NCBI GenBank assembly: GCA_030390025.1
Contig: CM059451.1
Span: 21,452,001-21,516,000, forward strand
DNA from: Squalus acanthias
Lineage: Eukaryota
Length of the DNA stretch: 64,000 bases
Reading direction: 5' to 3'
How positions within the stretch are numbered: the first letter of the stretch is position 1; every line of letters starts with the position of its first letter. The translations under genes were made by a program, and so were the position numbers. Of this stretch, positions 1 to 64,000 are shown piece after piece. Under the pieces are notes generated by a model. It saw nothing but the letters and a program-made list of their open reading frames with translations, searched no databases and was not told where the DNA came from.

Positions 1-399
1 CACCGTAGACATTTGATAACCTTGTTAAAAGTAATAAAGATTGAAAATACTGAATCAAATGTTTTTTTTAGCAGACCCAAGTGTAGTGATGTCAACATGT
101 TAAGAATGCCCTTTATGATCAGCAAGAGTGACTCAGATTGCAGCCAGGTTTGCTTAAAAAAAAGTGATTTAAGCTTTTCATTCCACTTAAATTCAAATAG
201 TGGAGCAGGAAACCTGCTTTGAGTTCTTAATCCCTACAATTTAACTGCCAAAAGTATGTTCTTAAAATAAAATTCAGTGTTTCCAATTTCATATTTAATG
301 CTGTGAAAGCATTAGATATGAACTTCTGATTACTAAATATTCAGAGAAAACATCAACCCTCCAGACACAATCCAAACGCTTGTTCAGGTATCAGACCTG

Positions 400-600
400 T
401 TAAAAGGAGCCAATTCTAATTGCAAAACCATTTATATGGCGTGTTGTGTTTTCTAAAGTGACGTCTGTCAAAATGTCACATTTAAAATCAAAATTAGTGA
501 TTGCCATTTGGCAGATCATGTTTGGTGTTTACTAGCAACCGATTGGGCCTTTTAACATTTTCTGCTGCGGTGGAAGGCGCTTGTGTTGCGCCTCTTCAGT
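400..600 (+). promoter_or_regulatory. Putative promoter of ZC3H10 copy A
   Basis: CCAAT at 410-414, ATGGCG (YY1-like core) at 436-441, TGACGTC (CRE-like) at 459-465, TAGCAAC (RFX half-site) near 533-539 and ATTGG at 542-546, directly upstream of a CpG-rich exon-like block. TSS not determinable. Confidence 0.5.
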
Positions 601-741
601 CTGGAGTTGCTCTTGGCTGGGAGGACCTGGTTTGATGCTCTTTGTCGTGAAGTTACCCTTGACTGGGAGGACCCGCGTTGAGACTCTTTGTGTCGGAGCT
701 GTGAGGGAAGGAGCGGAGTCGAGCTGTGCTGTGCTGTATAG
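590..741 (+). other. ZC3H10: Non-coding exon 1 (5' UTR) of ZC3H10 copy A
   Basis: Ends at donor TAG|GTAAAC (GT at 742). Clearly homologous to 13630-13753 upstream of copy B. Matching acceptor (T)nGCAG ends at 2766. Start is approximate. Confidence 0.6.
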
Positions 742-1234
742 GTAAACCCATCCCTGGTTTGTGAGTTTTAATACCGGTTAAAGTTTCGAGCTCGGTGAGA
801 TTAGTCGAAGATTTTCATGTGTACACGCTGTGCGGAGAAGATTGGGGTTTATTTGTGGGCCGGGGGTCATTTTAATTTGTAACAGGAAGTCGAGGCCTAA
901 AGGCGCCATTACAGCCTGAAATCCAGGGAGCGCGTTTGAGAGCTTCCCGGAACAACAGCTGCAATCTGCAGGGGCTAGGGCTGCAGTCGCCGAATCACTT
1001 GGGTGGAAAATTTGATTAAAGGTGGATTCAAGACAAAAGCAACCGTCGAATAAAGTGCGTTAGTTGGGTGCGTGGCACGCAGGATAAAACCAGCCGCTTG
1101 TGTGGGGGAGGGGAGGAGAATTCTGTTTAAAGATCTGCTATATTTTTTTACACATCGAAATAATCCAATTAATTGCTGGTATTTAAACGGTAATTTTTCT
1201 CACTTTTTTTGGAATGAGTTTAATCTTGTTTGCG

Positions 1235-1340
1235 ACGGCTAGAATTGCAGTTCTTTGGCGCTAAGTCGCTCGTGTCTGGGAGGACCTGTTTGCTCGTTCT
1301 GTTTGGAGGAGTGAGTAAAAGAGCTGAACCGTGTATGTAA
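1235..1340 (+). other. Second, diverged copy of the exon-1 module; possible alternative first exon
   Basis: TCGCTCGTGTCTGGGAGGACCTG matches TTGCTCTTGGCTGGGAGGACCTG in exon 1. Candidate donors AGA|GTGAGT (1311) and TAT|GTAAAT (1337). Confidence 0.35.
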
Positions 1341-2814
1341 ATAGTCCCTGTTTTTTTCTATCTTTTGTAACCGTTCTGACCCACTCTGTTTACTCCGACA
1401 GTTTAAATGTCCAGAGTGAAGGTTTAATTCTGTGTTCGTGTGTGTCATGCAGCAGAAAGTTGAGGCCTAGCAGTCTTGTGATCTGGAAAGCCGTGTCGAA
1501 AATGATTGTGTACATTACCGGAAGTGTAAACATTTCTAGAACTCTTATGGCAAGTACAGGAACTGATGGAACTGTCACATACACTGAAGAGTAAAATACA
1601 TTTTTAGGATTGCAATATGAGTCAGTAAAAGATGATATATCCCCCATTTATAGAACAAAATAGTGTGCGGAATTAAACTTGGTAAAAAGCCAAATTTCTT
1701 GCAAGCATGGTGACCCGAGCCTGCTGTTGCAGTACTCTGACTATAGGAAAGGGAAGAATCCATGATTTCAGACCTGTCTGAGAGCCCTTCTGCGCAGCCC
1801 GATGAGGAAACTTTGTGATCGGTTGGGAAATCTGCATCCCCAGATTTCTGAGGTCAGGTGCCTCTTGGGCCAGCAGGCCCAAGTCATGCGTACTGCTGAT
1901 TCCCATGGAATCACACAAGATATTCCCAATTATTATCACTAGAGCAGCTTGACACAGCGAGGGAGACCTGGACTTGAGGGTCTTCACGCTGATCAGATAC
2001 TTTACCTTTTTACTAAAATGTTGATTTTTGCGACACTTATAAAGTGGGTAGTGCTTTAAACAGACTTCTCATTTAAGGCTACGTTACTTGTTTTCTTTTA
2101 AATTGTTCTGCCCTGTAAGTTTTTAAAAGAAAAAAAATCATGCACTATTGGGAGGTCCATGTGCTTCCTGGGCTCATTGATGTTGTTCTTGAAGTTAGTT
2201 GGGAGTTGGAGAATGATGGCCATGGGTGACTTCACAGTTTTCCTTTCTAGAGGTGTTGTGCCTACCTGCTGCGCAGTGGTACAGCTGAGGTTGGTAACTC
2301 GTGTGGAGGACTGCCATTATGAACTCGTCTAGCACCATTTGTTTGGAGATCTATATATTGCATTATTTTTGAGTGCGTTTTAGTGTTTACCTGTTATAAG
2401 CTTTTCCCTTTTTGAAAGGAGTGCATTACCGCGCCAGAAATGATCTGTTTTGGCATGGCCCACATAATTAAATACAATGCTATAAATTGGAAGACTTCAT
2501 GGACAATCTCAAAATACAGAGCAGTGTGCATTTGTTTTTTGCGCACACCATACTTGTGGATCTGACTGATTCATTTGAGAGTTCTGTATTTTTTCACTTG
2601 TGCGAACAAAAATACAATTGCACAGACTTCTTCGATGCTAATTGTCACTTGATAATTTTGCTACTGCGACTACTCTGAATTCAATGTTTTATGGAATGCG
2701 CAACAGTTACTTTGTAAATGAATCGCTCATTCTCTATAAAGACCTGCCTTTTTTTTTCTTTTGCAGTTGCTTGTGTAGCGCCTTGGCTAAACAGCGCAGA
2801 AATAATCTATAAAA

Positions 2815-3495
2815 ATGCCAGATAACGGCACCGAGGAGGCTGGCCCCAGTACAGATGATATTTGCCGTGACTTCCTGCGCAACGTCTGCAACCGCGGTAA
2901 GCGCTGCAAGTTCCGCCACCCAGACGCTAATGAGATGTCCACCCTTGGCCTTTTATCTTCTGATCTACCCGTTAATAAAGGTGAGATTCCGATCTGCCAC
3001 GACTATCAGAAGGGTGACTGTCAAAGAGGGCCCAAATGTAAGTTCCTGCACGTAAAGCGCGACGAGTATGGTTATGAAAACCAAGGTATGGCGCACAGCC
3101 AGGTGTTTTCTCCCTTGGCACGCAGATATGATCGCTATGATGACCTCTACTCTAGAGGTTATGATGCTGACCACTACGATGGCTACGACACCCACATGAA
3201 GAGGAGAAGGATGGAGGGCATGGGGTTTGAAGTATACGACTACGGCATGCAGAATCCAGGCGCAGCTGACTACCGGTTTCTGAAGGAAGAGAATCTCATG
3301 CTGCAAAAGCGCGTTGAGGATCTCCAAAAACAGGTGTCAAACCTGATGGCCACCAATGAGCTCCTCCTGGAGCAGAATGCAAATCTCCGCAACCAAGTGA
3401 AGATGGGAATGATGACTCCCATGACCCCCATGACCTCCATGACCGCTATGACCCCCACACCCACTGCAACAGCTGGGAGATTCACCACCCAGTGA
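2815..3495 (+). CDS. ZC3H10: ZC3H10-like protein, copy A (226 aa; two CCCH fingers, basic KRRR motif, leucine-zipper-like coiled coil)
   Basis: CRDFLRNVCNRGKRCKFRH, CHDYQKGDCQRGPKCKFLH and EENLMLQKRVEDLQKQVSNLMATNELLLEQN match ZC3H10. Acceptor at 2765-2766 and AAAATG start context; intact ORF. Confidence 0.9.
   Translation: MPDNGTEEAGPSTDDICRDFLRNVCNRGKRCKFRHPDANEMSTLGLLSSDLPVNKGEIPICHDYQKGDCQRGPKCKFLHVKRDEYGYENQGMAHSQVFSPLARRYDRYDDLYSRGYDADHYDGYDTHMKRRRMEGMGFEVYDYGMQNPGAADYRFLKEENLMLQKRVEDLQKQVSNLMATNELLLEQNANLRNQVKMGMMTPMTPMTSMTAMTPTPTATAGRFTTQ
3412..3456 (+). repeat. Coding 9-bp tandem repeat (ATGACYNNN x5, encoding MTP/MTP/MTS/MTA/MTP)
   Basis: atgactccc atgaccccc atgacctcc atgaccgct atgaccccc read directly from the sequence. 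Confidence 0.85.
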
Positions 3496-6400
3496 CATTC
3501 GAGTTGATCACCTGAAAGAGGTGTGACTCAACTCCTTAAATATTTGTTTGTCACTTCAGTATACTAATAAAGAAACCTATGTAGTTTGTCAGATCTGAGA
3601 AGGTTGTGCTGGGACTCTGCTTTACAGATGCAAATTTACAAATTGACCTATAAAAGACCACAAGCTCAATTAATACAAGGCAGTTTTACCATACCACTAC
3701 CTTGAATTTATAAATGGGGGGGAAAAATGGAAAGGTGGTTATCAGTAGCGTGAGTACCTTCAGGTCAAGTTGCTGAGAAACCCTTTCTAACATTGGGATG
3801 GGGGTGAAGTAAGAGAAAAATATAAAAAATTCTGATATTTGTTCATGATGATACCCGGCTTCCCTGTGGTGAACACTTAAGCCACTTTGTATAATTTGAC
3901 TTTCTCTCTTCTTTCTCTTTCCCCTTCCGCCCACCCACCCTCCTCTCCCATCAAAAAAAAGTAATAACGGGAGCACCTTGAAAATATTTAACCAAAATGT
4001 GGGGGGGAAGTTGAGTTATAATCCAGTGTTGGGTTTAGGCAATTTTCCAAGTGACGTATTGTGAAAATTTTAGGTCCATTGACTGGATTATGGCCATATA
4101 TGCGCAGATTTGAGCGTCACCTCTCACTGTTTCACGCATTTTGCTCCTCTGAAAACCTACTTGTGTTGCAAGACTTAGACACATGCTAGATTTGTCTTTG
4201 GCAAAACATAGTGGCAGAAACAGATGTGAATTAAGTGGCAAAATTGGCCACTAATTGAGCCACCTGTACTGCAAAGCTTTCCAGTGTGTGTGTGTATATT
4301 GTGAGATGCCTTGGTATGTGTTGCAAGCTGTAACAGTCTTGGGTACTGAAGGACTGTATAAGTCTAGATCAATTTTACTGTCCTGATTTATTTTGTCATC
4401 TAAATGCGACAAATGGAGTACAGCCTTTAATACACCCTAATCATAATATATGTAGCTGCCTCCTATGTATCTGTTATTCTGTATGTGACTGACTTTTGTG
4501 AGAACTAAGTCAATCATTTGCAAGCCAGCCGACTCTTGACTCAGAATGTGGCTCTAAAGCCACAGGAAACGAGCATTTTTAATGCTGTGCGTACTGGATA
4601 TTGTTGGGTTGGTGGTCCTTTGGTCTATGGAAATCTGTATTGTAGTGGGGTTTTTTTTTTGCATTGGTGGGAACCCAGGACCACTGCATGATGCCTCATG
4701 CAGTTTTTCCTGTTACTTTTCTTGCATTGCTTTCTACTTTAAAACTCAATTTAAAATAGTTGAATGAGTGTAGTTATTAGTTGCCATGTTTTCATTGGAC
4801 TCCGGTGAACAGAGAATTCTGCCCGCTTTTAGTAATTCTCCAGCTACTGTGCATAAGTTTTAACTTTTTCTCCTCTCTCTACTGTTCCTGTTGGAGGGCA
4901 GGCATTTTGGTCCCAAGCCTCTAAAAATCCTGATCTGGTTTGCAGAAAATAAAGCCTACATAACCTTCTGATTCTTTTCTCTTCCCCTGTTTGAAGAAAC
5001 ACCTGGTCTTCACTCAGCAGGTCCAACTGGGAATAGTGGACACAGACTAGCCCCTACTGCTACTGTACTTCTAATTTTCCTCTTGTCCACACACTTCCCC
5101 ATCCCCTTTTATATGCCTTCTCTTGAGCTCAAGGGATATAATTCAGCATTGTGTTGCAAAATGCAATTCAGTGCACTACCACTAGGTATTAGTGATGATG
5201 GATATCAAGCTAATACTGCGGCTATCAGAAACTTTTGGAATTCCTTTCTTATAATCCAGGAATATTAATTATTTTAGTTATAACTGGTACACAGGGATGG
5301 ATGAATCGTAGTTCCGTGTACAGTAGAATCCTGTTTGTGGTAGGTGGGACAAGATAAAATAGCTTATTCATCAGACTTGCATAAAAGACTGCTTAAGTCA
5401 GTAATGATTTGTAACAGCAGGACTTTGACAAGGATCTGCTTATTGCTGTATCTGATTTAAATTTGCATGGATTTGACTGTACAGCCTCCTTTTCAGTTCC
5501 TCAAACCACAGTGCTTGAGTTTCACTGTTGCTCTTGTAGTTTTTTTAGATTCTTGCACTGAAACATTGATACTATTTATAGTCATATCTGGCATCGGTGG
5601 TTTAGGATTCTGGCATCCATCTATCCCTTCTGGTATTTTTACATGCTACGTGAGTTTAGTTCTTTTCAAGTTAAAGCTTGGGGTCAGTATTTTAACAGTT
5701 AACAATTCCCCCCCTCTTTCCCCCCCCCCCCCCATATTTACCTACATTTTTGGGAACCACCCAAGCTAAAGTTAACTGTCTGTGGGGCAGGGGCAGTTAT
5801 TTGTCTATGGATATTCATCAGTTATTGTTAACCCTTTCCAGTCAAGAAACCATACATGCGACAAACAATGGTTTTTTTTTTTCTGGTTAAAACTTCCAGA
5901 CTAGAATGGTTGCACCTCGACATGTTTAAAGATCTAGAAGGAAGGAAGCAAGCGGTCAGGTTTCTTGGAGTAGTAACGTAGTGAGATTGTTTCTTCACAA
6001 CATACACAGACCCAGTCATAATCATTCACACTCTTTTTGTACAAGGGAATTGTGATTGAAGTAGGTTTAATGTGGCCATAGTGAGGTCTGTGCACCTGGA
6101 GAATGTTGATGTTCCAGGACAACACATGGGATTATCTTGCAGTACTGTGATAGTTAATAGTGTTCTCCTTCTGTCTGCCATTGATTGGAACTACATTTTT
6201 TGTTCCTTCAATTTGAATTCTGGCTTTTACTACTAGTCTTGCTAACTAGTTTTAATTTTTTATTTCAGAATTTAATGTTTTTGATTTATTACTATGCTAC
6301 CAAAATACATTTGTTTCCTACATTGGACTTAATTTGCAGTGAAGTGGTTATTAAAATGGCGCTATGAACACTTCAGTTGTCTATCTGGGCATGCCAATAA

Positions 6401-6720
6401 AATGGGAAACCATCACTGCTATAGTTGCATCTTATGGGCTGGAAAGGTTTAATGGTACAGTATATGTATAATGTGTATATATTGATTGCTACATAGTTCT
6501 TTGCTATGGTTAATGCTTTTCTATGCGATTACATGTAGAATGTTCTTTCCCATGGTTAATCGTTCCACTGATGCAGACCTCCAGGACAGCAGAACCTATA
6601 CAGTCCTAAACTAAGTGTACTTTGTTTAATTGTAGACCTTTTAAAGCAAAAATGTGTTCACCTTCATTTCTATGGAAGTCTGTTGAGTGTATAACAATAA
6701 AGCAAATTTTCATTTGTGTA
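3496..6720 (+). other. ZC3H10: Long 3' UTR of ZC3H10 copy A
   Basis: Collinear homology blocks with 27537-30450 (for example 3530-3610 vs 27710-27795, 5170-5260 vs 28630-28725, 6437-6590 vs 30025-30180). Ends at TGTATAACAATAAA followed by a GU/U-rich tract. Confidence 0.65.
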
Positions 6721-6740
6721 TTGTTTTGTATTCCTTGTGT
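6688..6740 (+). terminator. Distal polyadenylation signal of copy A
   Basis: TGTA immediately upstream of AATAAA (6696-6701), with downstream TTGTGTATTGTTTTGT. GAGTGTATAACAATAAAG is identical in copy B. Confidence 0.65.
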
Positions 6741-6774
6741 TTATAGTGCACACTTAAATAGATTGCCTGTTTTG

Positions 6775-6850
6775 GGACTAGATGGTGCAATGAGTTAAAG
6801 CACTATCCTTTACCTCTGGGCCATGAGTTTAAACTCAACTCGGCCTAAGC
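6775..6850 (+). mobile_element. Degenerate tRNA-derived SINE head (LF-SINE-like)
   Basis: GATGGTGCAATGAG...CCTTTACCTCTGGG...GAGTTTAAACTC resembles A/B boxes and the recalled LF-SINE 5' end. Confidence 0.3.
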
Positions 6851-7299
6851 TAACGATATTAGAAAGTGGTTCTGAACATATAGAGGTGATAGCTCCTGTT
6901 GGTAAACCTGCCAGTTTATGCTGTTTAACTAGCAGGAGGGAGAAAATGGCTGTGGCAGTGATTTAAGAAAAGGCTGCCACCTACTTTCCACCTTCTCTGC
7001 TACTTCTACCCTGACTGCAGTCAGTGATTTGATATATTTTTGTGACCTACCTAGGATGTCGTCATCTGTTATTTTTAAAACATAGAAATGTATACATGGT
7101 TTTAAAAAAATGAAACTATATGAAGAGATGTTCAGGAAGGTCCTATCTTGAAAAAGCATGGAACGAAGCAGGTGAGTTGCCTGTTCTTAGCCTGTGAATT
7201 TAAACTGGGGCAGTATCTTAAATATAAGTTCTATTTATTCAAATACAGATTGCGCCAGAGGACTGGAAGATTGCGAATGTGATTCCATTATTGTAAAAA

Positions 7300-7585
7300 A
7301 AATAATTCCCATGTCCGGCCACTCGATGCAGGAGGATTCACTGTGAAATATGACCTTGTCCTTTCTTGACATCTATGTACACACTTCCAGCAGGGGTCAT
7401 GGGATAGTGCTCAGGAGTGGGAACCCTGGCTTTTCTTTGCCCTTGCCTGGGATGCTGAGACCAATTGGGGAGGGCACTGCACCCTATCTAAAATGAGCGA
7501 ACTCCATATGGCCTGAGCATCTTACCTGGGATCTCCATAGTCTATATGGCTCCATAGATAAACTAGCTGAATTATCGGGGAGCCT
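7300..7585 (-). mobile_element. tRNA-derived SINE, family X (AmnSINE2-like by recollection)
   Basis: Shares ACACTTCCAGCAGGGGTCA...GGGAACCCTGGCT...CTGAGRCCAATTG with copies at 31555, 39770, 49030, 51745 and 52120. Confidence 0.6.
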
Positions 7586-7944
7586 GATTGTAACCTTTAT
7601 TAAAAACATAATATGGGAATTTGAGCCCTGTTAGCTATTTTTCCAATTATACATGCTAATCTGAGTTTTATCTTCAGGGAAGAAATTTAGTAGCAATAAA
7701 TCTCTAGGCAGTTAGGTTTGTAAAAAGGTAGATCATGCCTGGTAAATTTGTAATTTCTTTCAGTGGGTAGCAGAAGGTTTGGATATTTGACTTGCAGAAA
7801 GCATTTGAGACATCGGAGAAGCCTTGATGCTAGGGGCAGTGTTAAGTAATGGGCGGTGCAGTAGGTTAGATACAGCCTTTTTATCTGTGTGACTTGGGCT
7901 GCTTGACTGAAAGTCCCTTCGAGCTGCTGGGTGTGAGGGTCAGT

Positions 7945-9340
7945 TATGAATTTTTTGTTGTGGGTGTCGCTGGCAAGGCTAGCATTTATTGCCCATCCTT
8001 CCTTACATAGAATATACAGCACAGAAACAGGCCATTCAGTCCAACTAGTCTGTGCTGGTGTTTATGCTCTACACTAGTCTCCTCCCATTCCATCGACCTC
8101 ATCTCAGCCTTTCAGCATATTTTTCTATTCCCTTTTCTCTCCTGTACTTGTCTAGCTTCCATTTGAAAGCAACTAAGCTATTTGCCTCAAGCACTTCCGG
8201 TGGTAGTGAGTTCCACATTCTAACCACTCAAACTTCTCCTTATTTTCCTATTGGATTTATTAGTAACTATCTTGTATTTATGGCCCCCAGATTTGGATTG
8301 TTCCACAAGTGGAAACATTCTCTCTACAGTTACCCTGTCCAGCCCATTCATAATTTTAAAGACCTCTATATCAGGACTTCTCTTTTCTAAAGAAAAAAAA
8401 AGCCCCAACCTGTTCAATTTTCCCCTATAGCTGTAATCTCTCAGTTGTGGTACCATCCTTGTAATTCTTTTTTGCACTTTCTCCAGTGCTTCTATGTCCT
8501 TATAGCATGGAGACCAGAACTATGCACACTACAGCTTGACCAGGGTCATAAACAAGTTTAACATCACTACTTTTGAATTCTATACCCCATGAAATAAATC
8601 CCAGTGCTTTGTTGGCATTTTTAATTGATTTGCTGACTTGTGTTGCTGCTTTTAATGATTTGTTCACCTGTATCCCTAGATCCCTTTGCTCTTCTACCCC
8701 ATTCAGTTTCTTATTTTCTAAGGTGCAGGTGATATTTCTCGTTTTCCTACCAAAGTGCATCACCTCGCATTTATTTGTTAAAGTTCATTTGCCACTTAAC
8801 TGCAAGTTTTCTAATGTCTTGTATTATGGTTCCGTGTCCCCTGTTTCGTATGATCTGCAAATTTTGAGAGTTACTTATTCGTATTCCAAATCATTAATGT
8901 GAATTATGAATAACAGTGGTCCCAATACTTCTCCTTGTGGAACACTGCTTTCTAGTTTCATACAATCTGAATAACTACCCTTTACCCCATCACTCTGCTT
9001 TCTTGAGAGTGGGGGTAAAGGGTAGTTGTCCTGAGATGTCAACTGAGTGCCCTGCTCGGCCATTTCGGAGGGCAGTTAAGAGTCAACCATGTTGGTGTGG
9101 GACTGGAGTCACATAGGCCAGACCGGGTATGGATGACCAGTTTCTTTCAAAGGGCATTAATAAACCAGTTGGGTTTTTACAACTATCTGACAACTTAATG
9201 ATACCAACTTTTAATTTCTAGATTTTCTAAAACTGAATTTAAATTTTCAGTGCCATGGTGGGATTTGAATTCTCATTCTCTAATTATTAGTTCAGGCCTC
9301 TATTTCTAGTCCAGTAATATAACCACTATGCTATTGTACC
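7945..9340 (-). mobile_element. tRNA-derived SINE (same family as 63835-64000), split by a CR1 insertion
   Basis: 9020-9340 is the reverse complement of the head at 63835. The 3' tail GCATTTATTGCCCATCC lies at 7980-8000 on the other side of the CR1 fragment. Confidence 0.65.
8004..9000 (-). mobile_element. CR1 LINE 3' fragment (degenerate RT)
   Basis: Minus-strand peptides SVPQGEVLGPLLFIIHINDL, MHFGRK...EQRDLGIQV and QKRITRMVPQLRDYSY; CR1 3' terminus near 8004-8040. Confidence 0.85.
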
Positions 9341-10594
9341 CACTTTATGAAATTAATATCAATAGTCTGCTACCAATTTGCAGTAGGAGTAGACCCACAG
9401 CATAGCCTGCCCCAAATTCAGCACTAAATGGATAATCTCACTCAGGCTACAGGATGTCTGGTGTGGGAGATAGAAAATGTTACGCTGGTACAGTCAAGGG
9501 TACTAAAGATTGCTTTGGACAGAGAAGGGGGAGCTTTGCTCTGCATCTCACCATGCTGTATCTGACCTGGAAGTGCTCAATGAACTGAAATGGAAAGTGT
9601 TACATTCCCCAGCACACATCCCTCATCTTGATGAGCACAAAACTCGCAATCCATAAATAAAATAGGAAAGTTTGTAAAACAGCAAGTGCCGCTGTAGTTA
9701 CATTTCTGAATGGAATTTTTCAAACAAAACCAAAGAAGTGGAGTAATATTAACTTGGTGACCGGATGTGTGTGAGAGAGAGAAATTGCCTGAACAGGTCC
9801 TGTTCATGTAGCTGAACCAGTATTTTTTTGCTCCTCCTTTCAGTGTACTGAGAGTTACACAAAAAGGTGGAATACAGTTCAGTTTCTAATTTCATTTTGA
9901 CATGCATAGCAGAAATGTATGTCGTGTCATAAATTGGTAATGGTGATACAGCTATTGATGCTGTGCCACAGAAGGGTAAGATGTGGGATCGTCTGCTCCA
10001 ACTTTGCTTTTTCAACTTGGAAGTTTTTCTTGGCAACTGAAAAGTGGCTCCCTTTTTCTCCTTGCCTCAAGGTTTGCTAGGTTGCAGTTCTGCAAGTGGC
10101 AATCGCCTTTCAATACATCTCCCAAGTGGTGCGCGACTCAGCAGTGGCCTGTAAACCTCAGTTGCTGATTGGATAAACTTACTCGACCAATGGGAAAACA
10201 AAAAATGGCTGTTGCCTGCCATCAAAATAGAGTTTGGAAGAATATGAAGCTTGTTTCAATTGCTCCAGCTCTTGTTCTAAAACATTAGTGTTAATGGGCA
10301 CCAAGGACTACATTACTGCCGAAGCATAAGCCTTAAAAGTCCTCTGATGGGAAGGGCATAGGTGTCTTGGGCTTCTTCCTACTGCTGATGCAAGAATTGC
10401 TGACCTTAACCTGTAGCTTAGCCTGTAGTTGCCCCTCCTGATTCCAGGTAGGTCCATGAGTTGGAGGTTGATACCTCAACTCTGGCTGGCCAGTATGGGC
10501 CAGTAACAGTTGATATGGTTCAAAATTCACCATTTCTCGGAGTTTTCCAGCTGAAGATACTTGTGGTTGGGCAGTCATCACATCTACAGAACAT

Positions 10595-11430
10595 CACCAA
10601 GAGTTCTTAAGCGAAGTGTCCTCGGCCCAATTATCTTCAGCTGCTTCATCAATGACCTTCCCTCAGTTAAGGCCAGGAGTGGAGTTGTTTGCTGATTATT
10701 GCAATGTTCAGCTCTATTCACAACTCCTGATAATGAAGTAGCCCATGCCAGCCTACAGAAGCACCTGGATAATATCCAGGTGTAGGTTGACAAGTGGTAG
10801 GTAATGACCATCTTGACCAGAGAAGCCTTGCCTTATCCCCCTGACCTCCAATGATACTGGCCTAGTCACCTATCATGAACATCTTGGTGTCACTGTTGAC
10901 CAGAAGCTGAAGTAGACCAGTCATAGTTGCAAGAGTGGCTAACCTGACCACTCAAAGCCTCTCCACCATCTACAAGGCCCAAGTCAGGCATGTGATGGAA
11001 TACTCACCACTGGGTGATAATGATGGGTCTAGCCGTAATAAAGTTCGCACCATCCACCACAGCAGTTCATTTAATTGGTGCCCTTACCACTGGCCTCCAT
11101 ATTCACCACCGGCCCACTGTGGCTGCCGTATGTACGATCTACAGGAGGCACTGAACACCTCCCTCCCCTGGCACCTCCACCAATGAAAAGGACAAGAACA
11201 TCAATGTAATAGAGATAACATCACTTTCAAGTTCCCCTCCAAGATGTGCACTATTCTGACTTGGACATGTATTGTCTCTGGGTCCACATTCTGGAATTTC
11301 CTATTTAACATCATTGTGGGAGATTCAATACTGCAAGCACTGCAGCAGTTCAAGGCGGCCCACCGCCTCAGGGCAACGAGGGATGGACAATAAATGCTAC
11401 TGTATTAGCGTTACCTATAATTACACAAAC
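10595..11430 (+). mobile_element. Degenerate 3' fragment of the LINE family at 50040-51693
   Basis: QSLSTIYKAQVRHVMEYSPL peptide and 3' tail GGGATGGACAATAAATGCT. Confidence 0.8.
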
Positions 11431-11559
11431 AAATTTAAAAAAAGTTAAAGCATTTTAGGAAACAACTGGAGCATCTAGTTCTGAAAGCTGTTGACCACCC
11501 ACCTTCTAAGGTAAAACAGATTTTGGTGTGGAGGCAATGAGGCTCTCGTTTATATAAAA

Positions 11560-12100
11560 AGAACACATACAGGTATACATTTATTGAGCAACCAAGGTGA
11601 AGGGTAGTTGAGGAATCCACTCGTTGGCGAGGAAAAGAGTAGATAAGTAGTGATTAGGTTGATACCAAGCCTGGGATTTAAAAGCCTTTAGGTGTAAGAA
11701 GAAGGAATGAGGAGTCTTGATGTGCAGGGTTACATAAATGGAACAAGAGATGAAGGTGAAAGTAGTAAGATTATGACAACAAAATAAAGTAACTGAGAGG
11801 GACTGAAGAGACCAGAAGGAACTGGTTTTAAAAAAGATTTTCATTGCTCCATTAAAGAACATGAAGATCAAGATATAGTGGTTGCGCAGTGAGGGCATGC
11901 ATCTGAAAGAAGTTGAGTGTTGAATGGAATATTCAGTCATGGATAAGATTGGATGTTGAGCGGAAGAGGCCTTTAATGTGAGGGGGGAAAAGAGTGGGAG
12001 GGGAAAAAAGGTTTAAATCACTGAAGATATGAAACTAGTAAGGCAGTAGGAGAAAGTATAACCTTGTATGTTAGATTAGTTGGAGGAACAAGAGAGGAAA
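11560..12100 (-). mobile_element. Highly degenerate L2-type LINE fragment
   Basis: Purine-rich plus strand similar to the other antisense L2 fragments. Confidence 0.35.
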
Positions 12101-12599
12101 ATATACTGAACAATTTTGTTTTTGTGTAGCATTAGGTTGTATGTTTTCATTTGTTCTGCACTCCAGTGAGGTTTCTTTCTACGGAGGAAGGAAGAAACTG
12201 GAAAACTACGCATCAAGCCCCCCATGGATATCAAAAATGTTGATGTTCCTCTGAAACCTATTATGTTTTTGCATGCAATCCTCTCCTATGCGAGTCTGTT
12301 GCGCTGCTGCTTCTAAACAATTTTCCAGTGTATAGGCTCTTCTGATGGCCACAGTTTTGCTAATCTCTGTTCCAAACTGTTGCATTCAACTAGAGCTAGG
12401 TCTGAAGCCATAGGGAGCAAGGAGTTGGTGTCATTGGTCCAGAAGCTTGAATCTTGAGTTTAGCTGTTACCTTTTGATGTAGGCACTGGGGTCTTCAAGT
12501 CTAAGTTCCTGGTGAGAAATACAGCAGACCATGGTCAAGTTTTCAGCTGTGAGATGGAAGTATAGAAAATGGGAGAGTTTTTTTGTTTGTTTCTGCATT

Positions 12600-12805
12600 A
12601 TTTTTCTATACCCTTCCTCTCCTGAATGTGAGCTTAGGCATATGTGTTGATCAGCTATTGAATCATGAGGGCATCGCCTGTTCTTGTATGCTTACAGTAG
12701 ATGACAATCAGGAGTGGAAACCCAGATCAGATTTTAATTTCCCTAGCCTGAGAACGCGGGCTCATGTTCGCACCTGCAGCGACACAGCAACAGAGATTGG
12801 TTAGG
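12600..12805 (-). mobile_element. SINE family X fragment
   Basis: ATGTGAGCTTAG...ATCAGGAGTGGAAACCC...TTCCCTAGCC shared with other copies. Confidence 0.5.
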
Positions 12806-13629
12806 ATTGCAACATTTTGGAAAATCTTAAGACTGGACAGGCTAAAAGTGGGATCCTGGCTGGAGTTCTTATGTTTGTTTTGCTGCTGATAAATTCATTG
12901 AAAATCTTAGTAACCTTAATAACTAATGCCTCCACATCAGAAGACACACATGAGTAAAAGTAGGGGACTGCAATGAGTCTTGATTTTAACACTTTGGGGA
13001 TGCAAAGAGGGGAAGAACATGTAGAACGGAGTATCTGACTGTATAATTAAGTTCAGAGGCGTACTGACCATATCAATAAAATAGAGATTGGTAGGGAAAC
13101 TTGCAACAGAGGGAGTGAGATTGGAGGCTACAGGTGAGAGGGATCACCTATCCGATGACCATCTTCAGACTTTTTAAACCTAAGCTTAGTATCAACTCAT
13201 CACTACCCCCTGATTTAGCTCTTTTTCTTTACAACCTTGCTGGTAGCCCCAGTTTGGTCTTGGCCCCTTTACTGTAGTTTCTCATTTTAGAAAAAGTAAT
13301 GTGGGGGGGCGGAGGGTGGAATTGACTTTGACCTCAAGTTTTCATTTTTAGAAAGCACCAGAAACGCCATTCAAAAAATTGATCGGTCTAAAACCTAGGT
13401 GAAGTATTGGAGGGTGCTCCCTGCTCATAGAACCATCCCCCAATGAATCATCTTTAGAAGAGAAGGGAAGAAAATTGAGTTTTTAACTTTTACCTTCAAA
13501 ATTCACATCTTGGTGCTTCTGTTTAGCTGCATAATTTTTAATTGTTTTTGAATTCACAAAGAAATTACATACTCTGCATAAAATATAAGATTTTAAATTA
13601 ATGGTGAGATGATTTTAACAGTTTCTTTT

Positions 13630-13753
13630 GGTTGGGAGGAGCTTGTTAATGCCATTTGTGAAATTACCTTTGACTGGGAGGACCTCCATTGAGCCTCTTC
13701 GTTTTGGAGCATCTTCGTGTTGGAGCTACGAGGGAAGGAGCTGAGCTGTGTTG
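13630..13753 (+). other. ZC3H10: Non-coding exon 1 (5' UTR) of ZC3H10 copy B
   Basis: TTGACTGGGAGGACC...GAGGGAAGGAGC...GAGCTGTG followed by donor TTG|GTAATCCCATCCCTGGTTTG, homologous to 617-770. Homology continues into the intron to about 13990. Acceptor TTCTTTTGCAG ends at 26661. Confidence 0.55.
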
Positions 13754-14199
13754 GTAATCCCATCCCTGGTTTGTTAATGTTAAAGTTCTGGGCCCAGTGG
13801 GATTATTTTAAGATTTTATTGTACACACACTGAATGCAATGAGTGTGGGTTAGTTTGGCTGGCAGTCACTTTAATTTGTAGCAGGAAGTCAAGACTTAAA
13901 AAGCCTGGGAGCATGTTGGAGAGGTTCCTCGTACAGTATGTAAAGTGGAACGACTGGTGCTGCAATCACCCAGGCTCATTGGAAAAACAAACCATGAAGT
14001 TAATTCACAAAATAATAAACAATGATGTTTGGTTCACTACAATTGGATTATTAAATTAATGGCTTTTGAAAAAACTCTTTCCTGGTCAGTTTTTTGTGAT
14101 AATTAAGTGTTCGGTCACTTTTAAGGAAAGATCTTATGGCAGTACATCTGTAAATAAATGTTTATTTATTGGAGTACAATGGACTACAGCCCTGCCTAG

Positions 14200-15200
14200 T
14201 TATACATACTCAAAAGTTACAGATTTACCAAATTGATGTGCATATAGGCTGCACCTCCACCCTGCCAAGTTATCCCATGAAAATAATAAACCCTGCAAAA
14301 CACATTTACAGTTTTAAACATAACTTTAATAATTGCAATGACAAACTGGAAACCATACCATAAACAACACACTCCATTACAGCTGTCAAGAAAAATCAAA
14401 ATGCAGTACTGCTACTGAGGGGGAGAAATTACCCATGTACATGTACTAGGGTCCTACTTTACCAGAAAGGAAAAGCAAGCTACAGTTATGGCAGTATTCA
14501 TTGGAGCTGCAGTCTTGAGTTACTAACTAGAATCAAGCAGAGAATCCTCACTTCCATCCATGCTATTGGGGATACAGAAACTTTTTAAATCCTTGCTTAA
14601 AGGATTTCAGTTTGGCCTGTTGCCACACATCCACATATCTGAAGCTGTGCAGGCTTCTTCAGCTGTTCTTTTGGTGTCCCTGTTATTTCACATGTAAAGC
14701 CAGTTGTGGTACTTGTTTTGCAAAACATGCTTCAATGTTTTATTTACAGCCACATTCACGACTTTCAGTTGCCTAGTGGTCCCTCCTGGTGTGGCCGTGT
14801 CAGTTTTGCATCGATGAATTTGCTCTTAAACAGCTAACTTTAAATGATCACAGAAAGCATCCATTCCACGGCACCCGGACTTCGATTTCATGCAGTTCTT
14901 ATCAATTCCCCCCGCCGTACCGTATATGTAAGTCAGGTGGAATTTTATTCTTGGGTAAAAGTGTTTTTCATTTCATTATCACAAATGGCAGGTAGCTTCC
15001 TGCCATCTGGCATGACTGCCAGCATAACTAAATAGCTATTTTTCATTGCCTGTTCAAATGGAAATAGTAGAGTCTGTCTTTTGAATTCACTGGTGCTGCT
15101 AGGCATAGCATATGACATGGGAATTTCATCTGTATTGACCATTAGGTCTAAGATTTATCAATCATACCGTTTTACACAGCCTTATGATGTAGCCCTGGTA
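14200..15200 (-). mobile_element. Pogo/Tigger-type DNA transposon relic (DDE_1 transposase fragments)
   Basis: Minus-strand NTDEIPMSYAMPS and VMLAVMPDGRKLP resemble NMDETP and VLACMADGTKLP. TPGGTTRQLKVVNVAVNKTLK (about 14730-14792) resembles IPGGLTSQLQPLDVSVNKPFK. Multiple frameshifts. Confidence 0.65.
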
Positions 15201-15214
15201 TTTCATTAACTGAT

Positions 15215-16600
15215 GACCCTAACTACTTCACTCTGCTTTTTCCCCCTTCTCATATCCACCCCTTGGTTTCTTGATTTCCTCCCCACCCAACTCCTGATCA
15301 CTCAACTACTTTCCTTGCCCCAGTGCTCACTGGCAATGTTGATGGCTCCCTTATCTATAGGCACTGTTCCTTCATGTCCTCTCAAGCTACTGCTGCATAG
15401 CTAGTTTCCCTTTCCTCTCCAAGGTCCTTGAATGCATCGCTGACACCTAGCTTCGCACTTCCCACAGTTCCCTATTTGAATCCTTTCAGTCCAGCTTTTG
15501 TCCTCATAGCATTGAAATCTCTGTTCAAAGTCAGTAACAACATCACTTGTGTCTATAACATTATCACTTCTTGTCCTTCTCAAGCTCTAATGTTCCTTGT
15601 TTTTCTACATCTTGCCCTTCCATAAGCATAGGTTCAGGTCCATATGTGTGCTGATGGCACCCCGCTCTACCTCTCCACCACCACCGTTGACTTGAAAACC
15701 ACTTCTGTGTTGTGGGACTGCTTATCTGACATCTAGTCATGCATGAGCCTAAACCTTCTATTTAAAATTGGGAAGGTCAATGCCAACTTATTCAGTGCCC
15801 GCCAAAGACTCTTACCTTGCCCCCTGACTTCATTCCCCTCTCCAGCTGCAAGCTCAAGTTGAACTATAAGATGCATAATGTCTGTGGCCTGTTTGACCAT
15901 GAGCCTCGGCTATATACAGGAAACTCTCTTTTAACCGGCACCCAAATAACCGGAAATCTCTCTTAACTGGCAAAATTCTTGAGTAGGTAACCGGGGTTTT
16001 CCTTCATCTCTCCTTTAAAAATAACTTTAAAAAAAACCCCGAGGCGTTTGCCTTGTATCGTAGCGTGTAGATTGGGAGGGGAATGTGCAGCCCGGGTAGG
16101 CAGCGGACACGACAGATGGTCAGCTGGCGGTCCCCGGGGAGACGGAGCTCCGAATGCAGGCGCATGTCAATGTGTACGGGGCTCTCGTACGTTGGGAGAT
16201 ATAACTCTCCGTTATCCGGACTTTTTGATTAACCAGCACCACGTCGGTGCCGGTTAATAAAGAGTTTCCTGTAGTATGCATCACCATGGCTGTTTACTTC
16301 CACCACCACAACTTTGCCCACCTCTGCCCTTAACTCTTTCTCGTTCTCTCCCCTGCCTCCCCACGGTCGCTGAAATCCTTGTCTGAACTTTCACTATCTT
16401 TGGACTCAACTTCACCAATTCTCTCCTTGCCAGCCTTTTGCAGTCCACCCTGCATAAACCCTTTGCCAAAACTCTGCAGCTTGCACCCTATTCCATACCA
16501 AGTGCCACTCATTTATCACCCCTTGTTTACAAACCCTTCATGGCCTTGCCCATCCTATCTCTGCAACCTCCTCCAGCCCTTGGGTGCTTTTGTCTGAATA
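15215..16600 (+). mobile_element. Degenerate L2 LINE fragment, interrupted by a MITE
   Basis: Similar to the L2 copy at 46150-49015 (for example TGCTGATGRCACCC.GC.CTACCTC.CCACCA). Confidence 0.65.
15917..16271. mobile_element. Tc1/mariner-Tigger-type MITE, 355 bp
   Basis: TIRs CAGGAAACTCTCTTTTAACCGGCACC and GGTGCCGGTTAATAAAGAGTTTCCTG, with TA on both sides (15915-16, 16272-73). CpG-rich interior. Confidence 0.9.
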
Positions 16601-17159
16601 GCCTCGATTGTCACTGCATAGCCATTTTTTCACACCTCTTGCACAAACTGCTTCACCTTGCACATACTTTCTTGGTGGGCCTCATATTTTCCATCGTGAA
16701 GAGCTTATCTTTCAGCTTTCTCCAACTGCATTTTTTTCATGCACAGCAACGCAATTAACTTTATTTTCTGCAGAATCTGCAATGTTCTAACTTAGTATAC
16801 TTCTGATGCTTCTTCCTTCTACTAATACCAATTTTACCAGTTCTGTTGCATGTCTCCTGGTACCAATTTTAGTATCTCCATTCATACTGATCATGTCTTG
16901 GTATTGCTAGTAGGTGCTCGTGTGGTAAGTTGGAGAAGCCACCAAGGTTTTCGGACAGAAGTCCTTGTTTATAGACAGACCCAGAATGTCAAACAATTTT
17001 TGTGTTCAAACAAAGTGTAGTCTGTGTGTGTGTGTGTTAATGATATTTGATAGTGTGATGATTTAAGCTTGGGGAGAGCGTAGGAAGGGAGCCCACGCCA
17101 TTAGTTGGCATGATAAAAACTCATCCATCATGGAGGGAGTACTCTCCAACAGTCTCAAC

Positions 17160-17985
17160 AACAACTTGCATTTATAGAGTGCCTTTAACTTCAAAAAATG
17201 TTGCAAAGCGCTTCACAGATGTAATCAAAAAAATTGGTCAACTAGGACTTGGTGCGGGATAGGAAGTAAAGTTTTGGATAAGCAGGTTTACTGAGCGTGG
17301 AGGATGGGAACCCAACCAGGAGAGTAGTGGAATAATGGAGTCCGAAGATGACTAGGTATGGATGCAGGTTTCAGTGGCAGATGGGCTGAGGTAGGGGCAG
17401 AGATGGGCGATCATATGGAGGTGGAAGTCAGCAATCGTGATGGAGAGCATATGAGGTCAGAAGCTCAGCTCGGGTTGAATTGGATGCTGAGACTGCGAAC
17501 AGTGTGGGGGTAGAAAGAGAAGATATTTCTGTAGATGCTCTGGCTACAGTGGATAGGTAAGAGCGGAACTAAGCAGGGCAATCCCACCAACTGGACAACA
17601 GCGAGGCGTTGGAGAAGGATGGTATAGTTGATTACCAGAGGATCAGGAGGGATAATGCACCAACGGTCACAGTCACAGAGAATATTGTTCATAACTGTGG
17701 TTGAGGCCGTTTCGGTGCTGTGGGAGCAGCCGAATCTATTTGGAGAGATTCAGATGGACTTGCAGCAGAAATGGGCACTGATTTGGGAGGTGACAACACA
17801 TTCAAGGGGTTTGGAGAGAATAGGCAGGTTGGAGATGGGGTGGTAGTTTTCAAGGACACAGGTTGAGGATAGTTTTTTTGAGGAGGGGTGGGTGACCGTT
17901 TTAAAAGGGAGGGAGACAGTATCTGAGGAGAGGGAACCAGTTACAATGTCAACTAGTGTGGAGCCAGGAAGGGAAGTTTTGTGGA
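17160..17985 (-). mobile_element. L2 LINE fragment including the 3' tail
   Basis: ACAACTTGCATTTATAGAGTGCCTTTAA is the reverse complement of the L2 tail at about 48990-49015; the body matches 47100-48100 in reverse. Confidence 0.7.
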
Positions 17986-19329
17986 AATGTCTCTGTTACC
18001 CTCTCAAGCTCCACTCTACATAAACTGAAGTTTTGCTGTCCGCATCCTATTCGTCACTAAGTCCGTCTCACAAATCACCTACGGCTCTGTCACAGCCTGC
18101 ATCCTCCACTCTTCTGACTCTGGCCTACTGTATGTTCTTCCCTGCCCCTCATCCTTTCCATCATTGGTAGCAGAATCCTCTGGTCACTGCCCTGCACTCT
18201 GGAAGTCTGTTTCCCCACTTGCTACATCTCTCCATTTTCAAAATCCACATAATCACCCTCTTCAACCATACCTTTTACCACCTCTCTTAACTCTTCTCCA
18301 TAACTTGCATCATTGAACAGCTAAAGCAGGGAAGGAAACCCAAAATGACGGGTCTTGAAGCTGCTGCAACAAAATTGAACAGAAATTATTTTTTCTCCAC
18401 CCTCCCATCAGACTTTTCTTTGCCTTCAGCATGTATACCGTGGGACATGGGTTTATCTAGGTTTAGGAATAACCAAGGTTATAAAAGTGAATAATTCAGA
18501 TAATTTAATTCTAATGTCATATGATATGATATTCAGCTCAGCCATTATATAAGTAGGGTATGCTGGGAGGTCCAGCCAGTTCAGTTAAGGGGTGTCCCTT
18601 GGTATAAACAGTAATTTTTTTTTTACTGAAATTGCTAATTTGAAAGGTATTTAATGTTGCTACTCTTTCGAGCACTGTGTAGTGCTTTTTACTAATAGAA
18701 ACTAAAGTGTAGGAGTATTTAAAAAAAAAAACCTGCATAAACTGGAAGACTACAGTGCTCCTCTCCAGGGCAATTAGTGTTGGGCAATAAATGCTGGTCT
18801 TGACAACAACACCCACATGAATGAATTAAAAAAAAAAATGCCCACCTTTTAGTGTCTGGCATCTGAAAGACAAGTTAGCTTGTAACAGGGCCTGGAATAT
18901 GAGATTCACTGCAAATGCAGGCTTGATGACTTGAAACACTGATATTTAACTGAGGTGAGTCTTGGAAATTAGAGGATGGATTACCTTGCAAAAACAGATG
19001 GAAAAACTATCTTCTGCTAAGCCCATTCATTTTGAATGAGGCATCAGATAGGAAGGGGTGGTGTACCAATATAATGTGCCATGAAATGATGGAACTTTGG
19101 TTCATGCATAGGGCCCCCACAATGAAGATTTCTAAATTAATGCCCCTTTATGTACAGAAGCACTTCAAGTAGAAGTGGTTTTCTAATATGTTGAGGCTGC
19201 TAGTACTGTAGTGACAACACAAAAACTGTCTTGAAATCCTAATTGCAGCTTTTGTATCTGGATGTCAAATCTTTTCCAGTGGTTCCCAGTCTCGGAAGGA
19301 AAATCGGAAGTGCAGATCAATCTGTGTAC

Positions 19330-19580
19330 ATACTTCCTAGTATTTGGTCGGAGAGCTATGTTTGGCAGTGATTCATCCAGCTTTTTGACCATTTAATGCA
19401 GAGCAATTCTGGCTGACACCCCACCCCCATCCCCTTGCTAACTGATGGAGATGCAGCTAGTTGTAGTGCTCTCACTACCAGTCTAATTGATTGACTAACA
19501 GTACAAACCAGGGGTAAATCTACTTCCTGGTCTGTAAAGCTTAGTGCAATACTATACTGTGCATTTACTCACTTGGGAGC
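19330..19580 (-). mobile_element. SINE family X fragment
   Basis: TTCCTGGTCTGTA...GCATTTACTCACT head region shared with 49160-49240 and 52040-52100. Confidence 0.5.
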
Positions 19581-21249
19581 TGCTATTGTGTCTGAAGTTA
19601 CATTCTGGCAATTTATATTTCAGACCTTAAGAAAACTTTTCACACACATTTGGATAGGTTTGAATATCAATTTATATCTTAAAAGTATTTTTAATGTAAC
19701 ATTTTTAGGTCTGGTTTCACTTCGTATGTTGAGCTGTAGGCACAAGTCAATTGAAACAAAATCATTCAACATATGTCACAATATTGTGGGTAGATTGGGA
19801 AAGGAAGTTTCAATACATTGGTTGGGGTAGGCCAGATTTTTCTTCTCCTGTAGCAGAGAGAAATCCTGCGAGTTTACATTTTATTGAACTATACCTTTTT
19901 TTTAATTGGAACATATTCTAGACTTTGTTCATAGGGACAGCTGCACAGTTTGACGAGTCTGTCTCATTCAGCATCATTGCACACAGTAGGAATAAGTCCA
20001 CATTATCAGCCAAGGAAAACAATTATGGATATACTTTTTAAGAACATTTTGGCACCTGCTTCAGGAATTCCATGCTTGAGATGCTCTTTTCCTGTACTGT
20101 ATATAAGGGCGCCTTCTTCCCTTTACTAATGTGCCAGTTATTTTTCATTGTTGCACAGAGTGGTGCTGCTGTTCAGTAGGGCTGAATTCTTCATCTTCGG
20201 ATTTTTCCTCTTGCAAAACTGTTTTCACTTTGACCGAGAATGTCTCCTTGCACTAAGTATTTTGTGAAATGTGATCAGGTATTTATGATGGCCACTCCTC
20301 ATGCTTACAGCGCTTATTGTTGAAATACCATAAAAACGAACGATCATTATGTACCATGTGTTTGTGCTTCCATACAAAACAACGCCATATTAATATTGTG
20401 CTGTCATGTATTACGCTTTGTTCTGCTTGCTGTGGAAAATGTATGCATCAAATGAATGATGTCACTATAGGGTACTGGAAGGGAAAAGCTCATGGGCAAC
20501 ACCATCAAAGTGAATCGTCCGAAGGGATTGTGTCCATGTAGGTAACCTGGACTCACTCCTGAGGTATATGAAGGATACTTTTATTTGAAGAATGAGAAAG
20601 ACCTTACAATGTAGGTAATGTTACTTCTTTGATTATATTCTGGATTGTGCCATACTATATGTTTCAAGTGGATTATTAACGCTGTATGTTACACACCTAG
20701 GTGGTATAACATGCCTTTTTATTACTATAAAAATTAGGTCCAATGGAGCATCCCCAGAGCAGTTCTCAGAACTCTGTAATAAAAAAGTAAGTGGATTTTT
20801 CAGTTTTGTGGCTCTGCATTCAAGTCGCTAAGTGGTTCATATGCTTATGTCTCATTCAACCTTTATTTTGATTATTCTGGTCACCTTGCTTTTTGATTCT
20901 GGTTTGCCTAGCTGGCGCAGAATGAGGAATACTGGCAACAGGTGGTAAGTCCTACAGGTTCTTAAACTGTCTAGATTGCTGTGTTGCTTTGTCATTAAAA
21001 ATAATATAGTGTGACTTAAGCAAATTCTGTTTAAAAAGAAAATGTGGTTTATATATTTTACAAATTTGATAGTTTGTGTTTAGTAGTACATATGATTATT
21101 ATTGATTCTGCAAATTCCAATATCGCCAGTCATTTTAAAAACATATCACTGTATTTCAACTTAATTTCAGAAGCATTCTCTTGTCCTCAAGTGCTGTGTT
21201 CCTTCAAATAATGGGCCTGTTTGGAACTAGAATTCTCCCAATTGCATCT

Positions 21250-22110
21250 CTTCAGTAACCGATGGCGAAAGACTACAGGAGGACATAGGCTAGAAGATGG
21301 GCAGACAAGTGGCAGACGCAGTTCAGTGTAGAAAAATATGAAATATTACATATTGAAACTAAGAATAGGGGAAAGGAAATACACCGTAAATAGTAAAATT
21401 CAAAAGGGAGTAGAGGAGCAATGGGACCTTGATGTGTGGATACACAGGTCATTGAAGGTGGCAGTGCAAGTGAATAAGGCCTTAAAAGGGCAAACAGAAT
21501 CCTTGTTTTTTTTTATCTAGAGGTACAGAGTTTAGAGAGTGATGTTGAACTTGTACAAGGCCTCAGTCAGGCTGCAGCTGGAGTATTCTGTACAGTTATG
21601 GACATCCTGTTAGAGGAAGGATATGAAAGCAATGGAAAAGGTGCAGCGTAGATTCACTAGAATGTTACCAGGGATGAGGAGATACGGTTATCAAGAGAGA
21701 CTTGAGAAGTTAAAGCTGTTTTTCACAAGTTGAGAAGATTAAGGGGTAACCCGATAAGAGGTCATCAAGATTATGACGGTAATGGGAGAGCACAAAGTTA
21801 AGATAATCACAGAAATAAAGAGGGGGTTGAACAATTTCAGAGTGTAGTTAGAATGTTGAATTTTCTGCCACAGTCTATTGTTGAAGCAGAGTACATAAAT
21901 TGTTTTGAAAGAAAATGAGATCGTTGCTTGAAAAAGGGGAATATTAAAAGGTATGGGGTGCAAGCAGGAGAGTGGGATTAAGCTCGGTGAGATATTAAAG
22001 GGTTTGGAGAACGAGCAAGAAAGTGGGATTAGACTAGGTGGCTTGAGGAGAAAAACGTGGGCGCAGACTTGATGGAACAAATGATCTGTTTCTGTGCTGA
22101 TTCTATAGGC
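21250..22110 (+). mobile_element. CR1 LINE 3' fragment, degenerate
   Basis: KGVEEQWDLDVWIHRSLKVAVQVNKA peptide and CR1-like 3' end CTGTTTCTGTGCTG..TTCTAT. Confidence 0.8.
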
Positions 22111-23380
22111 AAACACTTGGAATTTCTTTTGCACCAGTTTATCACCAAAGTAACAAAACTTCAGCAAACTTACTGAGAGATTTTTTTATCAGACTCTTGG
22201 CTCCTTCTGATACTAGGCAAGCTGGAAGGTGCACATGCTGTATTTGTGTATCAAAAACACTAAATTATGCCCCCAGTAAGTTGAGGATTTCAGTAGGCTT
22301 TAATCGAATTCATGTGATTTTATCTCTCGTACACTAAATTTATTAACAACAAAATAATCATGGTGTAAACTTTCCATTTGTGCATGATTACTAGCATAAC
22401 CCACAAGGCATTACACAGAACTATATGTGTATTTGGCATGTTACCGAAATAGGGCTGAAATATTCCACATACTGACTAGCCTGAGACAAATTACTTTCCA
22501 GCTTTGGTGAGCTGAAAACTCAGCAGCTTGCAAATAATTCTGATCTTGTTTTTCTCTCAGTACACCTGATCCTTTATGGCCAGTTGCAGCTTTTTGCCTT
22601 CCATAAAAACATAAGGGACTTTGTCTCATCGGACTCTGGTGGGTTCCTTTCAGTATTATTTACATTGAAAACCATACTTGATGCTGTAATAGACACTGAC
22701 TAATGATCTCAAGGAGTTAAAATTTTCATTCAATTTGTAGTGACTTTTGTCAAAATGCAATTTCCAATACAAGTGAACATAATACAAATGTTGAATTGTG
22801 TCTTTGTGCTTAATAACATAACCTCCTAAGCAGTCTACCAAATCTGTGGTCTCATTTTTTGGCATCCCATTTGAGTGAGATCAATCTGTCATAAGCTCTC
22901 ATTTGAATCCCTGCTTGCACTTGCGCTAAATTTTTGCGCTAACGTAGCAAATGGAGAAAAATGCATCTAATTCTAGCCAGCTCCTCTGCTGCTGATTGCT
23001 GCCTTCATCACCGCTTGTGCAAGGTGTTCGTGGGGCTCCTTCAGATTCTTGTTATGAAAAGCCTTAAGCCTGGCTCCCAGTGTTACTAGAAACTACCCTC
23101 CCTGCCGATTGCCACTGTCCTGTGCCTTTTATTTGCTGTATGATGTTCATTTCAGCCTTTGAGCATCAGTTACTAACTTTCTTCAAGGATAAAGATGCTG
23201 GCTTTAAATATGCATCTGGCGCATAATGGGATACTTTCAGACTCTCACTGGTATGAAACCTGCAGGAAGACCTTAGAGAGCAGTTGAGGAGGATTTTCAT
23301 AATGCTGAATTTTTGGAGTTGCGGCTTTTATTTCACGATCATACTGCTACTTATACTGGATGCAATGCTTTTTTTTTGGT

Positions 23381-23717
23381 GGCAAACAACTGACAGATCT
23401 GTGTCAGTGACTATGAGCAAAACCAGTGCCAGTTCTGAATAGCACTAGACATGCGCAAAAAAAAAATGGAATAATTATAGCAATATCCTGGCAAGCAACC
23501 AACTAACAGATCTGTGCCAATGGTTGAGCAAAACCAGTGCCAGTTCTGGATAGCACTAGCCATGCGCAAAAAGAAAAAAATGGAATAATTATAGCAATAT
23601 CCTGGCAAGCAACCAACAGATCTGTGTCAGCGGCTATGAGCAAGAGCAGTGCCAGTTCTGGAGATAGCACTAGTCATGCGCAAAAAAAAATGGCATAATT
23701 ATAGCAATATCCTGGCA
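23381..23717. repeat. Tandem repeat, three units of about 110-115 bp
   Basis: GGCAA.CAAC...ACAGATCTGTG.CA...GAGCAA...CAGTGCCAGTTCTG..TAGCACTAG.CATGCGC(A)nTGG.ATAATTATAGCAATATCCT repeated three times. Confidence 0.9.
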
Positions 23718-24264
23718 GCTATGAGATAGAGTCCCTTCTATAAACATGCTTGCTAATCCACCAGTTATTGGCAAAATAAAAACAATACCTTAGTCCAGTG
23801 GTGTCGATGTTTGAGTGACCTCACAAGACAGTTTACTGTGTGTTATTTCTGAGTGAGTGATTAAGTGCCTGGTCAGATCACTCAAGACATTTACACCACT
23901 GGCACTGAAATATGAGAGTAAGTTCAGTGCTCTCGGCAGGGGACCACGTTCAAAAGAAGCGCAGGTTGCAGCTGTATAGTACTGATTCTTGAACCTGTGC
24001 TTCCTTGGAACAGGAGGTTGTGAATTTATCCCATGGTTTTTATGTGCAATAAATCAAGGCACATGTTAATGCATTTATTTCTATTTGGATTATCACCATA
24101 TATAATATAATCTGCAATAAGATATGCTGCTGCCCTGAAACATGCTCCACAGAGTGCTGGTCTGGGTAATTTACCGAAACTTGGTGATTTCTTATTGTTT
24201 CACGACCTTTCTTTTGCTGTTGGGTTGTTCTGGCACTGCAGGTGATCAAATCATGTGACCTGGT

Positions 24265-24696
24265 GGGCCCGTGAGTCAGAGGTTGTGGGTTTGAGCCCCA
24301 CTCTCTGGCTTGAGCACATAATCTAATCTGACACTTCAGTGCAGTGCTGAGGGAGTGCTACATTGTCAGAAATGGCATCGTTTGGATGAGATGTTAAACT
24401 GAGGCCACATCTGCCTGTTCAAGCGGGTGTAAAAGTCCCTACTGCATAATTTGAAGAGCAGGGGATTTATCCCAGTGTCGTGGCCAACATTTATCCCTCA
24501 TCAAACACCACCAAAAACAAATTATCTGGCCATTTATCTCATTTGCTGTTTGTGAGACTTTGCTGTGCGCAAATTGGCTGCAGTGTTTGCCTACAAAACC
24601 ACAGTGACTACACTTCAAAAGCAATTCATTGGCTGTAAAGCACTTTGGGACATCCTGAGAGCATGAAAGGCGCTATATAAATGCAAGTTTTCTTTC
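24265..24696 (+). mobile_element. DeuSINE-type (SacSINE1/AmnSINE1-like) tRNA SINE
   Basis: Same sequence as 48317-48795: GGATGAGATGTTAAAC.GAGGCC core and GGCGCTATATAAATGCAAG tail. Confidence 0.8.
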
Positions 24697-26696
24697 AATG
24701 GTGTTATATCACATGATTTGGAGAATTATTTCACCAACCAGGTTACAGGAGAATATTGTTGCTTCTGTGTATATTGTGATATTTTACACACTTTGTGTCA
24801 GATGATAAGAATAATTGTAATTTTTTCAACTGAGAAATAAAAGGAAAATCAACTTTTCAACTTAAAATATCATGATCACAGTGTATCGAAATGTCCGCCT
24901 GCAGAAAGGGGTCAACGCCTCCTGCTGCTTTCCCAGTTCCACGTACAGGCATTTATCATTCACTCAGGTCACCAAAGTTTAAACAATTTAAATAACTACT
25001 CTTAAAAATGATGATAGGTATAAGACAATAATTCAATTGAGCAGATCTTCTGTTGTAATAAACCAGCAGAGATAATGTAGAGTTGTTGACTGCCAGAAGA
25101 ACCCCCAAGGTTGAGTGGAAGTCTTAAAGTTGTCATCAATTATTTGCAGTAACTCCTCATAACTGAGTGACGCAGTGCATTGGTATAACTTTCATCTATG
25201 AGGCACTGCCTCTGGACAGCCATGCAAGCCACAAACCTCTTACCTTGGAGTTGAGAGATGGAGGTGGTATGGTCTAGGTGAAAATATAATGCCAGTGCAT
25301 TGTACAGTAGGTAATGAATTTAGCCCCCTGTTTTTTGAGGTGTTTTCCTTACAGAGAGGCGTGAGAGCTATCCTTCTCTGTGAGGAAATGGTGCATGGGG
25401 GAGGGAGAAAGGAAATCAAATTGGTGATGACATAGAACCTAGAATTAGATGGCTTTGTTCAAAAGATTCCATTATAATTATTATTTTTGTGTGTTTTGCA
25501 GTTTCCATCTCGGCTGCATGCCCTCTGTTACCTCAAACTGGGAAAACAGTTCAAATTGCAGCCTTAATTATTAATAGTTTGTCTTCCTCTGAGTGCTGTG
25601 TTGTGGCCTGTTTTGAGGGTAAGCTGTGAATCTTTCCCATACTTCTTAAGTGCGCCTCCTGGCTGCTCCACTGAAGAATGGCATTGATTCTGCTGATAAA
25701 GTAGTGCATAGGCTTGATCCTCCAAACTCAAGAGAATAACATGCTCAGGGGAGAAGAAGGAACACCGTCCAAAATACATCTCTATAAATAGGGCATTGTG
25801 TCATTTTTAGTTGATAGAGAAGTGTTTTTACTTTTTTCATACTTTCAGGCTTCCTAGGCTAACCACATCCTTTTAAGTTTTCAGCCTGTATATTATGGTG
25901 CTGAACTAAACCCTTATATTACAATAATAAGGATAATTAAATGTCATTTTATGAACTTACAAAAATAAATGCCTAAAACAATTTAAAATAAAATATTTAT
26001 TAAAAAAAAATCTGCCCAACCTGTCTTCGATTTTTAGCTCCTTTTCTTTGTCCCCTTTCTCCCTCAGTCTGCTATTTTTGTTATTTTTATTTGAATTATT
26101 TTTCCATCTAATCCAACCCAATCTTAAAAATGAAAGTATTGTGCTTAAAACTTATTTAACTTCTGTCTCCTGGGTCTTGCCACCCACTTGAGAAGTGGGA
26201 GCCAAATCCCAATAAAATGGTCCTTGGCTAAGAACAGGATTCAGTGGCTGTTTTTTCATAGATATCACCATGTGCATTTTTGCTACAATTTTCTTGTGTC
26301 AAATACAGGAGCCCACTGCTCGATTAAATTATACCAACAGCTGGGAAGTGAGATCGCACCCTGATGAGACAACTTGGCACCACACAAAATGGCTAATGTT
26401 GACGTTATTGAAGCCTCATACAAACACCTTTCTTAATGCTATCACTTTTACAAAACAAGGCAACTAATATACATAAAAAGAGTGCTTACAATTTGTGGGA
26501 GATCTTTCACACTCTTGGGATAAACTTGTCACCCACTCCTCGTTGTGTATCCTCGATTAAGTCACCTTTGGGTGGGATTTTTTTGGGGGGAGCGAAGATG
26601 ACCCACGCTTACTTTGTGGTCGGTCCCGTTTTCTCTGACATGATTCATTCTTCTTTTGCAGTTGTTTGTTGAGCAGCGCAGAAATAATCGGTAAAA

Positions 26697-27536
26697 ATGG
26701 CAGACAATAATGTTGTTAACAATGGCAAAGACGAGGCTGGCCAGAGCACGGAAGACGTTTGCCGGGACTACCTGCGCAATGTCTGCTATCGCGGCAAGAC
26801 CTGCAAGTACCTCCACCCGGACATAAATGAGGTACATGACCTAGGCGTGAAAAAGAATGAGTTTGTCTTCTGTCATTACTTTATGAATAATGTTTGTACC
26901 CGTGCAAAGTGCACATTCATACACGGGACATCAGAGGATGAGGAATACTACAAAAAAACAGGGGAGCTTCCCCTGCACTTGCGTTCCAAGGTGGCTGAAA
27001 CCTACGGTCTGTCAGTTTCTGACCTACCTGCTGATAAAGGTGAGATTCCAGTATGCCGTGACTACCTTAAAGGTGACTGTCAAAGAGGCTCAAAATGTAG
27101 ATTCCGGCACTTCAAACGTGACAATTCAGAACATGAAATCAGACTGTCACGAGACCCCCCACTTTCTCAGCCATTGCGTAGATATGATCGAGTGGATAAT
27201 GACAGTGGCATCAATTGTTATGAGTATGACCACCGCTTGAAGAGGAGAAAGTTGGAAGGGTTTGAGTTTGAAGTGTACGAGTACGATCTCACAAGTCGAC
27301 GGTCAGTTGACTCCGGATACTTGGAGGAGGAGAACCTTATGCTGCGAAACCGGAATGAGGAACTCAAAAAGCAGGTGTCCAATTTGATGGGCAACAATGA
27401 GGTGCTTCTGGAGCAGAATGCATTTCTCCGCAACCAAATAAAGGCAGCAATGGTGAACTCCTTGCCCACAACGACAACTGGGAGATTCAGCCACTGCACT
27501 TCCCCAGGGGTTAAGACCAGGGGACTTTGGGAGTAA
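26697..27536 (+). CDS. ZC3H10: ZC3H10-like protein, copy B (279 aa; three CCCH fingers, KRRK motif, coiled coil)
   Basis: CRDYLRNVCYRGKTCKYLH, CHYFMNNVCTRAKCTFIH, CRDYLKGDCQRGSKCRFRH, linker YKKTGELP and EEENLMLR...LKKQVSNL...NEVLLEQN all match ZC3H10; intact ORF. Confidence 0.92.
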   Translation: MADNNVVNNGKDEAGQSTEDVCRDYLRNVCYRGKTCKYLHPDINEVHDLGVKKNEFVFCHYFMNNVCTRAKCTFIHGTSEDEEYYKKTGELPLHLRSKVAETYGLSVSDLPADKGEIPVCRDYLKGDCQRGSKCRFRHFKRDNSEHEIRLSRDPPLSQPLRRYDRVDNDSGINCYEYDHRLKRRKLEGFEFEVYEYDLTSRRSVDSGYLEEENLMLRNRNEELKKQVSNLMGNNEVLLEQNAFLRNQIKAAMVNSLPTTTTGRFSHCTSPGVKTRGLWE

Positions 27537-30450
27537 AACACTTCCAAACATTGCAAAATCTGAAAATTAATCCAATAGTTCTAATGGGCTGACTTCCAAA
27601 ATTCTCAACATCTCAGCAGTGACCCTATATGTTTAAATGCATCAGAGTTTCTGCTCCCTGTGACATTGGGCGGGAGGGAGGGGGGTGCTATCCTTGAGGA
27701 ATACTATTCAAGTCCTGAAACGTACTGTTTATTGCTTCAGTCTATTCAATCAAGGAACATACCAAGCTTCTTGACAATTTGAAAAGGCCCTGCAGGAAGC
27801 ATCTATGGATTTTAGCTGGAATAGCTTTTGCTTGATGCTGGCAGCAATGGCTAAGTTAAGTCATAGTGGGAAAAATTGTTACTTGGAAGAGGCGTTGACG
27901 AGCTTGCACAAATGGTAGTTGCCCAAAGTAGGGTCAGCATCATAGGAAATGCAAATCTTTTGCAAACTTTGTTGAAATACAGCTTGTGTCTTAACACCAT
28001 ACCTAGTGCAAAAAGCAATGTATAAAACAACAGGTTAATTTCAAGGCCATACTCACTGTGTGTGGGGGAGTGCTACCACAGACTTTTAATGGTGATCTGG
28101 GTTACAATGTATTTGGGACCAGAATGGTGGTGGCCATGCTGCCTTTGGACTGAGATACCAACATCAATGTTCCAAAACCTCTCTAATTGAGTGATCTGGA
28201 ACAGCTTCTAACATGTCTGAGACAAAAATGTAAACCATTGCAAAGGAACTCTGATAACGTTACAATACCAGTCAAGTGAGTACCCTGAAATCCAATGACA
28301 CAATAAAGCTGCAATGCTTTTTTTTCTCCTAAGATGTGCTGCCTTGCAAACCGAACAGTGCGGCTGGCATGTAATGAAAGAAAGCAAATTATGTGGGTTA
28401 TCCCTATGTTGTCCAAAATGGACACTCATCTTTTTTGAATAGAAAATGTATAATGGTAGTGTATATACCGCACCCATTTTGACTTTTTGGCAATCTGCAC
28501 ATCTTGACTCACATTGAGCAATTCCCTCCCAACCCCTTGAAACAATAGAAACCCTCATTATACTTATTCTCTTTCCCCCTTCCCCCCCCCCCCCCAAACA
28601 CACACACATCTGAGAACTTGTAATATCATAAACTACAGTAATACTGGGTAATGGTCACATTGGATATCAGCAGTTAAATGCGCAGGTACTAGATGCTATG
28701 GAATTCCTTTCTATCCTGTTAGTCCAAAAAGTCATGTGAATTTGCAGTTCTAAGGGTGCATAGGAATAAATGTAAGTATTCAGTGAAGGAGTCTGTGTAA
28801 CTGAAATCTGGTGTTATTTCTATTCAGTTACTCAAATATTGTGTACATTGTACTTGTAATCCAATAATGTTTCATAAAATGGTATCTGGTATTCACAGTT
28901 TGGCTACACAAGATACTGGATCAGCACATGGCGGTATCCGTATGTCCCCAGTTCTGTTATACTAACCAATCTCTCAGCCTCAGTAAGAAAATGCCAGACT
29001 TGGGACAGAAGCGGAACTTGTATGCAAGGAGGCGCATAATGTCACTGCTTGAGAGGTACACTTTCAGAACTGAAACGTTCTTTGGGTCTTATAGATGCCT
29101 TTGGCAGTTTTGAATGTCACGTGTTCAGCCTACTGCTTCTTAACATCAGTATGCTGAAAATGCTCTCTTTCCCTCCCCCAAATATATTTAATATTACACA
29201 ACCCTGTGTGAACTTGCTGAATGAGCTTAGTTGTTTGCCTGTGAATATTCGGGAATAATATTATTAACCCTTTCCAGCCAAGGAAGCCAGGCCCAGACTT
29301 CAAATATAAAGACCAGCAGCTCCAAAATGTTATATTTTTATGATGTGTTTATACTAAAATGGCTGTAAGCTCTCCAGACATATTTTATGTCTTTGGCAGA
29401 TGTCAGTCAGCTTAGTATAAACATTAGTATACCCAAGGTGCCCTGGAACTCCACTAGGATTAGTTTCACGAGGCATTTACCAAAACACCCACAACGCAGT
29501 TTCTTAAAGACATTAGACTTCTAGTGAGAAAATGGCTGTGATGTTCCATTATTAGGACCATGTGTTTGTGCTATACATAGTCTCAATAATAGTTTTTTTT
29601 CTTTCTCTTGCAGCTCTCAGCCACAGTAGTTGTAAAGCGTGAAGTTGATATTTTTGTACTTTTGTTTTACACCATGCTAATTGTGGTATATTAATGCAAA
29701 AGGAGTTGAAGTCCATAGGGCTCGGCACTTGGGCAAAAGTGCTTTTAAGTTCCATTTAAAAAAAATAATGGACTTCCATAATAGTGATTGCTAATCTCGA
29801 ATACATATGAGTTATGACAATTAAGCCACATTTATATCCCTTTTTAGAGTTCCGTTTTTCAGTAGTTTGAGTTCATTATCCCATAAACATTGTATTAGAC
29901 ATTGTTGCATTGAATTTAAATTCTTTGAAATGGTTAGTAGATTAATAGATGCTGCAGATGACGAATAGTCTGGATATTAGAGGCCATAAAATTACTGATC
30001 TGCACTTTCATGCCTTTATTTTGTGGGCTGGAAAGGTTTAATGATGCAGTATATATGTTAATTCTATTATATATACTGATTGCTATGGTATTTGTTACCG
30101 TCAGTGCTTTTCTTTGCGATTACGTCAATGTTCTTTCTCAAGGTTAATCTTTCCACTGATAGAAAGACCTTCAGGATTGCAGATACTTAGTTTAAATCAA
30201 CAGAGATTCCTCCAGTGTGTAGGAGAACCTACATTGAAATCACAGTCCCCTACATTGAAAATTGGCCACATCTTAAAAAACATAAAAGATACCTTTTTAA
30301 TTTGTTAATACCTGCCATCTATTAAATCCTACATTGATACCTAACCCCCTCCATTCATTTACTGTTTAATTGTGCGCCTTTTAAAAGTAGAAATTTCTGA
30401 AAGCCTATTGGTGAGTGTATAACAATAAAGTAATTTTTCACTTATTAAGT
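27537..30450 (+). other. ZC3H10: Long 3' UTR of ZC3H10 copy B, with polyA signal AATAAA at 30424-30429
   Basis: Collinear with the 3' UTR of copy A; conserved terminal GAGTGTATAACAATAAAG. Confidence 0.65.
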
Positions 30451-31554
30451 GCATTGTCTTTTTATTCTTGCACAATGTGCACAGATCAGAGGAGGGTAGA
30501 ATTGGTGTTTAGCTCACCCAGAGCTACTCGTGTGCAGAATTGGCAGAAACCTGTGTGCAGATCTGCCCTTTTGGCTGAGAAATGCCTAGGGACATTTTCA
30601 GGTAGGGGAAGACAAGATATCTCACTGAAATTAATTTGTTTCACATGTCTGATTGGAAAGGAGATGCTACATAAACCACCTGCCCTACATAATCAAGAGA
30701 TCAACAATGATTCTGAGAGGTCACTTTTACTTGAAGATTCTTGTATGATTTAAATATATTTGAGACTAGTCAAATATTCAGGATGTTGGGTGTGTTTGAA
30801 AATATTGCCTTGATTGACATGTCTTGCATGTGACTTTTTGTGCTCATCATTAAGGTGGGAGATGTTAGGATTAAAGAATGGAACAATCCCATTCTAGGCA
30901 CCCACTGTCTCAGCATCAAGCAAGCCCCTAGTCAGGTACAGCTACAGAGTAAAGCTTTTTCTACTCTAGAGGTTTTCAAACTTTTCAATGTAGCAACCTG
31001 TTGCAAATATTGACATACCCAAGGACCACCAGCCCCAAACCTAGCTTCCAAAAGAGTGTCTGCTACCCAAAGGAAATGGTTATCATTGTAGCAAATGCAC
31101 TTATTAGTGTTCAGTGACACAAATAATGTGCTAGTAAGTCACAAATAGAGAAATCTGATGACCTTGTGGACCCTGGTATTACCTTGCAGGCCTCTCTGAT
31201 AGAGGCTGATCAGAGGTTGGGGCTAATGAGTATCCATTTCTCACGCCCAGCCATCCTTTGCATCTTACTGAGTAAGATTGCCATTTAATACTAAACTAGA
31301 GGCGGTTTGTGCTGTAGATCCACACCAATTATAATCTGAGCTGAGACAGGCCAAAGTTACTTCACGTAGGACCCTCACAGGCAGCCGAGAGAAAAGCCTT
31401 TCATTCCATCAATCTGAACTGGATTTAAAACTGGTTCCTGATCCCAGTCCTGCCAAGATCAGAAGCTCCTCATCTGGGGAATCAGGGGTGAGAACCTGCC
31501 TCTGAAGACTCCATAGTATAACACGATAGTGTAATTGAGAGATTTAAGGAAACT

Positions 31555-31900
31555 TTATTTTTCTCTGCCAATTTTCTTCTCTTGCTTCCTGAAGCATTGA
31601 CTCCTTGTTCGGGTGCAGTTCCAGATGCACCAGGTGCCCTCCGATACTTTACATGGTGTCCATTATTCATGTGTGAGCCTAGACAGTGAGTGTTAGGCAG
31701 GATATTTAACTGTGGGGAGTATCACAGCCAGACCCAATCCTACCTGCACCCAACATCCACGTATGCACATTTCAACCAGTTATCCCTGGATAGTGAGCAG
31801 CAGCCCTAGCTGGTATTCCCCTCCTCAACAAAGACATGCAGAGGCCAACTGCAACACCCAAACCACTCCGCAGACTGGGATCAGCTCATGCAACAAAGGG
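31555..31900 (-). mobile_element. SINE family X copy
   Basis: TTCATGTGTGAGCCTAGACAGTGAGTGTT is identical to about 51844-51872. Confidence 0.7.
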
Positions 31901-34900
31901 CAGGGAACAAACCTGAGAAATGTTTTCTCCCAACAAAAACATAATCTGCCTCAGTGCTGCCTGATGGTCCTGTGCTTAGGGGTGGTTTCAGATCTCAGTA
32001 ACTCCCCAATATTTTGAGAGATTTTACTCCCAATTAAATTTTTAAATCAAAATAGCTGAGTCAGACCATGGTTGCCATTTTGTTTTGTAAATATGTAACA
32101 AATCAAATTCCTCATTCTATTTTGGTAGTGATTTCTTGCTCGACACTCAAATCTATGTAAAAATTTTGCATCTCACGGAAAGTCTGACGTGTCTGTAAGA
32201 TTCCAAAGCGTGGCTCAAATTTCGCATTCACTAAAAAGCAGCAGTCATAAACACATGAATACTAACAAACAAACACATCGAACTTCACTGTCTCAAAAAA
32301 AAATTCCCATTTTGAAAAAAGGGAACCAAGCACATCCCACAAAAAATGAGAAACTCAATGGATGTTATGAGAGTTTTCCAATTTCTTCTCTCTTAATTCT
32401 CGCCCCAACACACACACACACGTGCCATTTTAGAGACTTCTGGCATGGAAACATTGATTCCTCAACTTGCGCCATCTCCTCCTGTGCACTACTATCATAT
32501 TTTTCAGAAACCTCGCTGGCTTTACCCCTGTCACACGCCTTCCCTCTTTTACCAATCTCTGCCTTTGTTTTGCTTCGCAGAACTCCCGTTGTTTTCTTAG
32601 GCCTCCATTTGCAATATTTTTGGGGCCTCGCGTGTTTATCTTTGTGTCATGCATATGTGCAATTTTGCCAGGCCAGGAGGCTTTTGCATCCCAGTGGCAC
32701 ATCTGGTAATGTGCTTTGAGGTGGAGGAGACAAGAAGATAATCAGGTCACACAGCAAATAAAACAGAAGCAGCAGGACTGAAGAGAAAAAAAAGCAAAAA
32801 GGTAGAGAAGAAAAAGTGAGTAGAAGTGAGAATTCAGAGAGCCAAGTTGAAGATTTAAAAAGAAAGGAGAAAAACGTAGCGACAGCAGGAAAAGAAAATC
32901 GAGGAACACTGAGCCAAAAAACAGCAAAGTAGGAAACACTAGGATTAAGGAAGGAAGAGTGGGAAGCAGTAGTAGACTGGCGTGTCAAAAATAAGGCTGA
33001 ACTTATACTGTCACTTGATAATGCATTGATTTTGGGTACACAATGACATGAAAAGTGCCAGTATAACTCAGTCAGGTCCTGAACTCGAGGATGGAAATAG
33101 GAATTGTTGTCTGAATTTTATATGATTTTAGATAAGGTAAATCGGATTTTAAAATCGCATTAGCCAGCTGTGGTTCTGGGGTGACTGAAACATCCTTTTA
33201 TTCTGTGGCCAGTACACATGGATAGCTGCATGCAATCAGCCGCCTTCAACTTAGTTAATGCAAATATATTTTTTCTGCTTGTTTCATATCTATATCTGGC
33301 TGGCAAAACACAGACCATTATTTATGTGGGATCCTCCATGGTCTACATTTGTGAATTCATCTCCGTGCTAGCTGTCAAATAATGTAATTTCCTCTGTTAT
33401 TGAGTGTTAAAACCTGGTCTAGCTGGGAGCATGAAGACCATCGAGAGGAGATACAATTCCAAGCTGTTAACTTATTGTTAATGTATTTTAAGTCTGCTTA
33501 AATCTTCTTTGTTGAAGCCAATCTTCAGAGCGACTGCTTCTACTTCAACGGAAAAGACCTTCTTATAATTCAGGAACTTTCTTGTGGTCTTCTCTTCAGT
33601 CTTCTATTTGCCACATCTCTCTATATGAAGGGGGTAATAAAGGCTCAAAGAATAATCCTACGTATTTACTGCCAATGGCTGTGTTTCTAAGGACGTTCTG
33701 AGATGAGCTGTAAGAATAATGGACGCTGTCTTTTCAAGGAGTCAACCCCCCCCCCCCCTCCCCATTTGGCTGTGGTGTAAGTTTGATTATTGTGCTGTAT
33801 TGTATCTTGCCAATCTTTTTGCTTCTGTATTACTTTGTCTTGAAATAAATCTGGACAAATTGTTTTTGCTCATATGCAGTGGTCTGGTATTGTTCCACGT
33901 TCTGACGTCACCAGGGAATGTGGTAGCTAACTCATGTATTCTCCAGTAAGTGGTTTACTATGATCAGGGTTAATAGTTAGACCTGGGCTATGCTAATTCG
34001 CACAAGGCAGAGCATAAAGATACAGGACTGGATTCACAAGAGACTTGGTTCGCTTATGGAGATTGTAGTCCAGCCATAAAGACAAGAAAAGGTGTTGGGG
34101 TAAAAATACAAACTAGCAACCACCTCCAGGGGCCATCTTAAACTGCCTGGGGTTGGCAACAGATGGAGTATAAATCCGGCCCATGATTGTGTCTATTAAA
34201 CATCCATCAATTTTTTTTTCTTTGAACATGTTAGTTTTGTTTTTACTCGTTGGTTAAGTGTCTTTTCTTGGAGTGGGAACAAGAAGTCTCGGAGCAGGGC
34301 TGCGGTAAAAATAAGAAACCGTGCTGCAGATTCCAAACTGCCCATTAGCATCTACATCAGATATCTACCAATATTTAAAAAAAAATCTGGGTGAGATGAA
34401 TTAAAACTTAACTTCCTTACGTTGCTACTCGCTTCTCATACACATGTAAGATTTCACAAGAATGAAAAAGCTACAGATCCCCCAATCCGGTGTTCCTTTT
34501 ACGGATACAGATATATTTTTCTATGCACACAGACTAACTGTTTAATTGATTTGTTTTTTAATTACCATACTAAAGTTTTTCCCCCTTTAGCTACTCCCAG
34601 GCCACCGTGCATACTATCCCTGACCACACAGGCACGCCTGTGATCAGCTTCCAGTCCTCTGCTATTGCATTTCTGTAACTAAAAGTGGGAGAGTCATTGG
34701 AGTTGAGTTGCATTCAGTTTTTTTTTTAAATGTCTTCTCCTGGGAAAGCCTCAGTTGAGATCAAGAGTCGCAGATTAACTAAAACTGGAACTTGTGGTCT
34801 TTGTTACCATTCATGAAATCATGTCCCTGTTTACACAGTCACTTATTTTGAGGGTTGAATACGTTTCCCTTTCAGTTAACAAAAAATGCTGTGGGAAAAT

Positions 34901-36274
34901 TAAACTACCCTGTACATAATCACCAGACAGGATTGTGTTGAAACAGGATCTCTCCATAATATCAGTGCAGTCCCAGGATGAGCAATCTTTCATCTTCAAG
35001 TGTGGTGTAACTAAAGCAGGAATGTGCCAAGTTTTTTTTTACCTTTGTGAGCTGCATCTGGATACCATAGAGCCTCGGGGCCATGTATAAAGTTTAAACT
35101 CATGTTCGCATTAATTTGCAGATGTATCATGTTGCTGATAATAACAGATTTTGGTGTTCTGATTTAGGATTTATCCACCATTGAGGTAACAGCGCTGAAA
35201 ACGGCACTTTCTAAACCTCCAGGTATCCAAAATTCAAGCAGGACAAACCAACAAGTAAGAAATATTAGCGCAAATAGAGCTGAATTTTGAGGTCGGACTA
35301 CCAGGGCTCGCAAGTTGCAATTGACCCACTTGCCATAATTTGTACATCTCAACATTAAGAGCTGCTATGATGTTTCTGTTCCAAAAGCAAAAAAATCGGC
35401 TGGATTTTTATGAACTTACATGATTCGGTAAGGACAAAAGTCTTTGTGTCATGTACTGAAAGTAACCAATTATCTCAATTTAAATTATATATAGTCGTAT
35501 TCTACCCTGCGCCCCTTCTTTTTTAGGTTCCCAGGCCAAGATGACGGGCAGGCACTGGTCCCTGGCCTCTGCTAATGTTAATAAGCGGCTACTAGGAAGT
35601 GCGCGAAAACAGGAGGATTCGCTTAATTTGTTTTCTTTCTCTCTCCCCACCACCCCCCCCCCCCCCCTGCCCAGCTTCAGTTCAGTGCCTCACCCCATGA
35701 ACCCAACTGAGATTGTGGGCATTCTTCACATTGTTCTAATTATATTTGCTAATGTGCTTTGCTCTAATTATATTTTATAATGATGCTTTAAGTGATTTCA
35801 GCTGTGGAAAAGGTTGCTTATGTTTCAACATTTGTCATACAAATACATCGAACGGTATGTGACCTTATCAAGCCCTCCAGTAACACTGTTTCATAACAAG
35901 CCACTGGGGGGAGCAGGTTAACTATTGCTCCAAATTTTCCTTCCCTTTTCAGGGCGAAAGGCTTGCCTGCTCAGGTAGCCTGACTGCGAACAACAACTTA
36001 ACTGTAGAAAATTGAACTGCGGACCCTACCCCTCTTTTTATATAGAGTGGCAGCACAGCGCTATGCAGTACCATCTCATTTCTGTATATTTTTAATATTC
36101 TGAAAAGATTTTGTATTTATATTTTTAAGGACGTGCAACGCCACTCGAGATATGAATATTTTATTTCTCCAAGGTGCCAATGCTGCAGCTATTTACAGAT
36201 GAAGGTATGAACTGGATAAAGGACTTCCAAGTGGTGGATTACTGAGAGTACCTTTTCAGGTTAAAGCATTATCG

Positions 36275-36632
36275 GTCAGCTTAGATCAGTTGGTAGCACT
36301 TTAGCCTGAGTCAGAAGGTTGGCGGTTTGAACCCAACTCCAGTGCAGTACAGAGGGGGTGCTGCATTGTTGGGGGTGCTGTCCTTTTGATGAGTGGATAT
36401 TAAAGATCCCATGGCACTATTTGAAGAAGAGTAGGGAGATGGCCTGGCCAACGTTCCTCTCCACCAACACCACCAAAAAAAAAATCAACTGGTCATTCAT
36501 CTCATTGCTGTTTATGTAATCTTGCTGTGTGCAAAATGGCTGCTGCATTTGCCTACATAATAACAATCACTGCTGTTCAGAGTAATTCATCGTATGAGGC
36601 GTTGGCGCTATATAAAATGCAACTCTTTATTT
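36275..36632 (+). mobile_element. DeuSINE-type SINE, internally deleted
   Basis: A/B-box head TAGATCAGTTGG...GGTTTGAACCC, AAAGATCCCATGGCACTATTTGAAGAAGAG core and GGCGCTATATAAA tail. Confidence 0.8.
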
Positions 36633-37349
36633 CAGCTGATACACTGAGGTTTAAAAATCACCTCATTACATAGAATATTACATAGAACGTTCAGCACAGA
36701 AACATTGCTGAGATCTCCAGTATATTATCGTAATATTACTATAACATTAATAATATATTAAACCATTATGAAACTGTTACTTCTGTGCTGTCTTGTCTTT
36801 TTCCTCCCCGTATTCTCCATATTATCTTTAATTTATATATTGTCTTTCTATTTTATCATTTAGTTTTGTATAAACTGCAATAAAACAGAATATAGATATA
36901 AGAAAGAATTGTCTAGTTTTATCTAGTAAATTTACCTGTTTTTCTGTGGCTCTGTGACTTGTCTATTTTGGAGCAGGCACCACACTGTTTAAAATCCATC
37001 CTAAGGCTGATTTTTTTAGCAGAGTGGGAGACAGATCGTTGGAGTCTGATCTGACCGGGTCTGAGTGAAGGATCAAAATTTTGATGTTTTTCAGCTGACT
37101 GCTTACGCCAATAATTGCAAAGCTCCCAGCAAGATAATTATTAGCAGCCAAGGTAAGAGCATGCGCAGAAAGAAAATATTTGATCAATGGAATTCTGAGG
37201 GTTAAGCACAAAAACTGAAACTCTCATACCTTATTTATAGTCACAAATGGAAGACAAATTGCCAGAAAAAAGGGATTAAGTGGCTCCTGTTTGCAGCTGT
37301 CTAGCAAATTTAGTGCATTCATTGGCGGCATTGAACTTAAATAAATAGA

Positions 37350-37800
37350 ATATTAAGGTGGCTCGCATGTTGCAAGCTGTTCTGCATAGATCCTTTCACC
37401 AAACTCATAGCGATGAGGAAACTCTGAATCTTGAAGAGCTGCTGGAAGGCATTACCTGGAGCAAGTATGAGAACATGCACTCATATCCAAGGCTCAGTGC
37501 CTACAATGATTGGGTTGCAGAGAGACAGGTGGCTGCTGCTGACACTCTGCAGCCCCAACTGGTGGAACCACCATTTAATGGGATATGATGTGTGCTCATG
37601 CTATGGTCCGGAGAATTGTGGGAATGCACTAATACAACTTGTACTGAATTATGCTGCTCACCACATTGCTTGTGAGGAGTTCCTGGTACTTGCTATCTGC
37701 CTTGTGAAGGCTTATCAGTTGTCTATTGCCCAACCAGTGACTTCTATTTGGGGAGGGAGGGAGGAAGATAAGCAGGGTCTCCTTGTGGACTGAGTTGGCT
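37350..37800 (-). mobile_element. Possible Harbinger/PIF transposase relic
   Basis: Frameshifted minus-strand peptides ISLHK..S.Y, AFPQ..G, THHIP and VH.LIL lie in the order of HARBI1-type motifs IALYKLAS, GFPQ..GAIDGTHIPI and SVHDARIL. Weak. Confidence 0.3.
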
Positions 37801-50039: not shown

Positions 50040-51693
50040 CAGCCTACTCCCAAGGTCCCCCCATCACAGAAGCCAGTCTTCAGCCAATTTGATTCACTCC
50101 ACGTGAAATCAAGAAACAGCTGAGCGCACTGGATACAGCAAAGGCTATGGGCCCCGACAACATCCCGGCTATCGTGCTGAAGACTTGTGCTCCAGAACTA
50201 GCCGCGCCTCTAGCCAAGCTGTTCCAGTACAGCTACAACACTGGCATCTATCCAACAATGTGGAAAACTGCCCAGGAATGTCCTGTCCACAAAAAGCAGG
50301 ACAAATCCAATCCGGCCAATTACCACCCCATCAGTCTTCTCTCAATCATCAGCAAAGTGATGGAAGGTGTCATCGACAGTGCTATCAAGCGGCACTTACT
50401 CACCAATAACCTGCTCACTGATGCCCAGTTTGGGTTCTGCCAAGACCGCTCGGCTCCCGACCTCATTACAGCCTTGGTCCAAACATGGACAAAGGAGCTG
50501 AATTCCAGAGGTGAGGTGAGCGTGACTGCCCTTGACATCAAGGCAGCATTTGACCGAGTGTGGCATCAAGGAGCCCTAGTAAAACTGAAGTCAATGGGAA
50601 TCGGGGAAAACGCTCCACTGGCTGGAGTCATACCTAGCACAAAGGAAAATGGTTGTGGTGATTGAAGGTCAATCATCACAGCCCCAGGACATCGCTGCAG
50701 GAGTTCCGCAGGGCAGCGACCTAGGCCCAAACATCTTCAGCTGTTTCATCAATGACCTTCCCTCCAACATAAGGTCAGAAATGGGGATGTTCGCTGATGA
50801 CTGCACAGTGTTCAGCGCCATTCACAACTCCTCAGATAATGAAGCAATCCATGCCCGCATGCAACAAGACCTGGATGACGTTCAGGCTTGGGCTAATAAG
50901 TGGCAGGTAACATTCGCGCCACAGAAGTGCCAGGCAATGACTATCTCCGACAAGCGAGAGTCTAACCACCTCCCCTTGACATTCAATGGCATTACCATCG
51001 CCGAATCCCCCACCATCAACATCCTGGGGGTCACCATTAACCAGAAACTTAAATGGACCAGCCACATAAATACTGTGGCAACAAGAGCAGGTCAGAGGCT
51101 AGGTATTCTGCAGCGAGTGTCTCGCCTCCTGACTCCCCAAAGCCTTTCCACCATCTACAAGGCACAAGTCAGGAGTGTGATGGAATACTCTCCACTTGCC
51201 TGGATGAGTGCAGCTCCAACAACACTCAAGAAGCTCGACACCACCCAGGACAAAGCAGCCCGTTTGATTGGCACCCCATCCACCACCTTAAACATTCACT
51301 CCCTCCACCACCGGCGTACCGTGGCTGCAGTGTGTACCATCTACAAGATGCACTGCAGCAACTCCCCAAGGCTTCTTCGGCAGCACCTCCCAAACCCGCG
51401 ACCTCTACCACCTAGAAGGACAAGGGCAGCAGACGCATGGGAACACCACCTCCTCCAAGTTCCCCTCCAAGTCACACACCATCCTGACTTAGTGGTATAT
51501 CGCCAATCCTTCATCGTCGCTGGGTCAAAATCCTGGAACTCCCTACCTAACAGCACTAGGAGTACCTTCACCACACGGACTGCAGCGGTTCACGAAGGCG
51601 GCTCACCACCACCACCTTCTCAAGGGCAACTAGGGATGGGCAATAAATACTGGCCTTGCCAGCGACGCCCAGATCACAGAAGCGAATAAAATA
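50040..51693 (+). mobile_element. Young 5'-truncated non-LTR retrotransposon (CR1/L2 superclade), RT region with one frameshift
   Basis: ORFs 50147-50665 and 50649-51689: NYHPISLLSIISKVME, ALDIKAAFDRVWH, GVPQGS.LGP, MFADD; ends GAATAAAATAAAA. Confidence 0.95.
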
Positions 51694-51744
51694 AAACCTG
51701 AGCTTTTTTTAACTGTACGGGGAACAGACATTTTCTTCATCAAT

Positions 51745-52520
51745 TTTATCTCGTTCTTTCCTCACCTGAAGGTTTTGACTCACACTGGGCTGTACTTCCA
51801 TAGGCACTGGCAGCCCTCCAATACCTTGCCCAAGTGGCCAGTCTTCATGTGTGAGCCTAGACAGTGAGTGTTGGCAGGCTATTCAGTTGTGGGTGGCACC
51901 AGAGGCGAGTTTGATCCTGTCCTCACTCAACGTCCTCAGCAGAGATTATTGAATAGCAATTGGGACTGCAAATCCAATCTATGCCTAGTCCGGGGCCTCT
52001 ATGATAAAGGTAAGCTAACTTAACACAGAGTAGGGGATTGAATTAGAAATATTTCTGGTCTGTATGACTCAGTGCATGCTGCATTCACTCACCAAGCCAC
52101 TTGAGATTTTTTTGGTTGGCCAATTTTATCCCCCAGTCTGCTAAAGGCTTTGACTCCTCGCTGGGGTGCAGTTCCACAGGTGCTGGCACCCCTCTGCTAC
52201 CTCATTTCATGAGTGAGTCTTGACGGAGCTTCCGCAGACTATTCAATTTGGAGAAAATCACAGATGAGGCCAATCATGACCTCATTCCGACATCAACACA
52301 CCTACACTTTACAGCAGGGATCATTGGATAGCAACCAGCAACAAGAGCCCTGCCTGATTTATTTTCTCCTTCTCTAGCCCAGCAGTGCTGAGGTCAATGA
52401 TCCCACAAATGCCCCAGCTAAGATCAGCAAACTCAGCACAGACCAGGCTTGAGCCCGAATCTTCCTAGTCTATATAGCTTAGTACTACATCAGGCGATGG
52501 CTGTATCTACAAAGCTATCA
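51745..52520 (-). mobile_element. Two adjacent SINE family X copies (about 51745-52100 and 52120-52520)
   Basis: Two consecutive units AATTTTATC...TTTGACTC...CTGGG...TTCCA.AGG..CTGGCA.CCCTC, each ending in a Pol III head. Confidence 0.75.
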
Positions 52521-52654
52521 AGGGAATGAGTCATCTGTTTTTAATTGTTTCCTCAGTAAACCACAAACGAATAACTTTTTAGGCTGTTAGTCCAATCCAC
52601 TTCTCCCCCCTTTTCTCTTCATCATCTGCTGAATTCTCTAATACCATGAATATA

Positions 52655-53700
52655 TTGGCCTAGATATTCAACCGCGCAGTGCCTGTTTTTCGGGCGGTAA
52701 ATGTCCTCCTAAGCCTCCAATATGGCGAGCAGGAAGTGCACACCCGCCATATTGGTCTAGGCAAGGAAAGAGGTGTCCACACCTGTTTGAGGCCCCTTGT
52801 GTTAGATTGGTTTGCCTTGAGGCTACATTCAGAAAAATCGGGTCTGCATATAGCCTAATAGGCGGTTTTTAAAGGAACCGCTGTGGGCCGCAAACAACAA
52901 GGTAAGTATCTAAAATATATTTACCTGATCGTGGAGCTGGGAGGAGCAGGACTCTCCTCAACCACTCCGTGACAAAGCGTTCCATGCTCTAACTATTCTC
53001 TGTATAAAGAGATTTCTTCTCACCCCTCTCCTCCCTGTCTTAGTGAAAAATTTAAATTGATGAACCCTTTTTTATCGACTTCCCAACCATCAGAAGTAAT
53101 GTTTCCCTATTCACCCCATCAAATCCTTCATCGTTTTAAAAACTCTTGGCCTTTTCTGCTCCAGTGGAAATAATCCCAGTGTCTCGGTGAAAAAAAACAC
53201 TGGCAACGGGCTGAATGGCGTGTTTCTGTTCTGTAACAATCTATGATCCTATGGAAAGTTTAATTTGTAAATCTTCAAATTCTGTTCTTATCATTGTATA
53301 TGACATCATAAGATGATCATTATAGTGGCCCACACATGACTCAAATCATTTACATCGGGATAGGATCATTCCAAACAAGTCTGCAGCCAGGTCTTGCGAA
53401 CTGCATCAGGCCTAACCATGAACTAAAATTATCTCGCATTATCCGCTCCCAGACCCAATGGGCTATAAATTTGTTTGCGTCGGCCTGTCATCATGAATGG
53501 GGCACAGGGATTGAAGGCATCGCCTGAACAAGTAGGCCCGAGGCTCACCTGATATTGGGCCTCGCCCTCGGGCCTCATTTAAATTACACCGGCAACCTGT
53601 GGACACCTAATAGGCATCCCCAGGCAGCTTGCCAGCGAAGAGGATTCGAAGATCGCGGGGCCACTGGTGTGATCCAAAATGGTGACTTCAGTTTTGCCAA
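52655..53700. mobile_element. Possible non-autonomous DNA element (CpG-richer segments) with a nested CR1 3' fragment (about 52975-53250, - strand)
   Basis: Abrupt CpG-rich blocks at 52660-52960 and 53440-53680; CR1-like TTCCATGCTCTAACTATTCTCTGTATAAAGAGATTTC between them. Confidence 0.35.
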
Positions 53701-54385
53701 CATTAATTTGGAGGACACCTTGACTTATCCAGGTCTTGATGTTGGACAGGTATTTGGAGAGTTTAGCAACAGTGTTTGAATCAATGGAGGAAATAGAATG
53801 GTGTAGCTGTTTGCTATCAGCATACCTGTGGGAGTTGAATCCATGCTGGCAGATGAATTAACCAAGAGATAGCAGGTAGATGGTAAGGATGAGGGGACCA
53901 TGGATGGACCCTCGGGTACACTGGAGGTGACTGTAGGAAAAGAAGGAGATGCCATTGGAAGTGATGTAATGCCTGCACTGTGACAGATATGAGAAGAGCC
54001 AGAAGACAGCAGTGCTGCAGAGGAAAGATAATGGAGAAGGATGGAATGGTCAACACGTTGAGAATGAGGCCGTGGTATGGTCACACTGCACGTCATTTGT
54101 GACTTTGACCAGCGCAGTCTTGGTGCTGTGGACAACTGGATTGGAAGGTCTTGAATAGGGAGAGGTGGGAGCATAATTGCAAGTCAATGATGCATTCTAG
54201 GACTTTGGAGTGAAGATGTCACAAGCATGGGACTCGGGAATTAAAGTTGGGTGGTCAGGAGCTGGGACAGGAGAGGACTGAGGGAGCAGGTGGTAGGCTT
54301 CATGGACAAAATGAGTGTGTTGAGAGGAGAAGGGGCAGAGAGAAGAATGGATGAGGGCTCAATTGGGTGGAAAGCAGATGAGAGA
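53700..54385 (-). mobile_element. L2 LINE fragment
   Basis: Reverse complement of the RT region at about 47050-47800; LSPLLSQLLTTQL and VDHSILLHYLSS peptides. Confidence 0.7.
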
Positions 54386-55569
54386 GCTGAGAGTTGTAGA
54401 AGAATGTTACTTAAGCCAGCATCATCATGCCACTCTGCAACACAGTGCTCATAATTCAGTCCCGGAGCCAATTGCGGCCCACTTTCCTTGAATCCACTGC
54501 CCAGAACTGCATGTGTCTATGGGCCTCAGTTCACAACCCATCAGTTCTGGGATATTTCTGAAAGTGGGATTGATGGAGAGAGAAAGGAACCTTTTCTTTT
54601 AAAAAAAAAGCAGATAAGCAGCCACCCTTGAGCAAACCAATGCTAAAGATTGCAGCCCTTGATAAAAGAAATAGTGAGATCCCCTGCAGAGTAAACATAA
54701 AGTTGGCAAAGAAAGAAAGGTAAGATTCTGCAGATTTAACATTGTATTTTTTAATCAACAGGGGGATCTCATTACTTTGCCTTTCTGAACTGCATTCTAA
54801 ATAGGATGTTATCACTGTGATGCATTAGAGGGATTGGACCTATACAGATAACAGGTACAATATAGATCAATGATCAAATCTGTCTAAATACTAGTCACTT
54901 CTACGTTTCAACAATGTCAGTTTAATAATGTGTTTTAAACTTTTACCATACTGGGAACAAATCCATACAGAAAGGTCAACATTGTACTGCACATCGTAGG
55001 GACTTCCTTCCAGTGGAATGTTTTAACATGGAATTTGATACGGAACCAGGAGCTGGGTCTTGGGTAGGGGATAGAGAGGTTTGCAACAGCTTCTCACATC
55101 CATAGTGCAAGGGAAAAATGAATATCAATGAACTCAAGGATGTAAATGAGTTACCTGAGCCGCTCCTCTCCTGTCACTCTGGTATGGCTCTAAACAAAAG
55201 AAAAAAGGATTTGGGGGGAATATTTTCTTTCAAACAATAGGGCATAACTGTCAATTGGTACTGACCAATACGTAATACTTCACTATTTACTGAACAAAAC
55301 AGGCAACAGCAGTAGTTTTCATGTGAAGTAACCACACTACAGAAGTGTTTGTATTGGAATTAGTGTCAGCTGCTCTTTTTGACTCTCCATGTTTCACTCT
55401 CTGTGTGTACAAAGGACATTTGCACAACTGTAAAACCTCCTTTGTATCAAAGAAGGAACGAGATCCTCTTTAAAAGATGGCAGATACCAAGCAAGAGCAA
55501 GGTCTGAAAATAGGCATTGAGTGATAACATTTGAATTTCACCTTAAGGCATTTTGCAAATGCTCCTTTA

Positions 55570-56125
55570 ATTTAATCTAATCAGACAGGTTTGTTTTTAG
55601 ATGATGTTGCACTTGACCCAGAGACATTACCAGGAGTCACCCGAATCCTTGACCAGACGTGGAAAGCTCAGGTTAAAGCTGTGATTGCTGTGGCTCAGGT
55701 AGATGACATGGTGTGATCCAATTCTCTAAACGAGCAGCAGAGCATTGAAATGCATCAGAGCTCCAAAGTAACAATGCTGTGGACTGACAGGATGCAGGTT
55801 TAATCCTTCACTCCATGGTGCAACCTGTTGGAGCTCTTCCCCATTGAAAGGCATTGAGGAGATAAAGGTGTCATAATTCAAACACTGCAATGTGAGAGAA
55901 ATTAAGGTTGTGATCACCGAGGCTGTACAATCCAAAGGAACTTGATGGACGTGCAATCATCAGCAAACGAATGGATAGGGTTGGATGTGGATTGGATATA
56001 GAGAAGAAACAAAGAGTGGAAAAGAGAATATAGCCCTGGGGAAGCCCTGAATTGACAGAAACAGAGGCAGACATTCAGCCATCAATCACAGCACAGAGTG
56101 ATTTGAGAAGGAACCTGCGAGCCAT
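55570..56125 (-). mobile_element. Degenerate L2-type RT fragment
   Basis: SVNSGLPQGYILFSTL (QG motif) and a following FADD-like region on the minus strand. Confidence 0.55.
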
Positions 56126-56129
56126 GTCG

Positions 56130-56240
56130 ATAATAACAACAGAAAACGCTGGAAAAACTCAGCAGGCCAGGCAGCATCCGTGGAGAGAGAAACAGAGTTA
56201 ACGTTTCAGGTCGAAGACTTTTCGTCAGAACTGGAAAAAA
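56130..56240 (-). mobile_element. Short Penelope-like element fragment
   Basis: Reverse complement of the 63355-63460 and 41047-41150 family. Confidence 0.7.
56193..56234 (-). ncRNA. Candidate minimal type I hammerhead ribozyme
   Basis: Minus strand CCAGTT-CTGACGA-AAAGTCTTCGACCT-GAAAC-GTT-AACTCTG: CUGANGA and GAAA core, stem II GTC/GAC, palindromic stem III, stem I AGTT/AACT. Confidence 0.5.
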
Positions 56241-57419
56241 GCAGGAAATGGACTATAACTTTGGTAGAAGACCAAATGATAAGTTACCATTATCTGGTGC
56301 CAGACCCTCATGGGCTGAGGAAATTTCTACGGCAATGTTAAATGAATCACTAAAGTGTTCAAGAACTGAGTTTCAAATAATATGTAACATGGCAAGAAGA
56401 TTATATGTGGAACAGCCATGCCAAAACTGTACTAAAGGATTAGACCAGAACTTTCAATGTGATGGTTAATTTGAGCATTAATAATAGCTTCATATCTTCC
56501 TCCTATAGCATGAGGAAATGTTGTATTCTCACCTGTATTTTGGCACCACTACACCATCCAGGTTATTGGATGAGGACCACTCAGAGACCAGATGCAGACC
56601 CACCATTACAGTAATATGAAAAAATTACTACTGCTGCTTTTATTCCACCAACAGAAAGCTGGCAGTCGCCTGTCATTATGGTGACAAAATAGGAAGAATT
56701 GTGTGCACGTGTAGAAGGACATTTTAAAGGGATAGTTGGATTTAAATGACACAACCCAAAAAAACAATTCAGGTTGCCTGGGGTTTCAAATTTGTCCATC
56801 CTTGCAAACTACAGACAGCCACCATCTGTGTAATACACCCAGTGACCTGTACTAAAGTAGAACCAGTTAGAAACAACAACCTCATGACAACAGACATCCC
56901 AGCTTTCAAAATCCTATTCCACTGCTAAAGCCATCACTCCTACTATTTGAAACTGTTTGAAATGCTCCAGGTTCAGAATACGTGGAGTGCCTTTCATCCT
57001 GAATCAGGGCTAAAACTTTACTTTGTGTCAGAGTGGTAGTATTCTTTTTATCAGCAGTTTTAATCAGCAATAAAACTGCTCTGGACAGGGATGCAGAACG
57101 ACTTGGAAAACTGGGGGACTATTGGGATCCTCAGCAAAACAGCCTACATTTCAGATGCTGGAACAGAATGGTGGCAGGGTTGGTATTTTGGAAGGAAGAG
57201 ATCAAATGGGCCATGTATCAATCACTAGGAGTGACACTCACTTTGATTTTACAATGTAACTCGTTTTGATGGATGTCACTCAGTAATAAACACAACTCCA
57301 CGTGGGTGGGGGGAGACTTTCTCTATTGGTAACAAAACCGGAACCCATTTATAAACTGGTTTACCATTTTGTTACACTGAAGAATCACGCCCACCCACCC
57401 CTCATGTAGAAATTACTTT

Positions 57420-60215
57420 TTTTTAAATTTGTTTATGGGATGTGGGCGTCGCTGGCAAAGCCAGTATTTATTGCCCATCCCTAGTTGCCCTTGAGAAGGT
57501 GGTGGTGAGCCACCTTCTTGAACCGCTGCAGTCCGTGTGGTGAAGGTGCTCCCATAGTGCTGTTAGGTAGGGAGTTCCAGGATTTTGACCCAGCGGCGAT
57601 GAAGGAACGGCCGATATATTTCCAAGTCGGGATGGTGTGTGACTTGGAGGGGAACTTGGAGGTGGTGGTGTTCCCATGCGCCTGCTGCCCTTGTCCTTCT
57701 AGGTGGTAGAGGTCACGGGTTTGGGAGGTGCTGCCGAAGAAGCCTTGGCGAGTTGCTGCAGTGCATCTTGTAGATGGTACACACTGCAGCCATGGTACGC
57801 CGGTGGTGGAGGGAGTGAATGTTTAAGGTGGTAGATGGGGTGCCAATCAAGCAGGCTGCTTTGTCCTGGATGGTGTCGAGCTTCTTGAGTGTTGTTGGAG
57901 CTGCACTCATCCAGGCAAATGGAGAGTATTCCATCACACTTCTGACTTGTGCCTTGTAGATGGTGGAAAGGCTTTGGGGAGTCAGGAGGTGAGATACTCG
58001 CTGCAGAATACCCAGCCTCTGACCTGCTCTTTTTGCCACAGTATTTATGTGGCTGGTCCAGTTAAGTTTCTGGTCAATGGTGATCCCCAGGATATTGATA
58101 GTGGGGGATTCGGTGATAGTAATGCCGTTGAAGTCAAGGGGCGGTGGTTAGATGCTCGCTTGTTGGAGATAGTCATTGCCTGGCACTTGTGTGGCACGAA
58201 TTTTACCTGCCACTTATTAGCCCAAGCCTGAATGTTGTCCAGGTCTTGCTGCATGCGGGCATGGACTGCTTCATTATCTGAGGAGTTGTGAATGGCACTG
58301 AACACTGTGTCGTCATCAGCGAACATCCCCACTTCTGACTTTATGATGGAGGAAAGGTCATTGATGAAGCAGCTGAAGATGGTTGGGCCTAGGACACTGC
58401 CCTGAGGAACTCCTGCAGCGATGTCCTGGGGCTGTGATGATCATCCTCCAACCACCACAACCATCTTCCTTTGTGCTAGGTATGACTCCAGCCAGTGGAG
58501 AGTTTTCCCCCCGATTCCCATTGACTTCAGTTTTACTAGGGCTCCTTGATGCCACACTCGGTCAAATGCTGCCTTGATGTCAAGGGCAGTGATTCTCACC
58601 TCACCTCTGGTATTGAGCTGTTTTGTCCATGTTTGGACCAAGGCTGTAATGATGTCTGGAGCTGAGTGGTCCTGGTGGAACTCAAACTGGACATCAGTGA
58701 GCAAGTTATTGGTGAGCAAGTGCTGCTTGATAGCACTGTCGACGACACCTTCCATCACTTTGCTGATGATTGAGAGTAGACTGATGGGTCGGTAATTGAC
58801 CAGATTGGGTTATAGCTGTACTGGAACAGCTTGGCTAGATGTGCGTCTAGTTCTAGAGCACAAGTCTTCGGCACGACAGCCGGGATGTGGTAGGGTCCCA
58901 CAGCCTTTGCTGTATCCAGTGCGCTCAGCCGTTTCTTGATATCACGTGGAGTGAATCGAATTGGCTGATGGTGGGGACCTCAGGAGGAGGCCGATATGAT
59001 CATCCACTCGACGCTTCTGGCTGAAGATGGTTGCAAATGCTTCAGCTTTGTCTTTTGCACTCACGTGCTGGGCTCCACCATCATTGAGGATAGGGATATT
59101 CATGGAGCCTCCTCCTCCCGTTAGTTGTTTAATGGTCCACCACCATTCACGACTGGATGTGGCAGGACTGCAGAGCTTTGATCTGATCCATTGATTGTGG
59201 GATCACTTAGCCCTGTCTATAGCATGCTGCTTCCGCTTTTTAGCATGCATGTAGTCCTGTGTTGCAGCTTTCCCAGGTTGGCACCGCATTTTTAGGTACG
59301 CCTGGTGCTGCTCCTGGCATGCTCTTCTACACTCCTTATTGAACCAGGGTTGGTCCCCTGGCTTGATGGTAATGGTAGAGTGAGGGATATGCCGGGCCAT
59401 GAGGTTACAGATTGCGGTGGAATACAATTCTTCTGCTGCTGATGGCCCACAATGCCTCATGGATGCACAGTTTTGAGCTGCTAGATCTGTTCTGAATCTA
59501 TCCCATTTAGCACGGTGTCCTCAGTGTGAAGACGGGGCTTCGTCTCCACAATGACTGTGCGGTGGTCACTGCTACCAATGCTGTCATGGACAGATGCATC
59601 TGTGACAGGTAGATTGGTGAGGACAAGGTCAAGTAGGTTTTTCCCTCGTGTTGGTTCTCTCACCACCTGCCTCAGGTCCAGTCTGGCAGTTATGTCCTTC
59701 AGGACTCGGCCAGCTCGGTCAGTAGTGGTGCTACCGAGCCACTCTTGGTGATGGACATTGAAGTCCCCCACCCAGAGTACATTCTGTGCCCTTGCCACTC
59801 TCAGTGCTTCTTCCAAGTGGTGTTCAACATGGAGGAGTACTGATTCATCAGCTGAGGGAGGGCGGTAGGTGGTAATCAGCAGGAGGTTTCCTTGCCCATG
59901 CTTGACCTGAAGCCATGAGACTTCATGGGGTCCGGAGTCAATGTTGAGGACTCCCAGGGCCACTCCTTCCTGACTGTACACCACTGTGCCGCCACCCTTG
60001 GTGGGTCTGTCCTGCCGGTGGGACAGGACATACCCAGGGATGGAGATGGAGGAGTTTGGGACATTGGCTGAAAGGTATGATTCTGTGAGTATGATTATGT
60101 CAGGCTGTTGCGTGACTAGTCTGTGGGACAGCTCTCCCAATTTTGGCACAAGTCCCCAGATGTTGGTGAGGAGGACTTTGCAGGGTCAACTGGGCTGGGT
60201 GTGCCGTTGTCGTGT
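57420..60215 (-). mobile_element. Non-LTR retrotransposon with near-complete ORF2 (APE endonuclease plus RT), frameshifted; same family as 50040-51693
   Basis: IIILTESYL, YRPP, WVGDFNVHH, LLDLVL and SDH endonuclease motifs (59481-60149); ALDIKAAFDRVWH, MFADD and YKAQVRSVMEY RT motifs; A-rich 3' end near 57420. Confidence 0.95.
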
Positions 60216-60379
60216 CTGTAGCCATTTGCTATCTCTCACCTTTACTGGCTGTGTCACTCCATTTATGGGATGTTGACAACTCTCTGTGCAAAAATCTGAA
60301 AATCCTCAGTAATATTTCACAATGAATCCATAATAAATAAATCCTCCTGCTAACTGAATGTGGCAAACAGAGGAGTTAC

Positions 60380-61076
60380 TTGAGGCGGTACTTTTATTAC
60401 ATTAAAAAAACTGCGAGAAAGAGCGAACGGATGTGACGGAAGTTCTTGAAGTCGGGTGAATGTGGAGGGTCGGCCTGGCTCACTCTTCATGCCCGGGTCT
60501 GCTCTGCACTTTGGGACCAAACTTTCCGATCGACACAAAAAAAATACCCCACAACAGATAAGTCACCGTCCCGCACAAACTGTCTTTTCTATGCGGCCAC
60601 AGTATGAATCAAATATATCTTCCTCGAATTTTTTTTTGTGGTGAGTTGAGGGGAAAAGCGTAGTTATAATTTCAGATTTGCAGCCACTTCCTAATTCGCG
60701 AAAAAAAAGAGCAGTGAGTGTGAGCAAAGGATTTCTCCAGGATGCAGACGCCAGCAACGCCCTCTAGCAAAGGGCTATAAGAGAGAGGGAGGCGAGCTCG
60801 CTTTTACTTCTCGCTGGTGACAGGCGGGAGGAAACATTCTGCGCGCATTCCTCCTGCACGGCGCAGCTCTCCGACATTTAACGAACCGTGCTGGGAGCGA
60901 ACGATTCGTTATTCTCCGGAGCTCGCTGCAGAGTCAGGGAGGGACTCCAGCCGCTCGCGCTGGGGTGACTTGCCGTGCCCTTTACTGAATCCCGAACACT
61001 TTTTGTTTTCAGTTTGTGTGTGTTTTATTTTATTTTTAAAAAAAAACCTTTTTGTGTGTGTAAAAAAAACCACCTC
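60380..61076 (+). promoter_or_regulatory. CpG-rich promoter and 5' UTR of ESYT1, with candidate TATA box (TATAAGA, about 60776-60782)
   Basis: High CpG density from about 60380 to 61580; CGGAAGT ETS-like site near 60437; TATAA upstream of a GC-rich leader. Confidence 0.6.
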
Positions 61077-61403
61077 ATGGATCGAAGGGCCAGCGCTCGC
61101 GAGGAGGGGGCGCCGGCCTCCGCTGGCGGGACCCCTGAGGAAGCCGGGGCGCCGAGCTTGGCCGCCACCGACATGATGGCTCTGCTAACCAGGTTCGGCA
61201 AGACGCTGCTGTGGCTCATGCCGATCTATCTGACCGGTTACTTCGGGCTGAGTGTCAGCTTTCTGGTTTTCGGGCTGGTGCTGTGGATGGGCTGGAAAAT
61301 GCGGAGGGAGAGCAAGTGGAACAGGCTGAGGGACGCCTTCTACCTCCTGGAGAACGAAGAGACCGTCACCAAAAAGAAGACCAACAAGAGCCTTCCAGCC
61401 TGG
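61077..61403 (+). CDS. ESYT1: Extended synaptotagmin-1, first coding exon (N-terminal membrane hairpin); gene continues beyond the window
   Basis: FGKTLLWLMPIYLTGYFGLSVSFLVFGLVLWMGW...LLENEE...LPAW is the ESYT signature. Phase-0 donor TGG|GTAAGG at 61404. Adjacency to ZC3H10 favours ESYT1 over ESYT2/3. Confidence 0.88.
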
Positions 61404-63354
61404 GTAAGGGACGGGCAGCAGGAAGCTTCGCCGTGCAGAAAGTGCAAGAGTTTTCTTTTTTTAGTTACAAAGTTTCTGTATCTGGGGGATCGCAATCCCA
61501 GTCAGAAACATTATTGGGGGGAAGAGGGATGCGCGGGGTCCTAACGCCGGTGCTATCTCCTCATTCCAGATGTGCGCTCGTATCATTCCTACAAATATAT
61601 CTGCAGCAGTGCACATTTTTTTAAAAAGTTCACATGGCTATAAGATGTGTGCATGTTATAGAAAATATCTGTAACGATGTTAAATTCAGATGTTATTTAT
61701 GCTTCCACTTTTTATTCAAGGGTTGTGATTTGAATTTGAATACTTAGGGTTTATAAAACCTATCTCGATATGAAGGATGATTTGTTGTATTTCTGCAGAT
61801 AAGGGTTGGTAGTGGTGGGGTGGAAGTTCCAAGAGGGTGCGGTCATACTACTGCATTCTGATACTTTTTACATTGCATGCCTTTGGTGATAAAATATTAT
61901 TTTTAATTGTAGCAGATTTTAGGATGGTTTGTTCTTTTGGATGTTCTTCCTGATTAGATCTGTTAGAAATTTGTTGTGAGGGGGTTGCTGTGCATGGGGC
62001 ACTGGGTGTGGAATGTATCCTTCCTTACTTCCCAGCGCAGAGGTGGCTCTGAAGCAAAAACACATTTTTAATGTTGTTACAATTTTTGATACAAGCTTGC
62101 AGTTCAGTGGAGCATAGCAACCTCGATCGCACAGATTGCAGCCACCGTTCCATTAAAGTGGAATAATCTGCATTACTCACCAGTACAGATGTTGAGGCAG
62201 TTAATCTATGAGAGGGGAGGGAGGGTGGGTGGGGGTGGAGACGACAGTAGAGGGATACAATGCCTGTCCTCTCCTCATTCTAGATATCCGATATACCATA
62301 CTGTTGAAAATGAAAAAAGCATGGGCACAGAGTCTACATCTGATTGAACACTTTTTTTTGATTTTATGGGATTTGGTCACACTGGATGGTATTGGTGCAC
62401 TGATGCTCTAATTCACAGCATTATAAACAGATGGGATTTGTGTTCTCATCCCATGATTTCCATGGGGAAGGTACTAAGTAAAGGCACTTTGTTGCAAGGA
62501 GGGAGGGAATAGTAATAGATTAGTTATATCCCCCTTTGATGCTTGGCTCCGAGATGTGCTCCCTAGGCATTCCCCAGAAGCTGAGAAGCAGCTTCCATGA
62601 CTGCCCTTTCTGCTGCTGGAGGATGTGTGCCAAAGGGTGATCCAAGTGCGGGGGGAATCAAGTAACTTATGACTGGAGCAAAATAGGAGTTTATCTTATT
62701 TGGACTCCACGTTATTGCTTTTTAAATTTATGTTTTGAGGGTGATAGTCTATCTTAAGGCATTTCTCCCCCCCGCTCCCCTCCCCTCCTCCACACTTGAT
62801 TCTCCCTGCACCACACACACCATTCCTGCCTGAGAAGATGATCTGTGTCCAGTAGGCACTTTGCTTTGTTCAGTCCATTCCTCAGGGGCTGCTGTGATAT
62901 GGACGAAGGACCCCAGGTATGAACCTGCATTGCACCACATCATAGCGCAATGCATTGGGGCCAGTTGAAGAAAGTGTTGTGAACAAAAATGAAATACTGA
63001 AGGAACTTGGCAGTTACCGAGTTAAAAGCACTCCATATAAAGTATGCTGTAAAATCAGTTGCTCTTTAAATGAAACACAGATGGACAGGCTATGAGGGAA
63101 CAGTTTAGCAGGATTCTGGGACACTAATATTTGGTTATGGAGAATCTGCTGGTAAATTGGAAGCAGTATTGTTAGGGAGCAAATCCCAGCTTCTTTCAGT
63201 GTCCATGATTGAACAGATGCTGGTCCATGTTCTCTCAATGCAGCAGGCACTCACAGATAGAACCAGTGGCTGATGTTAATGGACTTCAAATTGGAGCCTT
63301 TACCTGACTTGAAACAGCAGGTCTCCTCAGAGTGCACTGCAGTAAAAAAAAATC

Positions 63355-63460
63355 ATGGTTCTGACGAAGGGTCATTGAGCTGAAAGGTTAACTCTGTTTC
63401 TCTCTCCACAGATGCTGCCTGACCTGCTGAGTATTTCCAGCATTTTCTGTTTTTATTTTT
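63355..63460 (+). mobile_element. Short Penelope-like insertion in ESYT1 intron 1 with a mutated hammerhead core
   Basis: GTT-CTGACGA-AGGGTCATTGAGCT-GAAAG-GTT-AACTCTG; flanking direct repeat AAAAAATCAT(C)GGTTCT. Confidence 0.7.
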
Positions 63461-63609
63461 TAAAAAATCATCGGTTCTTTTAAGACGTGTTTTATTTTAT
63501 TTTTTCAATTTCAGGTGCAAGATGCAACTGAGGAAAATACTTTTTTGTGAACATAATGCTTATCAAGCTGAGGCATACAATTGCTGGGGAATAAAACCCT
63601 TTTCATTGT

Positions 63610-63780
63610 GGCACCCATTGTTAGCACTGCCGGGTCAGATACTGTAGAGTGAAACTTCCTTTAGTTTGCCCCAACAATGTGCCTCAGTCCAAACCCCAGA
63701 AGAGCACCTCCTAATGCATTAGTGAGACATTTCCATTTAATCCAAAAGGTAGCTGGGACTGGGATTTGAATCTATTGTCC
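63610..63780 (-). mobile_element. Degenerate SINE fragment (LF-SINE-like 3' part)
   Basis: Minus strand GACTGAGGCACATTGTTGGGGCA...GGAAGTTTCACTCT resembles recalled LF-SINE sequence; a similar segment lies at 9500-9580. Confidence 0.3.
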
Positions 63781-63834
63781 CATTTATGAAAACGTCCCCC
63801 ATTAAGCAAAATTCTTCAGCATTGAATTAAATTA

Positions 63835-64000
63835 GGGGCACGGTAGCACAGTGGTTATGTTACTGGCCTAGTAATCCAGAAGCCTGGACTAATGATCCAG
63901 AGACGTGAGTTCAAATCTCACCACGGCAGCTGTGGAATTTAAATTGAGCTAATTAAATAAATCTGGAATAAAAAAACTAGGATCAGTTGCCATGAAACTA
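63835..64000 (+). mobile_element. tRNA-derived SINE head, truncated by the window end
   Basis: A box TAGCACAGTGG, B box GAGTTCAAATC; homologous to 9200-9340 on the minus strand. Confidence 0.8.

Follow-up and report, generated by a model that had tools for sequence, protein, structure and literature searches.

The stretch of Squalus acanthias DNA analysed here (64,000 nt, referred to below as the window) carries two ZC3H10-like single-exon open reading frames on the + strand, copy A with two CCCH fingers and copy B with three (Table 1). Best matches and tree placement both put A among the ZC3H10 proteins, and its first finger (ZF1), NLS and coiled coil occur in the order and with the spacing conserved in that family. 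Profile and tblastn searches found no third ZC3H10 copy in the window, and there was no trace of the canonical C-terminal tail of about 140 aa in A, in B or anywhere in the window, nor of a detached tail exon. An Rfam search gave 0 matches. Three non-coding blocks are common to A and B, namely an upstream block with a GT donor, an acceptor before the ATG and a downstream block, and these point to a tandem duplication at the DNA level and rule out a retrocopy. The dN/dS ratio of A versus B was 0.30 over 184 codons.

Table 1. Features of copies A and B, by position in the window.
Feature	Positions	Strand	Remarks
A coding sequence	2815-3495	+	single coding exon, 226 aa: ZF1, putatively remodelled ZF3, NLS, zipper, short tail
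A finger 1	2863-2919 (aa 17-35)	+	ZF1 type, C-x7-C-x5-C-x3-H
A deletion junction zone	2936-2953	+	best 2949/2950, ambiguous over about 16 nt; 54 codons fewer than B and canonical
A finger 2	2995-3051 (aa 61-79)	+	ZF3 spacing and flanks; ZF2-signature H62 (2998-3000), Q65 (3007-3009), L78 (3046-3048)
A KRRR	3199-3210	+	aligns with mammalian NLS (aa 205-213; NLS from the available part of PMC13375009)
A leucine zipper	3280-3387	+	d = L156-L191, a = N,V,V,N,N,V; predicted helix aa 150-199
A upstream block common to B	605-901	+	71% to 13620-13900; GT donor at 742; putative 5' non-coding exon
A polypyrimidine tract, AG acceptor (2765-2766), coding-exon 5' UTR	2741-2814	+	homologous to B's
A downstream non-coding block common to B	6429-6593	+	76% to 30018-30183; AATAAA at 6696; probable 3' UTR element
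B coding sequence	26697-27536	+	279 aa: three fingers, NLS, zipper, without canonical tail
B segment missing in A	26847-27008	+	162 nt: ZF2 (26871-26924), two predicted helices (aa 79-88, 93-102)
B leucine zipper	27321-27428	+	a = N,N,V,N,N,I; N220 (27354-27356) as in six-finger class, unlike A or canonical
B copy of upstream block	13620-13900	+	GT donor at 13754; putative 5' non-coding exon
B copy of downstream block	30018-30183	+	

Several further features of the window were recorded. CpG observed/expected was 0.63-0.67 near the upstream block and intron of A (1-3000) and 0.27 near B's copy of the block (13001-15000), a contrast hinting at different methylation or promoter use. The tail of A is made Met-Thr-Pro/Ser-rich by short 9-nt repeats (about 3411-3460), which are not found in the chimaera orthologue. 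A CpG-rich, first-exon-like ORF at 61077-61403 (+), with a donor GTAAG at 61404, has a hydrophobic stretch and ends in LPAW; we take it to resemble exon 1 of an extended synaptotagmin (ESYT), and Pfam, PDB and Atlas searches gave no identification for it. Such an identity would fit bird gene models (P0104, P0336) that fuse ZC3H10 to SMP/C2 domains, a place ahead of an ESYT gene being one mark of the canonical ZC3H10 locus. Remains of LINE-type retroelements (Pfam RVT_1, endonuclease) lie at 50304-51696, 57418-58811, 43511-44380, 47112-47522 and 59484-60185 and include two copies in inverted orientation with 92% identity along 1.4 kb, and 23380-23717 is a tandem repeat with a period of about 113 nt and 86-89% identity.

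Copy A lacks 162 nt of B that encode 54 aa and contain the complete second finger (ZF2). An earlier note on this DNA had described a clean in-frame loss of finger 2, and the coordinates, the 54-aa translation and a MAFFT alignment that independently places a 162-nt gap all agree with that description. The missing segment has no real match elsewhere in the window (the next blastn hit had E 1.2, and tblastn found only A's own finger, E 4e-4). The linker from ZF1 to the last finger measures 79 aa in the six tabulated proteins with at least three fingers and 25 aa (79-54) in A. A BLASTP alignment that split finger 1 of A between ZF1 and ZF2 was set aside, since this finger and the residues following it match canonical ZF1.

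The junction proposed in that note, 2949/2950, is the best placement with a score of 40, but it is ahead by one match, and shifting it by anything between -13 and +3 nt gives 37-40. Leu-Gly (LG) dipeptides at both breakpoints, which the note had given for the human sequence, were found 54 aa apart in 105 of the 115 three-finger homologues with a 79-aa span. The microhomology that the note had drawn from them gains from this LG pair at both ends, but at the DNA level B has no exact repeat of at least 4 nt at 162-nt spacing and carries LG/YG there; a microhomology-mediated deletion is plausible, and the LG pair could be a repeatable breakpoint. In the AlphaFold2 model of B, ZF2 and the helices at 79-88 and 93-102 are confident (pLDDT 82-89) and flanked by weaker linkers. 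This would make about this block alone cleanly removable, a second reason for the fixed size of the loss.

Conservation in relatives and read support show that the deletion is not private to this assembly; a private deletion unsupported by reads was the first of the outcomes that would have undone the note's claim. A is identical at 225/226 positions to P0123, a Logan read-assembly protein from a 13-member cluster (the cluster of B has 16 members), and at 166/214 to P0124 of Callorhinchus milii, which has the identical 25-aa linker length. A and P0124 group at 100/98-99 in two trees. A canonical shark-chimaera pair is identical at 308/400 positions, and core identity is 77.5% for A-P0124 versus 73.8-76.2% for canonical shark/skate-chimaera pairs, so A appears constrained as much as the canonical gene. 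No zinc ligand is missing from either finger of A, and shark and chimaera share 93% identity across 55 columns of the fingers, versus 72% over 108 columns of the zipper half. As judged from sequence conservation, A is under selection. As the chimaera lineage split from the elasmobranchs about 420 million years ago (PMC6238376, available in part, as are all papers cited here by PMC number), the loss of ZF2 in A predates the holocephalan-elasmobranch split. P0124 and the canonical P0007 show the same longest contig size, 5,336,420, which suggests a single scaffold. A second tail-less two-finger protein of Callorhinchus milii, P0126 (248 aa, 18-aa linker), has fingers resembling those of A, carries some residues of B type close to the zipper and groups with A at 89/84.

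It is thus very improbable that A stems from an error of assembly or annotation, is a pseudogene, or was retrocopied from an exitron-spliced transcript. Artefacts of this kind exist, as the gene models P0109 and P0125 show partial ZF2 gaps that mimic the deletion of A and are probably annotation artefacts, but their breakpoints differ, the gap of A sits in genomic DNA, and its junction is shared by independent read-assembled and chimaera proteins. The pseudogene reading was rejected on the intact ORF, the dN/dS of 0.30 and the conservation to chimaera. The exitron/retrocopy origin was rejected as well, the acceptor, the upstream exon with its donor and the 3' block all being kept and no GT-AG pair that would yield 162 nt lying within 15 nt of the junction.

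Copy B is not the canonical gene. It is identical at 270/279 positions to P0003 of the sawshark Pristiophorus and 59-62% identical to canonical chondrichthyan ZC3H10, a protein some 400 aa long whose C-terminal tail is conserved. The three fingers of a canonical orthologue are present in B and not in A, and the proline-rich tail, whose absence the earlier note does not mention, is present in neither. B is thus itself a derived, tail-less paralogue, and a comparison of a three-finger original with a two-finger copy is the wrong frame. A survey of top matches, with class labels of our own, revealed at least five chondrichthyan ZC3H10 classes with 2, 3 or 6 fingers. The canonical class has three fingers and the tail, and the B class (P0003) three fingers without it. 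The A class has ZF1 and ZF3 without the tail (P0123, P0124 and, as a second chimaera copy, A2, P0126), and the C class has ZF1 and ZF3 with the tail (14 proteins, 12 of them named, from sharks, rays and chimaera, e.g. P0127-P0130). The D class comprises four proteins (P0192, P0325, P0327, P0329) that are 545-557 aa long and occur in sharks and one ray, with ZF1 four times followed by ZF2, ZF3 and the tail. Its ZF1 repeat has a period of about 53 aa and its tail has diverged; Chiloscyllium and Narcine are identical at 466/544 positions, and the class lies outside the window. The contigs of the C copies differ in size from those bearing canonical or D copies in the same species.

Of the 243 proteins retrieved that have both ZF1 and the zipper, 23 were flagged as lacking ZF2; five were dropped (three pattern misses and two gene models with other breakpoints), leaving 18, namely A itself, 14 named chondrichthyan proteins and three unnamed. 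All chondrichthyan classes split from bony-vertebrate ZC3H10 at 98/95-98, and the expansion thus looks lineage-specific. The ZF2 of B is atypical, with Tyr and Met where nearly all ZF2 carry Asp and Gln, and the specificity of B may therefore have shifted too. Rhinoraja has two near-identical canonical copies (P0005 and P0006) on a contig of one size, and salamanders have shorter, diverged three-finger paralogues (P0071, P0098, P0102), which indicates that the ZC3H10 locus duplicates repeatedly. The A, B, C and D proteins are already predicted and auto-named ZC3H10-like in NCBI/UniRef, where A is the orthologue of P0124. Titles and the starts of abstracts, in a search that most subscription papers lie outside, gave no account of this expansion, finger loss or remodelling.

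The class survey raises the question of whether ZF2 was lost once or twice. Trees built without the deleted columns place A together with B and D, with support of 96/94 (33 chosen rows) and 95/93 (22 rows), and the C class stands apart from A/B/D at 100/96-100, so that two changes of ZF2 state are needed; the C class probably lost finger 2 independently of A. A single loss, with A as a chimera or conversion product (5' half from the C class, 3' half from B/D) or with B and D regaining ZF2 by conversion, is the less probable account but one to be taken seriously, an estimate made independently of the readings of mechanism discussed below. A linker of exactly 25 aa is common to A, P0124 and, of the 13 C-class proteins tabulated, 6, and an A+C clade survived the AU test in the main set (p 0.099) and in both partitions (0.18, 0.22), whose 5' and 3' trees gave no resolution. 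It was rejected (p 0.044), however, in the 22-row set, which leaves out P0126, the C proteins of other linker lengths and invertebrates. The derived states that A shares in its 5' half are divided two with B/D and two with C, but in the 3' half five are shared with B/D and none with C. A and B have tail loss and a similar end motif in common, and the LG pair would allow recurrent breakage, both of which also speak for two losses.

Of 12 comparable columns, three set the second finger of A apart from canonical shark ZF3 (R to H62, L to Q65 and R to L78), and these changes are identical in shark and chimaera. Among 104 distinct ZF2, 97 have His, 103 Gln and 104 a hydrophobic residue at the respective sites; the corresponding counts among 94 distinct ZF3 are 1, 6 and 3. 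The complete set occurs in 96/104 ZF2 and 0/94 ZF3. The gain in ZF2-profile score of the A finger (12.2) exceeds that of all 94 natural ZF3 (maximum 8.2), and four simulated nulls gave p <= 8e-5, in a test that was post hoc and against a null lenient enough for three-finger controls (D and Latimeria) to reach p 0.008-0.05. Nine C-class fingers were scored likewise: two batoid fingers lay above the natural maximum (10.1 and 10.9), one reached 8.1, two about 4 and four 2.7 or less. We read the two batoid fingers as a parallel gain of ZF2-likeness.

These residues suggest that the ZF3 of A has replaced the lost ZF2, with compensation as the putative cause of the pattern. Since spacing and flanks remain of ZF3 type and the changed sites are non-contiguous, point substitutions would be a simpler route than recombination. 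ZF1 and ZF2 are the reported pri-miRNA binders (PMC6911170), which would give selection a reason to refill the ZF2 slot. Counting against remodelling, L78 may normally pack on the helices missing in A. Each of the three finger types has an arginine corresponding to human R89, and A therefore keeps one (R71). The AlphaFold2 model of A has a pTM of 0.28, a linker at aa 49-52 with pLDDT below 50 and no confident packing of ZF1 on ZF3. Foldseek found nothing for this model at E 0.001 (best E 0.014), and VIA-align of the B model returned generic helices (best Z 5.4) and left the finger module unmatched. Tandem CCCH modules (MBNL1 ZF1-2/3-4, CPSF30, TIS11d) are the nearest solved sequences or folds (E 6e-7 to 1e-5 for B, at least 0.014 for A). 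In contrast to these members of another family, the pair in A has a 25-aa linker, no confident packing and no significant fold match.

As the earlier note had stated, A and B each have six heptad leucines and a KRRR or KRRK motif, respectively; the sixth leucine, however, is F/Y in the tabulated canonical, C-class and bony-vertebrate rows, and hence was not simply kept. The zipper a positions read N,V,I/V,N,N,T in the canonical class, N,N,V,N,N,I/V in B and D, and N,V,V,N,N,V in A, so that A/A, A/canonical and A/C pairs have zero Asn mismatch and A/B and A/D pairs one (V167 of A against N220 of B). Asn-Val a-a' pairs strongly destabilise bZIP coiled coils, according to the available part of PMC4335062, and an A/A or A/canonical dimer would thus be likelier than A/B.

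ESMFold2 was run on the B/A pair only, without the proteins' own alignments, and placed B 190-256 and A 137-203 in a parallel in-register dimer with a score of 0.63 (best of three controls 0.00), with a contact agreement between runs of at least 91% and a partner pLDDT of at least 76. Among microbial pairs, 51 of 78 solved and 2 of 108 mismatched ones attained this mark; for eukaryotic pairs the figures were 39 of 65 solved and 2 of 126 mismatched. The controls were unrelated proteins, and close cousins pass too (10/12). Leucine zippers are well represented among solved structures, and the B/A pair, which passed despite the V167/N220 mismatch, probably did so by likeness to those. The pass supports the competence of the modelled zipper and is uninformative on which family member binds.

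The A-B heterodimer put forward in the earlier note thus stands as regards an intact zipper able to form a modelled parallel dimer, and is weakened as regards B as the partner. We regard it as quite unlikely that A works specifically by heterodimerising with its neighbour. The genes are adjacent, have homologous non-coding blocks and gave a good B/A zipper model, but the core mismatch, the passing of close cousins and the Asn pattern of B, which fits the six-finger class instead, all point elsewhere, and among the matches listed for Callorhinchus an A orthologue is present and a three-finger tail-less B-type protein is not.

With its heptad leucines, Asn at a positions and, in the predicted model, a parallel dimer, A has a bZIP-like trait. 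In bZIP proteins a basic-region signature, N-x7-R/K-x9-L, is continuous with the zipper. None of 17 proteins fits this signature in any of the three registers tried, Pfam gave no bZIP family at E 0.1 and only TSC22 (E 0.03-0.07), and the basic cluster lies 23 aa upstream of the zipper; by these marks A is not a true bZIP. The literature searched gave no paper showing self-dimerisation of ZC3H10. The zipper may serve other partners, such as the coiled-coil region of Dot1l, ZC3H10 binding having been mapped to a Dot1l coiled-coil fragment (PMC7661038).

ZC3H10 has been reported to act in the processing of pri-miRNA, in transcription for mitochondria and thermogenesis and in restraining interferon, and an RNA motif, GCAGCG/AGUGCAG, has been given (PMC11612968). 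The available part of PMC6911170, citing Treiber 2017, states that ZF1 and ZF2 bind pri-miRNA and that mutating either blocks binding. It also reports that UCP1 promoter binding and activation require the 'bZIP' region, the fingers being dispensable, and that S126 is phosphorylated by p38; A, P0124 and B lack this Ser-Pro site, which the canonical and D rows have. ISG repression in human cells was lost when the NLS, any one finger or the coiled coil was deleted (PMC13375009), and the two-finger A may therefore be inactive in that process. On whether fingers or zipper bind DNA, the available parts of PMC6911170 and PMC13375009 disagree. R89 was called critical (PMC13375009), although by our reading the R89A primers printed there translate after ZF3 (near 193, marmoset numbering) and not in ZF2, so that this point needs care. 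H96, the ZF2 histidine, was methylated by CARNMT1 on peptide arrays (PMC12275196), and the available part of PMC7879490 adds nothing further on ZC3H10 domains. The numbering of marmoset P0050 fits the residue positions cited.

Like canonical vertebrate ZC3H10, A has ZF1, the ZF3 scaffold, a KRRR NLS 23 aa before the zipper and zipper Asn at a1, a4 and a5, with 68.6% core identity to the Chiloscyllium canonical protein. Unlike it, A has no ZF2 or helices, tail or S126 Ser-Pro, its last finger carries ZF2-type residues, and both A orthologues have R to Q and K to Q at zipper e2/e3. Without ZF2 and the helices there is no in-place equivalent of human R89, H96 or Y105. CHOP, A-ZIP and ID-type proteins are dominant-negative zipper partners. 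A resembles these in being a shortened paralogue that keeps its dimerisation helix; unlike them, it retains two conserved fingers of nucleic-acid-binding type, and ZC3H10 has no bZIP basic-region signature.

These comparisons bear on what A does. A tandem DNA duplicate in the A/B/D branch would have lost a self-contained module of ZF2 and two helices between Leu-Gly dipeptides 54 codons apart, which would have brought ZF3 next to ZF1; ZF3 would then have gained the three residues that mark ZF2, rebuilding a pair of ZF1 and a ZF2-like finger. The product would most likely be a nuclear nucleic-acid-binding protein that dimerises through its zipper and retains RNA binding, with an altered affinity or specificity, but has neither the canonical C-terminal tail nor the p38 Ser-Pro site. 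Acting as an A/A or A/canonical dimer, and less as a dimer with B, it would modulate canonical ZC3H10 or compete with it. On balance we lean, by a modest degree, towards A as such a nuclear two-finger RNA-binding paralogue, its ZF3 replacing ZF2, that dimerises with itself or canonical ZC3H10 and modulates the latter; its RNA binding, dimerisation and choice of partner are deduced from sequence features and models.

Alternatively, A may be an RNA-binding-dead separation-of-function or dominant-negative partner that poisons canonical dimers or performs only the zipper-dependent promoter work, which we consider unlikely. The reported block of pri-miRNA binding by ZF1 or ZF2 mutation, the loss of ISG repression on deletion of ZF2 and the activation of UCP1 by the 'bZIP' region without the fingers would fit such a protein, as would the missing tail and S126 site and zipper a positions that match canonical ones. 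However, intact zinc ligands and fingers better conserved than the zipper half speak against it, and a directional gain of ZF2 residues is unexpected of dead fingers. The earlier note had also offered a dominant negative and altered RNA specificity: the former is weakened, since a surviving finger that gained ZF2 residues, stayed conserved and seems to have replaced ZF2 argues against a simple dominant negative, and the latter is plausible. The age of A, the probable recurrence of the loss and the apparent remodelling of the finger add to the note's account, and its A/B dominant-negative model is not favoured by the evidence.

A is not a new kind of system. A bolder proposal, which we hold doubtful, is that the ZC3H10 classes form a domain-swap series in which two independent deletions removed the ZF2 module at one and the same Leu-Gly pair, ZF3 drifting in both cases to ZF2 identity and restoring RNA binding, while in a third lineage ZF1 multiplied to give six fingers, the zipper Asn patterns marking two dimer networks (A/canonical/C and B/D). 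If this were true, the three residues would encode the specificity of the second finger position. Natural paralogues that differ in finger number (2, 3 or 6) and in having or lacking the tail, and that have been conserved for more than 400 million years, would separate the functions of ZC3H10, and A points to three directly testable residues. A is also a clean example of a complete module being deleted and the adjacent repeat apparently compensating for it.
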